Positions 1 through 64,000 of a stretch of DNA of 64,000 nt are shown here, piece after piece. How positions within the stretch are numbered: the stretch's first letter is position 1; each line of letters begins with the position of its first letter. The notes under the pieces are model-generated. The model did no database searches. It was not told the DNA's origin and saw nothing but the letters and a program-made list of their open reading frames with translations. The stretch comes from a virus (taxonomy: Duplodnaviria; Caudoviricetes): the IMG/VR virus record IMGVR_UViG_3300049472_000168, positions 1-64,000 of that record, one strand, 5' to 3'. The position numbers and the translations under genes are program-made.

Positions 1-257
1 GTGTCTCTCCTAGCGGTGGCGGTGGTGGTGGTGGTGGAGGCGTCATCTTTTTGATCTATCACAAGCTCATCGATAATACAGCAGGTGGCCTTACCGGCGG
101 TACTTGGGTAGACGGCGGCAACGGCGGCAACGGCGACCACAATGGTTCTACGGGTGGTGTGGGTGGCAATGCTGGAAATATTTTCTTAGTCGATCTAACA
201 ACAGGTTTGATTGGATCTATTGGTGGTTCAAACGGCACCAACGGAGTAGACGGCTAA
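1..257 (+). CDS. Gly-rich virion protein (tail fibre-like), C-terminal fragment
   Basis: Open frame from window edge with GGGGG/GGNGGNG repeats; stop overlaps next start (TAATG). Confidence 0.55.
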   Translation, partial: VSPSGGGGGGGGGVIFLIYHKLIDNTAGGLTGGTWVDGGNGGNGDHNGSTGGVGGNAGNIFLVDLTTGLIGSIGGSNGTNGVDG

Positions 258-811
258 TGTCCTTGATTAAGTATATCAACCAGAACCGAGACATCATGGC
301 TGCGGCTGGCCCTCTAGCCGCAGAGCAGCTGTCTCGGATCCAACCTCTAGCCCTGTACCCAGCGGTGCTCAGGATGACCATTAGAGCCCTCGAAATCTGT
401 AGGTCTAAGGGGAAGGTCTTCTGGATTACTCAAGGCGAGAGGACCTGGGACGAGCAGCATCAGCTATATCTCAAGGGTCGCAGAGGGATTCCAGGTGAAG
501 GCAAGGTGACAACGGTCGATGCCGGAGACAGTGCCCATAATTATGCAATCGCAGTAGATGGCGTTTTTGACAAGGACCCGTCAAAAGGGTTGCAGCCGTC
601 CTGGGATAAGACCGATATCAAGATTTGGGCCGATGCCTGTATTGAAGTCGGCCTAGATGCTGGATATTATTGGAAAAACTTCTTCGACGGCCCCCATGCC
701 CAGCTAGATGTGGGATCTGTAGGAATCAGTCCGAGGAAGCAGTTGAAGTCTGTATATGCCAAAGGCGGCAAAGAAGCCGTTTTTGCGGTTCTTGACAAAT
801 ATAATTGGTAA
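257..811 (+). CDS. Endolysin, M15 family (L-Ala-D-Glu peptidase-like)
   Basis: GERTWDEQ..LY.KGR, SAHNYAIAVD and DGPH motifs; ATG at 257 coupled to upstream stop. Confidence 0.85.
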   Translation: MSLIKYINQNRDIMAAAGPLAAEQLSRIQPLALYPAVLRMTIRALEICRSKGKVFWITQGERTWDEQHQLYLKGRRGIPGEGKVTTVDAGDSAHNYAIAVDGVFDKDPSKGLQPSWDKTDIKIWADACIEVGLDAGYYWKNFFDGPHAQLDVGSVGISPRKQLKSVYAKGGKEAVFAVLDKYNW

Positions 812-824
812 CAATCTTAAAGAC

Positions 825-1196
825 ATGTCTACACTCATCGCAGCAGTATCGAAGGCCGTAACCACAGCAACAGCTAGCGGTGTACTCACCGTAGACTCGA
901 CGACTCCGATTTGGCCGGGTCAAATCGGCTGGTTGTCGAAGACTGGACAGACCTCGTTAAGGATTCAGGTAGTCGAAATCATCTCGGCCACCACCTTCAG
1001 GGCCAGAGCGATTCCTGTGATTTCTGGCGACAACTTTGCAAAATTAGGTCCACAGGCTGCTGGAACCGCGAGTCCGGCGGGATATCCGACCAATTCGTTC
1101 TCAGACCTCTCGGCCTTTACGACTTCGGGTCAGTTCGACGCTGAACCTCAGGTTGTTGGTGACAACTCTGACGGCGGCAAGCTAGTCAGAGCCTAA
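825..1196 (+). CDS. Hypothetical, probable virion structural protein
   Basis: Thr/Ala/Gly-rich beta-type sequence; ATG preceded by AATCTT motif. Confidence 0.55.
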   Translation: MSTLIAAVSKAVTTATASGVLTVDSTTPIWPGQIGWLSKTGQTSLRIQVVEIISATTFRARAIPVISGDNFAKLGPQAAGTASPAGYPTNSFSDLSAFTTSGQFDAEPQVVGDNSDGGKLVRA

Positions 1197-1454
1197 TTTT
1201 AGTAGGCTCTCAGACCTAGTCCCGACGCTTCTGCAATCAAAATAGCCGTCTTGAGGAGGGGGCGAGGTCATCCTGTCTTTGTGCCTAAAGATGGGACTAA
1301 AGACTCTATCTTGCCAACCCCAGACCGATACGGTTCCATCGGGCTGTTCAACCTCAGCGGTCTTCTCGTCGAAATTATAGGATACCACACGGCAGTTTAG
1401 AGGGAGGATTCCTAATAGATCTTCTGGAGTTCCGGGTGGATGTTTAATTGGCAT
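1182..1454 (-). CDS. Hypothetical protein
   Basis: ORF ending the minus-strand gene run. Confidence 0.5.
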   Translation of the reverse strand: MPIKHPPGTPEDLLGILPLNCRVVSYNFDEKTAEVEQPDGTVSVWGWQDRVFSPIFRHKDRMTSPPPQDGYFDCRSVGTRSESLLKLGSD

Positions 1455-1462
1455 TTGTTTTC

Positions 1463-1696
1463 CTACGTATGCACTGTAAAGGGCGCTATTAGCTTACCGC
1501 AAATGGCGCAGAAGTTACGACGACAGTACTGTGTAGGGATTACGTCGGGATCTTTGGAAGCGTGTTGGTTCCATAGGATTTCTGAGATGTGTTCGTTTCC
1601 CCAACAACTGAACACACGGCCACAGTCTAGGCATGACAACCCTATTGTCTGGTCTAAAGCGACTGCTTCGGTGTTGTTATGTGAGCAATGTGTCAT
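1463..1696 (-). CDS. Hypothetical Cys-rich (Zn-finger-like) protein
   Basis: CxxC pairs (CLDC, CAIC); GAGG upstream. Confidence 0.5.
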   Translation of the reverse strand: MTHCSHNNTEAVALDQTIGLSCLDCGRVFSCWGNEHISEILWNQHASKDPDVIPTQYCRRNFCAICGKLIAPFTVHT

Positions 1697-1864
1697 GGAT
1701 AGAGTCCGATCTACCTCATTTGATGACTTCCTCCCCTTCAAGGAGCCACATCATGGAAATAGCACCAAACAATATGACCATCAAGTAGTCTTGGTTTATC
1801 GCACATAGAATAGTTAAAAGTGTATATATTCCTGCAATAAAACCTTCTGTTTTCTGACTGAGAT

Positions 1865-2083
1865 TCATCTGTTTTCCTTTGGTCTTTCGCCCATCGCGTC
1901 AAGTTTCCTTTCACATCTTTCGAGACTTTCCTTGAGGTCGTTTTGGATATCCGGAGGAATCTGTTCCCAGGCCTGGTCTATTGTGGCAACTAAATGACAG
2001 CTGATTTCGATCCAGCATTTGGCACAGATCCAAGATGTTCTCGATCTGTTCAGGACTAGGACTTCGTGGTTCTGTAGGATCAT
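1865..2083 (-). CDS. Hypothetical protein
   Basis: ORF in minus-strand run. Confidence 0.45.
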   Translation of the reverse strand: MILQNHEVLVLNRSRTSWICAKCWIEISCHLVATIDQAWEQIPPDIQNDLKESLERCERKLDAMGERPKENR

Positions 2084-2201
2084 CGATCAATAAACCACGG
2101 CATCGCCAATAGGATGTCGATTAGGCCCCATTTGTAGTTCCCGGTAAAGACCTGGACCAAGCCGACACCAAGAATAAGACCTCCAACCGTAAGTCTTAAT
2201 T

Positions 2202-2615
2202 TCATTGTCGTTCAACAAAAAGTATTAAAAGACGATCCCCTTTAAGAGCAAGTCTCATCGTTGTATCTGAAATCCGATAGACACAACGAGGTTTATTTTT
2301 CCGAATTAAGTATTTTTTTGGATAGTCCAGAACATAGATGCACTCGCCGTCATACGGTCTTTCTGGAGGCAAGATCCTGGTGATTCTAAAGGGCAATTTT
2401 GTGTGAGTCTGAGGACCTCCCCAGGTCTTAGACACAGAAACCGGTAGTCTTACTACATCTCCAATTTTCTTTTTCATCCCGATATAACCCTCGTTTTCTT
2501 CATTCCCTTGACACAGGTGTAAGTCATATCTGTCCAGATAAAGCAAGTATCTATTTGATTTGGATTGAACCCAACATTCCTCATGTCTAGCAATGGTCCA
2601 CCACAATTCGGACAT
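2202..2615 (-). CDS. Hypothetical; C-terminal part paralogous to 2628..2915
   Basis: IGDVVRLPVSV..FRI..P.DG..Y.L..P vs IGDIVELKVSV..FRI..PPDG..YRL..P. Confidence 0.55.
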   Translation of the reverse strand: MSELWWTIARHEECWVQSKSNRYLLYLDRYDLHLCQGNEENEGYIGMKKKIGDVVRLPVSVSKTWGGPQTHTKLPFRITRILPPERPYDGECIYVLDYPKKYLIRKNKPRCVYRISDTTMRLALKGDRLLILFVERQ

Positions 2616-2627
2616 TTATTCATCTAA

Positions 2628-2915
2628 TTACCGACAATAAATGGTTACTGGGATACGATTTCCCGCAATTCCTGATTTCATCAACTTCTCAGTGATATTT
2701 AAGGCACAAGGTTTTGTCGGATGGAAATGATACGGAGAAGGAGCCTTAAGACGATACATCCAGTCCCCATCTGGTGGATAACAGGAGTTGGGTTCTTTGC
2801 CAATAATCCTGAACGAGATCTTTCTCTCTTTCCCAGGTCCTCGTAGGTTGTTAGCCGTACAAACAGAGACTTTGAGTTCTACAATATCTCCGATTTCAAA
2901 TCTATTCATCTGCAA
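2628..2915 (-). CDS. Hypothetical, paralog of 2202..2615
   Basis: Shared motifs as above. Confidence 0.55.
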   Translation of the reverse strand: MQMNRFEIGDIVELKVSVCTANNLRGPGKERKISFRIIGKEPNSCYPPDGDWMYRLKAPSPYHFHPTKPCALNITEKLMKSGIAGNRIPVTIYCR

Positions 2916-3834
2916 ACCAAGTCTTTCCCAGAAGCATATCCGATTTATCGATAATAGAGAAACACTCCCAGGATGTCAACACCTGGAGTAGGGCCTCGGC
3001 ATCTATTTTTTGGATTCGGGTATGTTCTCGTTTGATCCCGGGTCGAGGTTTGATGAGTTCTAGATTCCTCAGGATGATATCTCTGGACTCCTGGACCTTT
3101 AGTTTTGTTTTGGCCGTGGCTCCTGACTCCAGGACTGCTGCAATAAATTCATCTACGGAATCCGTAGAATTCAGAGCGGACGTAACCTGAGCCTTCATCA
3201 GGCGGTGGACTCCCTTGATGTCGTCTGAGGCGTCTCCAAATAGGGCCTTGGACATCGGAATTTTCTTGGGGTCCTGAACACAGAAGGCCTTCAGGATATC
3301 TGCCGTATTGACGTACCTGTCGAAATGGGGGCTCCAAACATCGGTGGTATCTGAGATCAGAGACCAGAAGTCCTTGTCCGAACTCAGGATAGAAACCGGC
3401 TTCTTCAGTCCACGACAGACCCAAGCAATGGCGTCATCGGCTTCGAGATCTGGATGGTCGATATGGAGACCCGGAATGCTCTGGAACGCGATATAAACAT
3501 CTGGTTTGGGGTCAAATCGAGTTGGGTCCCGGTTGGCCTTGTAGTTGGGATCTATCTGTTGTCTAACTGCCTTCGAGTTGATACCGTCGTAGCAGAAAAC
3601 GGGATACCACTTCATGGCTGGGATCCGCTCCATGACATACATCAAGATCTTAAAGGCCCCGAAGACGTGGCCGCTGAAGACCCCTTTTGATGTATTCAGG
3701 TTGTAGGCGAAACCTCCGCGATAGGCCATGTTGCTGACATCGACGACAAGAAGCCTGTCGGCCTCTTGGATTGATGCCACACATCTAGATGGCTTCCCGG
3801 TTGGAACCGCTACGAATTCTTCGAGAGATTCCAT
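2902..3834 (-). CDS. 5'-3' exonuclease / flap endonuclease (T4 RNase H, PolI N-terminal like)
   Basis: VVDVSN, YKANR, EADDAI, SSDKDF, GDASDDIKGV motifs. Confidence 0.9.
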   Translation of the reverse strand: MESLEEFVAVPTGKPSRCVASIQEADRLLVVDVSNMAYRGGFAYNLNTSKGVFSGHVFGAFKILMYVMERIPAMKWYPVFCYDGINSKAVRQQIDPNYKANRDPTRFDPKPDVYIAFQSIPGLHIDHPDLEADDAIAWVCRGLKKPVSILSSDKDFWSLISDTTDVWSPHFDRYVNTADILKAFCVQDPKKIPMSKALFGDASDDIKGVHRLMKAQVTSALNSTDSVDEFIAAVLESGATAKTKLKVQESRDIILRNLELIKPRPGIKREHTRIQKIDAEALLQVLTSWECFSIIDKSDMLLGKTWFADE

Positions 3835-4121
3835 CAGGGATCTCTCTTTTTCTTAATTTTGGTTGATTGGGGATCGATCAGCTTACCATCAGCAAACCGG
3901 AAGTGTCTCGTAACGCTCTGGAACCGCCCCCAATTCAGAGAGTCATCGGTTGGCGAGGCGCGTTCAAGCAAATCGCTGTAATTAGCCTGGTTTTGATCGA
4001 TCATAGGACCTGCGCTGACAAACCTAAACACCGCGAGGCAGTGCATAAATCCGTTTTTTTCTGCTTGCTCGATGTCCTTCAGGGCTGATCGAAGCTGTTC
4101 TGCTGTGATACAAAATTCCAT
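3834..4121 (-). CDS. Hypothetical protein
   Basis: Tightly packed ORF. Confidence 0.55.
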   Translation of the reverse strand: MEFCITAEQLRSALKDIEQAEKNGFMHCLAVFRFVSAGPMIDQNQANYSDLLERASPTDDSLNWGRFQSVTRHFRFADGKLIDPQSTKIKKKRDP

Positions 4122-4568
4122 TTAGACCAAGACCTCTTTAGTACTGAGATCGTAGGTCGCGAAACTTCCGTATTTAGCTTCGATAGCCTCTCTATAGCTG
4201 GGCAAGACTCCAGGGAAGTTCTTCGCATCTATCCAAAGTTGCTCGTCCTTGGGTAGCTTCGTGAAAATGGAGATATCTCCGTTACGCCAGTCGATTACAA
4301 CTGTCTCGTTGGCTTCATCTTTAATGAAGGATTTCGCTTTGTTGATATATTCCCAGTCCGCCTTTGATTCCAAGTGGGCAATATATCCAGACAGCCTCAC
4401 TGGTAACTGATATAAATCAATGGACAAGATAGGGTCGTGCTGAGCAATATCGGGACCTGTGAGGTCCCGGATGTGAGGAAAACTATCTAAGAGTTTTCTC
4501 AGTTTTTTGATCCTTTCCTGTCGTTCAGCTCTCAGAGCCCAGGCGGCGTGGTCAAATACTTTTATCAT
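4122..4568 (-). CDS. Hypothetical protein
   Basis: Tightly packed ORF, GGAG RBS. Confidence 0.6.
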   Translation of the reverse strand: MIKVFDHAAWALRAERQERIKKLRKLLDSFPHIRDLTGPDIAQHDPILSIDLYQLPVRLSGYIAHLESKADWEYINKAKSFIKDEANETVVIDWRNGDISIFTKLPKDEQLWIDAKNFPGVLPSYREAIEAKYGSFATYDLSTKEVLV

Positions 4569-4855
4569 TTGTCTCCCTTTACATCATACATCCAGCTCAA
4601 CGTAGTTACAAGGACATCGGCTAGGTCTTGGTTACTGATCTTGTCGTCAGGATTCTTTGTATTGAAGTCTTCAGCCTGTGCCTTCAGCGTATCCAGAACA
4701 GCAAGAGCCGAGGCCTTCAACCATTCAGCTCGGGGCCCTTCAGGACTCAGCCCTTGGCTTATTGCCTCCGCCATGGCTTGACGCCTCTTCTGGCCTCTAC
4801 TCAGCCTTGAGGAATCGTTTTGGATCGCCTTCGCTATGACTTCAATAGGGGTCAA
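4565..4855 (-). CDS. Hypothetical protein
   Basis: 4-nt overlaps with neighbours. Confidence 0.55.
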   Translation of the reverse strand: MTPIEVIAKAIQNDSSRLSRGQKRRQAMAEAISQGLSPEGPRAEWLKASALAVLDTLKAQAEDFNTKNPDDKISNQDLADVLVTTLSWMYDVKGDK

Positions 4856-5166
4856 GGGGACTCCTCGTAGATCTGATCGTTGAACTTGAATATCACTGAA
4901 TTCCCGGAGTATTTTGCAATCAAACTAGCAACAGAGCGACAGTCGTAGAGATTTGCTCCTGGCTGGACTCTTGCTTCTCCTGAAACAGGATCAAAAACAA
5001 ACGGGAATCTCCTGGGATCCAGTGGATCTGACTTGCTGAGTGACTTGAATTCTTCTTCTATTTTAGAAAGAGCAAAAGTTAAGACTCTTTGCTTTTCCAA
5101 CACATCCTCGTATGCCTTGATCCTGAAGTGTTGAATACAATCCGGCGTGATATCTGATTTATTCAT
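4852..5166 (-). CDS. Hypothetical protein
   Basis: ATGA overlap with dUTPase. Confidence 0.55.
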   Translation of the reverse strand: MNKSDITPDCIQHFRIKAYEDVLEKQRVLTFALSKIEEEFKSLSKSDPLDPRRFPFVFDPVSGEARVQPGANLYDCRSVASLIAKYSGNSVIFKFNDQIYEESP

Positions 5167-5612
5167 TTTATCCCCGTAGACCCAAATCCATTGGAGCCCC
5201 TGGCAGTCTCCGACAGCTCTTGGACCTCCTCGATTTCTACATCTAGAACCCTAGAAACCACGAGCTGGGCAATTCTGTCACCAGGTAGGATTTCGTAAGG
5301 GGTCATTCCGGTGTTGACGAGAAGCACGATGAGTTCTCCTCTGTAGTCGGAATCGATGGTTCCCGGAGAATTGGCGACTACGATACCTTTCTTGGCAAGA
5401 CCAGATCTAGACCTTACCTGAATCTCGTAGCCATCAGGAATCTCAACTGCCCATCCGGTTTTAACGGCTACAGCAGCACCGCCCCCAGACATTTCTCTCG
5501 GCATCAACCAGGCGTGCTCTACGGCCCGGATATCGATTCCGGCAGCATAGGGATTGGCCTTGCTAGGAAGGGGGCGTTGATCTGGTCTCAGATTTTTAAA
5601 TTTTATTTTCAT
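5163..5612 (-). CDS. dut: Trimeric dUTPase
   Basis: AAGIDI, RSRSGLA, GTIDSDYRGEL, GDRIAQL, RGSNGFGSTG motifs. Confidence 0.97.
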   Translation of the reverse strand: MKIKFKNLRPDQRPLPSKANPYAAGIDIRAVEHAWLMPREMSGGGAAVAVKTGWAVEIPDGYEIQVRSRSGLAKKGIVVANSPGTIDSDYRGELIVLLVNTGMTPYEILPGDRIAQLVVSRVLDVEIEEVQELSETARGSNGFGSTGIK

Positions 5613-5901
5613 AGATCTCGATCTCTGGGAAAAAATTAAAACACGCCAACATCCCAGAGGTACCCTCCCAGGTTATCACCAATAACGCCCCTAGCCCTCT
5701 ATGAGGGAGAACTGGCACCTGACCAGCAGGTGTACCGATGCTCATTCTGGTGTGGTCCCATTCCGTTGTTAGTAGCGGGCGCTCACGAACCAGCGCGGAA
5801 TAAGCAGCAGGTCCCACATAGAATTCCAGCCCTTTCAGTAACTGGTGCTCAGTCCGACAGATTTCTAATACCTTGTCGCAAAGACGTTCAACGATAGTCA
5901 T
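5596..5901 (-). CDS. Hypothetical protein
   Basis: Packed ORF. Confidence 0.5.
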   Translation of the reverse strand: MTIVERLCDKVLEICRTEHQLLKGLEFYVGPAAYSALVRERPLLTTEWDHTRMSIGTPAGQVPVLPHRGLGALLVITWEGTSGMLACFNFFPEIEIYENKI

Positions 5902-6692
5902 ATAGCTCGATGCCTTAAAGTCTCACATCTTGAGCAAATAGTCAAGAGCCAGCCGCCTCTGTTTTCTAGGGACCCAGGATCCCCACAGTAATAGCAGGTT
6001 TTCGCAGACTCCCGTTCAGCAGCAGCGATCACTTCATCTACCTCTCTAGTGGCGTAATCAGAATAGAACCTAAGGGTTCCTAGTTTTTCTTTGACCTGGA
6101 TCGCCTTGATTCTGTTCAGGGCCGGATACTGCCGATTGATGGCCTCTAGCTTAAGACAGCAGTCATAGATCAAAGGGAACCACCCCAGAAGGGTAACTTC
6201 AAAACAGAAATCTTCTGAGATAACGGTAGGTGCCACAGATTTCAGGATTTGGGTGAACTTCTCCTGTCCCGGAGAATCAGGCTTCCACAGCCTTCTCTCG
6301 GCGTCTGTTCTATTGTCTAGGTCCGGTACGATGGCCTTAACCAGGGCTTCACTGAGTTCTACGGCTCCGCTGTATTCGTCAACTGGGGTCGCACAGTCTT
6401 GGCAGACCCAGCCAAACTCGTTTTCCTGCCATCCCGCAGCGATGGCGTCGGCTTCGTTGCCATCAAACTTCTTGTCGAGGTCAACTGTGGTTTTGGTCTT
6501 CTGGATCTCGAATCTGATCCCTTTGTAGGTTCCAGAGCTGACCCCGAGTTTCTTAATGGCGGCAAGTGCGTTTTGTAAACCTCTATGGATATTGACTAGC
6601 TTTTCCGGAATCTCATGGTGATCTGGAAAGATAACAACTTCGTAGTCCTCTTCAGAAGGAATCACACAACTGGTACATACGATATCACTCAT
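5898..6692 (-). CDS. Phage hypothetical with QVKEKxGxLRFY motif and CxxC pairs
   Basis: QVKEKLGTLRFY..TCYYCG..GW..TIC.RC, a pattern common in phage proteins. Confidence 0.6.
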   Translation of the reverse strand: MSDIVCTSCVIPSEEDYEVVIFPDHHEIPEKLVNIHRGLQNALAAIKKLGVSSGTYKGIRFEIQKTKTTVDLDKKFDGNEADAIAAGWQENEFGWVCQDCATPVDEYSGAVELSEALVKAIVPDLDNRTDAERRLWKPDSPGQEKFTQILKSVAPTVISEDFCFEVTLLGWFPLIYDCCLKLEAINRQYPALNRIKAIQVKEKLGTLRFYSDYATREVDEVIAAAERESAKTCYYCGDPGSLENRGGWLLTICSRCETLRHRAI

Positions 6693-6930
6693 TGGTTTCT
6701 TCGGCCTCCATATTGATTACCCATCTCTGTCCGTCGTGGTGCATCTCGAATTTCTGGAACCCGACGGGGCCGCAGTTCAGCAAGCCACTATACATCCCAT
6801 CTGTCATGACCTCCTGCAAGAACAGGAGCCGCCTCGAATTCATTTCGAGATAAGTACTAGGTATATCGTAAATCGTAGAAATATACCTAGTCACGGTCTC
6901 GAATTTGATGGTTTTAAGATTTCGAGTCAT
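6685..6930 (-). CDS. Hypothetical protein
   Basis: Packed ORF. Confidence 0.5.
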   Translation of the reverse strand: MTRNLKTIKFETVTRYISTIYDIPSTYLEMNSRRLLFLQEVMTDGMYSGLLNCGPVGFQKFEMHHDGQRWVINMEAEETNE

Positions 6931-7963
6931 TTAGAGCTTCTCCCAAGGCCTGCATCGCAGCAGAAGTAAGCTCCTGGGATTCTGCCATGTTGACCCTGTA
7001 GTAGCCGTCAACACCAGCGGAGGAGCCATCAACAAACAGGATTTTTGTCTTTTCTAAGGCGGTCCTGAACTTTTTGGAATGCTTCGGCTTGAACCAAGCA
7101 AACATGCCGCCGTCTCCACTAGGGACACCTGCCATATTAGTGACGTGGTCTCCGATAGTATTAATTAATGTCTTCCCGTTATTTGCGATCTGCTCATTGA
7201 TACAGTCAGTAGCTAGCTCGAATCTAACGGGTCCCCTCATGATGGTGTCGAGAAACTCTGAAAAATAGGTCTGGGAAAGAGTCGAGACCCCGGAGGTCGT
7301 GGTTTCGACGTATTCGGTGATGGCATCTGCGATATCGCTGTGGTCTGTGGAGATCCAGCCCAGTCGAATTCCGCTGAGACCGTAACGCTTCGATGCTGAA
7401 TCTACAACAACTTCGGGGTCATCGGCTTCATCTGGGGCCATATCTGCTCCCAGCCCTGCGTCAAAGATAGGAGAGTCGTAGACCGAGTCTCTAATAATAA
7501 AAGAGCCCTCGAAGTGATTTTGGGCGTCCTTGTTGTATCCTGTAGGATTATTAGGCCAGGTATCGATGATGACCTGGTAGTCATTGAGATCTGAGGTCCA
7601 GTTGAGTCCAGCATGGGCAGCTAGGGTAGGGAGACTGGGCCAGTACGGAACCATCGAAGTATAGACATCGGAATAGCTCAGCTTCAGGGCTGCCGCCATC
7701 GCGGCGATGAGGCCTTGTTTGGCCCCTGAAACCAAGACGACATGTTTCTGTGGTATATTGTGGAATTCCTTGATCCTAGAGATCAGATCTAAGTCGCCTC
7801 CAGATCTGGGATATCCTTGATCTGAATCCGGAATCATAAATTTGGGGTAGAACTGCTTCAGCCCGGCCTGTACCAGCTTTGGTTCACCTATGGCTAGATT
7901 GGTGAAGCCGTATGGAGTTGACCTAGCGATCAGGGCCATATCTACTGTTTTTGGCTTTTTCAT
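6914..7963 (-). CDS. PLP-dependent aminotransferase class I/II fold
   Basis: NLAIGEP, SGAKQGL, PNNPTG, DSVY, SASKRYGLSGIRLGW (PLP lysine). Confidence 0.9.
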   Translation of the reverse strand: MKKPKTVDMALIARSTPYGFTNLAIGEPKLVQAGLKQFYPKFMIPDSDQGYPRSGGDLDLISRIKEFHNIPQKHVVLVSGAKQGLIAAMAAALKLSYSDVYTSMVPYWPSLPTLAAHAGLNWTSDLNDYQVIIDTWPNNPTGYNKDAQNHFEGSFIIRDSVYDSPIFDAGLGADMAPDEADDPEVVVDSASKRYGLSGIRLGWISTDHSDIADAITEYVETTTSGVSTLSQTYFSEFLDTIMRGPVRFELATDCINEQIANNGKTLINTIGDHVTNMAGVPSGDGGMFAWFKPKHSKKFRTALEKTKILFVDGSSAGVDGYYRVNMAESQELTSAAMQALGEALNDSKS

Positions 7964-8586
7964 TAGAACTCCAGTTTTAGCTGAATCCCTGCATCGGCCC
8001 TACTATTTGCCCAGACTCCTAGACTCAATGGACCAAGGATACGTCGATCCAGAGCTGCCCCTACCACAAAATTATCTGGAACCAAATATCCAGGAATTCC
8101 TTGGATCGGGTTCAGAACATTGATACCACCTTGAACCGAAGCTGTCCATTGTTTTTGGAGGGATTCCACGATTTTGATCTTTTCCTCGACCCTTATGGTC
8201 TCCTTCCAGATCTTGGTGGACTCCTCAGTCTTGGTAGCAATGGCTTCCTTGGTGGCCGTTGTGGAGTCAGAGGTTGTTTTGTCTGTAGCCTCTTCTGTGG
8301 TTGTTTTAGTACCATCCGCGGCTTCGACGACCACTCTACGGGTTGCGACGTTACGCTTGATAGCAACGGCTGAGATGGCCTCCCTCAGCTCTGCGATATC
8401 TACCTTTTTCTCGATAACAGTCGATTCGTGGTGGATCTCTTTGATCTTCTCGATTTCGACCGTTCTGATTTCTGGAGACTTCGAGAACCTCCCGCCAAGG
8501 AAGGCCATCACGATGATACCGACTCCAATGGCGATTTTGATGGGTAATTTATTCATGGACATATTGTGATCTTTCCGGTCTTCCAA
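7963..8586 (-). CDS. Membrane-anchored protein (N-terminal TM, coiled region; possibly spanin-like)
   Basis: Hydrophobic IAIGVGIIVMAFLGG followed by charged helical region; start may be a few codons downstream. Confidence 0.45.
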   Translation of the reverse strand: MEDRKDHNMSMNKLPIKIAIGVGIIVMAFLGGRFSKSPEIRTVEIEKIKEIHHESTVIEKKVDIAELREAISAVAIKRNVATRRVVVEAADGTKTTTEEATDKTTSDSTTATKEAIATKTEESTKIWKETIRVEEKIKIVESLQKQWTASVQGGINVLNPIQGIPGYLVPDNFVVGAALDRRILGPLSLGVWANSRADAGIQLKLEF

Positions 8587-8798
8587 TCAATCATTACACT
8601 AGATCCATACTTCTTTCGCACAGCATTGATATAGATGTCTACGGATTTATCTGACGCCTTGACCCCTTTTTGATGTAGCTTATTGGCTAAGGCATAGAGC
8701 TTTTCCGCTTCGGCCCAAAATCTATCCGCTTTATCGTTCTCACTTTGGGATTGTTTCCAGGCCGCTTCGATTTTTGGATATTTCTTGATTTTCTTCAT
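8553..8798 (-). CDS. Hypothetical, paralog of the N-terminal half of 23391..23825
   Basis: PKIEAAW..YINAV..YG..V.IDW.TG.I vs PKLEAAW..YVNAV..YG..VVINWGTGEI. Confidence 0.6.
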   Translation of the reverse strand: MKKIKKYPKIEAAWKQSQSENDKADRFWAEAEKLYALANKLHQKGVKASDKSVDIYINAVRKKYGSSVMIDWKTGKITICP

Positions 8799-9394
8799 TT
8801 TTTCTTCCTTGTCGAGGTCCTTTTTGTCTTAGGTACTACCTTCATGATGCCATCGGCAAATCCGTATTCAACTGTCTCTTTGGCACTAAAAAATGTCTCC
8901 ATCTCACATAGGGCCTTGACCTGTTCGGAGGTAACCGCTCCTCCAGATCTACCGGCTAGGACCCCGTAATACAGCAGAGATAGAGCTTTGACTTCGTCGG
9001 CCAAGGACAGGAGTTGGTCCGTTGTCATGTCCATAGCAATGGAGCCGTTGTGAATCATGAAGCGGCAATTCGGGGCCAGTAGCCTTTGGTCGCAGCCCTG
9101 AAGGATAAGGGTGGCAATGCTTTGGCATTCGCCGTAACACAGAGCGACTGTTTTGTTTTTGCAGAGCCTGAGGGCATCATAAATGGTCCAACCGGCCCCC
9201 TCGTAGCCGCCTGTTGAGGAAATGATCATAGTGATTGGTCCCCGGGACCTATCAAACTCACGGAGAGCAGCTACAATGGCCCCTGCTTTTTCTCCGTTGA
9301 CTTCACCGAAGAGAAAAACCTCTCGACGCTTCTCGTTGATAATTACCGAATTTGACTCCACCGAATTACTGTCTTTCTTGATTCTAGGCTTCAT
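8795..9394 (-). CDS. clpP: ClpP-like serine protease
   Basis: REVFLFGEV, ISSTGG, IYDAL, CQSIA (Ser), FMIH (His), FFSAKETVEYGFAD. Confidence 0.88.
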   Translation of the reverse strand: MKPRIKKDSNSVESNSVIINEKRREVFLFGEVNGEKAGAIVAALREFDRSRGPITMIISSTGGYEGAGWTIYDALRLCKNKTVALCYGECQSIATLILQGCDQRLLAPNCRFMIHNGSIAMDMTTDQLLSLADEVKALSLLYYGVLAGRSGGAVTSEQVKALCEMETFFSAKETVEYGFADGIMKVVPKTKRTSTRKKK

Positions 9395-9618
9395 ATTTCC
9401 TCGTAGTAGTGCATTTCCCAGCCCGGACCCTGTAGGGAGTATCTCCGAAACGAGACCCAGATCTGAGGTACAGGGCTGAATTCCACAACATCGTACGTTC
9501 CTAGAACGTTGACGGCAGGTAAACGGACCGTGAGTCTATAATAATAGGGAGGAAGGTCTTCCAGATGAATGGTATCGGAAGTCCCATCATTCCATAGAAA
9601 CGGAACCTTCATCGGCAC
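9391..9618 (-). CDS. Hypothetical protein
   Basis: Packed ORF. Confidence 0.45.
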   Translation of the reverse strand: MPMKVPFLWNDGTSDTIHLEDLPPYYYRLTVRLPAVNVLGTYDVVEFSPVPQIWVSFRRYSLQGPGWEMHYYEEI

Positions 9619-10295
9619 CCCAATTGCCTTTGGAGTTCAAGACATTCATATCTATCCTGAAGTCTATCCGAGGCCAGATCTATTGATCTGTCCGATATAT
9701 CGCATCCGGCATATTCCCTACCGAGGTCCAGGGCTGCGACTCCAACGGAGGCAGACCCCATGAATGGATTCACTACGAGTTCACCGGGTCTAGAACTTTG
9801 GTCAATTAGAACCTTGGTGAGCCCAACAGGCTTCTCCGTGGGGTATCCTCCTCTGACTCTCTTGAAGGTCAGGATATCTGGGATCCCTAAGTTGTTCAGC
9901 TTGCGCTTGCCCTTCTCGAAGAAGAGGATACATTCGTAACGGGCCCTGTAATGATATCCCATTCCTAGGGAAACTTTGTCCCATATAATTGGTTTCCAGA
10001 ATTTGAAGCCACAGGCCTCTGCGATGGGCTTGACGACAAACATGGTTTCCTGGTCACAGAACATATAGAAGTGGGTATTCTTCTTCAGGACTCTGTAGAT
10101 TTCTGGGAGGAGTTCCTGGAACCTAGAATTCGGAAAGATCTCAAACCAGTTATCGAGTCTGGTCGTGGTTCCTATAGCACGATGTTTTTCGAGACTTTCA
10201 TATGCGGGGTCGGTTATAACTAAATCAACAGACTCCGAAGACATCGATTTGAGGAACTCGACGCAGTCCTCTTTATGGATTGACCACGGCTTCAT
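9609..10295 (-). CDS. DNA N6-adenine/N4-cytosine methyltransferase (beta class)
   Basis: DLVITDPAY, YPTEKP, NPFMGSAS; start chosen at ATGA overlap (10295). Confidence 0.88.
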   Translation of the reverse strand: MKPWSIHKEDCVEFLKSMSSESVDLVITDPAYESLEKHRAIGTTTRLDNWFEIFPNSRFQELLPEIYRVLKKNTHFYMFCDQETMFVVKPIAEACGFKFWKPIIWDKVSLGMGYHYRARYECILFFEKGKRKLNNLGIPDILTFKRVRGGYPTEKPVGLTKVLIDQSSRPGELVVNPFMGSASVGVAALDLGREYAGCDISDRSIDLASDRLQDRYECLELQRQLGCR

Positions 10296-10474
10296 CGATT
10301 GGGATTTTCCAGATGGTCGATTCTGTAGCAAAGAGTTTTTATTTCGGTACGGAGGCTTTCTATCATGGCCAACTGCCATCTCAGTACTCTCAATGTTTTG
10401 GCGTGTTCGTCATGAATCGTGCAGGCATCAAGCTGGTCGATCCCTAGCCACTTACGAAGAAAAGGTTTTAGCAT
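10292..10474 (-). CDS. Hypothetical small protein
   Basis: Fills gap between dnaB and methylase with coupled ends. Confidence 0.5.
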   Translation of the reverse strand: MLKPFLRKWLGIDQLDACTIHDEHAKTLRVLRWQLAMIESLRTEIKTLCYRIDHLENPNR

Positions 10475-11941
10475 TTATTCGACTTCCGAGATATCCGAAA
10501 TCAGGTGGCTCTGCTTCGCCCAGTACGGAGGTCTGTCCGTATTGGGTGTCCACTTGGTCTCAGAAAAGTTTAACCTGCCGACGGCATACTTGTCAAGGTA
10601 ACTGCCGAGGTTGCGGTCGTAAAATGCCATCCCAACGGTCCCGGTTCTGGACCCGTCTAGACGGAATTTGGCGATCCTCATAAATGTAGGGAGCCCTCCC
10701 TCGTATCCTAGGTCGGTGGCTGTAAAATTCCGACACGGTGCCAGCATCAGGCAGGTAGTCGCGATTTTGGTGATCTCAGAGCTGCCATGGAAATCGTCGA
10801 GTTCTGGGACCAGGGTCTTTGCAGATCCCTTCTTGAGATGGGCGATACAGATAATTGGAACCCCCAGGACTAGGGTAAGATGTCTCAGCTTCTTGACTAG
10901 CCTAGACATCTCGGAATTCTCGTTTGATTTTGAATCCAGATCCACGTAGTGGAGATGGTCCAGGATGATTAGGTCGGAATCCTTGTGGGCCTTGATGATT
11001 TCGCGATCCAAAGTGTCGAGGTCAAAGTCTCCGTTTTTTCGGTAATAGGTCTTCAGTGTCTTGTATTTTTCTTTGATCTCGACATCTGCCTCTGCGTTGA
11101 ATCTACCCAAACTGGCTTCATACATGTTATGACGCCATTCGGCATATCCAAAACTAGCCGAGGCCCCGGGATTCTCTTCGAGGTAGCGATTGACTAAGAT
11201 GCTGTACTTGATGCGTCTTTCGATTTCGAGATTCTCGGCCTCCAGGAAGAAGGCAGATACCCTGACTCCAAGGCTGGCATTATGCTTGGCAATGATTTTG
11301 GCGATTTCGGTCTTACCTACCCCCGTCTTTGCTCCGATTACGATTAGATCCTTCTTTGCGATCTTAATCAGGGCATCATCTAGAAAGCTGACACCATATC
11401 CTAGGGAGGTTTTTGCTTCTTCGGCTCGTTCCTCTGACTCCGAATCAATCCGAGTTGCCATCGATTCCATGCGGTCGATGCCGTCAGAACCAAAGTCAAA
11501 CTTCTGGAGCTGGACAGCCCCTGATTCCCAGAGGTCATATGCTTTGTCGTGGAGCCCTTTGTTGTAGGCCTCACCGATTTGGGTCGCCTGTTGGACAACA
11601 AATCTAGACTTCGCCCAGTCCTGAAGTTTGGCCTGGAGGATATCTAGACCGATCTGAGTCGCAGATGTCGCAAATTTCTGGAAGGCCTTGGCTTGAGCAG
11701 GACCGTCGATTGAATCCGCAGCAATTACGAAGGCCTCAATTTCCTTGAGCCTAGGAGGTCTTTTATATGCTTTCCGGAATTTTTGGATCTGGTCGAAGGC
11801 CTCGGACAAAACAGCAGACTTGAACCAGGCCTTGTCTACGCCGATATCGTCGAGGCGACCCCAGAGGTCCGGAACTTCTAAGGTATGTCCTAGGAGTGCT
11901 TCCTGGTGGAAGACGCTGAATTCTTTTTTTTCAGGAGTCAC
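10475..11941 (-). CDS. dnaB: DnaB-like replicative helicase
   Basis: Walker A GAKTGVGKT, FFLE, LIILDHLH, GSSEITKIA. Confidence 0.88.
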   Translation of the reverse strand: MTPEKKEFSVFHQEALLGHTLEVPDLWGRLDDIGVDKAWFKSAVLSEAFDQIQKFRKAYKRPPRLKEIEAFVIAADSIDGPAQAKAFQKFATSATQIGLDILQAKLQDWAKSRFVVQQATQIGEAYNKGLHDKAYDLWESGAVQLQKFDFGSDGIDRMESMATRIDSESEERAEEAKTSLGYGVSFLDDALIKIAKKDLIVIGAKTGVGKTEIAKIIAKHNASLGVRVSAFFLEAENLEIERRIKYSILVNRYLEENPGASASFGYAEWRHNMYEASLGRFNAEADVEIKEKYKTLKTYYRKNGDFDLDTLDREIIKAHKDSDLIILDHLHYVDLDSKSNENSEMSRLVKKLRHLTLVLGVPIICIAHLKKGSAKTLVPELDDFHGSSEITKIATTCLMLAPCRNFTATDLGYEGGLPTFMRIAKFRLDGSRTGTVGMAFYDRNLGSYLDKYAVGRLNFSETKWTPNTDRPPYWAKQSHLISDISEVE

Positions 11942-12402
11942 TGATTCCCTTCGAGACCATCGTTGTCTCCTACGATAGAAAACATTGTGGCCTTGTCAAT
12001 AGGTCTACAGGTTATTGCGAGTTCTTCAAAACAAGATGCCTTCAGAACATTACCTTCTCTACGGGTCGTGAAACCTCCTATACCAAAACCAAGACGGATA
12101 ACGTTGTCTCGAATAAAGGAAGTGAGTCTTTCGTCACCGTCATTCAGTCTACAGGTAACATAAATAAACGGATTACATTCAGTCTTGTTCCAATACATCC
12201 GTTGGCGGTCATTTTCGCAGTCTGAGAGAGTCAGGATCTTTTTGAGGTATGTGAGCCGACCAACAACAGCATCGTCCCTGTACTCCCATTTAAGAGGGAT
12301 CCCATCATTCCTGTTTATTTTGTGGCAGTCTACTCCTTCGATATCTAGGATTTCTCCAGAACGATCAATACACTGCGACGCAGCGATACCATCAACTGTC
12401 AT
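11938..12402 (-). CDS. Stand-alone paralog of the prohead protease domain, putative catalytic residues substituted
   Basis: Near-identical stretches to 52327 ORF N-terminus (AASQCID.SGEILDIEGVDC; SDCENDRQRMYW; NPFIYVTCRL). Confidence 0.8.
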   Translation of the reverse strand: MTVDGIAASQCIDRSGEILDIEGVDCHKINRNDGIPLKWEYRDDAVVGRLTYLKKILTLSDCENDRQRMYWNKTECNPFIYVTCRLNDGDERLTSFIRDNVIRLGFGIGGFTTRREGNVLKASCFEELAITCRPIDKATMFSIVGDNDGLEGNQ

Positions 12403-12416
12403 CTGTCTCCTTATTA

Positions 12417-12701
12417 CTACAGGGTTTTGTGATTGATGTCAATTGTGGCTTCGCAGAATCGGCCACCGGCAAAACAACGGGATCTGGTTTCTTGTTCCCG
12501 GAATAGCCCTGCCTTCCTCGCATACTCTACAGGCACTACTCGGAAGTTTCCTGGGGCACCTCCTATTTTGCTGAAGAAGTCCATTGCTCCAGAAACAGTG
12601 TCTTCAAATACTAGAGGACCGCAGCCGCTGTCCCAGACTCGACGATTAGTTGGAGATACAGGCTCCAGATACTCGATGACAACCCAGGTACTTGTATTCA
12701 T
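12417..12701 (-). CDS. Hypothetical protein
   Basis: Packed ORF. Confidence 0.5.
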   Translation of the reverse strand: MNTSTWVVIEYLEPVSPTNRRVWDSGCGPLVFEDTVSGAMDFFSKIGGAPGNFRVVPVEYARKAGLFREQETRSRCFAGGRFCEATIDINHKTL

Positions 12702-12982
12702 GGATTTTTAATTGACTTGGTCTGCTGGCAGGCTGGATATCTAGCCATTGCGGCCTCTGCATCTTCATATTTATCGAATTTCCCCAAGGTAACATCAGGT
12801 TTCCATGGAATATAAGCAGTTACCTCAGTCTTGGTACCAGAGTAGTCTAGTGTCAAATAGCAGTTTTTAATTTGATAGTCTGCCAACACTACTTGCCATG
12901 ACCCATATAGGAGTAAAGTCACCAATCCAAAGACCAGCAGGGCTATGGAAGAAAGAAAGATTTTGTCTACTATTTTCTGCAT
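12698..12982 (-). CDS. Hypothetical membrane protein
   Basis: One TM segment IFLSSIALLVFGLVTLLLYG. Confidence 0.55.
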   Translation of the reverse strand: MQKIVDKIFLSSIALLVFGLVTLLLYGSWQVVLADYQIKNCYLTLDYSGTKTEVTAYIPWKPDVTLGKFDKYEDAEAAMARYPACQQTKSIKNP

Positions 12983-12992
12983 TGTAACTTTT

Positions 12993-13949
12993 TCAGTGGA
13001 ACGGGTTAACAAAATATCCAGGATGAACCCTGGGAGACTCCATAATTGAGGCAGTTGCCTCATCAAGAGGCATAGCTCCTAAATCCTTGTAGATCCTCGT
13101 GTTGACCAGATAGGTTTCGTAGTCATGGAAGGTGTCAATTAGCTTTGTGATCTCAGTATGGGCGTCGGGGTCCAGGGCGATGTAGACTGACTTGACTCCA
13201 GAATTCTTGATGACCTCGATCTGTCCTTTGTTTATGGTTTTACCCATAGTTGCGACGTTGCCGCCAATAAAATGGGCTTTCAGCGCATCTATGGGTCCCT
13301 CACCGATAACTGCGGATTCTGCTGATACCAATCTGTTCTGGAACATTACGACCCGTGACCTTGGCATCCCTGGAGTTGACAGTTTCTCCAGGAACCTCGG
13401 AACTACTCCTGTTGCCCTCTCCTGCCAGCCGACGAGGAGTTCTCCCACATATACAGGAAAAACAACGGCGGTGGTATCCAGATTATATCTGATACCGTAT
13501 TCCATGGCAATTCCTAAAGGGATGCCTCGATTCTGTTCCAGATATTTTCTGCCCCGAACCGCAGATTTTTGATCCAGAGGAACGATATGAAGTGGCCAGA
13601 CCAGATCTGGAAGCGGACCTTCCTCTTCGGAATCTTCTTCTTCCTCAGTTCTGAATCCGAAGAGGACCTCTGAGGTCCCCTTAGGAGCCAGGTCGGTATA
13701 TATCAGGGATCTGACTTCATCAATTGGGATCCCTGCGATTTCCGCCAGTGCTTTTTCTGGCCTCCCTCCGAAACCATCGGATTCAGCACACACCCAGCAT
13801 TTAAACTGGGTACCGTCTCGATACATCCAGAGCTTGTCAGATTTCAGACATCGTGGACAGTCAAATACGTAACTCGACGTAGTCGTCTTGTAACTGAGTC
13901 CACGCTCCTGAATGAATGTCTTCAGGAGCGTGGGGTCTGCCGCTCTCAT
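12993..13949 (-). CDS. DNA primase (Zn-binding + TOPRIM)
   Basis: CPRC..CWVC Zn site, YL..RGI, EGPIDAL, IALDPDA, KDLG. Confidence 0.88.
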   Translation of the reverse strand: MRAADPTLLKTFIQERGLSYKTTTSSYVFDCPRCLKSDKLWMYRDGTQFKCWVCAESDGFGGRPEKALAEIAGIPIDEVRSLIYTDLAPKGTSEVLFGFRTEEEEDSEEEGPLPDLVWPLHIVPLDQKSAVRGRKYLEQNRGIPLGIAMEYGIRYNLDTTAVVFPVYVGELLVGWQERATGVVPRFLEKLSTPGMPRSRVVMFQNRLVSAESAVIGEGPIDALKAHFIGGNVATMGKTINKGQIEVIKNSGVKSVYIALDPDAHTEITKLIDTFHDYETYLVNTRIYKDLGAMPLDEATASIMESPRVHPGYFVNPFH

Positions 13950-15569
13950 CTAGCTCCTGGAGAAGTCTGAGATGATCTGAGGTGTAGAGGTATCGAATCC
14001 ACAGATATCCATCATACCGGCATCGTCAGGATTCGCAATAGAGAATTTCGTTGCCGAAGTCGCGATTACTACCAATTTGGCTGGGATCCCAGTCTTTTGG
14101 CGATAATTCTCGATTTCCTTAGAGGCGTGGCGACCAGTATTGGTCTCGTTGTCGGTGTAGACGCAGAAGGTGTCTACGGCCACTTTATTTTTTGCTGCCC
14201 ACTGCATCGGTAGCGAGCAGTCTGTAGCACCGAAAGCGTTATTATGGCATTTTTCCATGGCATCGGACAGACTCATCCCAGGACGAATCTTAAGATCCCG
14301 GAAGGTGTCGGCAAAACCCATGATGTGGTGATTCTGTTCTACGGCTGCCGTAACCATAGACATTGCAGCGGTGGCTTCGTAAGGCCTAATCGGCATCCCT
14401 GCGATACTGTCGGAAGTCATAGACCCCGAAACATCCAGGGCCAGAAGAGTATTCTTCCCCGTCGGCTCCACAGCACCGAAGCTGAGGTAAAAAGCGTCAT
14501 CCAGTGCCTGGACCACACCTTGATCCGGAGTCCAGACCAGGCTTCCTTTAACCCCATGACCGCTGCTGTAGGTCTTCAAGGCAACCAAGACCTGAAGAGG
14601 ATGGACCCTGCCCTTCTTCAAGACCTCCAGGTCGGTGAGCTTGGCTTTGGCCATCTTCTGAGCCGCTGACATCGGCTTGATCAGTCCGATTTCAGTCATC
14701 TTGCCGAGATTTCGGATTAAAGCCGTAGGTCCCATAGCAGGAAGCATGGCAGCCCAGACCTCGGGGTAATTCCGCATCTCTGATGGGATACATTCATGAG
14801 GAAGCTGGTAGGTATCGATGAGCTTGACCAGTTCTTTGACATCCGACTTGGTCTTCATCTGCTTGGCTCGCTCGAAGGCCCAGATCATTTGTAGATCTGA
14901 ATTAGGATGAGGGACCTCGCCTACACTATCCCAACCCTTCATGACCCAGTGCATTACCTCTTTTTGGGAAGCATCCAACTCGTGGTGGACTCCGGGGTGG
15001 GCCAGACGCAGGGCAGTCTTGTGGTTTTCTCCGTTTCGGTTCTGGTACTTTGCCACCTGATAGGCGAATTGTTTCGCCGGGCGATCCATATACCAGCGTG
15101 TGATGGCTCGCATAAATCCGGAACCGAAGCCTCCGAGTTCACGGACTGCTGAGATGTACTGAAGGATATGGGTTCCAGTACGGCAAACCTTGGGGAGGAC
15201 AGAATACGCCATTGCTCGGGTCTCCGGAGACTTCGCCAGCTTAGACGCCATAGCCAATGCAAAAATTGCGGGATCGTTCTTTGGAGCCCGACCACCATCG
15301 CTGATTTCGACGATTGTTTTGATCGTACGCGCCGGGTCTGATTCCAGACACCGCAGGACACAGGCCGCATTCTCTTTGGTCAGCTTCTTTTCGCCAACGT
15401 AATAGGTGCCACCCTCAGAGCCTAGGACTAAGAATCGATTCAGTCGAGCCCAGTCATCAACTTGGAAGACGAAGCCTCCTGTATTGTTGAGGACCTGCTC
15501 TGTGGCAGCCTTGATCTTGACTGAGGTGTTCTTATTGGTTTTTGTCGTCACATGTTTGGCGTATTGCAT
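13950..15569 (-). CDS. rsr: Ro60 / TROVE-domain RNA-binding protein (TROVE + vWA)
   Basis: NNTGGFVF..RLNRFLVLGSEGGTYY, KYQNRNG..H..LRLAHP, ALIRNLGKMT, RVHPL, LLALDVSGSM, GATDCSLPM, YTDNET, GFD. Confidence 0.96.
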   Translation of the reverse strand: MQYAKHVTTKTNKNTSVKIKAATEQVLNNTGGFVFQVDDWARLNRFLVLGSEGGTYYVGEKKLTKENAACVLRCLESDPARTIKTIVEISDGGRAPKNDPAIFALAMASKLAKSPETRAMAYSVLPKVCRTGTHILQYISAVRELGGFGSGFMRAITRWYMDRPAKQFAYQVAKYQNRNGENHKTALRLAHPGVHHELDASQKEVMHWVMKGWDSVGEVPHPNSDLQMIWAFERAKQMKTKSDVKELVKLIDTYQLPHECIPSEMRNYPEVWAAMLPAMGPTALIRNLGKMTEIGLIKPMSAAQKMAKAKLTDLEVLKKGRVHPLQVLVALKTYSSGHGVKGSLVWTPDQGVVQALDDAFYLSFGAVEPTGKNTLLALDVSGSMTSDSIAGMPIRPYEATAAMSMVTAAVEQNHHIMGFADTFRDLKIRPGMSLSDAMEKCHNNAFGATDCSLPMQWAAKNKVAVDTFCVYTDNETNTGRHASKEIENYRQKTGIPAKLVVIATSATKFSIANPDDAGMMDICGFDTSTPQIISDFSRS

Positions 15570-15609
15570 TGTTTTCCTCTTCGTTTTGGGTTCCAGATCT
15601 GGAACGATG

Positions 15610-15737
15610 TGGAGAAGGATGGAATTGCACCACCGCTATCAGCTTGGATAAGATAATTATCTTCGCGGGGTCCGTGAAGGACAAAGATTTGAAGACAACG
15701 ATTTTGTGCCGACGTGCTACTACTACACAACTTCTCC
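15610..15737 (-). ncRNA. tRNA-shaped Y-RNA-like element A
   Basis: Acceptor GGAGAAG/CUUCUCC-A; D arm GUGU-AGUAGUA-GCAC; stem UCGGC/GCUGA enclosing a ~65-nt Y module; T arm GGUGG-UGCAAUU-CCAUC. Confidence 0.8.
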
Positions 15738-15746
15738 TAAAGTACC

Positions 15747-15813
15747 GCACCCCGCCCCGTATCGGAACCGATATTGGGAAACTACACACCCTTTAAAAGA
15801 TGTGCGGAGGTGC
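15747..15813 (-). ncRNA. Three-way-junction structured element within the ncRNA array
   Basis: GCACC../..GGUGC closing stem with hairpins GCACAUCUUU/AAAGGGUGUGU and UAUCGG/CCGAUA. Confidence 0.45.
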
Positions 15814-15815
15814 TA

Positions 15816-15875
15816 ACGAAATGCAAAGCCCGCCAGGGTTTGTAACCTGCTAAGGAGTCGAACCTTAGATTTCGC
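15816..15875 (-). ncRNA. Permuted (YrlA-like order) tRNA-mimic fragment
   Basis: GCGAAAU/AUUUCGU stem enclosing T arm CUAAGG-UUCGACU-CCUUAG, then a loop-closed acceptor-like hairpin CAGGUU-ACA-AACCCUG. Confidence 0.55.
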
Positions 15876-15877
15876 TG

Positions 15878-15996
15878 TCGCGACCGCTGGAATCGAACCA
15901 GCTCTACTATCTCCAAAAGATAACCGCCTTCAGTTGGGTCCTTGCGGACAAAAATCGAAGCCGGGTTTAAGTGTGCTACCGTTACACTACGTCGCG
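15878..15996 (-). ncRNA. tRNA-shaped Y-RNA-like element B
   Basis: Acceptor CGCGAC/GUCGCG-A; D arm GUGU-AACGGUA-GCAC; T arm GCUGG-UUCGAUU-CCAGC; Y module with GUCC-GCAA-GGAC at the anticodon position. Confidence 0.8.
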
Positions 15997-16000
15997 TAAA

Positions 16001-16057
16001 GAGGACAAAATCGATGCCGGTGTTTTCTAAGCATGATAAACCGACATCAGGGTCCTC
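16001..16057 (-). ncRNA. Minimal free-standing Y-RNA-like element D
   Basis: GAGGAC-CC-UGAUGUCGGU-UUAUC-loop-ACCGGCAUCG-AUUUU-GUCCUC; same module as A/B/C in non-permuted order. Confidence 0.75.
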
Positions 16058-16058
16058 C

Positions 16059-16191
16059 GGTGGAGATGGTTGGACTTGCACCAACGTCCTCGTCTTTACA
16101 ATGAGATAACTATCTTCGATTGGGTCCAAAAAGTTAAATGGACAAAAATTTGAAGACAGATTTTCGCGCTCTGCTACTGAGCTACATCCCC
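16059..16191 (-). ncRNA. tRNA-shaped Y-RNA-like element C (Ala-like acceptor)
   Basis: Acceptor GGGGAUG/CAUCUCC-A-CC; D arm GCUC-AGUAGCA-GAGC; T arm GUUGG-UGCAAGU-CCAAC; Y module insert. Confidence 0.8.
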
Positions 16192-16220
16192 GGATGGCAA
16201 GTATTTCCTGCCATTTGTCT

Positions 16221-16249
16221 AACCTAAACTATTTGATGGATTTTGTCAA
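16221..16249 (-). promoter_or_regulatory. sigma70-type promoter for the Y-RNA array and rsr
   Basis: TTGACA-17 nt-TAGGTT, ~30 nt upstream of element C. Confidence 0.7.
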
Positions 16250-16519
16250 GTCTTTTATTGTTTGGATGATATAACAGATGTCTTTTTCTTCTCCGACTTC
16301 TTTTTCTGAAGACCAAGAGAAATCGATACAATAATTGTCAGACCCCATGCAATCTCCTGCTGGAGAAAAGAATACCGGGATCTTGTCCCATTGTTCCTTT
16401 TCGACACATTTTTTCACATGGTCTAGAACAGAGATAAGATGCTCTTTGAGAGCTTTCTTTTGTTGAGCAGCTAAATTAGCTGGAGTAGTCTCCAATAATG
16501 TCTCAAGAGGATTTTTCAT
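16229..16519 (-). CDS. Hypothetical protein
   Basis: ORF downstream of recA. Confidence 0.55.
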   Translation of the reverse strand: MKNPLETLLETTPANLAAQQKKALKEHLISVLDHVKKCVEKEQWDKIPVFFSPAGDCMGSDNYCIDFSWSSEKEVGEEKDICYIIQTIKDLTKSIK

Positions 16520-16531
16520 TTTTACACAATA

Positions 16532-17659
16532 TCAGGAATTCATCATGGCGTCAACATCTTCCGAAACCTCGGAAGCAGCGACCTCGGTAATAATACGCTT
16601 TTCTTTCTCGGCCTGGAGCAGGCCTTTGACGATGTAGGCCTGGAGTTCAGCGGACTCCTCCAGTGCCTTGAGACAGGCAGGTTTACCATTAAACTTCAAA
16701 CCATTTACGATGTAGGTTGCCTGGTTCGGCCTCTCGATGAGGCCCCATCGCACACCGAGGTCGAAGACCTCTTCGTGCTGGTTGATGACGCCCCGCTTGT
16801 AGTCAAGAGTAAATTCTCCGGTCCTACCAGCAACACCTACAGAAGACTTCTGCATCCAGACCGTGACTTTGTGGCCCGTGATATCGGCGGAATCACTGAT
16901 ATCCTTCTTCGATTCGTCCTCGAAGCTGCGTCCCAGCGCATCGACGCGGCCTTTCTTGTTCTTGTTACGTTCGACGTGGATGAAATATTCGCAGTGATGC
17001 TGGACACCGAAGCTAACAGCAGCTTTGGTTTTGTTGCCTCGCTTCTGTTCCAACATGTCCATCTCGGCTCGTTGCTGAGCGGTGACGATCAAAGCGATAT
17101 TATGGCGTCTTTGGATCGGTAGGATTCGTTTCATTCCGATCTGAACCGTCTGGGCGTGGTCTCCAATGGTGTAGTTCTCCACGGAATCGGACTCTGCCTC
17201 GCGTCTGCCCTGGATACCGTTGATGCTATCAATGATAGCGAGCTTAATCGGAGCCCCATCGGCTACCAGGGCACCGATTTTGTCGCTAAATGTATCGAAG
17301 ACCTCTCCCGGCCTATTGGCCTCGAAGACAATCAGGCGATCCAAATCGACACCGAAGGATTCGGCAATCTCTGGAGTCAACTGGCCATCGCTACGGAACT
17401 CGGTGTCAAATTTGACGACAATGGCCTCAGGATCTGATCTATGAAGCTGGCCAATGGTGGCATTGGTGAGTAGCGACTTACCGCCTCCTGGAGGGCCCCA
17501 GAGCAAGACGGAGTAGCCCAGGGGAAGACCATGGGTGTTGCCGAAGATGAAATTGACGCTAGGACTAGGAGTCCTAATGACATTTGTGAAGCGGTCGTAG
17601 TCATTCTTGACGACGCCTTCGAGATTTCGGAGCTTAGTTAACCATTTATTTGTTGCCAT
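16532..17659 (-). CDS. recA: RecA/UvsX-like recombinase
   Basis: GLPLG, Walker A GPPGGGKS, FDTE, FGVDLDRL, IIDSI. Confidence 0.9.
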   Translation of the reverse strand: MATNKWLTKLRNLEGVVKNDYDRFTNVIRTPSPSVNFIFGNTHGLPLGYSVLLWGPPGGGKSLLTNATIGQLHRSDPEAIVVKFDTEFRSDGQLTPEIAESFGVDLDRLIVFEANRPGEVFDTFSDKIGALVADGAPIKLAIIDSINGIQGRREAESDSVENYTIGDHAQTVQIGMKRILPIQRRHNIALIVTAQQRAEMDMLEQKRGNKTKAAVSFGVQHHCEYFIHVERNKNKKGRVDALGRSFEDESKKDISDSADITGHKVTVWMQKSSVGVAGRTGEFTLDYKRGVINQHEEVFDLGVRWGLIERPNQATYIVNGLKFNGKPACLKALEESAELQAYIVKGLLQAEKEKRIITEVAASEVSEDVDAMMNS

Positions 17660-18171
17660 TACCAGAGATCCTCGGAGAAGAGTTCTTTCAAGATAGGGTT
17701 ATTCGTTTTGAGTTGTCCACTTTCGATTGCAGTTTGTTTGGCCTCTGTTCTGGTGAGGAAGACCCCGTTAGATGTCAAGAATCCCTGCGCCTCCAGATCT
17801 GCTGTGAGTTCGACTCCGCAATTATTCATGTGTTGAATCACATCACAGTGTCTGCCTGGAGCCGGAACCGACCATACCTTGCCGTTTTGAACAATCGCAG
17901 CAGCCACAATACAGATCCCGCTTTTAACAGGAACTTCTTCCTCTACAAGAACTTCTCCGGTATTCCAATCAATACTGCGTTCGTGTTCGTAGCCATATTC
18001 AACAGCAACGGCATGGACATATATTTCTTTTGCCGACTTAATTGTAAGGAACCTAAAAATAGATGCCATAGAGGTCCTCTTGTCTCTACAAGCGGCGTAG
18101 CCAGAATCTCTCAACTGGCAACAAATGGACCAAACCGGTTCTACTGGAGCCTTTTTTACTACTCGTTTCAT
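17659..18171 (-). CDS. Hypothetical phage protein
   Basis: RH..QGFLTS.G.FL.R.EA..A..GQ..LFSEDLW, a pattern seen in phage hypotheticals. Confidence 0.6.
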   Translation of the reverse strand: MKRVVKKAPVEPVWSICCQLRDSGYAACRDKRTSMASIFRFLTIKSAKEIYVHAVAVEYGYEHERSIDWNTGEVLVEEEVPVKSGICIVAAAIVQNGKVWSVPAPGRHCDVIQHMNNCGVELTADLEAQGFLTSNGVFLTRTEAKQTAIESGQLKTNNPILKELFSEDLW

Positions 18172-18774
18172 CTAGTATTTCCTTGGGCTGTAGTCATCAA
18201 AACCTTCAGGTAGTTTGTACCCTTTTGATGATGTATTGGTGACATCAGTAGATCTAGGCCTGGTCTCAAACGTGGGCTCTGATTTCTGACCATGCAAACG
18301 CTCAGGAGGAGGCTGCATCGACGAAATCAGTTTCTTCACCGATGTATAGGCATTTTCAAAGGCCTGTTTCTTACCATTGAGATATTCAAGGATTGCCTTG
18401 ATCTCGTTGAGTCTTTCCTTGGCAAGTCGCACCTTGGGATCAATCGTAACCATAGCTTCCCTGAGGTCTTGGGACGATTTGTTGTGCCCCTTTTTCTTCA
18501 GGAATTCATCGTTACAGTCCAAGGTAGCTTCTGCAATTGTAACTTTGAGGGCTTCGTCGGCCTTATTTCTCTCATGAGTCACGACGCTAACACACTTATG
18601 CAGGGTTAGCCAGTGTTCGTTGTAGGTTGACAACAGTTCTGGGGCGTTATGAGTGTTGGTTTGCGCCACCTCATGAAGCCTAGACTCCGCCTTAACTACG
18701 GCTGCGATGTCCAGGACAATGGGGGTGCCGTCAACGCTTGGAATGATGTATTTGGATTCTCCGGATTCGATCAT
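18172..18774 (-). CDS. Coiled-coil protein, possible UvsY-like recombination mediator
   Basis: Long helical hairpin; lies between SSB and recA. Confidence 0.4.
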   Translation of the reverse strand: MIESGESKYIIPSVDGTPIVLDIAAVVKAESRLHEVAQTNTHNAPELLSTYNEHWLTLHKCVSVVTHERNKADEALKVTIAEATLDCNDEFLKKKGHNKSSQDLREAMVTIDPKVRLAKERLNEIKAILEYLNGKKQAFENAYTSVKKLISSMQPPPERLHGQKSEPTFETRPRSTDVTNTSSKGYKLPEGFDDYSPRKY

Positions 18775-18793
18775 ATCAGCTCCTCAAAAAAGG

Positions 18794-18873
18794 TTTCCTG
18801 TAGTGTTTAAAGGGGCCGTGAAACGATCAAAAAGCCCGTCCGGAGTTCTCCTCCGGCACTATTCTACAGAAAA
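18794..18873 (-). ncRNA. Duplicated structured element, copy 1
   Basis: UUUUCUGUAG/CUACAGGAAA outer stem; core GUGCCGGAGGAGAACUCCGGACGGG..CCCC..AAACAC. Confidence 0.55.
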
Positions 18874-18876
18874 TTG

Positions 18877-18954
18877 AGAGAGACCTAGGAATCGAACCTA
18901 GCTGTGACGGTCGTCTTAACGGTGCCGTTTGCCTACCCGCTCGGCCAGTCTCTC
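18877..18954 (-). ncRNA. tRNA-like RNA lacking a canonical anticodon loop
   Basis: Acceptor GAGAGAC/GUCUCUC; D arm GCC-GAGCGGGUA-GGC; T arm CUAGG-UUCGAUU-CCUAG; central AACG-GCAC-CGUU. Confidence 0.65.
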
Positions 18955-18960
18955 GAAAAC

Positions 18961-19041
18961 GACCTCAGGTGTGTTTCATGGGGATGAAAGCAACCTTAAA
19001 ACCCGTCCGGAGTTCTCCTCCGGCACCATGCACCTGTGGTC
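18961..19041 (-). ncRNA. Duplicated structured element, copy 2
   Basis: GACC.CAGGU/ACCUG.GGUC outer stem; same 25-nt core as copy 1. Confidence 0.55.
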
Positions 19042-19051
19042 TGATTAAATA

Positions 19052-20137
19052 CTAGTTGTCGTCAAAGGCTGCATCAAGATCTTCTTCTGATGCGGCCTCG
19101 ACACTAAATGTCGCTGGTTTCGGCTGAGCCGGTTTCTGAGGTGGAGTGAACCCCGTCTTCGCCGCTGCCAGTTTCGCGGCTCGACTAGCTGCCAGTCGGG
19201 CTTCAAGCGCTGCCTTTTCGGCTTCAAGTGCTGCCGTTTCAGCATCCTCATCGCTCACCCCAGTGGGATGAAGCTCAACGTCATCTTTGGGATGATCTAC
19301 TGGCTCTTGGTCAACTTCCAAATCGGACACATCTCGGATACCCAGGATTCGATTGACCTCATCAGGATCGTCGGTCTCCATCGAGGCCAGAGCCTGGAGC
19401 TGTTCCTCGGAATATCGAATTCTGGCCTGTTCCTCATCGAAGTCAGGAAGTACCTCAAGTGCGGTTTTGGCAAGCGAGGCATCCAGCATGTGGGCTGGTC
19501 GATCTGTGAGGAACCTTACAGTATCATCGACATCGAATCCAGTACCCCTGCGGCTGAACTGACACCACAACCCGGCGCGTCCGCTCAAAGGCTCGTAGCC
19601 CTCCTTGGTTGCTCTCCGGATTTCTTCCCGCAGCTTCTTGACGCAAGTCGAGTTGAGTCGGAGAACTCCTAGCTTACCGCCTTCGTCGAGGACGTAGATG
19701 CGGTATTTCCCGTCGTGGCCATGGTCTTTAAGCCAGATGTTGTAGGGCTGAACCGCCTTCTGGACCTGGGCCTTGGTACCCTTCTTCTCCAGAATCTTGG
19801 CTTCGACAATCTTGATCTGGTTCTTGACCTCTTCTCGCTTTTCGCAGAGAGGACATTGCTTCGTAATCATACCTCCGTTGCGGAAGTCTTTCTCCTGGAT
19901 ACAGAGAATCGGAACAGACTTCGTCTTGGTCGGGTCCTTGGGATTTCGACCCTTCCAGAAGTGGGTATACCAGAACTGGGTAAAATCTCGACGAGCCCGC
20001 AGCGACTTCATCGCTGGCAAGATGCGGTAGACCACATCGGTATCGGGCTTCAGACTGAGGTTTTCGTAGTTGTTACCTCCAGTGCTGGGGTCATCGAATC
20101 CCTCGGGGAGGCTATAGTTTTCGGCTTGTGATTGCAT
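19052..20137 (-). CDS. Single-stranded DNA-binding protein (gp32-like)
   Basis: YRILP, H..C..CPLCE Zn-type motif, acidic C-terminal tail. Confidence 0.7.
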   Translation of the reverse strand: MQSQAENYSLPEGFDDPSTGGNNYENLSLKPDTDVVYRILPAMKSLRARRDFTQFWYTHFWKGRNPKDPTKTKSVPILCIQEKDFRNGGMITKQCPLCEKREEVKNQIKIVEAKILEKKGTKAQVQKAVQPYNIWLKDHGHDGKYRIYVLDEGGKLGVLRLNSTCVKKLREEIRRATKEGYEPLSGRAGLWCQFSRRGTGFDVDDTVRFLTDRPAHMLDASLAKTALEVLPDFDEEQARIRYSEEQLQALASMETDDPDEVNRILGIRDVSDLEVDQEPVDHPKDDVELHPTGVSDEDAETAALEAEKAALEARLAASRAAKLAAAKTGFTPPQKPAQPKPATFSVEAASEEDLDAAFDDN

Positions 20138-20138
20138 G

Positions 20139-20927
20139 TTATCCTTTTGAGTTTTTGAAGAGGTTAATAAGTGATTCTAGTGTAGGGGTTTCTTTAAGAA
20201 CGGCCTCTGAGTGTTTCGCAAAAAGCGTCTGGAACTCCTCGATATCGAGTTCTCCTGGATTGAGAAGAAGAACAGGCACCTTGTGGTTGCAGAGGTCGGA
20301 TTTGACTGTTTCCTTCAGAATAGTTGATTTCAGGGCCGATGTCAACATCTTTGAGTCCTGAGGATATGTCCGGTCGGCCTCTGCTACCATGGTTCGGATA
20401 TGGTTGACCAGGTCGGAATGAGTCGGACAGCAGATCTCGGAAAACTGAGGCAGGAATGCTGAGGCATATCGGAAGTCCTCGTTATACTCCTGTTTTGCGG
20501 CAGTAAAGATATTCACCAAGATATGGTGTTGCGTCATCCTGTAGATTCTGTCGAGACCCATAGAAGGTTCGATTTCAGATGCCACCCTATCCCAGAAGGC
20601 ACCGACACCAAATACAATTCCGGACCCCTCAATCAACTTGGCTGCTTCGTCGAGGAACTCTTGGTCTCCACCAACCGAAACCGCAACAAGACGACGAGGC
20701 GTCTGGGCCCACAACGAATTCATCAGAACAGGAAGGGCTTTTGAGGCCTGTTCCTTTCGCATCTCAATTGCGGGTCTAATCGAAACAGGGACATCTTCCA
20801 TCTGAGTCGAAGCTGTATTCTGGGCTCCGATGATGTCCTCAATCAACCCTTCTACGACAGAATCGATTTTTTCGACCTTGGCCTCTGTTTTGGTTTCCGT
20901 CTTGTCTTCTTTATTCTTCGGTGGCAT
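20139..20927 (-). CDS. Hypothetical protein
   Basis: Long ORF in replication operon. Confidence 0.65.
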   Translation of the reverse strand: MPPKNKEDKTETKTEAKVEKIDSVVEGLIEDIIGAQNTASTQMEDVPVSIRPAIEMRKEQASKALPVLMNSLWAQTPRRLVAVSVGGDQEFLDEAAKLIEGSGIVFGVGAFWDRVASEIEPSMGLDRIYRMTQHHILVNIFTAAKQEYNEDFRYASAFLPQFSEICCPTHSDLVNHIRTMVAEADRTYPQDSKMLTSALKSTILKETVKSDLCNHKVPVLLLNPGELDIEEFQTLFAKHSEAVLKETPTLESLINLFKNSKG

Positions 20928-23394
20928 TGGATTCTTTCTTTCTGATTATTTCAAAATCTTGGACAATAAAGGATTTATCTATTCTGGTTCTGACCAGAAC
21001 CGCTGCTAGTATTACTCCGGATTCGATATCCTCTGCTTTGCCCGATATCGATCCAGATTTGCCGAAATATGCAAATCTATACTTATCACCGCCGACCTCA
21101 AGTGTCAACTCCAAAGCCTCTTTTGATTTTCCTTCGCCGTAGCGAAATTTCTTGGTTTCCTCGACGTAACCGACAACAGCACATCGGTAGCCTCCGGGAG
21201 GAAAGTTCTTTCTGTTCTCATTCAGGACAGTAAGTTTAGTGGTATCTACCACAAAATCGGCTACCGACACTTCCTTGTATTGGTCGCGGTCCCATCGTTT
21301 CCACAAATACTTCATCCTGTCACTCTGCATCATCAGGAATGGTGGCAGCTCGGTAGACTTCAGGAGTTCTCTGAGATCCTCGCCATAGGCTGGGAGAACT
21401 CCCTTGATGGTCTGATACCTGCCGAGGGCATCCAGCGTCTTGTAGTTGGTTTTGGAGGCCTTGTTGTAGGCAGCTAAGGCAGCCTTCCATCTCTTCTTCT
21501 CTTCCCCTACGGAGTTCTGGTATTTTTCCGTACAGGCTTCGATCATAGCCGTGTCATAGGCATCAAGACAGCCCGAAACCGAAGTTCCGGGTTCAAATAA
21601 TGAGGCCAGGGTTCCGGCTACAATTAGATCGTAAATCGTCTTTCTCCGAATCGCAGATCTACCTAGAGACAGAACTTCGACTTCAGTAACGGCTCCTGAT
21701 TTATCTTTGACTTCCTTGGTTTTGGTCTCCAGATTTTTCTGACGATGCTCCATCTGCTTCGAGCAGAAGTCCTTCAGGTCCAAATAGGGACTATAGCTGA
21801 CAAGTTGTTCGTGGGCCTTGTCTCCGACACCGTGTAAGAGACCGATAGGAGCCCTAATTTTGTCGCCTTCAATCTGCCAGACGTATCCTGATTTCTGGAT
21901 ATCTGGTAGCAAGACGAGATGGCCGCAATGCCTCCAGAATTTGTCGTTGACCTCATTCTTGGTCGCATTGCTCAAGACAGCACACCACCATTCCAGGGGA
22001 TAGTGGTGTTTCAACCAAGCCGAGGCGTATCCGATAACGGAATATGACACGGCGTGAGATTTATTGAAACCATATTTTGCCCAGGTCTTCAACGAATCCC
22101 AGACTTTCTGGGCGTTTTCTTCGCCTATCTTCAGAGAGGCGCGCTCCATAAACTTTGGATATGCCGCATCGACCTTGGCCTTTTTCTTCTTCGCGATATC
22201 GCTTCTGAATTCCTCGGCCTCAGACCCAGAACAGCCGGTAAGGTTCTGGTAGACCCGTTGTAGCGACTCCTGATAACACATGATGCCGTATGTCTCCGGA
22301 ACCAACTCTTCCAGAAGAGGCAAGATATCCGGACTCGGTTTAGCCCCTCTGGCTCTGCGGGCATATTCAACCAACATGTTATGAGTAGATCCCGGAGCCC
22401 CCGGGGGACCGACGTATTCCGGATTCTGGACTTCGTAGTCCAATGGACCCGGGCGGTCCAGAGCTGTAAAAGCTGCCATATCTAATACGGATTGAATCGA
22501 TTTCTTGCCGTCTTCACCTACATAATTGAAGTGAGACAACCACTGGATCGCAGAATTTGTGTTAAATTGAAAAACAGTTTCAGTCCTGCCTCCACAGATA
22601 TCGTCGAAGACATCCTGGTCCTCAGGTAGGTCCCAGATAGAGAACGGTTCCAGAGTCTTGGGGTCCTGTACGATGAGATGAGACGGAGTCAGTCCCCCTC
22701 TTAGGGTCTGGGCCTTGTATTTTGTCGTCCTGTTCTGGATCAAAACGATGGCATCTTGGATGTCTCGTAACGAATTGACGACAAGAAAATCCATCTTGAT
22801 GCCGCCAACTGATTCGACTCCAGAAGCCGTAAAGGCTGTAACCTGAGAGTCAGTCACAGTGACCAGTGGGATGAAGTCAGATATCGGTTTGTTCGCGATG
22901 ACAAAGCCACAGGCGTGCTTGGACTTCTGTCGAGTCAGCCCTAAGCATTTTTTAACCACGGCCCAGTCTTCGGGATACTTCTCGATATAGGCCAGGAGAT
23001 TTTGATCCGTGCCGACGTGATCGGGCTCAGAACTACCCAGGACCCAGCCTTCGTCAGAGGCGTAGCCAGAGATAAAATCGATGTCCTCGACACCCTGCGG
23101 TGGCATCAAGAAGGTCTTGCAGAGTCCCTCGATATCATCAGGGACATATCCGACGACTCTTTCTCCTCCGCAATCGCATCGAGGTACGTAGTCCGGTGTC
23201 TCGTATTGGGCCCCACACTTCTCGCAGCGTTTCCGCATGGACCTGGAAACATCCTTGACCGCAGATTTCAGTTTGAGCTTGGTATCAACGCTGATCTGGG
23301 CATAGTGGTTACCATACCTGGCATCAAGAAAGCCCTTGAAATATGCCGGGATTTCCCCAGCACTGGACCTGGCTGTGATTTTGGCGATCTTCAT
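20911..23394 (-). CDS. dnaE: DNA polymerase III alpha, C-terminal part (split gene)
   Basis: SAVKDVSR, KHACGFVI, KMDFLVVNSL, VFQF, ETYGIMCYQE, YGFNKSHAVSY, LKHHYPLEW. Confidence 0.92.
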   Translation of the reverse strand: MKIAKITARSSAGEIPAYFKGFLDARYGNHYAQISVDTKLKLKSAVKDVSRSMRKRCEKCGAQYETPDYVPRCDCGGERVVGYVPDDIEGLCKTFLMPPQGVEDIDFISGYASDEGWVLGSSEPDHVGTDQNLLAYIEKYPEDWAVVKKCLGLTRQKSKHACGFVIANKPISDFIPLVTVTDSQVTAFTASGVESVGGIKMDFLVVNSLRDIQDAIVLIQNRTTKYKAQTLRGGLTPSHLIVQDPKTLEPFSIWDLPEDQDVFDDICGGRTETVFQFNTNSAIQWLSHFNYVGEDGKKSIQSVLDMAAFTALDRPGPLDYEVQNPEYVGPPGAPGSTHNMLVEYARRARGAKPSPDILPLLEELVPETYGIMCYQESLQRVYQNLTGCSGSEAEEFRSDIAKKKKAKVDAAYPKFMERASLKIGEENAQKVWDSLKTWAKYGFNKSHAVSYSVIGYASAWLKHHYPLEWWCAVLSNATKNEVNDKFWRHCGHLVLLPDIQKSGYVWQIEGDKIRAPIGLLHGVGDKAHEQLVSYSPYLDLKDFCSKQMEHRQKNLETKTKEVKDKSGAVTEVEVLSLGRSAIRRKTIYDLIVAGTLASLFEPGTSVSGCLDAYDTAMIEACTEKYQNSVGEEKKRWKAALAAYNKASKTNYKTLDALGRYQTIKGVLPAYGEDLRELLKSTELPPFLMMQSDRMKYLWKRWDRDQYKEVSVADFVVDTTKLTVLNENRKNFPPGGYRCAVVGYVEETKKFRYGEGKSKEALELTLEVGGDKYRFAYFGKSGSISGKAEDIESGVILAAVLVRTRIDKSFIVQDFEIIRKKESNATEE

Positions 23395-23825
23395 TCTTTG
23401 GCCAGCCAGATATATTCCACGCCTCGAACCTTACCATTGCAACCTTCTGAAAACTCCCATTCGGGATCAGATATCCTGCCTTCTTCAAAATCCCACTTTG
23501 GGGCGACACGAAAAAGAGCCGCAGCAAGACCCAGACGGGTCGGATGTTTTGTCGCTTCACTTTTTGAAGCAACTATTTTGTATCCAGTTGGAGGAATCTC
23601 TGGATTATTCGTATGTTTTTTGATCTCACCGGTCCCCCAGTTGATCACTACTTCTTCGCCATAGGTCTCAATTACAGCATTGACATAAGCCAAGATGCTT
23701 TCGGCATATCGCTTGTCTCTTTCGGCTCGGAACTTACTGCCTTTGGCCCGGAGCTTGTCGCATTCGGCACGGAGCTGTTCGTATTGGTTCCAGGCTGCTT
23801 CTAGTTTTGGATGTTTCGTCTTCAT
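23391..23825 (-). CDS. Hypothetical gene between the dnaE halves; paralog of 8553..8798
   Basis: ATGA overlaps at both ends; shared PK.EAAW..Y.NAV..YG..W.TG.I. Confidence 0.7.
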   Translation of the reverse strand: MKTKHPKLEAAWNQYEQLRAECDKLRAKGSKFRAERDKRYAESILAYVNAVIETYGEEVVINWGTGEIKKHTNNPEIPPTGYKIVASKSEATKHPTRLGLAAALFRVAPKWDFEEGRISDPEWEFSEGCNGKVRGVEYIWLAKE

Positions 23826-25627
23826 TTGTTTAATATATCGGAAGTCTGACGAGATGTCAATTCCGATTTCTGCTGCCACCACGGTTCAAATTCGGCTCCG
23901 GCTTCCAGGGCTTCCTCTGCGGTCATTAATCCTGTTGAAGTCTCGATCTTAAAATCCTTGGGAACAACCTGTCTGGTACCGTCTGATGCCTCGAACTCTA
24001 TGGTTTCCGTCTGCCATCCGACAAGAGGTTCTCTGAAACTCAAGTCTTGGTCGATATCGGGGAGCTTCCCTGATTTGATACGGTCCAAAGTGATGAAACG
24101 GTCCTGGCTCAGCTCGTATTTGATGGGATCGATATGGGTGATTCCCAAGAGATAACACAAAAGAAGCCCCGCTGCGGACCCACGACCTGGACCTGTTAGC
24201 CAGCCTTGGTTCTCGTAGATCCTGCAAATTTCTTCGTCGATGTGAAAATAAGGCAACAAGTCGATTGACCCATTACGGTGTAGGATGTCGAGTTCTGATT
24301 TTAGCCTGGCGAAGTAGACGGGGTCATTAGGCATCCTGCCGTGCTTCTTGACTAGTTCCTTGGTATACTTCAGGGAATCCTGAGGAAAGAATTTAGTCGG
24401 CAGGCTCGGGGTCTGGTCCATCTTGAACCCACTGAATCTCGAAGCCCAGTCATGGGTATTGTCTATCCAGGATTCAAAGGTGCTCTGAGAGATTCCGGCA
24501 TAGTCCCTAAAATGACCCCAGGCCTCTTCAGATGATTGTCTATGGTAGGAATTAGCAAATCTCCAGCCTCCGCCACCCTGAGCCAGTCTGACATCTTGGA
24601 TGACCTTCTCGTCTGGGGTCGCAAAATGGCTGTCGTCTGCGATCAAGATTTTGACATCGTGTTTCTTGGCAAGACCTATGACATAGGCATTGGTGCCCCA
24701 CTGGACATCGCCTCCTGGAGCCGAAGCCGAGCACTCGTTCTGGAAGAACCCTTCCTTCTTCTCTACACCCAAAATGGTGTAGTCTTTGTCAAAAGGCTTC
24801 CAGGCTCTGAAGTTTCGGATCTCAACTAATTTCTTGTGGGTCCCTGGATTGAAACTATTTGCTAGGGTCTCTGCGGTGATGCCATCGGGTTCACCTGCTG
24901 AGGTCCTCAATTTTTTCTCATAATAGAACCTCAGAGTCTCTTTGTCGCCTTCGGGAGTCTGGACCTCGACAAAGACGGCTTTGACCCAGTTATGAGAACA
25001 GACGTGAGGAAATACCTCAACATAGAATCGGTCTCCGAAGAGATATTTCATTCTGTCAAAATAGGCCTTGGCGGCATCTGTATTCTTGTGGACAAATAAG
25101 TGTCTCTGGATAATGCCGACCAAACAGGAACTGGTTGTCAGTACCTTGTGGGACGCCAGCTCTTCGATATCATCCCAGGAGAACAAGGGTTTCAGCTCAG
25201 ACCCATGTCGTTCCGCTCTGGAATCCGCCTTTGACAGCAATCTGACAGCACAGAGGTAGGCGTCATGATTCTCAAAATGCATGGTGAGATGCATGTACTT
25301 GAGATAGTCATAATAGGTGCCGTCTGGGTGGGTCTCTTTCCAAATCTTGGGGTCTAGACCTTTCGGAACAGTATGTCCTCGGGGAACACCCAGTTTTCCA
25401 AGAATAGGGCAGTGGTCGTCTCTGAAGTAGGCTTCGAGTCCGATGATGGGCTGGAGGCTATGCTTCTTCGCGATGCTATATACCTGAGGAGCAGCTGCTA
25501 GGGTACCGTGGTCTGTTACTGTGAAGTGCCCAGATCCTAGTTCTACCTCTCGTTTAGCCATGGCCTCTGGGGTTGAGGCCGAATCCAGAGATGCTGGATG
25601 GGTGTGGCAAGACACAAATTGTTTCAT
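23822..25627 (-). CDS. dnaE: DNA polymerase III alpha, N-terminal part (PHP + start of palm)
   Basis: HTH..SLD, TDHG, IIGLEAY, DDSHF, GPGRGSAAG, ITHIDPIKY, PDIDQD. Confidence 0.92.
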   Translation of the reverse strand: MKQFVSCHTHPASLDSASTPEAMAKREVELGSGHFTVTDHGTLAAAPQVYSIAKKHSLQPIIGLEAYFRDDHCPILGKLGVPRGHTVPKGLDPKIWKETHPDGTYYDYLKYMHLTMHFENHDAYLCAVRLLSKADSRAERHGSELKPLFSWDDIEELASHKVLTTSSCLVGIIQRHLFVHKNTDAAKAYFDRMKYLFGDRFYVEVFPHVCSHNWVKAVFVEVQTPEGDKETLRFYYEKKLRTSAGEPDGITAETLANSFNPGTHKKLVEIRNFRAWKPFDKDYTILGVEKKEGFFQNECSASAPGGDVQWGTNAYVIGLAKKHDVKILIADDSHFATPDEKVIQDVRLAQGGGGWRFANSYHRQSSEEAWGHFRDYAGISQSTFESWIDNTHDWASRFSGFKMDQTPSLPTKFFPQDSLKYTKELVKKHGRMPNDPVYFARLKSELDILHRNGSIDLLPYFHIDEEICRIYENQGWLTGPGRGSAAGLLLCYLLGITHIDPIKYELSQDRFITLDRIKSGKLPDIDQDLSFREPLVGWQTETIEFEASDGTRQVVPKDFKIETSTGLMTAEEALEAGAEFEPWWQQKSELTSRQTSDILNK

Positions 25628-25654
25628 TCTACCGACAATACCAGACCTCGACTA

Positions 25655-25876
25655 CTAGTCAAGGACATATCCGATTTTGTTTCGAATCCTGGTCAGGATG
25701 GACTCAAACCTCTGCTGTACTTCGTCCTCGGAGATTCCTAGGGCCTGACCAACGACGTGGTCTGGGCAGCCGTCGGGATATCTTTGCTCCAAGGTGGTAA
25801 TTGAATAGTCGAATCGCTTCATCACGATATATTCGGGATCTGTTTCAAGCATGTGGAGTTGTTCCGGATTAGGCAT
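25655..25876 (-). CDS. Small HTH-like hypothetical protein
   Basis: VVGQALGISEDEVQQR resembles an HTH. Confidence 0.5.
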   Translation of the reverse strand: MPNPEQLHMLETDPEYIVMKRFDYSITTLEQRYPDGCPDHVVGQALGISEDEVQQRFESILTRIRNKIGYVLD

Positions 25877-26363
25877 TTATTGCCTTGCAATTGATGTCGC
25901 CGTCTTCGGGTAAGGACTCAGGAATTGCTCCGTCTTCCCTCCTGAGATAAGATGTCCATGGAATGAATTCGGCAAAAGAATTCCAAAAACCCCAAACCCT
26001 ACGACCACGACCAGCAAAAACCAGGGTCCATGTGGGCTTCAACAAGCTATGGATCTGATGGATATGTTCGGCTCGACGCCAGACAAAACCAACCCTAAGT
26101 AGTCTAGAAATCATGGGAACCTTGCCTCTGAGCTGGTCTTCTGTTTTGAAGACAAGTTCCAGGTATCCACCCCATAGGATTAGGGTCAAGAAGCTCCAGG
26201 GATGATCGTGAGGGTCCCTGTCATTATCCGGTTTCCGGATGTAATGAAGCATGACCTTGTATGGCCACTTCCGAGGAGTGATGTAATACCTCCGGAGATA
26301 GAGTTCTCCGGATTTTACGATGTCCTTATGTCTAAATACCCACATCAGGATTCGGTGTAACAT
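25869..26363 (-). CDS. Cupin-like phage protein
   Basis: YLRRY..LH..D.DRDPHDHPW.F...IL.GGY.E..H.I..WTL..WGF. Confidence 0.65.
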   Translation of the reverse strand: MLHRILMWVFRHKDIVKSGELYLRRYYITPRKWPYKVMLHYIRKPDNDRDPHDHPWSFLTLILWGGYLELVFKTEDQLRGKVPMISRLLRVGFVWRRAEHIHQIHSLLKPTWTLVFAGRGRRVWGFWNSFAEFIPWTSYLRREDGAIPESLPEDGDINCKAINA

Positions 26364-26742
26364 CTGGATCCCTTCTGAATTCCAGGACTCTTGCCTTGAT
26401 GATACCAAGAGACTGTGAGACCTCTTCGTATTTTTCTTTGAGTCCTTGGATTTCTTTCAACTTCAATGACACTTCTCTGTTTGTCACGCTTCTTTTTTGA
26501 CTAAGAATCTTCTGCTTCTTCTTGCAAACCTCAAGGTCTTTGTAGGCTTCCTGGTACCTGGAGAAAGAGATGATATCTTCTGATTTTATTTTTAGGAGTT
26601 CTATTTTGATCTCTTCGATTTCGGAGTCGTTTTCCTGGATACTGGATTCTATTTCTCCGAGTTCCCTCTTCTTTGAATCGAGACCTACGGTTAGGTCCCT
26701 GATCCTAGAGAAGAGTTCTGCCATCTCTTGTCTGGAATCCAT
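26332..26742 (-). CDS. Coiled-coil hypothetical protein
   Basis: Heptad-rich K/E sequence. Confidence 0.55.
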   Translation of the reverse strand: MDSRQEMAELFSRIRDLTVGLDSKKRELGEIESSIQENDSEIEEIKIELLKIKSEDIISFSRYQEAYKDLEVCKKKQKILSQKRSVTNREVSLKLKEIQGLKEKYEEVSQSLGIIKARVLEFRRDPDVTPNPDVGI

Positions 26743-27857
26743 TACAGAGACTTAAACGGAGTAATCACCTTATTTAATTCCTTGGCTCCATCGGCGTCAT
26801 CGACATGAATGAATCTTTGATCTCCGCAGACGTGACCCCTTACGGATTCAAACATATATTGGCCACAGGTGACATCTGGGGCACCGATACTAAGAGCAAA
26901 TGGATCCGGAGGCACCAAACAACCGTTGGTTAACATAACAACTTCCCCAGGCATATTGGTGATCGAACCAAAATGGACGTGACCGACTCCAAAGATAGAA
27001 AAAGGTCCATTGATACGTCTAGCCGAGTTCCACCTACAGATCTGCTGGTAGAGACCTCCAACATCAATAGACTTCCCTGGATACCCCGGCTTCAGCACGG
27101 TGTCACCATGGGTCCAGAATGCCTTTTTATCAAAAATCTCTTCGATAATATAAGGTCTCATCCCGATATTGATCTTGACGTTAGTTGCCCCAGATGCCGC
27201 AACTGCTGTTTTTAGGGAATGATAAACCATAGTTTCGATAGCATCCCACTTCTGTTGGACCGCTCGATCTACGTGTCGAGTCTTCAATCTGCCATGGTTG
27301 CCAGGCACACAATCCACCTGGACTGATCTAAACTCATGGGCCCAGAACAGGATGCCCTGCAGTAGGTAATGTAGGGTAGCAGCAAACTGCATTGTAAGTG
27401 GGCTTCCCTCGCGCTGGTCATGGAGCTGACCTTGGAAGAGGTCCCCTAATAGCTTCACTCTCAACTGAGTTTGAGCCCGGTACTGCCGCTTGTAGTCCGC
27501 TACTTGCGTCACCACCTTTGCAAATCTCCTGGACTCTTGAATTGCACCATATTCTACGGGGCACTCCTCTGGATCCAGGAGACTTTGGAAGTGGGTATCG
27601 CTAATGATGATGTGTTCCAGGCGCTCGACATGGGAGGTTTTCTTCCCTCGATACGGCTGAGGCTTGGTCCATCCCTTATGGAAGACCCCTTTGAGGGTCT
27701 TTTTGAGTTCCTCAGCAAAAAGCGCGTCCTTACCAGCGATAGTAGCTGTTCTGCTATTTACGAATCCAGCATCTGCTTCTCTCTGCTCATTTGCCTTTTC
27801 GGCAAGGAGCTTCCTCAGCGTTTGGTTTCGACTGCGCTTTTCCTGAGATTTGCTCAT
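26742..27857 (-). CDS. Calcineurin-like metallophosphoesterase
   Basis: SDTH, LGDL, PGNHG, THGD, GHVH motifs. Confidence 0.85.
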   Translation of the reverse strand: MSKSQEKRSRNQTLRKLLAEKANEQREADAGFVNSRTATIAGKDALFAEELKKTLKGVFHKGWTKPQPYRGKKTSHVERLEHIIISDTHFQSLLDPEECPVEYGAIQESRRFAKVVTQVADYKRQYRAQTQLRVKLLGDLFQGQLHDQREGSPLTMQFAATLHYLLQGILFWAHEFRSVQVDCVPGNHGRLKTRHVDRAVQQKWDAIETMVYHSLKTAVAASGATNVKINIGMRPYIIEEIFDKKAFWTHGDTVLKPGYPGKSIDVGGLYQQICRWNSARRINGPFSIFGVGHVHFGSITNMPGEVVMLTNGCLVPPDPFALSIGAPDVTCGQYMFESVRGHVCGDQRFIHVDDADGAKELNKVITPFKSL

Positions 27858-28403
27858 TTAGATGGCCTCGTCCTGGGAGACCTTCTCGTAGATGGCCAGG
27901 ATTTCGACGACACTGGCATCGGGAAGGGTCACGGAATCACCAACCTTCTTGCCTTGAAGAAGGGTTTTGACTTCCGGCTGGTAATTGCTCAGCGGGATCT
28001 GAATTTTCTCAGGATGTAGAGTCTTTCCCGAGGCATCCTTCTGGGTAGAAACCACGATATGATTTTCGCTGTCGATAGTCTCTACTGACTTCAACCGTCC
28101 TGCTGAGACCTCGGCTTCGATGAAATCCGACACCGTCTTGGACTCTGCTTCGAGTTCCTCTATTTTCTGCTTCTCAACGGTCTGAGCAACCTGCTCTCGT
28201 CCTACCAGCTCTACCAGGGCATTAATCGCTCTCGTCGTGGCTTCATATCGGTTGTCGTAGTCGGCGAAGATCTTTTGGATCTGCTGGACCACAGAAATCA
28301 GCTTGCGCTCGACTTCATCGAGTCGTTCCAGCGAACCTTTGATTTTTCCTGCGTTTGTCAATCCTGACTGCTTTCTTACTAACTTTTTGTTCAAATTTGT
28401 CAT
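27858..28403 (-). CDS. Hypothetical protein
   Basis: AGGA RBS, packed ORF; C-terminal GKKVGDSV..VEILAIY. Confidence 0.6.
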   Translation of the reverse strand: MTNLNKKLVRKQSGLTNAGKIKGSLERLDEVERKLISVVQQIQKIFADYDNRYEATTRAINALVELVGREQVAQTVEKQKIEELEAESKTVSDFIEAEVSAGRLKSVETIDSENHIVVSTQKDASGKTLHPEKIQIPLSNYQPEVKTLLQGKKVGDSVTLPDASVVEILAIYEKVSQDEAI

Positions 28404-28410
28404 ATTTCCT

Positions 28411-29319
28411 CTAGAGTTTACTAACGATATTTGCGATTCCTGGAGATGCGTTACCGACGGCCTCTGCCGACTTCATGGCTGCAATGACTTCATACTGAGC
28501 GATGGATGGGAACGGAATCGATTCCGACGACACCGCCTGTTTTGTGAGGTCCTGAGAGACTATCTTGTATAGTTCGCCGCCCTCGGTTCTATGAATGATG
28601 ACCCCTGTAGGGAGTTTGTAGGCTCCTCCTGGTGGGATTCCGTCAATTTTCGATTCCATTCCAGGGAACTGTGATTCGGAGGTTTCCACCCATCTGATTT
28701 TATAGGTCTTGCCGCCTTTTTTGACGATCTCTTCGTCTTTAGGAATCTTTCCAGAAGCCTTCGGTTTGGGACCCGGCTTCGACGCAGCCCTAGGAGGAGC
28801 TACCTCAATTTTAGCTCTTTGTGGTCTCGGCTTTTCTGCTGCCTTAGGAGGTGCCACTTCGACTCTGCGAAGTTCGGTCTTTGGAGGCTCCTCTACATTT
28901 GGCTTCTTGATCAGTTCAGACTTTGCTTTGGCCTTCATCTTGGCATCTTGCAGCATTCGACCTGCAACTGCCTTCAGGGCCTTGACTTCGTCTTCATCGA
29001 ATGGAGACTGAATCGCAGTAGGTGTAACTGCCGGAGCCTTGAGTCCAAGCAGTTCGTTGAGCTTATCAATAGCAAACTGTCTGAATTCCCCTTCGACCTC
29101 TCTGGTATGGGCATCGGAAGTTCCAGAAAAAATGGAACCACTGAGGAACTGCTTGTAAAGCATGGCTCTTTGTAGCCTGGACTCTGCCTCAGAAAGCTCC
29201 TGAGGCAGGTCCTCGAAGACTGGGTGGTCTTGTCCTCTTAATCCATACTGTTCGGGTTCAGATTCTTGGGCTTCATCTTGGTCAAACCCGAATTCCTCTA
29301 AGTTAAAAAAATCAGTCAT
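28411..29319 (-). CDS. Hypothetical protein with Pro/Lys-rich linker
   Basis: Long ORF with its own promoter. Confidence 0.65.
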   Translation of the reverse strand: MTDFFNLEEFGFDQDEAQESEPEQYGLRGQDHPVFEDLPQELSEAESRLQRAMLYKQFLSGSIFSGTSDAHTREVEGEFRQFAIDKLNELLGLKAPAVTPTAIQSPFDEDEVKALKAVAGRMLQDAKMKAKAKSELIKKPNVEEPPKTELRRVEVAPPKAAEKPRPQRAKIEVAPPRAASKPGPKPKASGKIPKDEEIVKKGGKTYKIRWVETSESQFPGMESKIDGIPPGGAYKLPTGVIIHRTEGGELYKIVSQDLTKQAVSSESIPFPSIAQYEVIAAMKSAEAVGNASPGIANIVSKL

Positions 29320-29334
29320 ATCTACTACCTACCC

Positions 29335-29363
29335 AGGTTATCAGTAGAACTAAATCTAGTCAA
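29335..29363 (-). promoter_or_regulatory. sigma70-type promoter
   Basis: TTGACT-17-TAACCT upstream of 29319 start. Confidence 0.55.
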
Positions 29364-29366
29364 GAC

Positions 29367-31238
29367 TTATCTTACTGGGCAAAATCCGCCTTCGCACTCG
29401 ATTCCGGAAATATTATCACCATCTCCTACCCCTGCGGTGTCCAGAGGTTTAACTTTGCTTTGCAGTCTATCGTATTCCGAAGCTGAGATCGGTTCCTTGG
29501 GGGCCTGTTTGAATCCATGGCCCTGGTGTCGAAGGAAAGATACTGACTTGATTTCGTCTAAATTAGATGTAATCCATTCCTTAATCTTCGGAAGGTTTTC
29601 GAGATCGTAATAGGCAGTGACCGATACTGCCTGATCTGCCCAGTGTTTCTGGGCCATTTTCAAGGCTTCGAGCTGCTTCCAGGTATCAAATCCTTCATCT
29701 GCTACTGGACAGCTATCTGGGGCTTTGAGGTAGAAATCAACAACCTGGGTGTCTGGATCTAGGGTACCGTCAAATCTCTCAACAGGCTCCATGTAGTGAC
29801 CTGCTGCTTGGAGTCGTGGAATCAGTGGATCGTTTGACGCAACTCTGATTCGCTGGATAAAGTATCTGGAGTAGGCCGGATGGATGCCCTCAGAAAAGGC
29901 CCCCATCATCTTGGACATCGAGCCGCTAGGCTTAACAACAGTTGTTCTGATACTAGGATTGATTCCTAGTTCCTTGGCATATGAAATATTCTCTTCCTGA
30001 ATAGCGGCATAGGCCCTGTTGAGGTGCTCCGGAACGAATAATGGAGATTCAAGGCATCCTGTAATTCCGGTTCCTACTCTGCGGTTCCTGGTAATTACCT
30101 CCTGGCACTTGTCCCAGTGGTATTTTTCCATAGTGACCCGCTTCGACCAACGATGCATCAGTCTTGCGGCTTCCTCGAACTCTTCTGGAGATTCAAGAGC
30201 TGCTAGATTCAGCTCACTCAAGTTGCAAGGTTCGCCGTCCTCAAGCGTGGCTTCGCCACAGGGATTGACACCAAGAGCCGTATCTTTTTTCTTTTCCCCC
30301 ATCCTACCGAAATGCTGCATTGCATGGCGATTGACAATACCGAAGGCCTCGCCATGGCTATAGGTCTCCCAGAACAGGGGTCTGAGATCGTTCTCAGCAT
30401 CTTCAGCTACGATGCTAAAATTAGCCATCGCTCGTTGAGTCGGTACTGGGCCCAGATCCCATCTCTTGGCCTTGAGATATTCTCTGTCGTGAGCGTCTCC
30501 TAAGATCAGCAAAGCTGAGCGTCTTACGTTGCCCGCTACAACCATTTCTCCGATGCAGCACAAGACATCTGAAGCGTCGATGGGCCGCAACTTGTGCCCT
30601 TCTCGGGACAGAAAGATTCCGCAGATCTTTTCAATCATACGAACCAAGGGTTTCGGACCAGAACTGGTACCACCGAAACCTTTAATCGGTTCTCCTCCGG
30701 GTCTAATAACAACAGTGCTGTAGCTAAAACCTTTTCCGGTAACAAAAAAGGATTCCAGGACTCTACGAGTCAGTTCACACCAACCCTCTCGACTATCGGG
30801 AACGATAAAATCGGCATCCTTCGTAAATTTATGTTGGATAACGACAGACTTCTTGACCTTCGGTAGTTTGTCAGAGAACTGTCGCTCCACACTGAGACCT
30901 ACACCGCCTCCAAGCATGAGAAGGTCTTGGGCGATCACAAAATTCATCCAATCATCTGCTGTCAGAAACCAACAGTTAGTCATTGAGGCTCCGCCAAACC
31001 TCTTCTGTGCAGGACTTCCGCTACACCACCAGCCACGACCAGCGGGCCCAGCCTTACGGTTCTGGAGGAAATATCGGAGTCGATCGATTTCCTCCGGTTT
31101 CACTCCATGGCCTTCGACGTTTCCTGCTATCACACGCTCAACGGTATCTAAGAAGTTTTCGGGATACCCAGTATCCGACCTCGAATAGGTACGCTTGTAG
31201 ACGACTTCACTAAGATTTGAAAATGGTCGGAGAGACAT
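29367..31238 (-). CDS. nrdJ: Class II (B12-dependent) ribonucleotide reductase
   Basis: KRTYSR, TNC, VPDSREGW, VAGNVRRSA, VNPCGE, PCNLSE, TVVKPSG, C-terminal CEGGFCPVR. Confidence 0.93.
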   Translation of the reverse strand: MSLRPFSNLSEVVYKRTYSRSDTGYPENFLDTVERVIAGNVEGHGVKPEEIDRLRYFLQNRKAGPAGRGWWCSGSPAQKRFGGASMTNCWFLTADDWMNFVIAQDLLMLGGGVGLSVERQFSDKLPKVKKSVVIQHKFTKDADFIVPDSREGWCELTRRVLESFFVTGKGFSYSTVVIRPGGEPIKGFGGTSSGPKPLVRMIEKICGIFLSREGHKLRPIDASDVLCCIGEMVVAGNVRRSALLILGDAHDREYLKAKRWDLGPVPTQRAMANFSIVAEDAENDLRPLFWETYSHGEAFGIVNRHAMQHFGRMGEKKKDTALGVNPCGEATLEDGEPCNLSELNLAALESPEEFEEAARLMHRWSKRVTMEKYHWDKCQEVITRNRRVGTGITGCLESPLFVPEHLNRAYAAIQEENISYAKELGINPSIRTTVVKPSGSMSKMMGAFSEGIHPAYSRYFIQRIRVASNDPLIPRLQAAGHYMEPVERFDGTLDPDTQVVDFYLKAPDSCPVADEGFDTWKQLEALKMAQKHWADQAVSVTAYYDLENLPKIKEWITSNLDEIKSVSFLRHQGHGFKQAPKEPISASEYDRLQSKVKPLDTAGVGDGDNISGIECEGGFCPVR

Positions 31239-31240
31239 TC

Positions 31241-31552
31241 TTATTTTGGTTTCCTGGTTTCGTAGAGTTCAAGATATCGGACAACATTAGCAGCCTTCGG
31301 AATCGTAATTCCTCGGCCCAGATAGTAGTGATTGCAGACCCAGCAGAGAAGCCCCCGGACATAGAGTTTCCTCTGGTCCGGAGGCATCTTTTTCCACCCT
31401 TTGACGTGCTCGTGATCTATACAGAGTCTGCCTTTGGTGGGTACCTTCTCGCAAACAAAACAGGCCTTGTTCTGGGCCTCTGCTATTTTTGTCCAGTCCT
31501 CAAGACTGAGACCATACCTCTTCAGGGTAGGTAGAGAAGGTTGTTGCAGCAT
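31241..31552 (-). CDS. Endonuclease VII-like nuclease
   Basis: RYGLS..Q..CFVC..L.IDHEH..VRGLLCWVCN. Confidence 0.8.
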   Translation of the reverse strand: MLQQPSLPTLKRYGLSLEDWTKIAEAQNKACFVCEKVPTKGRLCIDHEHVKGWKKMPPDQRKLYVRGLLCWVCNHYYLGRGITIPKAANVVRYLELYETRKPK

Positions 31553-31869
31553 TACTCTGCTGTAGCCTGCTTAATAAATGTCTTAGCATCGGGTACATCC
31601 CGACCCCTGGAGCGAAGGACCTCGATCAAAAATTCAATTTTCAAGAGATTTTCCTTCTTGCCTTCTTTATATTGTTCCTGTGCTGTACTAAGCTGCTCTT
31701 GAAGGGAGATAAGGTCTTCATCAAATTGCTTCGCAAGCTCCAGAGTGACCAAAGAGATTGCCGCTGTCTTGATACCTTTGTCGATATCGAAGTCGTCGGC
31801 TCCAAGCATTGCTTCACACCATTCCGGTGGAAGTTTTCGGAATTTCTTCTGTTGTTTTTCATCAGACAT
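31552..31869 (-). CDS. Hypothetical protein
   Basis: Packed ORF. Confidence 0.55.
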   Translation of the reverse strand: MSDEKQQKKFRKLPPEWCEAMLGADDFDIDKGIKTAAISLVTLELAKQFDEDLISLQEQLSTAQEQYKEGKKENLLKIEFLIEVLRSRGRDVPDAKTFIKQATAE

Positions 31870-31871
31870 CT

Positions 31872-32069
31872 TTAATCCTTTTTCAAAAGCTGAGAAGATT
31901 GATGATGAGACCGAATTTCGACCTCAACTAAGGTTAGTTCAGTATTGGCATCGGCTCTGTCTGCAAGAGCTACAAAATACTCTTCAACGGCCTTGAGCAA
32001 ATATGTGAGTCTGTATGCTACCGCGCCTACGCCCAACCCTACCGCTGCTGCTACTAGTAAGTTGTCCAT
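31872..32069 (-). CDS. Small membrane-anchored hypothetical protein
   Basis: AAGGA RBS; hydrophobic N-terminus. Confidence 0.5.
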   Translation of the reverse strand: MDNLLVAAAVGLGVGAVAYRLTYLLKAVEEYFVALADRADANTELTLVEVEIRSHHQSSQLLKKD

Positions 32070-32100
32070 TTTATTTCCTTTGTTGTTTTTGAGAAGACCC

Positions 32101-32130
32101 AGATTAACAGTGAGATCATTTTGTTGTCAA
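32101..32130 (-). promoter_or_regulatory. sigma70-type promoter
   Basis: TTGACA-18-TAATCT. Confidence 0.5.
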
Positions 32131-34208
32131 CACATTAGGGAAGATACCGAAGATTTTCCATCAGATGAAACGATATCAATAGTCTGATTAAATAGACCCT
32201 GGAACTCCGTGGCGTGATCGATGACAAGGACCAATCTATCTCCAGCATAGGAGCCCAGCATTTCGAGACAACTTTCCTTGGAGACCCTACCGAGTCCATC
32301 AAACGATTCGTCCAATACAAGCCATCCCGGATAGGATCCGCGACGTTTCGCGATGACTTCACCTACGGCTAGGTCTACTGCTAGCTTCACAGCCGACTGC
32401 ATACCTCCGCTGAGACCAGACCTGAAATCTACTATTTTGCCTCCACAGACGACAACAGGAGAAATCCTCCTCTGCGAATTCCCTGAAGCCGATTCCTTCT
32501 CCGATACAAATCCAAAGGTCAGATGCCTGACATTTGCGACCTTAGCCAGGATGTCGTTTGTTGCCGCCGAGATTTCATCCAAGATTTCATCGAAGATGAC
32601 CCCGAGAAATCCAGTCCTGCCGACTAGGTCGGATAAATCTGATTCAGCCGACATCTCCGCCGAGACCTCGCTGTACTCCAGACTTAGAATATCTCTGATC
32701 CTTTTGACCTGTAGATTTCTGGCGAAGGTCTTCTCTGCTGAAGAAATCTGGAATCGAATTATTCCGATATCTGAGCTAATCTGAGATACTAGGTCCTCTC
32801 CTGATCTGATCTGCTTCTCGATTTGAGCTATTGATTCCGTACCGCCCGCAGCAGTCGTGATTAGTTCGTTGTTATATTCCTGATTGATTATCTTGGATTC
32901 TTCTCTTAGCTTAGCAATCTCGGAGTCCAAGATTTGTTTATGACTATCTCTGGTTTCTTTGATCTGATTCTCGATGTCTCTAATCTTGGATTCGACTGGA
33001 CCCGTATCGACTGTAGTCGTGGGACTGACCAATAATCCTTCAAGAATCGTAGAGGCCTCTCCCCCAAGGGCTGCCTTCTGGAGACACTCTTTGCCTTGTA
33101 ATTTAATCGATTCGATCTCGGAATTAATCTTCTCTAGTTCATTCTCCGTACCATGTAACCATGGGGCCTTACAGGTCGGACATTTAGCGGCAAGTATCTC
33201 TACCTTTTTAGCCTTCAAAAGAGTGAGAGTCGATTTGAGTTCTATCGCTTTTTTCTTGGCGGAGGTGCCATCCCAAATCTTGGATTGTAATTTAGCTTTG
33301 ATACCATGGAAGTCTTCTACGGCTTTCTTCTCTTCGGCCTGAAGTCGTTTTAATTCTGACCTGGCCTCAGCTAATCTGAACTCCAGATCTCCTAACGCAG
33401 GGGCCATTCTGAGAGTTGCTGAAATCTTCTCATTGACCTCGTTCAGCCTAGGAATAAACCGGGCTTTAACGTCCTCTTTCTCGGATTCGACTTGGACCTT
33501 TATTTTGTTCTTTTCTGTCGTAGCCGCTGCGATTGCAGCATTTGTATCTGACAGGCTCTTAGAAAGTCTAGCCATCTCAGAATTCAGAGCCGAGATATCT
33601 GGAGGCGTCTCCAGTGACTTGCAATTTTCCTCGGCTAGTTCTAGCTTTCCTTTGAGGACAGTCACCTGCTCTTTGAGAATTTTTGCCTTCTGTTGGGCGT
33701 CTGCGGAAATCTTCTCGTAGATCTCTAGCCCCAGGGTTTCGGTCAGAAACTCTTTTTTGTCGGCATCCGACATCGACAGGAACAAACCATCCTGACCCTG
33801 ACCTCGATAGGTCGTCAAGGCTCTTGTCTTGGCATCCATGCCGAATACTTTGTCTAGAACAGATTCTGCGGCCTTCCCTTTATGGACTTCTCCTCCTATT
33901 CTGACCTCAAGACCAGAACTACCCCTCTCTACTACGACCTCCCCAGAAGAGGTTTGAAGTATACCTCCGACTAGGATTGGCTCTTCTGAACCCCATGACT
34001 GTAGTTCTGTTCTAGGGAATGGGCAGCCTCCAAATAAATAGGAAAGAGCCAGGACTAGACTAGATTTTCCAGATGCCGAGGAATCTCCGGTATCCTTGTT
34101 GAGACCTCGGATCAGAGTCATTCCTGATTCAGGAAAAGAGACATCGAAAGGTTCCTGAAGGGAACGAAACGATCTGCCATATATTTTTGTGAGCTGGACC
34201 CAGTTCAT
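32127..34208 (-). CDS. SbcC/Rad50/gp46-like ATPase
   Basis: SASGKSS Walker A, coiled coil with CPTC hook, LSGG signature, LVLDESFDGL, VIDH. Confidence 0.92.
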   Translation of the reverse strand: MNWVQLTKIYGRSFRSLQEPFDVSFPESGMTLIRGLNKDTGDSSASGKSSLVLALSYLFGGCPFPRTELQSWGSEEPILVGGILQTSSGEVVVERGSSGLEVRIGGEVHKGKAAESVLDKVFGMDAKTRALTTYRGQGQDGLFLSMSDADKKEFLTETLGLEIYEKISADAQQKAKILKEQVTVLKGKLELAEENCKSLETPPDISALNSEMARLSKSLSDTNAAIAAATTEKNKIKVQVESEKEDVKARFIPRLNEVNEKISATLRMAPALGDLEFRLAEARSELKRLQAEEKKAVEDFHGIKAKLQSKIWDGTSAKKKAIELKSTLTLLKAKKVEILAAKCPTCKAPWLHGTENELEKINSEIESIKLQGKECLQKAALGGEASTILEGLLVSPTTTVDTGPVESKIRDIENQIKETRDSHKQILDSEIAKLREESKIINQEYNNELITTAAGGTESIAQIEKQIRSGEDLVSQISSDIGIIRFQISSAEKTFARNLQVKRIRDILSLEYSEVSAEMSAESDLSDLVGRTGFLGVIFDEILDEISAATNDILAKVANVRHLTFGFVSEKESASGNSQRRISPVVVCGGKIVDFRSGLSGGMQSAVKLAVDLAVGEVIAKRRGSYPGWLVLDESFDGLGRVSKESCLEMLGSYAGDRLVLVIDHATEFQGLFNQTIDIVSSDGKSSVSSLMC

Positions 34209-34480
34209 TTAGTCCCTAATCCAGCAACACCACCAGCCAATGGGTCTGAATTCTTGACTCTCTCCTGAAAGAGCCTTTCCGCATCTGCCAGTCTCTCCAC
34301 AGCTCTGGCCATGCCTCCATTATCTAGTCGTTCCATTTTGGTTGCTCCAGGACCCGTACCAGACCGTATCATTTCTAGACCGCAGCTACAAGTTTTCTTT
34401 TCTTGAATGATATCATTCCATGTCGGAGCTAAGACTTTTGATGTCTTCCCGCATCCACAGACCAAATGGAAGAGAGCCAT
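34205..34480 (-). CDS. Zn-ribbon protein (FmdB-like)
   Basis: CGCG..CSCG..M.R. Confidence 0.5.
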   Translation of the reverse strand: MALFHLVCGCGKTSKVLAPTWNDIIQEKKTCSCGLEMIRSGTGPGATKMERLDNGGMARAVERLADAERLFQERVKNSDPLAGGVAGLGTK

Positions 34481-36291
34481 TACGGCCTTTCGTCAGCAAA
34501 GTTGTGGCCAATAGTTTTATTGAACTCTGCTGATTCCTTGGCTTCAGTCTTGTCTACTTCATGATCTCTGGGTTGAGCCACGACACCCCCTAAAGTACCG
34601 AAGAGGGTAGCAATAGAAATTGCATTCTTCAGAGCTTCACGGACAGCAGGAAAGCTGTCGTAGACCTCAAGGGCTTTTCCAGGAGCAACATTCCCTGTCG
34701 ATAACTCGACGATGAAGGCTTCGTCATTCATCGTTGCCGACTTCGACAATAATTTGACTGTATTTTCGATGGTATCCTCAGCAAAACCACAATTTCTCAT
34801 CAACCTCCGAGTCGGCTCGATCAAAGCAGGAACCAAGATTTCAGACAAAATTGAGTCTTCTCCGGATTCCTCGATAAGAGTCGAGGCCTTCAGCAGAGCC
34901 CAACCTCCACCGACTAGGACACCGGACTTAATTGCACCCCGAACGGCACAGACAGCATCTTCGGCGCGATCTCGTCGTTCCTTGACTTCGCCATTGCTGG
35001 ACCCAATCACCTTGAGCTTAGCGATACCTCCGGTCAGCTTGGCAAGTCTCTCGTCAATAAGGGTTCGTTCCAGTTCGGATTCTGCCTGGTCCCTTTGGGC
35101 CCTGACGACATCGGCTCTATCAATCAGGATGCCATCATCATAGATCCCAACCACCGTAGTTCGATATCTGGAGACCTCAATAGCTCTGACTCCACCCGGA
35201 TGCCAGAAAGAATCATCGCCTTCTGAAATGTTTCCGATACCATTAAATGTGGCTTCGTCCAGCGGGTTTGTAATCGGGTCATAGACCTCGGCTCCTACGA
35301 TTCCTCCTAGATCGTCCAGGAAATTTCGCTGAGCATTATGGACTGGTGAATTGTTCGGTACTAGTAGAGGAAATACATTGATGGACCCCGGAGATACCCA
35401 GTTGTTCATCAAACCAGCCAATACGGATTCACTGAATCCAGTAGCGACTACGACGAGATTTGGAGTCTTCAAATACTGAGTATCATAGGCCTCCTGGAGG
35501 CGCTGGAGGACCGGGACTAGAGTCTCGATGTCATTAACTCTTCCGAAATACAGCAAAAATGCAGGTTTCTCGATATGGACCTGTTGGAGATCTTGTCGGT
35601 TAATAAATGCCGAATAGAACCTCTGACAACTTTCCTCATATCCCATAGCGATGGGGTAGCCTTCGATCTTTTCGACCTCGTAGGAAGATACTCCGGACCC
35701 TTCTACGATTGTGACGTTGCCATCATCGCCACAGATATCAAAACATTTCATCACAGCATCGGCTAGGTCAGAATCTCCGTTACCGGAAATCTTAGCCACA
35801 GAACGCAGCAGAGATCTTCCTTCGTCAGATTCCAAATCGGCAGGAATAGCAAAGGACTTCAGTGCAGGGTCTAAGACCTCCCTAAAGGCCTTGTCGATCT
35901 TTCTGACAACGGACTGAGGACTGATCCTGGAATTAGACTCAGAGAATTTATAGGTCAGTCGAATCAAGGCTTCCGCCAGAACCGTTGCGGTTGTGGTTCC
36001 GTCGCCAGCCTCCGTAGCTGTACGAACCGAAGCATCTCGGGTTCCCTCCAGGATGCATTGTGCGATTGCGTCCTGGAATCCAAGATTCCTAAAAACCGTG
36101 ACGCCGTCCTTCGTGATGATCGGAGGTAGGTCATACTCCTGACGTTCGATCAGAACCGGATGTCCTCCAGGACCCAGAGTACCACCCACGATATTTGAAA
36201 TCGTGGCCATGGTGTCCAGGATTTTTGATTTCAGAGCAGGACCGCGACCCAGGATAATTTTTGAGGCAGATTTTGCCTTTACGTATTGCAT
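34480..36291 (-). CDS. groEL: Phage chaperonin (GroEL-like)
   Basis: TLGPGG, ITKDGVTV, AGDGTTTATVLA, ERLAKLTGGIA, RAEDAVCAVRGA, GGG.AL. Confidence 0.95.
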   Translation of the reverse strand: MQYVKAKSASKIILGRGPALKSKILDTMATISNIVGGTLGPGGHPVLIERQEYDLPPIITKDGVTVFRNLGFQDAIAQCILEGTRDASVRTATEAGDGTTTATVLAEALIRLTYKFSESNSRISPQSVVRKIDKAFREVLDPALKSFAIPADLESDEGRSLLRSVAKISGNGDSDLADAVMKCFDICGDDGNVTIVEGSGVSSYEVEKIEGYPIAMGYEESCQRFYSAFINRQDLQQVHIEKPAFLLYFGRVNDIETLVPVLQRLQEAYDTQYLKTPNLVVVATGFSESVLAGLMNNWVSPGSINVFPLLVPNNSPVHNAQRNFLDDLGGIVGAEVYDPITNPLDEATFNGIGNISEGDDSFWHPGGVRAIEVSRYRTTVVGIYDDGILIDRADVVRAQRDQAESELERTLIDERLAKLTGGIAKLKVIGSSNGEVKERRDRAEDAVCAVRGAIKSGVLVGGGWALLKASTLIEESGEDSILSEILVPALIEPTRRLMRNCGFAEDTIENTVKLLSKSATMNDEAFIVELSTGNVAPGKALEVYDSFPAVREALKNAISIATLFGTLGGVVAQPRDHEVDKTEAKESAEFNKTIGHNFADERP

Positions 36292-36311
36292 CGTTTCAAA
36301 CGATACCTAGC

Positions 36312-36593
36312 TCAGGCCTTGGTGTCAAGACCTTTTTGGAGGAGTCTTTCTTTTTCTTCAAACTCGGCAAAGAACGATTTCTTTCGGATCACAGCCGTCT
36401 CCGCTTCCTCACCGAGGTCAGATACCGCTTTGACGAAAACCTGGTCTAGCTTGTCCAGGGGATCAATTATTAATTTGACCTTCTCAAATACCTCTTCCTT
36501 CGTCGAGGCCTGAACCTCGAAAGCAGGAAGCTGACGACTGGACATCCAGCCGTTTGTTGTCGAGTTAATCTGAGCCTGAATCGTCCAGTACAT
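36312..36593 (-). CDS. Hypothetical protein
   Basis: First gene of the minus-strand block; TTGACT-16-TAAGGT upstream. Confidence 0.55.
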   Translation of the reverse strand: MYWTIQAQINSTTNGWMSSRQLPAFEVQASTKEEVFEKVKLIIDPLDKLDQVFVKAVSDLGEEAETAVIRKKSFFAEFEEKERLLQKGLDTKA

Positions 36594-36699
36594 GACTTAA
36601 CCTTACCTGAATTAAAAATTAAGTCAAGAAGAACCTTGAGAGGAAAGGACTCCGGGTTCTCTTCTTTTCTTTCCGGATTCTTTTCTTCTATTAGAAGGT

Positions 36700-36883
36700 G
36701 GACATAATGTCCGCTTTTGAGGACATAATGTCCGCTTTTGAGGACATAATGTCCTACCCCATAGGACATCTTGTCCGCTTTTGAGGACATCTTGTCCGCT
36801 GTATATCTGTTCAGTAGAGGACAAGATGTCCGCTTTTGGAACATCGAGTCAAGGATTGAAGAGGACATAATGTCCGCTTTTGA
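36700..36883. repeat. Iteron-like array, putative replication origin or operator
   Basis: 7 copies of palindromic GGACA-NNN-TGTCC, most followed by GCTTTTGA, at 36700, 36721, 36742, 36764, 36785, 36819, 36863; located at the strand switch. Confidence 0.8.
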
Positions 36884-36884
36884 T

Positions 36885-36914
36885 TTGACATCAGACGGCA
36901 TCCGGATGTAATGT
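36885..36914 (+). promoter_or_regulatory. sigma70-type promoter abutting the last repeat
   Basis: TTGACA-18-TAATGT. Confidence 0.5.
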
Positions 36915-37111
36915 TTCTGTCATGGTTGTTATCGTGATAGAGGTCTGCTTCGGCTGCAACCGAAGACGGTTCCGAATCAATACAAAATCCAAATGTCCTT
37001 GGTGCGGATTCCAGTGGTAAAAATCACAGAAGTCTGGGCTATGTGTATTGCTTGTGGAAAAGTATTTAACTGTATCTGCGACCGCAGCATACCTAAGAAG
37101 GTCATATCGGA

Positions 37112-37450
37112 ATGACGGCTCAAAAATGGTCCCCTTGGGGGGCTCCTCCTACTGAGGAATTCTTACAGGTACCTCATTTTTTGCCTCAAACCTTGCACAT
37201 CATGGGTTTCGGTCCAGCCGAAATCCTGGTAGTCTTTGCTATGGCTTCTGAGATCAGACCCGGAAAAAGTGAGGTCAAATCCTCCCAGAAACAATTGGCA
37301 AAATATGCAAATTGCACCTCTAGAACAGTACGAAGGGCTTTGACTAAGATGCAGACCCATGGTATGGTTACTAAAATCGGGGAATGCAATACCTATGACC
37401 TCAGGGACTTTTTCGATACCGTGTTAAAATTCAAGGAGACTCTAGATTGA
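37112..37450 (+). CDS. Winged-HTH DNA-binding protein (initiator-like)
   Basis: SQKQLAKYANCTSRTVRRALTKMQTHGMV. Confidence 0.75.
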   Translation: MTAQKWSPWGAPPTEEFLQVPHFLPQTLHIMGFGPAEILVVFAMASEIRPGKSEVKSSQKQLAKYANCTSRTVRRALTKMQTHGMVTKIGECNTYDLRDFFDTVLKFKETLD

Positions 37451-38487
37451 GTTTTGATGCCAAAGAAGCGTTTCAGGAGCTGGCGGATATCTGGCCTCTG
37501 AAAAGACGTAACAAAACCGTAGATTTTCAGATCTTCGAGTCCAGGGTTATGTCCCAGGAGGCATTTGAGAAGCTGCTCGAACGAGCAAAAATCGTTATCG
37601 AGGACGGTACGTCTCAGACATTGGCGATGTTTATCAGCTCGGAGACCAAGAAAGTATCCAAGAGTCCCGTTGCCTTGACCTCTCTGTATCCTACTGAACA
37701 GGATAGTCCTGAACTTCTCGAAGCCTTCGAGACCGTTTGGGCCCAATGGCCTCGCCATTTTTCGTGGCCAGAATCCAGGGAATCGGCTTTTTCGGGATTC
37801 CGTAGTTTTGTCAAGAAAAATGGTCTCTCCGGGGTTGTCGAGACCTGTAGCTTTTATGCTACAACGTTCAATGACCCGACATCAGGAATGATTCATCCCT
37901 ACCATCTTTCCAATTTCCTTGGAGACTCCTCGAAGTTTGCCGAATGGTCGGCCCGTGCTGTATTTGCACCGAGTCAGACTGATATCGAAGACTTCAATGC
38001 TGTCTGGGCCTGGTATCCGAGGGCAGGTGGTTCCGAAAAACAGAAGAAAGACGCCCTTCTTTTCTGGCTACGTCATGTCAAGCCGGAACAGAGATTTGAT
38101 TTCTTGGCTTCAGTGAAGTCCTACCACAGGGTCCTGAACGAGATCAAATATGCCAAGAATCTGATAGGATTCATCGGAGACTGGAAGACGTTTTTATCTT
38201 ACTCCAGTATTGCTGCGGATATCAGCAAAGGAATCCTGGAAATAGTTCCTGCCGAGGCCTGGAAGGGGCAGACTTTAATGAATCTGTCTTCTGGACTTAC
38301 CAATCAGGTCCTAGGACGGCTTCAATCTGGAACTACAAAAGGAAAGATCCAGGATACAATATCTGATATCTGTGCAGTCGTGGTCGAACAAAACAAAAAG
38401 CTGGGGTCAGACATAGTCTTGGACCCAGTCGAGGTCTACAATGCTGCATATCGACAGGCAGCGAAACCGCCTAAGACGGTAGCATGA
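37447..38487 (+). CDS. Replication initiator / replisome organizer-like protein
   Basis: Three repeats of F...W..(W/Y)P(R/L) modules typical of phage initiator C-termini; next to the repeat array. Confidence 0.5.
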   Translation: MSFDAKEAFQELADIWPLKRRNKTVDFQIFESRVMSQEAFEKLLERAKIVIEDGTSQTLAMFISSETKKVSKSPVALTSLYPTEQDSPELLEAFETVWAQWPRHFSWPESRESAFSGFRSFVKKNGLSGVVETCSFYATTFNDPTSGMIHPYHLSNFLGDSSKFAEWSARAVFAPSQTDIEDFNAVWAWYPRAGGSEKQKKDALLFWLRHVKPEQRFDFLASVKSYHRVLNEIKYAKNLIGFIGDWKTFLSYSSIAADISKGILEIVPAEAWKGQTLMNLSSGLTNQVLGRLQSGTTKGKIQDTISDICAVVVEQNKKLGSDIVLDPVEVYNAAYRQAAKPPKTVA

Positions 38488-38735
38488 AGTTTTCACAGGA
38501 TTGGATAGATGACTGCGTACGTTACTACGGCAAGGTCCTTGACGGAGATAAGGGGCATTGGTGTATGGATTGGGATGACCTCCCTATTGATGAGACATGT
38601 TCTGAATTCGATTGCTGTAATTGTGTTCTGCTGTCTCCGGAGTCAAAGGCTATTGTCGAAACTATGATCAGTAATCCTCCGGCTCCAACTGAAGCCTTGA
38701 TCGAGGCAGCCAGCCGTTTTAAGGAAACAAAATGA
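38484..38735 (+). CDS. Hypothetical protein
   Basis: ATGA coupling; HWC.DWD.L.ID..C.EF..C.C. Confidence 0.55.
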   Translation: MKFSQDWIDDCVRYYGKVLDGDKGHWCMDWDDLPIDETCSEFDCCNCVLLSPESKAIVETMISNPPAPTEALIEAASRFKETK

Positions 38736-38904
38736 ACCAAACGACGAGTAAATCTGGAGGAATAATTCCAGTAGTAGTACAGAGTCCAGACGGGAAATAT
38801 AGGTTCAGTTGCTTCCACTGCGGAACCGGATATACAATCGAGGCTCCAGACGAAGAACCTCAGAAGCCTGAGCCGAAAAAGCGTAAACGCACCAAGAAAA
38901 AGAA

Positions 38905-39156
38905 ATGAGTTTAGAATCTCTAGACAGAAGACTCTTCCTACGAGGACTTACCCTGCTGAGTTCGGGGCTTGTCGTCCCTAGACCTTTCTTTAGTGTACCT
39001 CAGGTTCCGAAGACTGATGCAATGATATTTTTGGATTTGAAAGAAGCACTCATAGCAGGGGGTTGGATAAGTCGAGGTCAGATAGAGTATTTAGATCTCA
39101 GTAAAATGAGAAGAACAGTATTTGATTGCAGTGCCTTTGTTCTACTTTCTAAATGA
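38905..39156 (+). CDS. Hypothetical with Tat-like twin-arginine N-terminus
   Basis: LDRRLFLRGL followed by a short hydrophobic stretch. Confidence 0.45.
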   Translation: MSLESLDRRLFLRGLTLLSSGLVVPRPFFSVPQVPKTDAMIFLDLKEALIAGGWISRGQIEYLDLSKMRRTVFDCSAFVLLSK

Positions 39157-40655
39157 AACTAATTCTCAAGACTCCGGTCAAATTGCAACTCCCTCTGGAG
39201 TGGGTTGGGACCAAGGTAGAGCAAGACCTGAGAAAAGAACTCAGGTATGAAGACCTATCTGCCACCCACGAATGGAAACGCTGGAAAGAAATCCAGAAGG
39301 CCGACGACAAGAGACCAGGAACCCACTGGTTTGTGAGGAAAGAAGGACGTAAGGTCCTAGACGAGAAAGTAGAAGAACTCAATAGCCAAAGAATCAAAGA
39401 GGCTGTCTTTCTGGACAAATCCGGCAGACTCTATACCTATTCCGGACTGGCCAGGAGTCTATCCAAGAAATATGGCCTCCCGATAGCCAGAGAATATAAA
39501 TTGCCGGAACCCCAAATATTGGGGTGGGACAGGCCTCCACCTCCTCTTAGGCCTTACCAAAAGGAAGCAGTAGAACTTCTCTTAGCCGAAACTCATGCCG
39601 GAGTATCTCTGGCCACAGGCATGGGTAAGACCCTGTGTATCGCTGAGATCCTTAGAAGGATCGGAACCACTGGGGTAGTCGTAGTCCCTACCCTGTCGAT
39701 TGCCACCCAGATGTATGCCGACTTCTGCACCTGGTTCGGTAAAGGAAAGATCGGACGATTCTACGGAGGTAAAAAAGAATCGTCGAAGAGATTTGTTATC
39801 GCTGTATCCAAGTCTCTGACCGCCGTGGAGCCAGGTTCCAGAGAAGAGTCCGAACTGAAGTCAAAAGATGTCGTCTGTGGCGACGAATGTCATCTGCTTC
39901 CGGCTGAGACTCTGTCAAAAGTAATCCTTAGGCTCCTGTCAAAGGCTCCATATCGCTTCTTCTTTTCTGGGACCCATATCAGGTCTGACGGTCTCGATAC
40001 CGTATTGGAGGGAATCACAGGACCCGTAGTGATGTCCATGGATGTGGCCGACGGTGTCCGAGGAGGATTCCTGAGTGCTCCTCGATTTATCCAGTACAAG
40101 GTGTCCAGTCGTGAAAATTTTTATGCCACCGACAGCATAAAAATGAACCGGAGGCACCTCCACAGAAATCCTGTGGTCTATACCCATGTCGTAGCTCTGG
40201 TGAAGAAGGCAATAGAAAAGAAGAAGAGACCTCTAATCCTACTTGAGGAGATTTCTCAATTCCCTTATCTGGCTGAGCTGTCTGGGTTTAAACTAGGTTT
40301 TGCTCATGGCGGTCTTGATGCAAAGATGAAGACGAAGATCCCAGAAATCTACTGGAAGTCAGACCCCTTGGAAACCGTAAAGGCATTCGATGCCGGGGAG
40401 CTGGATATCCTTGTAGGCACCCAGTGTATCGGGACCGGAACAGATATTAAGACGGCTGACTTCATTGTTGACCTAGTTGGGCTTGCATCCGAGGTCAGAA
40501 TAAGGCAGAATGTAGGTAGGGGGACCCGTAGGTCACCTACAAAGGATTCATTTGTCTATATCGACTACGACATCCATAATATCAAGGTTTTGAGCCGTCA
40601 TGCCGAGAAGAGACGAAGCATTTTTGAATCAATTGGGCCAGTGAGAGTGATTTAA
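39153..40655 (+). CDS. SF2 DNA helicase (UvsW-like)
   Basis: LRPYQ, ATGMGKT, DECH, FSGT, GTGTDI, QNVGRGTR. Confidence 0.92.
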   Translation: MKLILKTPVKLQLPLEWVGTKVEQDLRKELRYEDLSATHEWKRWKEIQKADDKRPGTHWFVRKEGRKVLDEKVEELNSQRIKEAVFLDKSGRLYTYSGLARSLSKKYGLPIAREYKLPEPQILGWDRPPPPLRPYQKEAVELLLAETHAGVSLATGMGKTLCIAEILRRIGTTGVVVVPTLSIATQMYADFCTWFGKGKIGRFYGGKKESSKRFVIAVSKSLTAVEPGSREESELKSKDVVCGDECHLLPAETLSKVILRLLSKAPYRFFFSGTHIRSDGLDTVLEGITGPVVMSMDVADGVRGGFLSAPRFIQYKVSSRENFYATDSIKMNRRHLHRNPVVYTHVVALVKKAIEKKKRPLILLEEISQFPYLAELSGFKLGFAHGGLDAKMKTKIPEIYWKSDPLETVKAFDAGELDILVGTQCIGTGTDIKTADFIVDLVGLASEVRIRQNVGRGTRRSPTKDSFVYIDYDIHNIKVLSRHAEKRRSIFESIGPVRVI

Positions 40656-41437
40656 TGATAGTAATTTTGTGCGGACAGGCCGGTTCAGGAAAGGATACTG
40701 TAGCCTCTATTTTGGCTAATAAAATAAATGGTGTCGCAATAGGTCAAGCAGATCCTCTGAAGTGGATTGCGGGGGACCTGTTCCCGTTTAATGATCAACA
40801 GCTATTCGGTCCTTCTGAGTGTAGGAATTTTGTTGACCCCGATCTAAAGGGGTTTGACTGTCTCAGCAAAAGGAAAGACGAAGCTAGATCTTGGTGTAAG
40901 AAGTTCTTTCCTGATCGTCTTGAAGAGGCCTGGGGAGGTCTCCAGGTCTGGAATCGTCAGATAATTGCACTATCTGAGAAGAAGAACGGGATCAGCCCCA
41001 GAATGGTTCTTCAGACACTAGGTACCGAATGGGGAAGAGCCCTTGATCCAGACGTATGGATACGGTTTGCTTGCGAACAAGCAACTCGTCTTACCTCCCC
41101 GGGGTTTCTTTACAGCCGGGAAGATGGAATGTGTGTGGTTCCGGAATTTGAAGGATTCAATATAGCCATCATTACAGATGGTAGATTCCGAAATGAAATA
41201 CAGGAAGTCAAATCCAGGGGCGGGATCGCAATTAGGGTGACGAGACAAGACCGAACCTTATCTGTTGCTGCCGATCTAGGCGGGCTCAAAGGACACGATT
41301 CAGAAGAGGACTTGAATCAAGTTGAGGATAGTTACTTTGATTCTGTTGTGATCAATAATTCGACAAAGCAACATCTCTACGAGGCCTCGATTGAGGCCTA
41401 TAACAGTGCGATGGGAAATAAATATAAATTAACATGA
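40655..41437 (+). CDS. Deoxynucleoside monophosphate kinase
   Basis: GQAGSGKDT, ADPLK, PRMVLQTLGTEWGR, ITDGRFRNE, H.SE. Confidence 0.9.
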   Translation: MIVILCGQAGSGKDTVASILANKINGVAIGQADPLKWIAGDLFPFNDQQLFGPSECRNFVDPDLKGFDCLSKRKDEARSWCKKFFPDRLEEAWGGLQVWNRQIIALSEKKNGISPRMVLQTLGTEWGRALDPDVWIRFACEQATRLTSPGFLYSREDGMCVVPEFEGFNIAIITDGRFRNEIQEVKSRGGIAIRVTRQDRTLSVAADLGGLKGHDSEEDLNQVEDSYFDSVVINNSTKQHLYEASIEAYNSAMGNKYKLT

Positions 41438-42495
41438 ATCAGCAAGACCTAGACTCCAATAGACACTTCAGACTCTTTGCGACATCCGTTGAAAGAGCGA
41501 TTGCAAAATACGGATATCTCCAGGAAACAGACATCACTGAGATGCAGAAGGCCCAGGTCGAAAAGCTTGTTGGTCTCGAATCAGAATGGAGGGATGCCTT
41601 AGTCAAAAGTGACAGAGGACAAGATATCTATGAGGCCTTTGTTTCTCATATCCTGGACGAGAGGAGAAATATCTTAGCCGCTAGGCCATTTTTCAGAGAG
41701 CGTCAAAAGATTTTTACGGTCTCCATCAGCCCCGCACTGAAGGCCAGGAATTGGGAGGAGATCCAAAAATTTCACGTCAACTGGACTTTCATCAGATTTG
41801 CGTCAAAACGAAACCTCGACAAGAAATCTGAGGTCTACAGATTGACCAAGGAAATCGAGAAGGCCAGGATGGAGTTGGTAGAGATGAATCTACCCCTAGC
41901 AATTTCGAGGTCAAGGATCTTCTGGTCCAGAACACCAAAATCTCACCTCACCTTCATGGACTTTGTATCCATTGCCACAGAGGGTCTCCTGGCAGCCGTG
42001 GATAAATTTGTTTTACCCTATTCAGAAGTCTTCAGGTCGGTTGCTATTGGTAGAATGGTCGGGAACTTTATCGAATCCTACTCTGATACCATGCTCCATT
42101 TTTACCCCAACGACCGTAGGAAGATTTACAGGGCCAATAAGTATATGTCGAAGAGGCCTACTGGAGATTACCAGACCTCCGAACTGGTCGATGTCGTCAA
42201 CAAAGGGGCAAAACTCCGACAACAGACCTCAGATCTCGAAATCAAAGAACTCGTCGCCGCCATTTCTATTTTGCCGTTCGACCTCAAGCCAGACACCGGG
42301 ATGTCAGATAGTCATGGCAACGATATCCAGGAAATCGGAGGTAAGATAGAAGCCAGTCCAGATTCGAGGCCAGATGTCAGAGCAGAAAAGACAGAGGCCT
42401 CCAGAATCGTTTTTGAGGCAATCAAAGATCTTCCTTTAATTGACCAAAAACTTCTGAGGCTGAAGGGGGTTGACATCAATGCTATGGCGTGGTAA
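41434..42495 (+). CDS. Phage sigma70-family sigma factor
   Basis: Region 2-like ARMELVEMNLPLAIS..DFVSIATEGLLAAVDKF; truncated region 4 (LPLIDQKLLRLKG). Confidence 0.8.
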   Translation: MNQQDLDSNRHFRLFATSVERAIAKYGYLQETDITEMQKAQVEKLVGLESEWRDALVKSDRGQDIYEAFVSHILDERRNILAARPFFRERQKIFTVSISPALKARNWEEIQKFHVNWTFIRFASKRNLDKKSEVYRLTKEIEKARMELVEMNLPLAISRSRIFWSRTPKSHLTFMDFVSIATEGLLAAVDKFVLPYSEVFRSVAIGRMVGNFIESYSDTMLHFYPNDRRKIYRANKYMSKRPTGDYQTSELVDVVNKGAKLRQQTSDLEIKELVAAISILPFDLKPDTGMSDSHGNDIQEIGGKIEASPDSRPDVRAEKTEASRIVFEAIKDLPLIDQKLLRLKGVDINAMAW

Positions 42496-42498
42496 ATT
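42470..42498 (+). promoter_or_regulatory. sigma70-type promoter (extended -10)
   Basis: TTGACA-17-TAAATT with TG at the extended position. Confidence 0.6.
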
Positions 42499-42516
42499 CC
42501 TACATTGGAGGATTTT

Positions 42517-42855
42517 ATGTTTAGAACTAGTCAGAACACTGTGGCGTGTAGGCCGTTCCCGGAGAAAATTCAGAAAACTGAGAAGAAGACTGGGTTGGCG
42601 TTTGGCAATTTGACCACAGCACTAGTAGAACTCGAAGTGGTTGCGGAGTGTTACGGACCTACAGGTCTTTCCTCTAACTTAAGAGTGAATGATCACGTAT
42701 TTGTCCGCCCCGACCGTTCGATTCAGCCCTGGGCCAAAGAAATCTGTAAAGCTCCGGGGATAGAGGGGGATTTTATCTTGGTCCCCATCAATGAGGTTCT
42801 GCTACATAGAAGCAGAGAGGAATTGCCGGAATTGCGAAAGGCGGAGGAAAAATAA
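42517..42855 (+). CDS. GroES-like co-chaperonin
   Basis: Pattern FRT..NTV...P..KKTGL..EVVA..LRVNDHV..I.G.FILV...EVL parallels GroES; GGAGG RBS. Confidence 0.55.
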   Translation: MFRTSQNTVACRPFPEKIQKTEKKTGLAFGNLTTALVELEVVAECYGPTGLSSNLRVNDHVFVRPDRSIQPWAKEICKAPGIEGDFILVPINEVLLHRSREELPELRKAEEK

Positions 42856-42856
42856 A

Positions 42857-43597
42857 ATGGGATACACGACGGAATTTGAGGGAGCCTTCAGGGTCTCTCC
42901 AGCGTTTAGAGAGGTAGATGCGATATATCTACAAAGATTTTGTGAAACACGTCGAATGACGTGGAATGTGGACAAAATCTTTAATCGACTCGATTCAATT
43001 CGCGAGGCCGTATTGCTCCCAATTGGGGGGGATGGGGAATATTTTACCGGTGCTGTAGGATTCGCTGGTCAAGAAGACGGACCATGTGTACTAGACTTCA
43101 ATAGACCTCCAGGTTCTCAGCCTGGCCTTTGGTGTCATTGGGTACCGACGAAAGATAGGAAAGGTCTCGAATGGGACGGAGGAGAAAAATTCTATCATTA
43201 CGTCGAATGGCTTGAATATTTGATCGAACATTTTCTTACTCCGTGGGGTTATGTCGTTTCGGGTACCGTGAAGTGGAGTGGAGAGGAAGAAGAGGACAAC
43301 GGAACAATTTTCGTAGAAAATAATGTAGTGAAAACGACAACGGAAGAAGATGTCCCTGTTGTTGTCAAACCATATGAGCGTACGATTCGTCCTGAGTTCA
43401 ATTATCATCAACTCAACCAAGAAGGGGTAAGAAAGGCGAAGACGGTTTCGATTCTTTTTTCTAATCTTCTCGATGAACTCGAAGGCATTTGTGGTTCTGG
43501 CAGAGAAATTGCAATCGTCCGGACAAAACTGGAGGAGGCCTCGTTCTTTGCGAAAAAAGCTGTAGCTGTCAATCCAGATAACCAGCAACTCAAATGA
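42857..43597 (+). CDS. Two-domain protein: unknown N-domain + Acb2/Tad1-like hairpin domain
   Basis: C-terminal FNYH..LCGSGREIAIVRTKLEEASFFAKKAVA-type pattern (ICGSGRE in this protein); GGAGG RBS. Confidence 0.65.
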   Translation: MGYTTEFEGAFRVSPAFREVDAIYLQRFCETRRMTWNVDKIFNRLDSIREAVLLPIGGDGEYFTGAVGFAGQEDGPCVLDFNRPPGSQPGLWCHWVPTKDRKGLEWDGGEKFYHYVEWLEYLIEHFLTPWGYVVSGTVKWSGEEEEDNGTIFVENNVVKTTTEEDVPVVVKPYERTIRPEFNYHQLNQEGVRKAKTVSILFSNLLDELEGICGSGREIAIVRTKLEEASFFAKKAVAVNPDNQQLK

Positions 43598-44583
43598 AGA
43601 TTCTTCTAGTCGGCGATGTCCATAGTAATCCTGACGAACTCCAGGACTGCGAGACTTTACTCGACCTAGTCGAAGTGACAGCATTTATGGAGCAAGTAGA
43701 TGCTGTTGTCTTCATGGGGGACCTCTACAATACTCACGACATCGTCAATGTGAGATGTATCGAGTTCTGGAATCGCAGATTTAGGTCTCTGAAGTCAAAG
43801 GTCAAGGAAGTATTTGCATTGGTCGGAAATCACGACCAGGTGACACCTACAAAAGCATTTCCTCATTCATTGGTGGCTCACCAGGATTTAATCAAGGTCG
43901 TAGATAAGCCTGGTATTTTTCTAGGAACTAAGCTAGACGGAGTCGCGATGATTCCGTATACCCATAGTCCTCAGGAATTTGTCGCTGCCGCAAACGATGT
44001 GGGCGGCAAGATCTTGTTATGTCATCAGACCTTTCAGGGGGCCACCTACGAAAATGGGTTCTACGCCAAGGATGCTGTTGAAACCAAAGATATTCCCCAC
44101 CCCGTAGTATTTAGCGGACACATCCACAGCCCTCAGAAGATTTCCCAGGTCCAGTATATTGGGGCTCCCAGATGGAGGACCCGTTCGGACGCCAATCTCG
44201 ATAGGCATCTATGGATTGTCAATACATCTACAGGGAAAGTAGAGTCAAAGGTCCCTACTGATGGATGTCGTAGAATCCACGTCTTTACCGATACTCCGGA
44301 GGCTCCTCTCATGGTGGTTGGATATAAGTCAGGAGACCGATTGTTGGTCGATGTCTATGGCAAGGATGCTAAAACAGTAAGAGACCGGGAATCCTACATC
44401 AAAACAGCATATCCGGGAGCAATTACCAGAGGATTCCCGGATAAAGCAAAGGTCTCGGCAGTTTCTGAATCCGAAGGAATCTCGGTAGCATTCAAGAAGT
44501 TTTCTGAGTCCTACAACCCTCCCCTCGGCACCTCTAGGCAGACACTATACCAAATGTTGGAGTCCAGACTTGGACAATCTTAG
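43594..44583 (+). CDS. SbcD/Mre11/gp47-like nuclease
   Basis: GDVH, MGDLY, VGNHD, CHQT, SGHIH, YIG.P. Confidence 0.88.
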   Translation: MKILLVGDVHSNPDELQDCETLLDLVEVTAFMEQVDAVVFMGDLYNTHDIVNVRCIEFWNRRFRSLKSKVKEVFALVGNHDQVTPTKAFPHSLVAHQDLIKVVDKPGIFLGTKLDGVAMIPYTHSPQEFVAAANDVGGKILLCHQTFQGATYENGFYAKDAVETKDIPHPVVFSGHIHSPQKISQVQYIGAPRWRTRSDANLDRHLWIVNTSTGKVESKVPTDGCRRIHVFTDTPEAPLMVVGYKSGDRLLVDVYGKDAKTVRDRESYIKTAYPGAITRGFPDKAKVSAVSESEGISVAFKKFSESYNPPLGTSRQTLYQMLESRLGQS

Positions 44584-44959
44584 CAATGACGAACAAATCG
44601 CGGTTCTCCGAGGACTGACGAAGAGAACCGAGATCTTGCATGAGGCCCAGGTCCTCCAACTCAGGCTGTGGCCGTTTGCTGTAGATCCTAGCCTCTCCAA
44701 TTCGGAGGCTTCAATAGACTTCCCAACACACCAGGTATCTTTTGCCTGGAAGGATACCGATAAATCACAGACATGGAAGGCAACATCGAAATATCTATCA
44801 GGGATCGATAGACTCCAGGAATCGGTCAGGTTCCTGCTCGGTAACGGCTGGAAGATTTCAGTTTCCATGAATGGTAAGAAATTCTTTCCTCCGACAAAGA
44901 AATCGAAACCAAAGAAGACCAAGAAGAAGCCAGATGTCAGAAGAACTAGACGTAAGTAG
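44570..44959 (+). CDS. Hypothetical protein
   Basis: Packed ORF with GGAG RBS. Confidence 0.55.
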   Translation: MDNLSNDEQIAVLRGLTKRTEILHEAQVLQLRLWPFAVDPSLSNSEASIDFPTHQVSFAWKDTDKSQTWKATSKYLSGIDRLQESVRFLLGNGWKISVSMNGKKFFPPTKKSKPKKTKKKPDVRRTRRK

Positions 44960-45536
44960 AGATCTGTCCTGGCTCCAGGAGTCGGAGAGGTTTGCTTTAT
45001 CCTACTTCGAGTCGAAACAGGGCGTCGGAAGCTCTCAGTATTCGCCTATTTCTCCTCTGGCCGCCGAGGCCATGTATCCTTTATTCCTCCAGGGCAGGAC
45101 GTTTGACGAAATCCGAAAACTAAATCCGCACTTCAGCCTGGGTCAAATCGTATCTGCCGCAGTAAATGCTAATTGGTTTGATCGTAGACAGGCCCATTCC
45201 CATGCTGCTGTTTCGAGGGCAAGGGCTAGGGCCATTCTTGCTGCTGCCGATGGAGTCGAGCTGGCCTCGGATATCATCGCAGCTCTGAGGGCCCAGCATG
45301 GTGACGCTATTGCGAAGTATCTCCAGACCGGAGATGTCAATGTCCTGAATCAGGCGACTTCCATTGATACTATCAGGAAGATCAAGGAGGCCGGAGAAGT
45401 CCTGATGAAACTGACAGGACAGGACCAGATCAAGAGGGTTTCGGTATCCGGTACTGTGGATTTTAAACAACAAGAGGAGAATTCTTCTTCAAAAATTCGA
45501 GACTGGGCAAGATCTAAAAAAGAAGCCGAAAGATGA
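44934..45536 (+). CDS. Putative terminase small subunit
   Basis: HTH-like then helical domain, directly upstream of terL. Confidence 0.5.
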   Translation: MSEELDVSRDLSWLQESERFALSYFESKQGVGSSQYSPISPLAAEAMYPLFLQGRTFDEIRKLNPHFSLGQIVSAAVNANWFDRRQAHSHAAVSRARARAILAAADGVELASDIIAALRAQHGDAIAKYLQTGDVNVLNQATSIDTIRKIKEAGEVLMKLTGQDQIKRVSVSGTVDFKQQEENSSSKIRDWARSKKEAER

Positions 45537-47536
45537 TTGCTGGACTGGACCTGGATAGGAGGCGAGAACTATTTAGGATTTGTAGATCTAAGTCTGAATT
45601 GAAGGACTGGATCTATTTTTTCTTAGACCTCGAACTGCCTGATGTTATCGTAGACCCCCAATCCAACACAACTCCTATGGATATGGCATGGGACACCTAT
45701 GCTCATTTTACGGGTCAGATCACTGATGCAGAAGTTTCTCGAATTCTTTATTACGCAGCAAGAGATGCAGGAAAAACTTTAACTCAAAGTGTTATCGAAG
45801 TTCTAGCTCTTCTTCACCTCGATGTCAACGTTGTACATCTTGCTGCTATTATCCAGCAAAGCCAAAATGCTCAAAAATATTTAAAAGCGTTTTTAAATCG
45901 AAGCGACACCATAGGGTTTCTTGAGGGCAACAATATAAGGGTAACAGAGGTGTGCCTATACCGTCCAGAAGATCCGACCGATGACGGAATAGTGCTGACA
46001 GAAAAGGAGTGGTTAACATTAAATCAGAATCAACAGCGGGGGTATTATAGAGTTCAGAATAGAGCTGAAATCATAGTGGCGACGATGCAGTCTACCAATG
46101 GTCTCCACGCCGGAATAGTTTGCTTGGACGAAATCGATGTCTTGTCCAACCCAGCGGCTTATGCCGAATCCGTCAATATTCCTACAGCAGTGAAGCGTAG
46201 GGACGGTAAAACTCAGATGCCTTTAACTATTCTCACTTCGACTAGGAAGTCAGCATTCGGTTTGGTCCAGGATGAAATCAACAAGGCACCTCTGACTGGT
46301 CTGCGGGTTAAACATTTCAACATCCTCGACGTGACCGAGAGGTGCCCTCCTCAGAGACATCGTCCAGACCTACCGGAAGCACAGATGTGGGTATCAACAG
46401 ACGAACTGAGACATGTTGATGACGCCACATATCGGCAGATGTCCTTCAAGGAAAAAGAGTCGTTTTCTTTAGCTACCGGTTTTAGCGGTTGCCAGAATTG
46501 CAGACTCTTCGTCGCTTGTCGAGGTCGTCTTGCTACGGCCCAGACTTCGACCTCGAAGTTCTTGAAACCGATCCAACACGTCATCAATCAATTCAAGAAT
46601 AATTCAATTGATATGGCGAAGGCCCAATTACTTTGTCTCAAGCCTAGCTCTACAGGTTTGGTCTACTCCAGACTGGACCGGATGAAACACGTCATCACTC
46701 CTGCTGAGGCCTACTACAAGGTTTTTGGTGAAGAGGTCCAGGATCCCCAGAATTTTTCAAAAGCCCAACTGATGGATGCCTTGGCTGCCAGAGATGTGGG
46801 TTGGTTCGGTGGGCTCGACTGGGGTAGTACTCATAATTTTGCCTACGTCCATGGCTTCAAAGACCATAACAGAGGTTTTGTAACTCATTGTGTCAGTATC
46901 GCAGAACTAGACCCAGACCAGATGTTGGATGTCTGCGCCCCGTTTAAGAGATTTGATCCCCAGATCTATCCGGATACTGCGGATCCCAAGATGAATAAGC
47001 TGTTCAAGAAAAACGGCTACAGGATGATGAAGTGGAAGAAGGGTCCAGGCTCCGTGATCGGAGGCATCAATATCGTGAGATGGATGCTGAACCCTCCTAT
47101 GGGGGACCCAAACCTATTTATTGTCAGAGACCTCGGAGATGACCCCCAGATCGATTTGCTCTGGGATAACCTGTCTCAGTACCACTGGAAGCTAGATGCA
47201 GCGAGGAAGCCTACAGCGGTGCCGTCAGAAGACAAAGACGACGAGCCCGATGCCTTCAGATACGCCATTATGAATGTATTCGACCCCAGTGCTGGACAGA
47301 TCGTCACCTCCACGATGAGGACAGAGGATACCGAGGCCCAGGAGTTCTCGGCTCCAGGGAACGGCGGACTCTACGACCCCAAACACTGGATGACCCAAGT
47401 CATTTCGGAGAGGACCGGACAGGCTCCGAATTTTGTCCAGACCCGACCCCCGATGGAAACCTCTAAACCACAGTCATATTATGGGGAAGAGGTTCCGACC
47501 AAAGGGAAGAAGGGTCGCCTGATATTCGATATCTAG
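45533..47536 (+). CDS. terL: Terminase large subunit
   Basis: ARDAGKT Walker A, VCLDEID Walker B, GGLDWG nuclease motif, DDEPDAFRY. Confidence 0.9.
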   Translation: MIAGLDLDRRRELFRICRSKSELKDWIYFFLDLELPDVIVDPQSNTTPMDMAWDTYAHFTGQITDAEVSRILYYAARDAGKTLTQSVIEVLALLHLDVNVVHLAAIIQQSQNAQKYLKAFLNRSDTIGFLEGNNIRVTEVCLYRPEDPTDDGIVLTEKEWLTLNQNQQRGYYRVQNRAEIIVATMQSTNGLHAGIVCLDEIDVLSNPAAYAESVNIPTAVKRRDGKTQMPLTILTSTRKSAFGLVQDEINKAPLTGLRVKHFNILDVTERCPPQRHRPDLPEAQMWVSTDELRHVDDATYRQMSFKEKESFSLATGFSGCQNCRLFVACRGRLATAQTSTSKFLKPIQHVINQFKNNSIDMAKAQLLCLKPSSTGLVYSRLDRMKHVITPAEAYYKVFGEEVQDPQNFSKAQLMDALAARDVGWFGGLDWGSTHNFAYVHGFKDHNRGFVTHCVSIAELDPDQMLDVCAPFKRFDPQIYPDTADPKMNKLFKKNGYRMMKWKKGPGSVIGGINIVRWMLNPPMGDPNLFIVRDLGDDPQIDLLWDNLSQYHWKLDAARKPTAVPSEDKDDEPDAFRYAIMNVFDPSAGQIVTSTMRTEDTEAQEFSAPGNGGLYDPKHWMTQVISERTGQAPNFVQTRPPMETSKPQSYYGEEVPTKGKKGRLIFDI

Positions 47537-47555
47537 CCCCAATCTTGTTCAACAG

Positions 47556-48521
47556 ATGTCTACACTAAATCGAAGCTCTCAGGTCATCATTTTTGATGAC
47601 TACCAGGTGTCCAACAATCCTCAGCTAAGAGTTGTCGATTGGAGACGAAAAATCGAATCAATTCCGGTATCTAACCCGAAAACGACGGTTCTTCAGATCG
47701 ATCCATCAGCAGAGGTCCAGGTATTTAATGGGACCAGGTCCATTACCTTAGACAATACGACTCAAATCGCGTTATCTCTGACGACTGTTGACCCTACTCG
47801 ATATCGATTGGCCTGGACCGGAACCGGAACGACCCCTGGATTCCGAACCTCTAGATCGGTATCATCCAGCGGTGGCAGCATCACAATTGTATTAAATGCA
47901 AATCAGACCGTGACTATTACCCACAGCGCCGGGGCGATTTTCGGCGCCGTCCAGGTCGGAGATACCTGCTATATCCCGGGTCCTTCAACGGGAGATGCTT
48001 CAGTTTTTAATCCCCTCAACGAGGGATACTGGAACGTATTGAGTGCTAGTTCTACGACTGTAGTCCTAAGTCGGGCATCGGGAGGTGTCTTTTCCGGTGC
48101 TTCTCAGGTTGTGGCAATTTCTAATAATTCACAATTCCAGGTCTTCTCCACTACTGGGGTCCAGGTCGGGGATGTCTTGGATATCTCTGCTGGCTTCAGC
48201 GTCTCCACCAGGGCTTCATATCGAGTCCTGGCGGTTACTGCGTCTCAGGTTGATATCATGTCAACCATCCCTCTAGGGGCCGAAACTGTACTTCCTGGGG
48301 CCACTGGAATCTCTATCTACAGCAGCGCGAAACGTTTCGTCTATGTCGAATCGGACCAAGCCGTTGCGGTTAAATTCAATGGCACCTCGGATGAATCGAA
48401 CCGGCTCGAACCCGTGGGCTCTACTCCTGGTGTTTTCGAGAAATGGGGAACAGCGTTTTCTCTATCGATTAAGAACAAGACTACATCGAGAGCCAGCGTG
48501 ATGGTCATCACGGCGGAATAA
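47556..48521 (+). CDS. Probable virion structural protein
   Basis: Ser/Thr/Gly-rich beta protein between terL and portal. Confidence 0.6.
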   Translation: MSTLNRSSQVIIFDDYQVSNNPQLRVVDWRRKIESIPVSNPKTTVLQIDPSAEVQVFNGTRSITLDNTTQIALSLTTVDPTRYRLAWTGTGTTPGFRTSRSVSSSGGSITIVLNANQTVTITHSAGAIFGAVQVGDTCYIPGPSTGDASVFNPLNEGYWNVLSASSTTVVLSRASGGVFSGASQVVAISNNSQFQVFSTTGVQVGDVLDISAGFSVSTRASYRVLAVTASQVDIMSTIPLGAETVLPGATGISIYSSAKRFVYVESDQAVAVKFNGTSDESNRLEPVGSTPGVFEKWGTAFSLSIKNKTTSRASVMVITAE

Positions 48522-48522
48522 C

Positions 48523-50595
48523 ATGGCACCCAGAAAAAAAGTTTCCAATATCACGTTTGGTCTTTCTGAGACCGAACAGCAATCCGCAGATCTAGCAAAA
48601 TCGGAAGCCGACCGAAGGTCTGGTTCCGAGGGGCCGACTCTGGTCAAGTCTATCGTTAACATCCTGAATGGGTCCCCGGATTCAATCGAGAGACTGGCCT
48701 TTGAGTCTAATCCGACTCTGAATAATAGGTACTCCGGTATCTACAGAACCAAGACCAGACTTGTTCCAGATGATGTCTGTAAACGAATTGCAATCCAGGA
48801 TTCCTTGGTTTCCAATATCGTTAGAGCCCGTCAGAACCACGTCTCTATGTTCGGGAGACCTCGTCCAAATCGATTTTCGACTGGATACGTAATTGAGCCA
48901 GAAGTAGGTATTCTTGACGACCTCGACGAGGCAGGGAAAAAGGAACTCAACGAGCAAATCGAAAGGGCTGTCAGGCTTCTGAATTTCTGCGGCCATACTG
49001 AAGGTCTGCCCGAACCTGACAGAGTTACTTTTGCTGAATACCTCAGCTTAAGTGCGAGGTCGGGTGTAGTCGTAGGTAGGTTAGCTACAGAAATTATTTA
49101 TGTCCAGGACCCAGCGGGAAATAAGAAATTCCACCACTTCGCCGCGACTGATGCTGGTACTATTTATAAGGCAACTACCGATACTCAGTCACAGGAGTCA
49201 GTACGACAGGAGGCCTTCAATCTGCTTGTCGAGGTCACTGGCAAAAAGAACCTGAAACGGGAGAGATTTGAAAAGAATGAGTACGCCTGGATCCAAGTAA
49301 TAGAAGGCACCCCTCGTCAGGTCTTTACCTCTGATGAGATGAAGGTCTACAACTTCTATGCGGTTCCTGATGTCGAGCTAGATGGATATCCGGTTACTCC
49401 TATTGATACCGTGATCACTGCGATCACAACCCATATCAATATTGTAACCCATAACAAGTTGTACTTTCAGAGCGGCAGAGCTGCCAAAGGTATGGTTGTC
49501 ATCAAGTCGGATGATGCCACACCTACGATGATCCACAACGTCAAGCAGCAGTTCAATAACTCGATTAATAGCGTCAACAATTCCCATAGGCTCCCAGTAT
49601 TTGGTTGCGGTGTTGATGAATCGGTGACGTGGCAACCTATTGATGGTGGCGGCTCCAAAGATATGGAGTTTCAGTACCTCACCGACATGAATGCTAGAGA
49701 AATTCTCACAGCATTCATGATGTCTCCGGATGAATTGCCTGGCTGGAGCTATCTCAGCAGAGGTACTAATTCTCAATCGCTGTCTGAATCGAACAACGAG
49801 TACAAGCTGACAGCCGCACGAGATGTCGGGCTCAAGCCACTAATCCTTGGGTTTGAAGACTTCATCAATACCCACCTGTTGCCTCTGATTGACCCCGACC
49901 TAGCCAAGAAGGCAAAGGTTCGTCTGGCAGGCCTCGATGCTGACAATGCAGAAAAAGAAGCCGTCAGAATCCAGCAAGACATGAATATCTGGGAGACCTA
50001 TGATGGTATCCTGGAACGAGTCGAGAAGAAGCCAATAGGCATCGAGTTTGGTGGCTCCATTCCTCTGAACCAGGCGATTAAATCGTACTGGGATCAGTAT
50101 TTCACTGTTGGCGAAATCCTGGAAAAATGGTGTGGTCGTCAGGGCGCATCAAAAGACCCCCAATTGGCCTATCGCAGAGATCCGTTTTGGTTCCAGTGGG
50201 TCCAGCTCCAGCAACAGGCCCAGCAGCTCCAGCAACAGGCCCAGATGCAGCAACAGCAAGCTGCCCAGGGTGGTCAGCCAGGCGGTGGACAAGGTCAATC
50301 GGACCAACCCAAAGAACAGACCGAAAATCAAAAATCCGCAGCAGTAGACGAGGCCTCAGCCAAAGGATCTACTCAGGGCCAAGGAGCATCCGAAGCCACA
50401 GACTTGGCTAGGTCCATCGATGTCGCCATGGAATATCTGACGAAATCAGAAGGCCAGTTGCCTCCGGAGAAACGCAGAATCCTAGCAAGACAAAGAAAGA
50501 CTGTAGACCACTTCATGAGGGGCTTCGTCGAAGACAGTAAAGAGACCATCGACGAAATCCTTTCCATTGCGCGTCACCACGCACCGAAGAAATAA
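48523..50595 (+). CDS. Portal protein
   Basis: GYPVTPID, N..YFQSG..KG, KDMEFQ..I..AF.MSP.ELP, GL.PL; position after terL. Confidence 0.88.
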   Translation: MAPRKKVSNITFGLSETEQQSADLAKSEADRRSGSEGPTLVKSIVNILNGSPDSIERLAFESNPTLNNRYSGIYRTKTRLVPDDVCKRIAIQDSLVSNIVRARQNHVSMFGRPRPNRFSTGYVIEPEVGILDDLDEAGKKELNEQIERAVRLLNFCGHTEGLPEPDRVTFAEYLSLSARSGVVVGRLATEIIYVQDPAGNKKFHHFAATDAGTIYKATTDTQSQESVRQEAFNLLVEVTGKKNLKRERFEKNEYAWIQVIEGTPRQVFTSDEMKVYNFYAVPDVELDGYPVTPIDTVITAITTHINIVTHNKLYFQSGRAAKGMVVIKSDDATPTMIHNVKQQFNNSINSVNNSHRLPVFGCGVDESVTWQPIDGGGSKDMEFQYLTDMNAREILTAFMMSPDELPGWSYLSRGTNSQSLSESNNEYKLTAARDVGLKPLILGFEDFINTHLLPLIDPDLAKKAKVRLAGLDADNAEKEAVRIQQDMNIWETYDGILERVEKKPIGIEFGGSIPLNQAIKSYWDQYFTVGEILEKWCGRQGASKDPQLAYRRDPFWFQWVQLQQQAQQLQQQAQMQQQQAAQGGQPGGGQGQSDQPKEQTENQKSAAVDEASAKGSTQGQGASEATDLARSIDVAMEYLTKSEGQLPPEKRRILARQRKTVDHFMRGFVEDSKETIDEILSIARHHAPKK

Positions 50596-51387
50596 ATGCC
50601 AGCCCATGCCTTAGGAGCCAGAGCTGTCTCCAAAATTCATGCCGCAGTTGAAGCCCTCTTCGACAGGGCCAAGGCCAGATTCCTAGGGAGAAGGCCTCCG
50701 AAGGAAATCAGGATAGGCATCAGGACTCCTCCAGTAGGTGTCAGAGATGACTTGACCCTAGGCGGAGTCTTTGACCACAGCGCCCAATCCGAAGGCTTCA
50801 AGCCATCGGAGAATCTCAGGGAATCCCTGAACCGAGTCGCTTCCGGATATCTCGATGCCCATAAAGAACTAGCCAAAGTCAAGGCAGTCAATGCCGTGCA
50901 TAACTGGTTACAGGAAGCCGCCGCGAAGAAGACCAAAACAGATGTCGATACCGTCCTAGGTGGCGAACTCACAGACCTGATGAGAGAGGTTACGGCTAAT
51001 GTCAAGAAAATCGCAGAAGCCGAAACGAATCGAGCCAAGAATTCCGGGACCATCGACGGCATCGCTAAGATCGCAGCGGTTACGGGGCAGGACGATCCGC
51101 TGGTCTACTTCGTAATCGTCAGAGACGGCCACGTCTGTGATGAATGCCTAAGACTCCATCAAGTAACTGGGACTATTTCGGGACCACCGAAGGTCTACAA
51201 ACTATCCGAAGTCGGCCACGGCTATCACAAAAAAGGCCAAGAAAATCCGAAGGTTACCGGACTTCATCCTCATTGTAGGTGTAGTCTTGTCTACATCGGC
51301 AAAGGCTTCGGATTTAATGACGAAGGAAAGCTGACCTATATCTCAAATGACCACGACGAGTGGTCGGCTCAGAGAGATCAAGGATAA
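50596..51387 (+). CDS. Head morphogenesis (MuF/SPP1 gp7-like) protein
   Basis: IA.AE.NRA.N.G, C..C..LH, LHPHCRC. Confidence 0.8.
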   Translation: MPAHALGARAVSKIHAAVEALFDRAKARFLGRRPPKEIRIGIRTPPVGVRDDLTLGGVFDHSAQSEGFKPSENLRESLNRVASGYLDAHKELAKVKAVNAVHNWLQEAAAKKTKTDVDTVLGGELTDLMREVTANVKKIAEAETNRAKNSGTIDGIAKIAAVTGQDDPLVYFVIVRDGHVCDECLRLHQVTGTISGPPKVYKLSEVGHGYHKKGQENPKVTGLHPHCRCSLVYIGKGFGFNDEGKLTYISNDHDEWSAQRDQG

Positions 51388-51707
51388 AGAGTTGGGCGGG
51401 TCAGGATCGCTAGTCCTTGTCTGGTCCTAGCCAGACCTACGTCCAGGCCAAACAACTCCTCCTGTTCGTGTAGCTTCCGCATTTCTTGCTCTAGAAAAAA
51501 ACCTTCTAACTTCCTCGTAATTCCATATCTCGGATACCATCCAAGCATGTCCTTTACCTCATCAAATTGAGGTAACTGATTGAATAATTCATCGTCTAGG
51601 AGAAAATCTTTGACTTCGTCAAGGCTCCACGGAACGTAGGGGCGATTCCTCTCCACAGCCGCCGCCATCGCCATTTTGTTATTAAAACTATGTCTCCAGT
51701 TCGTCAT
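51378..51707 (-). CDS. Hypothetical, opposite-strand insertion with own promoter
   Basis: TTGACT-17-TATCAT at 51742-51714 just upstream. Confidence 0.6.
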   Translation of the reverse strand: MTNWRHSFNNKMAMAAAVERNRPYVPWSLDEVKDFLLDDELFNQLPQFDEVKDMLGWYPRYGITRKLEGFFLEQEMRKLHEQEELFGLDVGLARTRQGLAILTRPTLYP

Positions 51708-51760
51708 TTCGATATGATATCTGGGTTCCTTCTACGAGTCAAGGCCCAATCTTTGGGGTA

Positions 51761-52327
51761 ATGGGTATTATTTATGGGTTATTGGACCCCCGGACCAAGG
51801 AACTCCGATATGTAGGGAAGACAGAAGGAACTCTCAAAAAGAGACTCCGGGAACATCTTTCTAGGGCCCGACATGGGTCTAGGAGGGGTCACGTTTATGC
51901 GTGGCTTCGGGCTATCGATCTGAATCCACTTACAGAGATTTTAGAAGAAAATCTGAGCGGAGGAGATCTTGATGACGCCGAAAAATTTTGGATTTCATCC
52001 GCCCTTTCTTCTGGAGCCAAGCTGGTCAACCACACCTTTGGAGGAGAGGGTTGCAAGGGATATAAACACACTGAAGAGACAAGAAAAAAGATGTCCGGAA
52101 GCAAGGCAGGTAAGTTGAGAGGACCTAGATATGATATTCGTAAATTGACTGACAGTGAGGTCCAAAAAGTGGTCTCTTTGTATTCCGAAGGAAAAAGCAG
52201 CAGGGCAATAGCGGAGATTTTAGGCAATTTTAGCCAAACTGGAATCAGAAAAGTTCTCGCCAGAGAAGGAGTTCAGCTCCGTAAGGCAGTTGTCGGACGG
52301 TGGTTAACTGAGAAGGGGTCGAAATAA
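51761..52327 (+). CDS. GIY-YIG homing endonuclease with NUMOD3 and HTH
   Basis: IIYGL.DP..RYVGKT, R..EH, E..WI, N.T.GGEG..G.KHTEETRKKMS. Confidence 0.85.
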   Translation: MGIIYGLLDPRTKELRYVGKTEGTLKKRLREHLSRARHGSRRGHVYAWLRAIDLNPLTEILEENLSGGDLDDAEKFWISSALSSGAKLVNHTFGGEGCKGYKHTEETRKKMSGSKAGKLRGPRYDIRKLTDSEVQKVVSLYSEGKSSRAIAEILGNFSQTGIRKVLAREGVQLRKAVVGRWLTEKGSK

Positions 52328-55300
52328 TGGATATTAAAAGCATTAAATCCAGGACCGGAATGATAATCGACGGTGTTGCTGCGTCGCAGTGTATTGATAG
52401 TTCTGGAGAAATCCTAGATATCGAAGGAGTAGACTGCGCTCAAATGGAGGAGGCGGGCGGAATTCTCTTGAACTGGGAACACAAGGACGGGAGCGAAGGT
52501 GCCGATACCATTGTAGGTAAGGTGACTTATCTCAAGAAGATTCTGTCGGCTTCGGACTGTGAAAACGACCGTCAGCGGATGTACTGGGATAAGATAAAGC
52601 AAAATCCGTTTATTTACGTTACCTGTAGGCTGTTTGATGGTAGCGGTCATAAGAAGGCTGAAGCTATTGCAGCTATCATCAGAGACAATGTAGCCCACGA
52701 TGAGCCTCTGGCTTGTAGATTTTCCATTGAAGGTTCTACCACCTCTAAGGAGGGAAACACCTTAAAGGCCTCTATTTTCAAGAGACTCGCCATAACACTT
52801 GCTCCTTGTAATAAGACCGCAATATCTGGCCTTCTGAAGGACAATGCTATTGATACTCAAAAAAGTGAAGACCAGTTTGTCAACCCCGAATTCCGTCGTC
52901 TTGGCGGCTCAGTAGAACTGAATTACAATCCCGTTGTTGATTCTCAGACGGAGGCCTCGCTGCGTCTGATTTCGGCGGCAACTGCGATCAGGACTCTGAG
53001 GAAAGCAATATCCCCGATTAAAGATAAAGTCAAGTGTCCAAGTTGTGAGGATGGGGAGTCTTTCCACTATGTGTCTAGAATTGGGTTTGATGCCAAGAAA
53101 GGATACACACCTCCTAAGAAGCCTCTGTATATGTGTGATTCTTGTGGAGACATCCACGAAGATCCCGACATCAAAAAGGCTATCGAAGCCGGTAGTCTTG
53201 ACGGTGCCCCAAGCTCTAGGACCCAGGGAGCCGCGCTCCAACGTGAGGATGCGAGAAATACAGCTAAAGCCGTTCTCAGGGACTATGGTTGGGGACGGAA
53301 TTTTAAGAGGTCTGAATTCAGGGCGTTCTCCAAAGCCAAGCTACCAGAGATGTCTGATGACTTCCTGGACCACTTCACAGATATCGCAGAATCCTATGCG
53401 GTGAAGAAGGCTCTGCAAAAGGCTTCTTCTTTGATCAAAAAGGATACCTCTGAGGTAGAATCTGTCCAGGCTCCAGAGGCTGTCCCTGTAGAAGCCAAAC
53501 CGAAGTCTCCTAAACCTGCTGGTACCTTCAGAGGTAAAAAACTGAAGCCTAATGAAGGCCTGATATCTTCTAGCTTCGACGAAAAGAAGGGTGTCCTGAG
53601 AACCCCTATAGGGAATTTTAAGGCCTATCTCCCGAGTCATGACGGTCCCGAGGCTGCTGAGAACTACCAGAAGATCTTGAGCCATCCCGATATCGAGGAT
53701 GCCATGGATCACGCCATGACGAACTGGAGCAAGGTCCACAAGCTGACCAAGGCCGGAAAGCTGCCTCCGGAAGTCTTGATGCACGCCGTTCTTTTTGCTC
53801 AGCTTAGTCCAAACAAGCCGGTTCCAACTCAAGAGATCCAATACGCCAGACTCGTCGATGCCATGAACCAGTCTGGATTGGACCCGAGAAAGCCCGGATT
53901 CGAGGCAATCCTCCCCCACATCAAAGCCCTGGATTCCGCAACGGTTCCTCCTGTTACTGGAGGCCAAACCATTGCAACCCATCCGGCGTATAGACAGAGA
54001 AATGACTCAGATGTTACAGGTCGTAAGGCCGGAGATCTTCTGTCTACCAGTCCTTTGCTATCCGATGGCGTCAAAAATATGTCGCAATACTACAAGCTCC
54101 ATGACGGCCTACTAGATGTGATGTCGAGGCATCGTCACAACATGATGGGCGCCGTTTCCGAACTGATGGATGCCAAAACGGCCAAAACCAATTTTGACAA
54201 CGTCAATAGAGCAAGAGCCAAAGCAGGACTTCCTCCGAAGGAAGGCAACCCTGTATCGATTCCCGGAATCAAAGTCGAAACAGGCCTCTACACCTGGGGT
54301 ATGTTGGGCGGCGGAAATTCAGTAGTCCCAGACACACATTTTATCAGGAATGCCTTCGGTCTCGATATGCATAAGGATTCCGATACCTTATCTAGATTGA
54401 AAGATATCATGTGGTCCCCGACCAACATGCAGAGCATTATGGGTCCGTATAATCGCTGGTACCAGAAGAATCATCCCGCGATGAAATATACCCTGGAGCA
54501 TCCGAAGTGGGGCTCCATCTTCGAGAAACCCGAGGATGCCACGTTCCCGGCATTCTGGCGTCATTGGTTGACAATCAGGCCTCATGAAAAGTTCTTGGGG
54601 ATGCCAAATCTTGCCATGCAGGAAGGTACCAACCATGCTCCGTTCTGGGAGTCGATTGCACCTATGTTAAATAAGGCAGACATCCATGATTCCACAGTCC
54701 CCTACAGGACAGCCATGGTCCATCAGCAATATGTCAAGGATTTTGGTGAGATCCCTGCAATGTTTCTCTACTACCACCACTTGGTTCCTCATCTTCTCGA
54801 TGCCGCCAGACATCGGGAATCGACAGGGCGAGACCTCCAGTTCCTGGCTAAGTCTAGACAGATTGAAGCCGAATTAATTGAACTAAGAAAGACTGTAGAT
54901 TCAGTCATTTCAGGTTATGCCTTCGAGCCTCCAGAGGTCCACGAAGTCAATCTCAGTATCGGTGGACGCCGTCACCCTGCGGGTCGTTTCATGATTCATA
55001 ACGGCAGACTCCATCACCTGGAGGACTACCACGGCGTCCTGGATGCAATGATTCCTGAGGGCGATGTCGATACCACTACGATCAGCAGATTGCATGGTAT
55101 TAAATGGAGTCCTAACTTCAGGGTCCAGAGACACTACCACGAGGATCCAGCAGAACCCGAACAGATTCCAGTTGAGGTCAAACCGCAACCACTGCCTCAG
55201 AGGCCCCCTGTATTTGAATACCACAGACCAGGGATGGCTAGACCTCATACCGTTGAGTTCAGCAACGGCAAGGCAGCTTTGGATGGCAGAGAACTGTCCG

Positions 55301-56049
55301 ATGCCGAGACCAAACTGCTCCTCAGCAATGCTGATAAAGGTCTCGCTACTCTTCGATATAAGTCGCAGCCTACACCTCTCAATAAGACAGAAGAAGACCT
55401 AGATCCAGAAGGTGCTCTACAACATATCCGAAATGCTGTAGCTGCCGGTCATATCCATCCCGATGTCGAAAGGGCTCTGACCCGTCACATCTACGAAGAC
55501 AAAATGACTCCCGGATTAGGCAATAAATATGCTTATCAGCAATTCAGAGCCAAGAATAAGCCAGGAGTCTACATCAGTGCAGATAGCAACGACTTCAAGG
55601 CAATTAATGATACCTATGGTCACGATGCCGGAGACCAAGCCATCATGGGTGTCGGTAACGCTCTTAGATCTGCTGCCGAAAAGGTAGGTACCGTGAAACT
55701 CTTCAGGCCGGGAGGCGACGAATTCGTAATTCATGCCCCTAGTTATGAAGAGGCCTCAAAATTCATGAGACATGCCACGAAGCATCTGGACCAGGTTCCC
55801 GCTGTTGGTGGTGTCCATAAACACTCGATGAGTTTCGGTCTAGGCAACGACTTCGCCACTGCTGATAAGGCCCTGTATCATGCCAAGGAACAGAAGAAAG
55901 ATCCTACCACTGGTGGTAGAATGTTTCCCGTAGGAAAGACCCCACACATGGCCCATTCCTTGGTTCCTGATAACGCAGGAGCTATCAAGCTCCACGACGA
56001 GTCGCCTCCGGTTCAGACCCTACCTAAGCAGGCAGCGGCTCCGGTTTAG
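52327..56049 (+). CDS. Prohead protease polyprotein with Zn-ribbon, HhH-GPD-like and GGDEF domains
   Basis: N-terminal G.A..D..GE..NWEH..FSIEG; CPSC/CDSC; PGI..T..PDTHF.R; C-terminal DSNDFKAINDTYGHDAGD..RPGGDEF..ADKALYHAK. Confidence 0.85.
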   Translation: MDIKSIKSRTGMIIDGVAASQCIDSSGEILDIEGVDCAQMEEAGGILLNWEHKDGSEGADTIVGKVTYLKKILSASDCENDRQRMYWDKIKQNPFIYVTCRLFDGSGHKKAEAIAAIIRDNVAHDEPLACRFSIEGSTTSKEGNTLKASIFKRLAITLAPCNKTAISGLLKDNAIDTQKSEDQFVNPEFRRLGGSVELNYNPVVDSQTEASLRLISAATAIRTLRKAISPIKDKVKCPSCEDGESFHYVSRIGFDAKKGYTPPKKPLYMCDSCGDIHEDPDIKKAIEAGSLDGAPSSRTQGAALQREDARNTAKAVLRDYGWGRNFKRSEFRAFSKAKLPEMSDDFLDHFTDIAESYAVKKALQKASSLIKKDTSEVESVQAPEAVPVEAKPKSPKPAGTFRGKKLKPNEGLISSSFDEKKGVLRTPIGNFKAYLPSHDGPEAAENYQKILSHPDIEDAMDHAMTNWSKVHKLTKAGKLPPEVLMHAVLFAQLSPNKPVPTQEIQYARLVDAMNQSGLDPRKPGFEAILPHIKALDSATVPPVTGGQTIATHPAYRQRNDSDVTGRKAGDLLSTSPLLSDGVKNMSQYYKLHDGLLDVMSRHRHNMMGAVSELMDAKTAKTNFDNVNRARAKAGLPPKEGNPVSIPGIKVETGLYTWGMLGGGNSVVPDTHFIRNAFGLDMHKDSDTLSRLKDIMWSPTNMQSIMGPYNRWYQKNHPAMKYTLEHPKWGSIFEKPEDATFPAFWRHWLTIRPHEKFLGMPNLAMQEGTNHAPFWESIAPMLNKADIHDSTVPYRTAMVHQQYVKDFGEIPAMFLYYHHLVPHLLDAARHRESTGRDLQFLAKSRQIEAELIELRKTVDSVISGYAFEPPEVHEVNLSIGGRRHPAGRFMIHNGRLHHLEDYHGVLDAMIPEGDVDTTTISRLHGIKWSPNFRVQRHYHEDPAEPEQIPVEVKPQPLPQRPPVFEYHRPGMARPHTVEFSNGKAALDGRELSDAETKLLLSNADKGLATLRYKSQPTPLNKTEEDLDPEGALQHIRNAVAAGHIHPDVERALTRHIYEDKMTPGLGNKYAYQQFRAKNKPGVYISADSNDFKAINDTYGHDAGDQAIMGVGNALRSAAEKVGTVKLFRPGGDEFVIHAPSYEEASKFMRHATKHLDQVPAVGGVHKHSMSFGLGNDFATADKALYHAKEQKKDPTTGGRMFPVGKTPHMAHSLVPDNAGAIKLHDESPPVQTLPKQAAAPV

Positions 56050-56321
56050 ATATCATAGATCTGATCATCCATCAAAATCTGGGAGAATTTATCTTCCAGA
56101 AATCCAATTAGTTTCTCTCCATCTCCTCCAAGTTTTTCGAGGAGGTCTGAAATCTGTCGGTCTGTGTATCCATGCTTTCGAGCAGGTCTGAAGAGTTCCT
56201 GTCTAACATTATTCAATGCAGACACATAGCTAGCTGCATTGCAACAGGCTTTGAATTCTTCGTTTTCTTCAGGCAGGTTGAATTCTAGTGTAACTTTAGG
56301 CATTTGGTCCCCTTTTGGCAA
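56046..56321 (-). CDS. Hypothetical protein
   Basis: LEFNLPEE motif; opposite-strand insertion. Confidence 0.55.
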   Translation of the reverse strand: MPKGDQMPKVTLEFNLPEENEEFKACCNAASYVSALNNVRQELFRPARKHGYTDRQISDLLEKLGGDGEKLIGFLEDKFSQILMDDQIYDI

Positions 56322-56641
56322 TTTTTACAGGTCCTAGACCTGCCATAAAATTTGAGGTAGAGAGGCAGGACCTCTCCGCATTTCAAGCATTGTCGCAGTC
56401 CGCTGGCCTCATTACAGGCCTTGCAGCTCAGGTTAACATCTAGCTCCCTAGATTTCAAGCAGCAGGCGCATTTAGTCAAATATTTTGATTCGTAGTAGGC
56501 CTCAGATCTACAGGCTTTACATCTAGAGGTTACAGGTCTGGTCCTGTCCTGTCCTCTGAACTCGTGAAATCTAGATCTAGGCAGTACTGATCCACATCCT
56601 GCACATTTGTAGTCATCCATATCTACAAGATTGTTGGTCAT
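56285..56641 (-). CDS. Cys-rich multi-Zn-finger protein
   Basis: Repeated CxxC..F..CKxC. Confidence 0.55.
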   Translation of the reverse strand: MTNNLVDMDDYKCAGCGSVLPRSRFHEFRGQDRTRPVTSRCKACRSEAYYESKYLTKCACCLKSRELDVNLSCKACNEASGLRQCLKCGEVLPLYLKFYGRSRTCKNCQKGTKCLKLH

Positions 56642-56733
56642 TTTTTGTCTCGAATTAATAACAATCTCTTGTATTAACCAAAAAAGCTCTAAACGTTGGG
56701 GCTTTTTGAATTTAACTCAAGGAGATTTTAGAT

Positions 56734-57210
56734 ATGGCTACTACTTACAAAGCTATCGCCGCAATGCGTGAGCTGGTCGATTCGATCAAACTTCAGGTTG
56801 CTGCTACGTTGCCTGTTGTCGTTGAATCCAATGATGCAAACGGCCACCCCGTTGTGACGCTGAGCGCAGATGCGACGCCTATTGCTGGTGAAAAGGTCAT
56901 TGTTATCCGTATGAAGCCGATTGGCGCCATCGGTGCTCAGAACATCATCGGTCAGACTGCGGAACAGTTCAGCCATCATGTTATCCAGGTCTGCACGGAA
57001 AAGAACTTTGAAGGTGCCACGGATAACGTCAATGATATCCTTAGCCCAGCGGAATTGCTCCCGGTCCTGATTGAGTGTGGCCGTCGTGGTTCGTTCGTTG
57101 AGTGGTACCGTACGGCTAACACCACGGTTCCTTCGACCTCGGCCATGGTTGAAGCAAATCTGGCCTCGACATGGCGTAACCTCTACTGGAACGTTTTGGC
57201 TGCTGGCTAA
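56734..57210 (+). CDS. Head structural protein (decoration-like)
   Basis: AAGGAG RBS; upstream of scaffold and capsid; codon bias like the capsid gene. Confidence 0.6.
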   Translation: MATTYKAIAAMRELVDSIKLQVAATLPVVVESNDANGHPVVTLSADATPIAGEKVIVIRMKPIGAIGAQNIIGQTAEQFSHHVIQVCTEKNFEGATDNVNDILSPAELLPVLIECGRRGSFVEWYRTANTTVPSTSAMVEANLASTWRNLYWNVLAAG

Positions 57211-57240
57211 TTTTTGACCCAATTGACTTAGGAGGTCAAA

Positions 57241-58125
57241 ATGAAGTTGAACAAAACTCAAATGGATCAGTTGCTGGCTCAGGTAACTGATGATATTGCC
57301 GAACTGCTGAAGTCGGAAGACCTCAGCAAGGCGGACCCCGGTGAGCAGGCTCCTGCGGAGGAAACTCCGGAAGGCAGCTCTGCTGAGCCTCAGGCTCCGG
57401 GTCCCGAGGCGTCGGCCTCGCCCGAAGACGACGGTCAGATTCCTCCTGGTTCTCCTGAAGGACCCGAGGCTTCTCCCGAAGGCCAAGATGCACCCCAAGA
57501 CCCGAGTACGGAACAACAGGTAACTCCTGAAGTTCTCCAGGCCGAATACGCCAAGCTCGATGTTGAGGAACTCAAGATGCACTTCCTGGCTGCTAAGGCA
57601 GCTTTGGCTCAGGCTCTTGGTGGTCAAGATCCTGAGCAAGGCCAAGCTCCTGCTCCTGGTCCCGAGGCATCGGCCCCGGCTCCCGGTCCGGAAGCTTCTG
57701 CTGGCCCCCCGCAAGGGGACCCAATGATGGGCAAGAAGGAGTTCGGTGGTGAAGGTAACGGAGGCAAAATCTCCAAAGCCGAATCCATCGAGCGAGATCT
57801 AAAGGAGCTGAAGAAATCACTTACTGACAAGGACCTCACCATCGCAACGATGGAGGAACAGCTCGGTAAATTGGTGGAAGGGTTCCAGAAGATCTTGACC
57901 CAGCCCATGCGTAAGGCGGTGACATCGGTACAATCGATGCAGTTCGTCGGTAAGCCTGGTTCTGAGACCAATCCTATCCAAGGATTGTCGAAGGCCGAAA
58001 TCATTCAGAAACTCAACGAGGCTACACGCTCGGACACTTTGACGAAGTCTGATAGGGATCTCATCAATAAGTTCGTGGTCTCGGGTAACGTGCCGGTAGA
58101 AGCCGTCGCGAAATTTTGCAAGTAA
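57241..58125 (+). CDS. Capsid scaffolding protein
   Basis: AGGAGG RBS; acidic/Pro-rich plus coiled coil; many LxKS/LxKA motifs; precedes capsid gene. Confidence 0.7.
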   Translation: MKLNKTQMDQLLAQVTDDIAELLKSEDLSKADPGEQAPAEETPEGSSAEPQAPGPEASASPEDDGQIPPGSPEGPEASPEGQDAPQDPSTEQQVTPEVLQAEYAKLDVEELKMHFLAAKAALAQALGGQDPEQGQAPAPGPEASAPAPGPEASAGPPQGDPMMGKKEFGGEGNGGKISKAESIERDLKELKKSLTDKDLTIATMEEQLGKLVEGFQKILTQPMRKAVTSVQSMQFVGKPGSETNPIQGLSKAEIIQKLNEATRSDTLTKSDRDLINKFVVSGNVPVEAVAKFCK

Positions 58126-58146
58126 TTTTAGGAGAAAGTAATTAAA

Positions 58147-59544
58147 ATGTCAACACTAGATTCGGTTCAGGCTCTTATTAAAGCATTGGAGGCAGGCAGC
58201 TATGATGCCGCTCCCGGTACGCTGACTCAAGGCTCAGCTCTTCAGATCGAGGATCTCAGCTCGGTGATGAATAACGTCACCTTCGAGAATTCTCACATCA
58301 AGCTCCAAAAGCTGGTGTCTGTGGAGTCCTGCAAGTCTACGACTGCCCAATTCACTCGTCAGTTGTCGTACGGCATCACTGGTGGTTCCGCACAGCTTGA
58401 GGGCAACATCGGTCAGGAAGAGACTTCGGATTACGTCCGTTGTACTGTTCCGATGTCGTTCTACAGCCACGCTCGTAGAGTCACGGTGGCATCGACGATG
58501 GTCGCAACGGTGGACGGCAAGAAGTCGGATGAGCGGGCTGCTGCTGACGCTGCCCTGAAGCTGGCTGCTGATATCGAGAATGATATCTTCCGTGGCCTCG
58601 ACGACTACTCTAATGCTGGCGTCTTCGATGGCAATCCGATGATTGTTCCTTCGATGCCGAATATCCATGGCCTCGGCCTCCAGGTCCGTCAGTCGGACTT
58701 CCAGGTCAACGCACGGGATCGCATGTTCGCTGAATACGGCTCTGATGAGTCCGTGGTTCTCAGCGGCGGTGGTGTTGCTCTGACGCAGGACAAGATCGAG
58801 GACGGCGCTCTGCGCTCGGCCCTGAACTTTGGTAATGCCGAAAAGCTCATCGTGGATCCGGTCGTGTTGGCTGCGTACAACAAGATCACGTTCGGCAAAG
58901 AGCGTATCGTGTTGGCTGGTTCGGCACAGGATGCAACTGGTGGCACCCTGCGTAAGCAGTGGGTCAGCGGTGGCACCGTGACGCTTGAGGCCTCGCAGTT
59001 CTTGCGAGGCAAGTACAAGCCCGCCCCAGCTCGCCCCAATGGTCCTGGCGCCCCGACAATCGCTGCTGCCAACGCTGTTGGTGGTGCGCTTCCTGCTGGT
59101 GTATATACCTACTACGTCTCAGCCTTCAACGAGGTTGGTGAGTCGGTGGGTTCGCCCAGCGGTTCGGCAACGGCATCGCTGAACGACAAGATCACGCTGA
59201 CGATTACGCACAGCGGTTCTGGCACCACGGCTCGTGGCTTCAATGTCTATCGCTCGGCAGCGGGTGGTACGGCGGCATCGGCCAAGTTCATTGGTCGCTG
59301 CGCCATTACGCCGAACTCGGCTACCACGTTGTTCGTCGATCTTGGCAACAAGACCCCGGCATTCAGCACTGGCTACTTCGTCCAGCCCGATACGATGGAG
59401 TTCCGAGAACTCGCACCGTACAGCCGGATCAAGTTGGCAACGACTGACCTCAGCACCCCTGAAGGTCACTTCCGGTTCACCTGCTTGGCTGTGACCCAGC
59501 CCCGCAAGAACGTCTTGATCGATAACCTCAAAGGTACGATCTAA
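58147..59544 (+). CDS. Major capsid protein with inserted FN3/Ig-like segment
   Basis: KALEAG..GSALQIEDL N-terminus (SPO1/Herelle-like), IE..IF.G, L.ELAP; YTYYVSAFNEVGES..FNVYRS insert. Confidence 0.88.
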   Translation: MSTLDSVQALIKALEAGSYDAAPGTLTQGSALQIEDLSSVMNNVTFENSHIKLQKLVSVESCKSTTAQFTRQLSYGITGGSAQLEGNIGQEETSDYVRCTVPMSFYSHARRVTVASTMVATVDGKKSDERAAADAALKLAADIENDIFRGLDDYSNAGVFDGNPMIVPSMPNIHGLGLQVRQSDFQVNARDRMFAEYGSDESVVLSGGGVALTQDKIEDGALRSALNFGNAEKLIVDPVVLAAYNKITFGKERIVLAGSAQDATGGTLRKQWVSGGTVTLEASQFLRGKYKPAPARPNGPGAPTIAAANAVGGALPAGVYTYYVSAFNEVGESVGSPSGSATASLNDKITLTITHSGSGTTARGFNVYRSAAGGTAASAKFIGRCAITPNSATTLFVDLGNKTPAFSTGYFVQPDTMEFRELAPYSRIKLATTDLSTPEGHFRFTCLAVTQPRKNVLIDNLKGTI

Positions 59545-59574
59545 TTAGCCTAGACTGAGAGGCTTCGGTCTCGG

Positions 59575-59610
59575 AACCCCGTAGTGGCTCCTCTCCACTG
59601 CGGGGTTTTT
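59575..59610. terminator. Rho-independent terminator after the capsid gene
   Basis: AACCCCGTAGTGG-loop-CCACTGCGGGGTT followed by T-run, between convergent genes. Confidence 0.8.
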
Positions 59611-59929
59611 ATTTTTGCTCTACACCGGAAACCTTACTCAATCGCTCCTGCAATTCGCGGCGTTCAGCGAGCAGGGCAGGTAGGGCGTTGATTGCTAGTT
59701 TTATAAATTCCCGGTCTACTTCACATGGGTGAATGCCTTTGCCGATGGTGCTTACGCATAATATTTCAACGCCGCCGTCATACTGTAAATAAGTCTCCCC
59801 GTTGAGAATAGCCCAATCAACAGGGAGCCTTGGGACGCATTGCAGCATGTTTTCTAGCTCAGCCACAATTTCATCGATGTCATTCACGACCCCTCCGCGT
59901 CCGAAGGCTGGGTAGGGCACGAGTTGCAT
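59609..59929 (-). CDS. Hypothetical protein (start uncertain)
   Basis: D.EFI.LA.NALPALLAE pattern common in phage proteins. Confidence 0.55.
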   Translation of the reverse strand: MQLVPYPAFGRGGVVNDIDEIVAELENMLQCVPRLPVDWAILNGETYLQYDGGVEILCVSTIGKGIHPCEVDREFIKLAINALPALLAERRELQERLSKVSGVEQK

Positions 59930-60381
59930 CGATCCTGCTCTTTGGATCTGAACTCCTCAGCCAATTGTTGCAATCTGCTAGGTGGCAGTATTTCGGGGAA
60001 CTCTCTGAATCCCGGAAGGTCCTCCATCGCCCTGAGGCCGTCATAAATTTCTCTTGAATCGATTAGATCAAATCCGGTTCGGCTCCGGAAGCTACGGATG
60101 AAGTCTAGAGATCTGCCGTTGCGAACGGCTTCCATCTCATCTGGTGTCATTTCTCCTGCGAGCCCGATGCCGATCTTTTTTCGGCGTCTTGTCTCTGCGA
60201 TAGACTCCAGGATACTGTGATCATAACATACATGATATGCTTGCTTCTGGACTTCCTCCAAAGGAGCCCAGCCTTCACCTAGAGTCTTTTCACCGATCCC
60301 ACTCTTGGTGAGCTGTGACGCAACCCAATAGACTCGCTCTGGGTCGCGATCTTCAAAATGAATTTCAATTTTGTAAGGCAT
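59884..60381 (-). CDS. Hypothetical; N-terminus paralogous to 60384..60602
   Basis: MPYKIEI.F..R..WVAS.LTK..TLG.G..C.DHS shared. Confidence 0.6.
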   Translation of the reverse strand: MPYKIEIHFEDRDPERVYWVASQLTKSGIGEKTLGEGWAPLEEVQKQAYHVCYDHSILESIAETRRRKKIGIGLAGEMTPDEMEAVRNGRSLDFIRSFRSRTGFDLIDSREIYDGLRAMEDLPGFREFPEILPPSRLQQLAEEFRSKEQDRCNSCPTQPSDAEGS

Positions 60382-60383
60382 CG

Positions 60384-60602
60384 TTACTTCCCTTCTTCTT
60401 TCATTTTTGGTCTCATTGAGAGACTGTGGTCCCAACACAGAAAAGTAGCCTCCGTATGTGCTTTTTCAGCAGAGTCTGCGAAGCCTTGCCCCAGAGTCTG
60501 CGAAGCCTTGCCCCAGAGTCTTTTGGTGAGATGTGACGCAACCCAGGAGATTCGGTCTGAACCAAAAGAGTCAAAACAGATTTCAATTTTGTAAGGCATC
60601 AT
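60384..60602 (-). CDS. Hypothetical, tandem paralog
   Basis: As above; AAGGA RBS. Confidence 0.6.
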   Translation of the reverse strand: MMPYKIEICFDSFGSDRISWVASHLTKRLWGKASQTLGQGFADSAEKAHTEATFLCWDHSLSMRPKMKEEGK

Positions 60603-60640
60603 TTCCTTCTTTCCTTTTATGTGTGATTTGCCATAAATAA

Positions 60641-60669
60641 ACAATATCGGATTTAATCGTAGTTGTCAA
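60641..60669 (-). promoter_or_regulatory. sigma70-type early promoter
   Basis: TTGACA-17-TATTGT. Confidence 0.65.
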
Positions 60670-60699
60670 ACACTAAATCTCGGAGTAATCTTAGGCTAT

Positions 60700-60918
60700 A
60701 TGGGTATCCTCCAAGAAGATTCCAAGTTCCGAGACCTAGTCCAAGCCAATAGCCTGAAGTTAATCCAGAAGGCGATGGACGATGCCGAGGGGCTTTCTGC
60801 AGTGGCTGTAGTTTCGCTCGTTGTAGCAGCAGGCAGGGCCGTAGGAATGGCGAATCATCCCGTTGCAGCAGCGATTGAATTGTTTTGCTCCCAATACCTA
60901 AGGGGTGGTAGAATCTGA
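60700..60918 (+). CDS. Hypothetical protein
   Basis: AATCTT motif 7 nt upstream. Confidence 0.5.
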   Translation: MGILQEDSKFRDLVQANSLKLIQKAMDDAEGLSAVAVVSLVVAAGRAVGMANHPVAAAIELFCSQYLRGGRI

Positions 60919-60966
60919 AGATATTGAAGTGGACCCAAATCCAGACCCACCAGACAAAGGGAATTA

Positions 60967-61527
60967 GTGAATCGTATCTTCGTTTGTAGCCAGCTCAGAG
61001 GAAGTCCTGCTAACCCAGGATATGCCGAAAAATATTGCAGGTATGTTGTCGAGAAAGGCGGAGCCGCTTTTGCCCCTCACCTGTTGTATCCTAGGTTCCT
61101 GGATGATTCCGATGCAGACCACAGAGCCAAGGGGATAGCGGCCGGAATCAGCTTTCTCTCGGTTTGCGACGAGGTCTGGGTATTTGTCAGGAATCGGACG
61201 ATTTCTGATGGAATGCAGCAGGAGATTGATATCGCAATTATGCAGGGGATTCCGATCAGATGGTTTGCTGTTGAGGGCGATGTAATCGCAGAACTCAAAC
61301 ATCTGCCTCCAGACGAGGTCCCCGAGGCCCAGATGTTGGCATTTCCTCAACAGTTCTCTGACCTGACCCAGAAGACCTTTGCGTCTATGGTGGCAAAGCT
61401 GAAGGCTGGTGATATCTTTTACGAGGACCTCGAAGACGAACTGGACCAAGTCTTAGGTACGATGAAAACAAGAGACAAAGACCTAGAAGAGGAATGGACA
61501 AATGGAAGAACTCCTGATATTGACTGA
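60967..61527 (+). CDS. Nucleoside deoxyribosyltransferase-like (DUF4406-like) protein
   Basis: IFVCS..G, APHL.YP.FLDD, CDEVWVF..IS.GM..EI..A..GIPI. Confidence 0.65.
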   Translation: MNRIFVCSQLRGSPANPGYAEKYCRYVVEKGGAAFAPHLLYPRFLDDSDADHRAKGIAAGISFLSVCDEVWVFVRNRTISDGMQQEIDIAIMQGIPIRWFAVEGDVIAELKHLPPDEVPEAQMLAFPQQFSDLTQKTFASMVAKLKAGDIFYEDLEDELDQVLGTMKTRDKDLEEEWTNGRTPDID

Positions 61528-61780
61528 AACCTGTAAATCGGCTGGAATCTCAGGAACCAGTCTTACCGATGCCAGACTGAACCTTGTTCTCGATAAAATA
61601 GAACAGAACCTGGCCTCAGAGGCTGTAGAGATTCTGTCAGCTATCGGACTCGAAGAGATCAAGGGAGCCTCCTACCGTATGCTGTATCTGGTGTCTGAGG
61701 CTCTCCTGGACTCTGGGATCGTGTCGGATTCCGGGGTTGATCTGACTCAGATCTATGGGGTGAACGGTGTCAATAATTGA
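61502..61780 (+). CDS. Hypothetical protein
   Basis: Packed ORF. Confidence 0.5.
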   Translation: MEELLILTETCKSAGISGTSLTDARLNLVLDKIEQNLASEAVEILSAIGLEEIKGASYRMLYLVSEALLDSGIVSDSGVDLTQIYGVNGVNN

Positions 61781-62030
61781 AGAGGAACAGATGAAGTACA
61801 AAATCAAAGACTGGCTCAGTATCTACACCTTGATGTCATTTTGCTGTGTGGTCGGAGGTACCTTTAATCTGGCCTTTCTACTAGAACTCTGGCGAATGAT
61901 TGATGGTCCCTCCGCATTTGTTATTGCAGGGGCTGCTGTCGTATTTTTTCTAGCCGGATTCCTCAATTTTAAATCAGCAGAACTCCTAGCACAGGCTAAC
62001 AGATGTGCTAGGTCCTGGCCTGGATATTAG
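61767..62030 (+). CDS. Two-TM membrane protein
   Basis: Two hydrophobic segments; start may be the internal ATG. Confidence 0.5.
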   Translation: MSIIEEEQMKYKIKDWLSIYTLMSFCCVVGGTFNLAFLLELWRMIDGPSAFVIAGAAVVFFLAGFLNFKSAELLAQANRCARSWPGY

Positions 62031-62064
62031 GATTCGTCCTAATCTTTAGGTCCGGAGGCCTCCA

Positions 62065-62472
62065 TTGATTACTGCTAGGATTCTGGATTCTGTTCTTTCT
62101 GTAAATAGCTACGACCCTGTCGTTGCCAAATCGGCAACTTCTGGGGATGCCTTCGATGTCTACTTCCAGCTCGTTGACAATTCCAAACACAAGGCCACTC
62201 ACGGCTACTATCCAGAAGGTCTCAGGTATATCCCAGCCACTGGGGCCAGTGTCGAGGTCACGGTTCTGAATCTTGACTCGTCTCGTCAATTTGTAAGGGC
62301 GGCGACGCAACCATTTTCCCAGGATGCTTCGATCTGGAAGATCAGTATTCTCTCCACAGACCCTGTGGCCGGTACCGTCAGCCTCAAAATCAAACTGACC
62401 GAATCTGGCCAGACCAAGACTTTTATCCTGAACGGTGCGTTAAGGCTGGATGGTATCCAGGAGACCTGCTAA
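62065..62472 (+). CDS. Virion structural protein (Ig-like)
   Basis: GGAGG RBS with TTG start; AATCTT upstream; beta-rich. Confidence 0.55.
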   Translation: MITARILDSVLSVNSYDPVVAKSATSGDAFDVYFQLVDNSKHKATHGYYPEGLRYIPATGASVEVTVLNLDSSRQFVRAATQPFSQDASIWKISILSTDPVAGTVSLKIKLTESGQTKTFILNGALRLDGIQETC

Positions 62473-63315
62473 ATGGGAGACTACTCCAAAACAAAATCAG
62501 GGCTAGGAGCCCAGATTCCTGATGGAGCCGTTGAGACCTCCTGGGATGACTGCGGCCCTCTGATTACCCCAGAGGAAGTCCGCAGGATTCATCTCTGGGG
62601 CATCCCCTTGGTTTCTGCTATCAAAAATCCGATGACGGGTAAGGCCGATGTCATGGATGACGGCCTGTTGAGTCGTTTTATTGAGGAAGCCGTGTCTCTG
62701 GCTGAGATGGAGGCCCATATCGAGATCTTTCCTAGGATCCACGACGAGCGTCATCCCTATGACCAGAAGGCGATGGATAGTTTCGGTTACATGGTTGTGA
62801 GACATCGCCCTGTCCAGTCTATCGAAAAGCTTAGCATCACGTCGTCCGACAACGTCCATATCTGGGATGTTCCTCTGGCCTGGGTCGATACCGGATATCT
62901 ACATCAGGGTCAAATCCAAATGATGCCTTTTGCTGTTGGTACCCAAAGTGGTGGTACGATCCCAATTATCTCTCCTACGGGCCAAGGCCTGTTGCCGTCT
63001 CTGTTCCGATTTAATTGGGTCCCTGGACTCTGGAATGTCAGCTATACCACGGGATTCAGGAATGGGTCGATTCCTAAGATCGTGAATCATTTGATCGGGG
63101 TCGTCGCCGCCATGGAAACGCTATCCATGCTGGCTACAACCTATGCCAGGTCTCAGTCCAGCTCTCTGGGTATTGATGGTCTCTCTCAGTCCATTTCGAC
63201 TCCTGGACCCCAGCTATTCGACACCCGCCTAGGTGTCCTGGCTGAGAAGCGTAAATGGTTGATCAGAAAAATCCAGAGGACCTGTGGTCTAGGATTCTGG
63301 TCGGATAACGTCTAA
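62473..63315 (+). CDS. Neck / head-tail adaptor protein
   Basis: I..A.S..E....[23 protein letters not shown]. Confidence 0.7.
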
Positions 63316-63316
63316 G

Positions 63317-64000
63317 ATGCGAGAAGTAGCTCTAATCCAGGTCCACGACTCCAAGGGTCGTTTGCTACTCGGCAAGAGGCGAGATGTAGGCAAGTGGACT
63401 TTGCCGGGTGGCCACATGGAGCCAGGAGAAACCCCGGAGCAAGGTGCTAGAAGGGAACTCAAAGAGGAAACTGGGCTAACCCCAGAGTCTTTGACCTTTC
63501 ATCGTACTGTTCAAGGTAACGACGTAATTCTGCACTGTTTCACTGCGCTATGCTTCGGAACTCCTAGTTCCCATCTAGATCCTGATCAAGAGGTATCGAA
63601 GTGGGAATGGATCGATATTGGTGATGGCATCCCGGTTAAGATCTGGGACAACCTCCACGGCCCCAAAGGTGACGAGAACGTCGTCAGACAGATGTTTGAG
63701 GCCGAAGATCTACATAAGGCTGAGCCCGGTGTCTGGTGGCACGGCACCCCTAGTGGAGAACTAGTGGGGTCCCACTACGGGCTACATGTAGGAACCCAAG
63801 AAGCAGCACGCCAAGCTCTAACTGCCAAAATAGGGCACCCTGTTGAAGGCAGTTGGGATGGCACCAGGACACATAAGGATACCCTTCTAGCCGGTCAAAA
63901 TACATTAAAAGCTAGAGGAATCTTCCCGACTGGATATAACTGTCGTGCTCCTGACTTCGATTTTTATTCACATCAGCATCCCGAAGGTGCTCCGACTTTT
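63317..64000 (+). CDS. Partial multidomain protein: Nudix hydrolase followed by ART-like domain
   Basis: Absent from ORF track (no stop before window end); own translation gives [26 protein letters not shown], then LHKAE..WWHGT..GLHVGT..AA. Confidence 0.8.

Follow-up and report, generated by a model that had tools for sequence, protein, structure and literature searches.

Two copies of an unclassified structured RNA, widespread in phages, flank a predicted non-decoding tRNA mimic

Comparative analysis of a phage intergenic region showed that two adjacent elements, here called copies A and B, belong to an unclassified family of structured RNAs with wide occurrence in phages. Both lie in the window analyzed here, the first 64 kb of a 138,265-bp IMG/VR virus record (84% complete), within a 277-nt gap (18775-19051) separating the minus-strand ORFs 19052-20137 and 18172-18774. 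The motif is almost certainly a genuine, new, and conserved RNA class, which may already be listed without a name in an existing catalogue of 10,006 unnamed candidates for structured phage RNAs (csRNAs) (PMC10690425). As to its function, the reading ranked first, to which we assign a probability of roughly 30%, is that of an autonomous punctuation element which forms RNA ends and may do so by cleaving itself.

On the minus strand, the gap contains copy A, a short spacer, a tRNA-like element, and copy B, in that order (Table 1). Copy A starts about 10 nt past the stop codon of ORF 19052-20137, and copy B 1-2 nt past the 3′ end of the tRNA-like element. Between the closing stem (P1) of copy B and the ATG of ORF 18172-18774 lie, in this order, CC, a U6 run, and a GAGGAG Shine-Dalgarno sequence; a terminator scan of the window lists no minus-strand terminator. 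Neither of the two flanking ORFs could be assigned to a Pfam or PHROG family, and no relatives of them were found among viral contigs. A Ro60 gene (TROVE and vWA domains; PF05731 1e-34, PF25045 9e-58) is located 3.2 kb downstream at 13950-15569, also on the minus strand.

Table 1. Features of the minus-strand gap between ORFs 19052-20137 and 18172-18774, in the order in which they are read.
Feature	Position	Strand	Remarks	Basis
Motif copy A	18961..19041	(-)	type CAUG-GUG ... AUGAAACA	R1 match, fold z-score, sequence
Copy A, P1	19031-19041 paired with 18961-18971	(-)		sequence
Copy A, P2 hairpin	19007-19023	(-)	GAGAA loop 19013-19017	sequence
Copy A, AC and P3 start	19005-19006 (AC); 19002-19004 (GGG)	(-)		sequence
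Spacer	18955..18960	(-)	GUUUUC, 6 nt, copy A to 5′ end of tRNA-like element	sequence
Putative class-II (Ser-like) tRNA mimic	18875..18954	(-)		ARAGORN, Rfam tRNA-Sec, minimum-energy fold
Motif copy B	18794..18873	(-)	type AAUA-GUG ... UUUAAACA	R1 match, fold z-score, sequence
Copy B, P1	18864-18873 paired with 18794-18803	(-)	one U-G	sequence
Copy B, P2	18840-18856	(-)	GAGAA loop 18846-18850	sequence
Copy B, AC and P3 start	18838-18839 (AC); 18835-18837 (GGG)	(-)		sequence

The first-pass annotation of this DNA had described two elements of ~80 nt with an identical 25-nt core and with outer stems that differ in sequence yet still pair, and both observations hold. The core, GUGCCGGAGGAGAACUCCGGACGGG, is present exactly twice in the window, both times on the minus strand (19002-19026 and 18835-18859), and was found 0 times in 100 shuffles. 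A search of IMG/VR for the exact core returned nothing, and the whole 138-kb virus record contains no third copy of the motif. The outer stem of copy A is formed by GACCACAGGUG and CACCUGAGGUC over 11 positions with one A-A mismatch, and that of copy B by UUUUCUGUAG and CUACAGGAAA over 10 bp including one U-G pair. Both copies were matched by the covariance model R1 described below, copy A at 18965-19037 (69.3 bits, E 3e-15) and copy B at 18797-18870 (69.5 bits, E 2.8e-15), and their fold z-scores against shuffled sequences are -3.3 and -3.6, respectively.

Judged by its sequence, the element between the two copies is a non-decoding tRNA mimic. It contains a 7-bp acceptor stem (GAGAGAC/GUCUCUC), a class-II D arm similar to that of tRNA-Ser (GCC-GAGCGGGUA-GGC), a short variable arm (GAC-GACC-GUC), and a canonical T arm (CUAGG-UUCGAUU-CCUAG), whereas the anticodon arm has collapsed to AACGG-CA-CCGUU and is devoid of the 7-nt anticodon loop of the tRNA cloverleaf. 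The acceptor and T arms are retained in the minimum-energy fold. CCA is not encoded, the 3′ end being U-CA, and the virus record encodes no CCA-adding enzyme. ARAGORN, run on the window, called no tRNA at this site, and the match to the Rfam tRNA-Sec model reached 17 bits (E 0.69) against a gathering cutoff of 47; in this alignment the anticodon loop shrinks to 1 nt. The missing anticodon loop, the silence of ARAGORN, and the weak tRNA-Sec match thus point to a tRNA mimic unable to decode.

Viral and metagenome contigs were searched with a first pattern in which the loop, ACGGG, UUUCA, and CCCC were retained. This pattern identified two viral and three metagenome contigs of a single clade (L003, L005, L010, L020, and L054), in which P1, P2, and P3 show compensatory changes; 46 of the 51 metagenome loci were chance matches. 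In L054 a second, more divergent copy is located 11 nt upstream of the first, and this copy indicates that UUUCA and CCCC are dispensable. The strings UUUCA, CCCC, and AAACA(C), noted in the first-pass annotation as shared by the two elements, are indeed present in both, but UUUCA and CCCC turned out to be confined to copies A and B and the L003-type clade. With a new strict DNA pattern, ATRGNGNNNNNGGAGAANNNNNNACGGG, at least 119 viral loci were identified, at least 87 of them, among the matches listed, with perfect 6/6 pairing in P2. An alignment of 35 sequences (A1) gave the consensus fold and the covariance model R1 (72 positions, 18 pairs). The covariance-model search, which had been proposed as a check, returned 74 matches of 34-73 bits, 73 of them distinct, from 69 sources. 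A pattern scan of bacterial genome contigs gave 77 loci, of which eight are real according to R1. Ten matches on nine loci in a Rhodothermales MAG were discarded as identical copies of an unrelated repeated coding element. Searches with blastn of the region and two other family members against cultured phages gave chance matches only (T5-like tRNA-Thr, tail fibres), and a match in a Mesorhizobium phage was rejected by R1.

According to the consensus derived from these sequences, the motif is a three-way junction of ~60-115 nt. P1 is 4-16 bp long and free in sequence, its top pair being mostly G:C. It is followed by a 7-nt junction strand (J1/2) of the form N-A-U-R-G-N-G, with invariant A, U, and final G and with the central G present in 72 of 73 sequences. 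P2 consists of 6 bp with an occasional bulge, has a G:C closing pair in 68/73, and is capped by a GAGAA loop with invariant G-A-G-A and an A at the fifth position in 69/73. The dinucleotide AC separates P2 from P3, which starts with GGG paired to YCC or ACCU, is of variable length, and carries a loop of 7-70 nt. The 3′ strand of the junction ends in K-R-A-A-C-A directly before the 3′ strand of P1.

Covariation statistics were obtained from an alignment of the 73 distinct sequences (A3). Standard pairs occupy 93.8% of its paired cells, compared with 62.4% after shuffling and 34-50% when the partners were slid by 1-3 columns, and changes on both sides were observed in 15 of the 18 pairs, including all seven of P1 and all six of P2. 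Selection on RNA structure, suggested at first from two copies, is thereby supported by covariation of P1 and P2 over 73 distinct homologues. G-U pairs are frequent, the first pair of P3 being G-U in 34 of 73 sequences. Since these would be A-C mismatches on the opposite strand, they fix the functional strand and argue that the element acts as RNA; the minus strand, originally chosen from gene context and a single U-G pair, is accordingly the RNA strand. Covariation was also observed outside the nested structure, between positions 12 and 129 (A/U 26 times, G/G 44 times, and G/C twice) and between positions 14 and 130 (U/A 48 times, A/G 18 times, and A/U four times). The parallel register of these two position pairs suggests that they make tertiary contacts and do not form a plain helix.

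Based on these covariations the family falls into three sequence types, copy A being of the CAUG-GUG...UGAAACA type and copy B of the AAUA-GUG...UUAAACA type. Despite their different types, the two copies share an identical GUG-P2-ACGGG core, while the tandem pairs in L054 and L245 differ in P2; the simplest reading of the identical core is local gene conversion. Several further pairings were considered and set aside. Kissing of the GAGAA loop with that of P3, checked by eye, was rejected for want of a conserved UUCUC-like partner, and a pseudoknot between UUUCA and UGAAA was rejected as UUUCA is absent from most members. Pairing of CAUG with CAUG is valid for some type-3 members only, and a consistent anti-terminator pairing was searched for in L096 and L126 and not found.

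No match to a known riboswitch or ribozyme was recognized in the first-pass annotation, and the Rfam search suggested there agrees with this. Scanning of the window with Rfam 15 (4227 models), at both the gathering score and E<=10, gave nothing that overlaps the motif; the motif was likewise not matched in a separate scan of the 271-nt region at E<=10, or in 27 (11 + 16) other motif-bearing loci. A description of the motif was not found in the literature. Two of the motif-bearing contigs also contain a match to the orphan phage RNA manA (L066, 64.7 bits; L061, 36 bits, which is below threshold).

The phage contigs carrying the motif represent ~35 unrelated lineages as judged from shared proteins, and no protein family is common to more than three of these lineages. 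Among the neighboring genes, which are functionally unrelated, are those for a replication initiator, a helicase, and a prohead-protease-like protein, besides others whose products have no known function. Taken together, this leaves no phage-encoded partner evident. In bacterial data (one genome per species), R1 confirmed nine matches in eight genomes or MAGs, assigned to Acidobacteriaceae, Terriglobus, Polyangia, Planctomycetaceae, Pirellulales, two Verrucomicrobiia, and Spartobacteria, and thus to the phyla Acidobacteriota, Planctomycetota, Verrucomicrobiota, and Myxococcota. All five large or near-complete phage genomes inspected contain a single copy. More than one copy was observed in this window, in tandem in L054, L245, and L167, and at a distance of 4.6 kb in L091.

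The motif is usually co-oriented with the flanking ORFs and often begins 2-20 nt past a stop codon on the same strand, while some copies are found 8-30 nt ahead of a start codon or ahead of a terminator. By a strict rule, a canonical terminator was detected within 90 nt of five of 46 copies, as against 0.6% of random windows, a control that is lenient relative to one restricted to intergenic sequence; copies just upstream of such terminators were noted by script in L074, L126, and L113 and by eye in L096 and L238. By a lax rule, 18 of the 46 copies have a U-rich tract past P1, for example copy B, L207, and L060. For most of the 46 unique copies, ARAGORN detected no tRNA up to a distance of 1.5 kb, and a T-arm-like hairpin lies within 500 nt of three, namely the two window copies and L104. 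In L131, a tmRNA gene (87.9 bits) precedes the motif, and an extended P1 begins 7 nt past its CCA end.

In a single lineage (L095, L082, L257, and L256) the motif lies in frame inside a gene for a 650-aa terminase-like protein, to which Pfam assigned no family; Walker A/B motifs and a nuclease-type C-terminal half suggest that it is a terminase large subunit. The motif coincides with a variable acidic linker; the insert of ~25 residues is missing from homologues of 613-647 aa. Among these genes, which are 74-99% identical, P1, P2, and P3 show compensatory substitutions while the encoded peptide changes, which indicates that the RNA structure is selected even within a coding region.

The position of the motif behind ORFs, a tRNA-like RNA, and a tmRNA, its tandem copies, and the absence of a partner liken it to the small self-cleaving ribozymes of phages. 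Hammerhead, twister, pistol, and hatchet ribozymes characteristically occur at scattered sites in phage DNA, without a partner and at times in tandem. HDV-like theta ribozymes are reported to lie immediately 3′ of tRNAs in phages and to remove the trailers of these tRNAs (PMC10879173). The reading ranked first is thus that the motif would be a self-contained module forming or marking RNA ends directly behind the unit upstream of it, the most plausible route being self-cleavage to give a 2′,3′-cyclic phosphate and a 5′-OH. Applied to the window, this would mean that the mRNA of ORF 19052-20137 is closed by copy A and the tRNA-like RNA by copy B, and the two copies, together with RNase P acting on the 5′ side of the tRNA-like element, could release a discrete small RNA, an anticodon-less tRNA mimic. 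More tentatively still, the motif may represent a new class of self-cleaving ribozyme serving as transcript punctuation in phages, of which the present pair would excise an anticodon-less tRNA-Ser mimic from an operon that also produces Ro60 and tRNA/Y-RNA chimeras.

Several observations count against the end-forming reading. Constitutive cleavage of the in-frame copies would cut the essential terminase mRNA, and cleavage within an ORF is tolerable only if it is partial or serves to tune expression. The ~25 near-invariant nucleotides exceed what is found in most small ribozymes and are nearer to an aptamer, and a single copy in five of five near-complete genomes fits one regulatory site better than general punctuation. 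In addition, the virus record encodes no RtcB.

The motif may instead be a cis-acting RNA that binds a conserved host machine, most specifically RNA polymerase, as a protein-independent processive antiterminator like the put/EAR RNAs, the former known from phage HK022. This is possible but not probable. It would account for the lack of a phage protein that travels with the motif, for a core kept across phages of very different host phyla, for one or two copies per genome, for the tolerated position inside an ORF, and for the copies just upstream of canonical terminators. There is a precedent in put RNA, which is ~70 nt long with two stem-loops and needs no protein (PMC9378689). However, put has no closing stem and is promoter-proximal, whereas the motif is mostly placed behind ORFs. 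Most copies are without a nearby terminator, the enrichment resting on the lenient random-window control, and a search of the complete HK022 genome with R1, run without filters, reached no more than 9 bits (E 4.5).

To much the same limited degree, the motif could be a ligand-binding aptamer that recognizes a metabolite or a nucleotide second messenger and works as a riboswitch or, in trans, as a sponge. The many invariant junction nucleotides, the non-Watson-Crick covariation in the core (12/129 and 14/130), the three-way junction, and the tandem occurrence would all suit an aptamer, as would the copies located shortly before a start codon or a terminator. Glycine riboswitches, for instance, occur in tandem. 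What speaks against it is that the downstream genes are unrelated between lineages and that neither a consistent expression platform nor sequestration of the Shine-Dalgarno sequence was observed. The wide span of P1 lengths (4 to 16 bp) and the copies behind tmRNA, behind the tRNA-like RNA, and inside an ORF are also difficult to reconcile with a riboswitch or sponge of this kind.

Somewhat less likely is a passive 3′-end structure, that is, a barrier to 3′-to-5′ exonucleases or a terminator-like element that stabilizes the upstream RNA. Such a role would agree with copies placed directly behind stop codons, the tRNA-like RNA, and the tmRNA, and with the U-rich tracts found past P1 by the lax rule; the nearby Ro60 gene also links this phage to RNA decay control of the PNPase type (PMC4201824). 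Yet ~25 invariant nucleotides and a fixed GAGAA loop are needless for a simple barrier, a general stabilizer would be expected in more than one copy per genome, and the copies inside ORFs are not at RNA ends.

The Ro60 gene also raises the question of a Y-RNA. The cluster could be an unbundled RNA partner of the phage Ro60 of the YrlA type, with Ro-binding modules and a tRNA-like module encoded separately, but we consider this improbable. YrlA is encoded within ~4 kb of Ro60 on the same strand (PMC4201824), and in this phage the cluster lies within that distance and on that strand. YrlA also contains a tRNA-like domain, and a second cluster of tRNA-like RNAs is located immediately upstream of rsr. 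Against these points, the motif GNCGAA(N0-1)G is absent from copy A, copy B, and the family consensus, and the tRNA-like part is not permuted, in contrast to that of YrlA. Moreover, the family is spread over ~35 lineages, mostly of small phages, without a shared protein, and the Ro-binding-type module of this phage has a different sequence and is found in cluster 1.

From the string GGAGGAG in the P2 hairpin, the first-pass annotation had proposed a sponge for CsrA/RsmA or another GGA-binding protein. This proposal is not supported by the comparison, as the string is specific to this phage and only G-GAGAA-C is conserved across the 73 sequences, and we regard a sponge of this kind as very improbable. 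A GGA does sit atop the P2 hairpin, and the window contains two units. RNAs of this kind (CsrB and RsmY/Z) expose several GGA motifs in the hairpin loops of a single RNA. In contrast, each unit of the motif has one GGA, the first G of which is base-paired, and several loop-exposed GGA motifs were not found in it. The 5′ strand of P2 covaries freely without retention of GGAGGAG, most genomes (five of five examined) contain a single unit, ~20 other near-invariant junction nucleotides would be left unexplained, and no Csr/Rsm family of Rfam was matched. An element acting as DNA (an operator, a pac or ori site, or a single-stranded DNA structure) is just as hard to credit: inverted repeats, one copy in most genomes, and a position inside the terminase gene in one lineage and beside replication genes in others might suggest it, but G-U pairs are frequent on one strand only, the motif is co-oriented with the flanking genes, and its stems covary more freely than a DNA-binding protein site would allow, so that a transcribed structure, as was originally supposed, is favored over an operator.

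Few new RNA classes are widespread, strongly conserved, and free of any protein partner, and each such class has opened new biochemistry; only about ten natural classes of self-cleaving ribozymes and about fifty validated classes of riboswitches are known. The present motif bears the marks of a functional tertiary fold, with a near-invariant junction and loop, freely covarying helices, and covarying non-canonical positions, and it is found in many phages that are unrelated to one another and whose host phyla are poorly studied. At 60-80 nt it is of a size that permits direct testing of its mechanism at the bench. The putative tRNA mimic beside a Ro60/Y-RNA locus in addition offers a system for studying how phages make and use tRNA-like RNAs that do not decode.

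Compared with known systems, the cluster resembles the bacterial Y RNAs (YrlA/YrlB and Yrl1/2) in having a terminal stem formed from the 5′ and 3′ ends, in the neighborhood of a Ro60 gene, and in its association with a tRNA-like element, but it is without GNCGAA, its family is not tied to Ro60 genes, and its tRNA-like part is separate and non-permuted. Like manA, the motif is phage-borne, strongly covarying, and of unknown function; its fold and consensus are different, and manA is represented in Rfam while the motif is not. With riboswitch aptamers built on three-way junctions, for example glycine, it shares the junction itself, invariant junction nucleotides, tandem arrangement, and non-canonical covariation in the core, and differs in having no Rfam riboswitch match, no conserved downstream gene, and no expression platform. 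HK022 put/EAR is similar in size (~70 nt), in its two adjacent stem-loops, in the lack of a protein partner, in its one or two copies per phage, and in that it could act from any transcribed position, while put has another sequence, is promoter-proximal, and is without the closing P1, the motif being found mostly behind ORFs.

HDV-like and theta ribozymes fold into a nested double pseudoknot (P1, P1.1, P2, P3, and P4) and are cleaved at the 5′ end of P1. In the motif the supported helices are nested, no double pseudoknot of this type was found, and no HDV-type Rfam model matched. Its topology, a closing stem with two hairpins and a 5-nt bulge, corresponds to neither the hammerhead core nor the HDV fold, and none of the Rfam models for the small self-cleaving classes matches it even at E<=10. 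In general design, however, the motif is like the small phage-related ribozymes (hammerhead, twister, twister-sister, pistol, hatchet, and theta), with 60-115 nt arranged as sequence-free helices around a conserved junction, and with scattered, partner-less, and sometimes tandem copies in phage genomes. As reported for the theta ribozymes (PMC10879173), copy B and the copy in L131 are located directly 3′ of the end of a tRNA-like RNA or tmRNA.

The two copies of the three-way-junction motif in the window, A and B, represent two different sequence types of the family but share an identical 25-nt core running from GUG through the P2 hairpin to ACGGG. In other tandem motif pairs the two members do not have a common core. 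In the tandem pair of a Verrucomicrobiia MAG, the second copy is divergent, with CAUGCUG in the junction, a GAGAG loop and AGAGG replacing ACGGG; it may be undergoing decay or represent a variant subtype.

At four loci (L095, L082, L257 and L256) the motif lies in frame within the acidic linker of a terminase-large-subunit-like gene, with compensatory changes preserving it. The insert is absent from close homologues. The in-gene copies have a P1 whose 5' strand resembles a Shine-Dalgarno sequence (GGAGG), and their junction AUG lies in frame.

Other RNAs were observed on motif-bearing contigs. On L131, 7 nt separate the CCA end of a complete tmRNA gene (Rfam, 87.9 bits) from a downstream copy of the motif in which P1 is extended to 13 bp; this site may represent a prophage junction at ssrA. 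On L104 (record G002), a D-arm-less tRNA-like or tRNA 3'-half sequence lies ~330 nt downstream of the motif; it ends in CCGGG-UUCGAUU-CCCGG-C-GGCUCCA and may be an attP core. The manA RNA, an orphan phage motif, is present on two unrelated contigs carrying the three-way-junction motif.

Pattern-matching loci in a Rhodothermales MAG were rejected as relatives, and R1, the covariance model of the family, gives no match. They belong to a repeated, apparently coding element with at least nine identical copies, which fits the DNA search pattern by chance and is unrelated to the motif.

Coordinates of the motif copies, neighbouring RNAs and rejected loci
Feature	Location	Remarks
Copies A and B	window 18794-19041	minus strand
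Divergent second copy of tandem pair	L245:2160-2225	40.9 bits
In-frame motif copies	L095:9977-10042; L082; L257:1459-1524; L256:1495-1560	
tmRNA gene and motif	L131:962-1425	viral contig
manA RNA	L061:2547-2727	36 bits, below threshold
manA RNA	L066:11893-12071	64.7 bits
Pattern-matching loci, rejected	L191, L193, L202, L214, L226, L227, L243, L246	OZ252093.1
Three tRNA-like genes	window 15610-16191	minus strand
Ro60 gene (TROVE and vWA)	window 13950-15569	phage-encoded

Directly upstream of the Ro60 gene, the window also carries three tRNA-like genes with normal acceptor, D and T arms. In each, the anticodon loop is replaced by a common structured insert of ~60-70 nt (UCUUC...UUGUCC-loop-GGACCC...CGAAG/UGAAG...UUAUCU). 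Rfam assigns two of the three as tRNA containing an insert, 72 nt or a similar length, and the genes look like a set of tRNA/Y-RNA chimeras.

Follow-up and report, generated by a model that had tools for sequence, protein, structure and literature searches.

A fusion gene among replication and nucleotide-metabolism genes

The window, the stretch of DNA analysed here, comprises positions 1 to 64,000 of IMG/VR virus record IMGVR_UViG_3300049472_000168, a metagenome-derived record of 138,265 bp with an estimated completeness of 84%. On its plus strand, a single intact open reading frame of 246 amino acids occupies positions 42857-43597, with an ATG at 42857 and a stop codon at 43595-43597. The encoded protein has an N-terminal module (N-module) joined through a linker of ~14 residues to a full-length hairpin protein of the Acb2 family. 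The features of the gene, in window coordinates, are as follows.

42843-42847, plus strand: Shine-Dalgarno sequence GGAGG, 9 nt upstream of the ATG, read from the sequence
42857-43597, plus strand: whole fusion gene, 246 codons and a stop codon in one open frame
42857-43342, plus strand: N-module, residues 1-162, an alpha/beta domain related to DUF6205, delimited by homologues, conserved columns, an AF2 model and an HMM
43343-43384, plus strand: linker, residues 163-176, predicted to be flexible from low pLDDT and from alignment to standalone relatives
43385-43594, plus strand: complete hairpin domain of the Acb2_43 type, residues 177-246, delimited by PF24729, relatives and the match to 9ptq
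43397-43414, plus strand: FNYHQL, residues 181-186, corresponding to the beta1 strand of Acb2_43 by alignment and the published contact list
43418-43570, plus strand: two long antiparallel helices, alpha1 (residues 188-212) and alpha2 (residues 216-238), assigned by DSSP on the model

The public gene call for this frame (P0002, 213 aa) begins at Met34. Because the MGY N-terminus is invariant in the family and a Shine-Dalgarno site precedes the upstream ATG, the true start was placed at 42857 and not at Met34, which confirms both the frame and the start given in the original prediction. The gene is tightly packed on both sides. Its ATG lies 1 nt past the TAA of an upstream 116-aa open reading frame, and its stop codon overlaps the start of the downstream gene, which encodes a calcineurin-like/SbcD-like phosphoesterase, in the sequence ATGA (43594-43597). 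The row of plus-strand genes encodes a DEAD/ResIII helicase, a dNMP kinase, a weakly sigma-like protein, a protein of no assigned function, the fusion protein, the phosphoesterase, two further proteins of no assigned function, and the large terminase. The fusion gene is thus located among replication and nucleotide-metabolism genes, and standalone hairpin genes were found in similar surroundings. The phage record contains one copy of the N-module and one of the hairpin; a search of the same record for Tad2 and Sequestin found neither. In 11 distant phages reached via the downstream phosphoesterase (33-40% identity), neither module was present nearby, and the ancestral two-gene state was therefore not recovered.

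The junction between the two modules was inspected at the levels of protein and DNA. In the 14-residue linker, pLDDT fell below 50 at residues 168-173. Most standalone relatives of the hairpin begin M-(I/A)-R-P-E-F, and the fusion protein reads ...YERT-IRPEF... at the same place, with the ACG codon of Thr176 (43382-43384) at the position of the ATG or GTG start of the relatives. When the DNA was searched for an in-frame start codon at the junction, none was left, and the hairpin is therefore most likely made solely within the fusion. This arrangement resembles a run-on, in that a tail of normal length past the N-module is followed by the whole hairpin protein. Furthermore, the fusion is known from a single sequence, assembled from a metagenome, and one public run alone contains the stretch; this run, a freshwater sediment metagenome, is probably the source itself. 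Such features would be expected if an error in assembly or sequencing, or the very recent loss of a stop codon, had joined two adjacent genes into a non-functional product. However, the start codon of the relatives has become ACG, the frame has no in-frame stop over 246 codons, and both domains are fully intact. Across the linker, many stops block both other frames; the N-module half and the hairpin half agree in GC (0.43-0.46) and GC3 (about 0.40 in both) and follow the usual codon preferences of the phage. These observations make it unlikely that the gene is a chimera or owes its frame to a single indel. Each half is, in addition, packed closely against its flanking operon gene. We consider an artefact or recent accident highly improbable; the gene is most likely a real phage gene that arose from the in-frame fusion of two normally separate genes.

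The C-terminal hairpin and its putative ligand pocket

A C-terminal hairpin of the Acb2/Tad1 family had been predicted from the sequence alone, and the comparison with Acb2 and Tad1 by HMM and by structure that was suggested along with it has been carried out. Residues 183-237 matched the Pfam model of the Acb2/Tad1 hairpin, PF24729, with 37.5 bits (E value, 2.8e-9) over profile positions 2-57 of 58, above the Pfam gathering cut-off of 27 bits, and a six-frame search of the DNA with the same model gave 40.6 bits. Among the PHROGs, the hairpin matched phrog_1454. A phmmer search of the PDB with the protein returned 9ptq, 'Acb2 homolog 43' (Acb2_43), as its sole significant match (E value, 6e-6). 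A clade profile, comprising this hairpin and its 20 closest standalone relatives, matched 9ptq with an E value of 2.6e-13 and T4 Vs.4/Acb2 with an E value of 0.13. No Tad1 chain in the PDB was matched at an E value of 10 or below, by the protein or by the clade profile. The hairpin was thereby confirmed as an Acb2 of the Acb2_43 type, while the Tad1 half of the original label did not hold at the level of sequence.

The hairpin was also compared by structure. The full-length AlphaFold model had a mean pLDDT of 85.9, with both hairpin helices at 90-97. The hairpin model superposed on 9ptq with a target-normalised TM score of 0.80, a Z score of 7.8 and an rmsd of 1.9-2.1 Å over 63 residues at 35% identity; the Z scores against other structures of the family were 6.3 for 7uq2, 5.5 for 8h2x (PaMx33 Acb2), and 4.1-4.8 for CbTad1 (4.8 for 7uav). 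The alpha2 motif T-K-L-x-E-A-x-x-x-A is present, with VRTKLEEASFFAKKA aligning with FKTKLEEAMFFATKA of 9ptq and also with AKTKLKEASMWACRA of T4 Vs.4. The 20 standalone relatives, which are 69-89 aa long, align from end to end with residues 177-246 at 44-68% identity (51-68% for most, with one at 44%). Fifteen columns, including TKLEEASFF and KK, are invariant across the hairpin and these relatives, and are kept in the hairpin by construction. N-terminal extensions occur naturally in the hairpin clade (P0285, P0289, P0290, and P0291). A tblastn search of GenBank phage records with the clade found no match at 1e-3. Collectively, these findings secure both the family and the fold of residues 177-246, which comprise a minimal Acb2 hairpin of the Acb2_43 type in its entirety.

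Comparison with solved members of the family placed the fusion protein more precisely. Its hairpin shares with Acb2_43 (9ptq) a beta1-alpha1-alpha2 layout that spans the entire standalone protein, the sequence F-x-x-H-x-(L/V)-N-x-x-G at beta1, and TKLEEA-FFA-KA in alpha2, and both are encoded by phages. Acb2_43 is a standalone protein, whereas the hairpin described here makes up the last third of a protein of 246 aa, and its beta1 is preceded by a domain of 162 residues. Canonical Acb2 proteins (PaMx33, 8h2x/8h2j; T4 Vs.4, 7uq2) have PF24729, the helical hairpin and the TKL-EA motif in common with the hairpin described here; however, they are longer (86-94 aa), lack the beta1 pocket strand, and match it much more weakly in sequence. 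Canonical Acb2 proteins are CBASS sponges for cGAMP and cA3, and Y11 of PaMx33 Acb2 stacks on cGAMP. Tad1 (CbTad1, 7uav/8kbe) resembles the fusion protein in that its hairpin is C-terminal (chain residues ~53-124) and preceded by an add-on, and is the nearest architectural precedent for an N-terminal elaboration of the hairpin scaffold, although the fusion protein is not a Tad1 in sequence. In Tad1 the add-on is a beta-sheet of ~50 residues built into one unit with the hairpin, whereas the add-on here is an unrelated, autonomous 162-residue domain on a flexible linker. The gcADPR pocket of Tad1 is formed by this small N-terminal beta-sheet.

To compare the ligand pockets, the residues of the hairpin were aligned with those that contact the ligand in Acb2_43. 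Acb2_43 is a hexamer with three pockets, to which an extra N-terminal beta1 strand contributes; its ligand is 3'cADPR, and it inhibited type I Thoeris but not CBASS (bioRxiv 10.1101/2025.08.24.671296). Its ligand contacts are T4, H5, L6, and V7 of beta1, together with K19 and K55, the last of which is phosphate-binding (bioRxiv 10.1101/2025.08.24.671296). In the alignment, two of the six contacts are kept in the hairpin, as H184 (equivalent to H5) and K234 (equivalent to K55). The other four are replaced, T4 by Y183, L6 by Q185, V7 by L186, and K19 by S198, where L6 and V7 act partly via the backbone. No member of the hairpin clade has a lysine at the position of K19. Since four of the six contacts differ and the K19 position is never lysine in the clade, 3'cADPR should not be assumed to be the ligand. 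The pocket is partly conserved, and by analogy our best single guess for the ligand would be a cADPR isomer made by a TIR domain. Judged by its homology, the C-terminal part is most likely a working signal sponge.

The explanation of the whole protein that we favour, with somewhat better than even confidence, is an Acb2-type sponge, assigned as such by homology, that carries the N-module along on a flexible linker. According to this model, the hairpin would act as its standalone counterparts presumably do. It would assemble through its helices into an Acb2 hexamer, in which ligand pockets lie at the interfaces between protomers, as we infer from its relationship (35% identity) to hexameric Acb2_43. 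The hexamer would sequester an immune signal that the host derives from nucleotides, with a TIR-derived cADPR isomer as the most plausible candidate, and would thereby blunt a host signalling defence system. The N-module would hang on the ~14-residue linker, which enters the hairpin at the beta1 strand, and assembly would set the N-modules near the vertices of the prism, where beta1 of Acb2_43 helps to form the pocket. Joined directly to this pocket-forming strand, the N-module could hinder ligand access or assembly. Our working guess for its own contribution is a second binding activity, which might be directed at a small molecule or at a host protein.

The division of labour could also be the reverse, with the hairpin serving mainly to oligomerise the N-module as the working part of the protein, and the sponge activity lost or secondary. 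The four ligand contacts that are unlike those of Acb2_43 are consistent with such a scaffold. About 37% of the sampled N-module proteins, moreover, carry C-terminal tails of 40-100 aa, several of which looked helical on inspection, suggesting that the N-module often needs an oligomerising or targeting piece, of which the Acb2 hairpin would be a further example. However, all clade-invariant columns are kept in the hairpin, beyond the positions involved in helix packing, and these include the surface or pocket residues H184 and K233/K234. No relaxed constraint was seen in the hairpin either, given its 51-68% identity to most standalone proteins. A pure or predominant scaffold role is, in our judgment, rather unlikely, and the sponge with an attached module remains the preferred reading.

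The N-module as a large uncharacterised family

The N-terminal domain had been described in the original prediction as a separate domain to which no function could be assigned, and this description was upheld: no Pfam, NCBIfam, or PADLOC model matched the N-module of the fusion protein. The motifs quoted for it from the single sequence (MGYTT.F.G, PGLWC.W, and WDGGEKFY.Y.EWL.YLI) proved to be real, nearly invariant columns of a large family. A word-index search recovered 953 homologues, and an exhaustive search recovered 2,423 cluster representatives, 320 of them at an E value of 1e-30 or below; identity among the relatives is typically 45-58%. Invariant or near-invariant residues are distributed along the module, with M1, G2, Y3, T5, F7, G9, R32, R33, R36, D46, and R49 in the N-terminal part, N82, P85, Q88, P89, L91, W92, C93, and W95 in the middle, and W106, E110, K111, F112, Y113, Y115, W118, Y121, G136, G142, and D147 in the C-terminal part. 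An HMM of the N-module matched the phage DNA at 42857-43348 with 247.7 bits. Among the PHROGs, the module matched phrog_38666 (E value, 7e-18), which is listed with function unknown.

When residues 1-162 were modelled alone with AF2, the pLDDT was 94.7 and the pTM was 0.90, compared with a pTM of 0.64 for the full-length protein. Together with the low pLDDT of the linker, these values indicate that the N-module and the hairpin are predicted to be independent domains. Solved structural relatives of the N-module were then sought in two ways. A Foldseek search of the PDB gave a best E value of 0.55, and in a wide structure search no Z score reached 5, the highest being 3.9; best hits that arise by chance usually score 7-8 there. 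Anbu/proteasome beta subunits, PP2C, and ribosomal proteins came up repeatedly in these searches and were rejected as fold relatives, since their Z scores of 2.4-3.9 are at chance level. A reading of the MGYTT N-terminus as Ntn-hydrolase-like was likewise dropped, as there is neither a Gly-Thr processing site nor a significant fold match. A kinship with the YubB/Api92 ferredoxin-like domain (DUF1281_C, PF18406) was pointed to by Foldseek/BFVD rows at E values of 0.08-1, by an Atlas score of 0.77, and by a neighbouring gene in four viral lineages; it was rejected at the level of sequence, with no HMM match and with an hhalign probability of 0.3% for the N-module alignment against the neighbouring DUF1281_C proteins. 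On the evidence of the model and of these searches, the N-module appears to fold independently and to belong to a large uncharacterised family to which no solved structure is convincingly related.

The closest named family is DUF6205 (PF19708), which was matched weakly, at an E value of 1 or below, by 19 of 78 N-module relatives (best E value, 4e-6). A single relative (P0070) reached the cut-off of 27.3 bits, with 27.6 bits over profile positions 1-109 of 141, and the fusion protein itself gave no DUF6205 match even at an E value of 10 or below. DUF6205 shares the MGY... N-terminus with the N-module and is likewise without an assigned function; the N-module differs from it in an extra conserved insert of ~70 residues (TRRM.R ... 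QPGLWC.W). By these sequence comparisons, the N-module family is a distant sister of DUF6205 and not a member of it. A literature search found no paper mentioning DUF6205.

The N-module was found in 219 IMG/VR contigs, many of them 100-600 kb in length and many from jumbo phages, and in one giant-virus MAG; in structure searches it also matched a Tupanvirus protein (E value, 3e-7). The Atlas clusters that hold it are 67-87% viral. It was also found in the genomes of about 230 bacterial and archaeal species, chiefly filamentous cyanobacteria and including complete Calothrix genomes. A tblastn search of 50,697 GenBank phage records, representing cultured phages, gave nothing at 1e-5; remote matches at an E value of 1 or below were to a faecal phage contig (27.5% identity) and to Caulobacter jumbo phages (E value, 0.8). 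Genes neighbouring the viral N-module (GP88, DUF1281_C, and bPH_2) recurred in at most 8 of 53 lineages, and no pathway emerged from them.

A singleton fusion as a thin lead to the function of the N-module

Known Acb2 sponges are small proteins that consist of a single domain. A survey of 4,204 Acb2 homologues makes no mention in its text of fused forms or additional domains. Fusions between sponges have been described for Tad2-Acb4, Tad2-Sequestin, and Sequestin-Acb4; these recur 60-91 times, both partners have been shown to be sponges, and Sequestin itself was discovered through its fusions to Tad2 and Acb4 (Tal et al., bioRxiv 10.1101/2025.07.12.664507). The queries in that study were limited to Tad2 and Acb4 and did not include Acb2 (Tal et al., bioRxiv 10.1101/2025.07.12.664507). 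The fusion described here resembles the published ones in that a linker connects a known sponge domain with a second small domain from a phage within the same polypeptide. It differs from them in that they are recurrent, whereas no second example of the present fusion has been found so far, and its partner is an uncharacterised domain that cellular genomes encode as well.

To determine how often the two modules occur together, the partners and surroundings of each were examined. Among 270 N-module proteins, 157 are standalone and 99 have C-terminal tails of at least 40 aa, and these 99 tails fall into 91 unrelated clusters. In the best 150 of the 2,423 representatives, the N-module is joined, among others, to TIR_2, Clp_N, WGR, BRCT, HTH_8, Imm5-like, DUF7352, and MutS_I domains, with one instance of each; the gene contexts of the TIR- and WGR-fused relatives gave no lead. 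Across the 270 proteins and the best 150 representatives, the fusion protein was the sole case of an Acb2 hairpin on an N-module. A search of 5.8 billion proteins for the hairpin within proteins of 135-431 aa returned only the protein itself and two unrelated extended forms. No N-module was present within 6 kb of 27 viral hairpin loci, and the clade hairpin was not found within 6 kb of 160 viral or cellular N-module loci. Of 46 viral records with an N-module, 3 gave a match to the general Pfam hairpin model, in each case to a gene on the same strand as the N-module and 6.5-7.8 kb from it. At best, these distances hint that the two genes share an accessory region. In the data searched, the fusion to Acb2 occurs exactly once. 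Since it is present in one sequence only, there is no sign that selection has kept the fused state, and since it is present in one phage only, it says little about the role of the N-module.

An anti-defence role for the N-module had been proposed on the strength of its fusion to the hairpin. In its fullest form, this proposal describes a dual-function protein in which the N-module is a new sponge, or a domain that binds or degrades a signal, and two immune signals are neutralised by one polypeptide. The published sponge-sponge fusions, and above all the discovery of Sequestin by this route, provide a precedent for it. The N-module is also common in phages, as its contigs and Atlas clusters indicate, and is strongly conserved, at 50-58% identity across lineages. 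It has a near-invariant cluster of residues (R32, R33, R36, R49, K111, W92, W95, W106, Y113, and Y115) whose chemistry resembles that of a nucleotide pocket, and its relatives are fused to TIR, WGR, and BRCT, which are domains linked with NAD/ADP-ribose biology. The three phages that encode an N-module together with an Acb2/Tad1-type hairpin gene on the same strand are consistent with a dual function as well; however, two of the three are sister phages. Further findings count against it. The fusion is a singleton among 270 proteins, the best 150 representatives, and 160 plus 27 loci, compared with 60-91 occurrences in the precedent, and no recurrent adjacency of the two genes replaces it. The 91 clusters among the 99 tails indicate that the N-module joins many partners. 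In filamentous cyanobacteria it is encoded by a syntenic chromosomal gene, which does not point to dedicated counter-defence, and the module has neither a structural relative among the solved sponges (best Z score, 3.9) nor a PADLOC match. We consider a dual anti-defence function unlikely. The varied partners and the chromosomal copies argue instead for a general-purpose module over a dedicated anti-defence domain, and an Acb2-type sponge with the N-module carried along is the reading that we retain.

A broader proposal is that the N-module is an unrecognised domain that binds immune signals, acting as a sponge or decoy in jumbo phages and giant viruses and as a sensor in cells, for example in its TIR-fused form. 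We regard this as speculative and quite improbable. If it were true, the single Acb2 fusion would be the first clue to the function of the N-module, just as the fusions to Tad2 and Acb4 were for Sequestin. The sponge half of the protein is ordinary; the module attached to it has a large family and a novel-looking fold, and the fusion is a first functional lead for it, if a thin one, as one fusion is thin evidence on the function of a module. An Acb2 with a large foreign domain at its pocket strand raises the questions of whether the scaffold tolerates cargo and whether the cargo provides a second counter-defence activity. The N-module family is among the larger uncharacterised ones that jumbo phages, a giant virus, and cyanobacteria have in common, and a functional assignment would extend to thousands of genes. 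The cyanobacterial gene, which is annotated 'hypothetical protein', is chromosomal and syntenic and has a conserved tail of its own of ~85 aa. The presence of its neighbours (VTT/DedA, STAS, Uma2, and an aldolase) seems to reflect nothing more than synteny between closely related genomes.

Start and surroundings of the fusion gene

The public gene call for the fusion ORF (P0002, 213 aa) begins at Met34, at position 42956 of the window, so that the N-module, the N-terminal domain of the fusion protein, is missing its first beta-strand and helix. Since the MGY N-terminus is invariant in the N-module family and an SD site is present, 42857, not 42956, is the true start of the gene. The two features preceding it are as follows.

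Window 41434-42495: 353-aa protein upstream of the fusion gene; PHROG similarity to RNA polymerase sigma factors, weak at E 3.5e-4
Window 42505-42855: 116-aa ORF directly upstream of the fusion gene

The sigma-factor match of the 353-aa protein is only a weak one, and searches of Pfam and PHROGs returned no match for the 116-aa ORF. Farther upstream, long ORFs lie on the minus strand up to about 36.3 kb and on the plus strand from about 37.4 kb. The signs of both the GC and the AT skew flip across about 36300-39150, the same stretch as the strand switch, and this region looks like a divergent junction between phage gene modules.

Fused and separate forms of the two domains

The Acb2/Tad1-type hairpin and the N-module were also found separately or with other partners.

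G042:103206-103382, G044:20987-21163 and G038:6467-6637: separate hairpin genes in N-module-bearing viral records
L120:5929-6852: hairpin fusion protein P0298, on an IMG/VR contig of 104 kb (PF24729, 40.6 bits)
L083:6001-6957 (Acidobacteriota MAG) and protein P0204: N-module fused to TIR_2 (E 3e-25), on cellular or metagenomic contigs

In the three viral records, the separate hairpin gene has an open frame of 121-123 aa and shares its strand with the N-module gene, at a distance of 6.5-7.8 kb. Two of these records belong to sister phages, and their spacing is identical. In P0298, the PF24729 hairpin comes first and is followed by an in-frame extension of about 218 residues for which no Pfam match was found, so the hairpin clade occasionally acquires C-terminal cargo too. 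Other extended hairpin forms are P0291, with a Cys-rich/coiled-coil part at the N-terminus, and P0292, with a C-terminal tail.

The fusion of the N-module to TIR_2, adjoined in P0204 by an IS110 transposase, could be a sensor-effector design of a defence protein, the sequence context being short. In P0269 (931 aa), the N-module is located at the C-terminus (residues 750-907), together with Imm5-like and phage L5 gp82-like regions, a layout which resembles that of a phage "polyvalent" protein.

Genomic contexts of the N-module family

L017:6001-6507 and L017:6580-7074: full N-module gene and, directly after it, a shorter divergent paralogue (Pirellulales MAG contig)
Around position 6001 of L029, L084, L035 and some 40 further loci: cyanobacterial N-module genes
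L147:7091-7867 and relatives: DUF1281_C (YubB/Api92 ferredoxin-like) gene near the N-module (17 viral loci, 4 lineages)

A conserved insert (TRRM.R...QPGLWC.W), about 70 residues long, is missing from the Pirellulales paralogue (164 aa, N-terminus MGYSTYFSG...), which resembles a core of DUF6205 size. Of the 270 family proteins, P0122 (401 aa) alone contains the N-module as a true tandem duplication. Filamentous cyanobacteria (Microcoleus, Coleofasciculus, Calothrix, Leptolyngbya) carry the gene on the chromosome, where it encodes proteins of 244-257 aa with a conserved C-terminal tail of their own; about 30 Oscillatoriales genomes show synteny of the gene with VTT/DedA, STAS, and Uma2 genes.

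Downstream of the N-module gene in some jumbo-phage contigs, at a distance of about 0.6-2 kb, the DUF1281_C gene recurs, its product beginning MPNWC.N; in a profile comparison, the DUF1281_C proteins showed no homology to the N-module. A GP88-family gene also recurs near the N-module gene, in 7 lineages.
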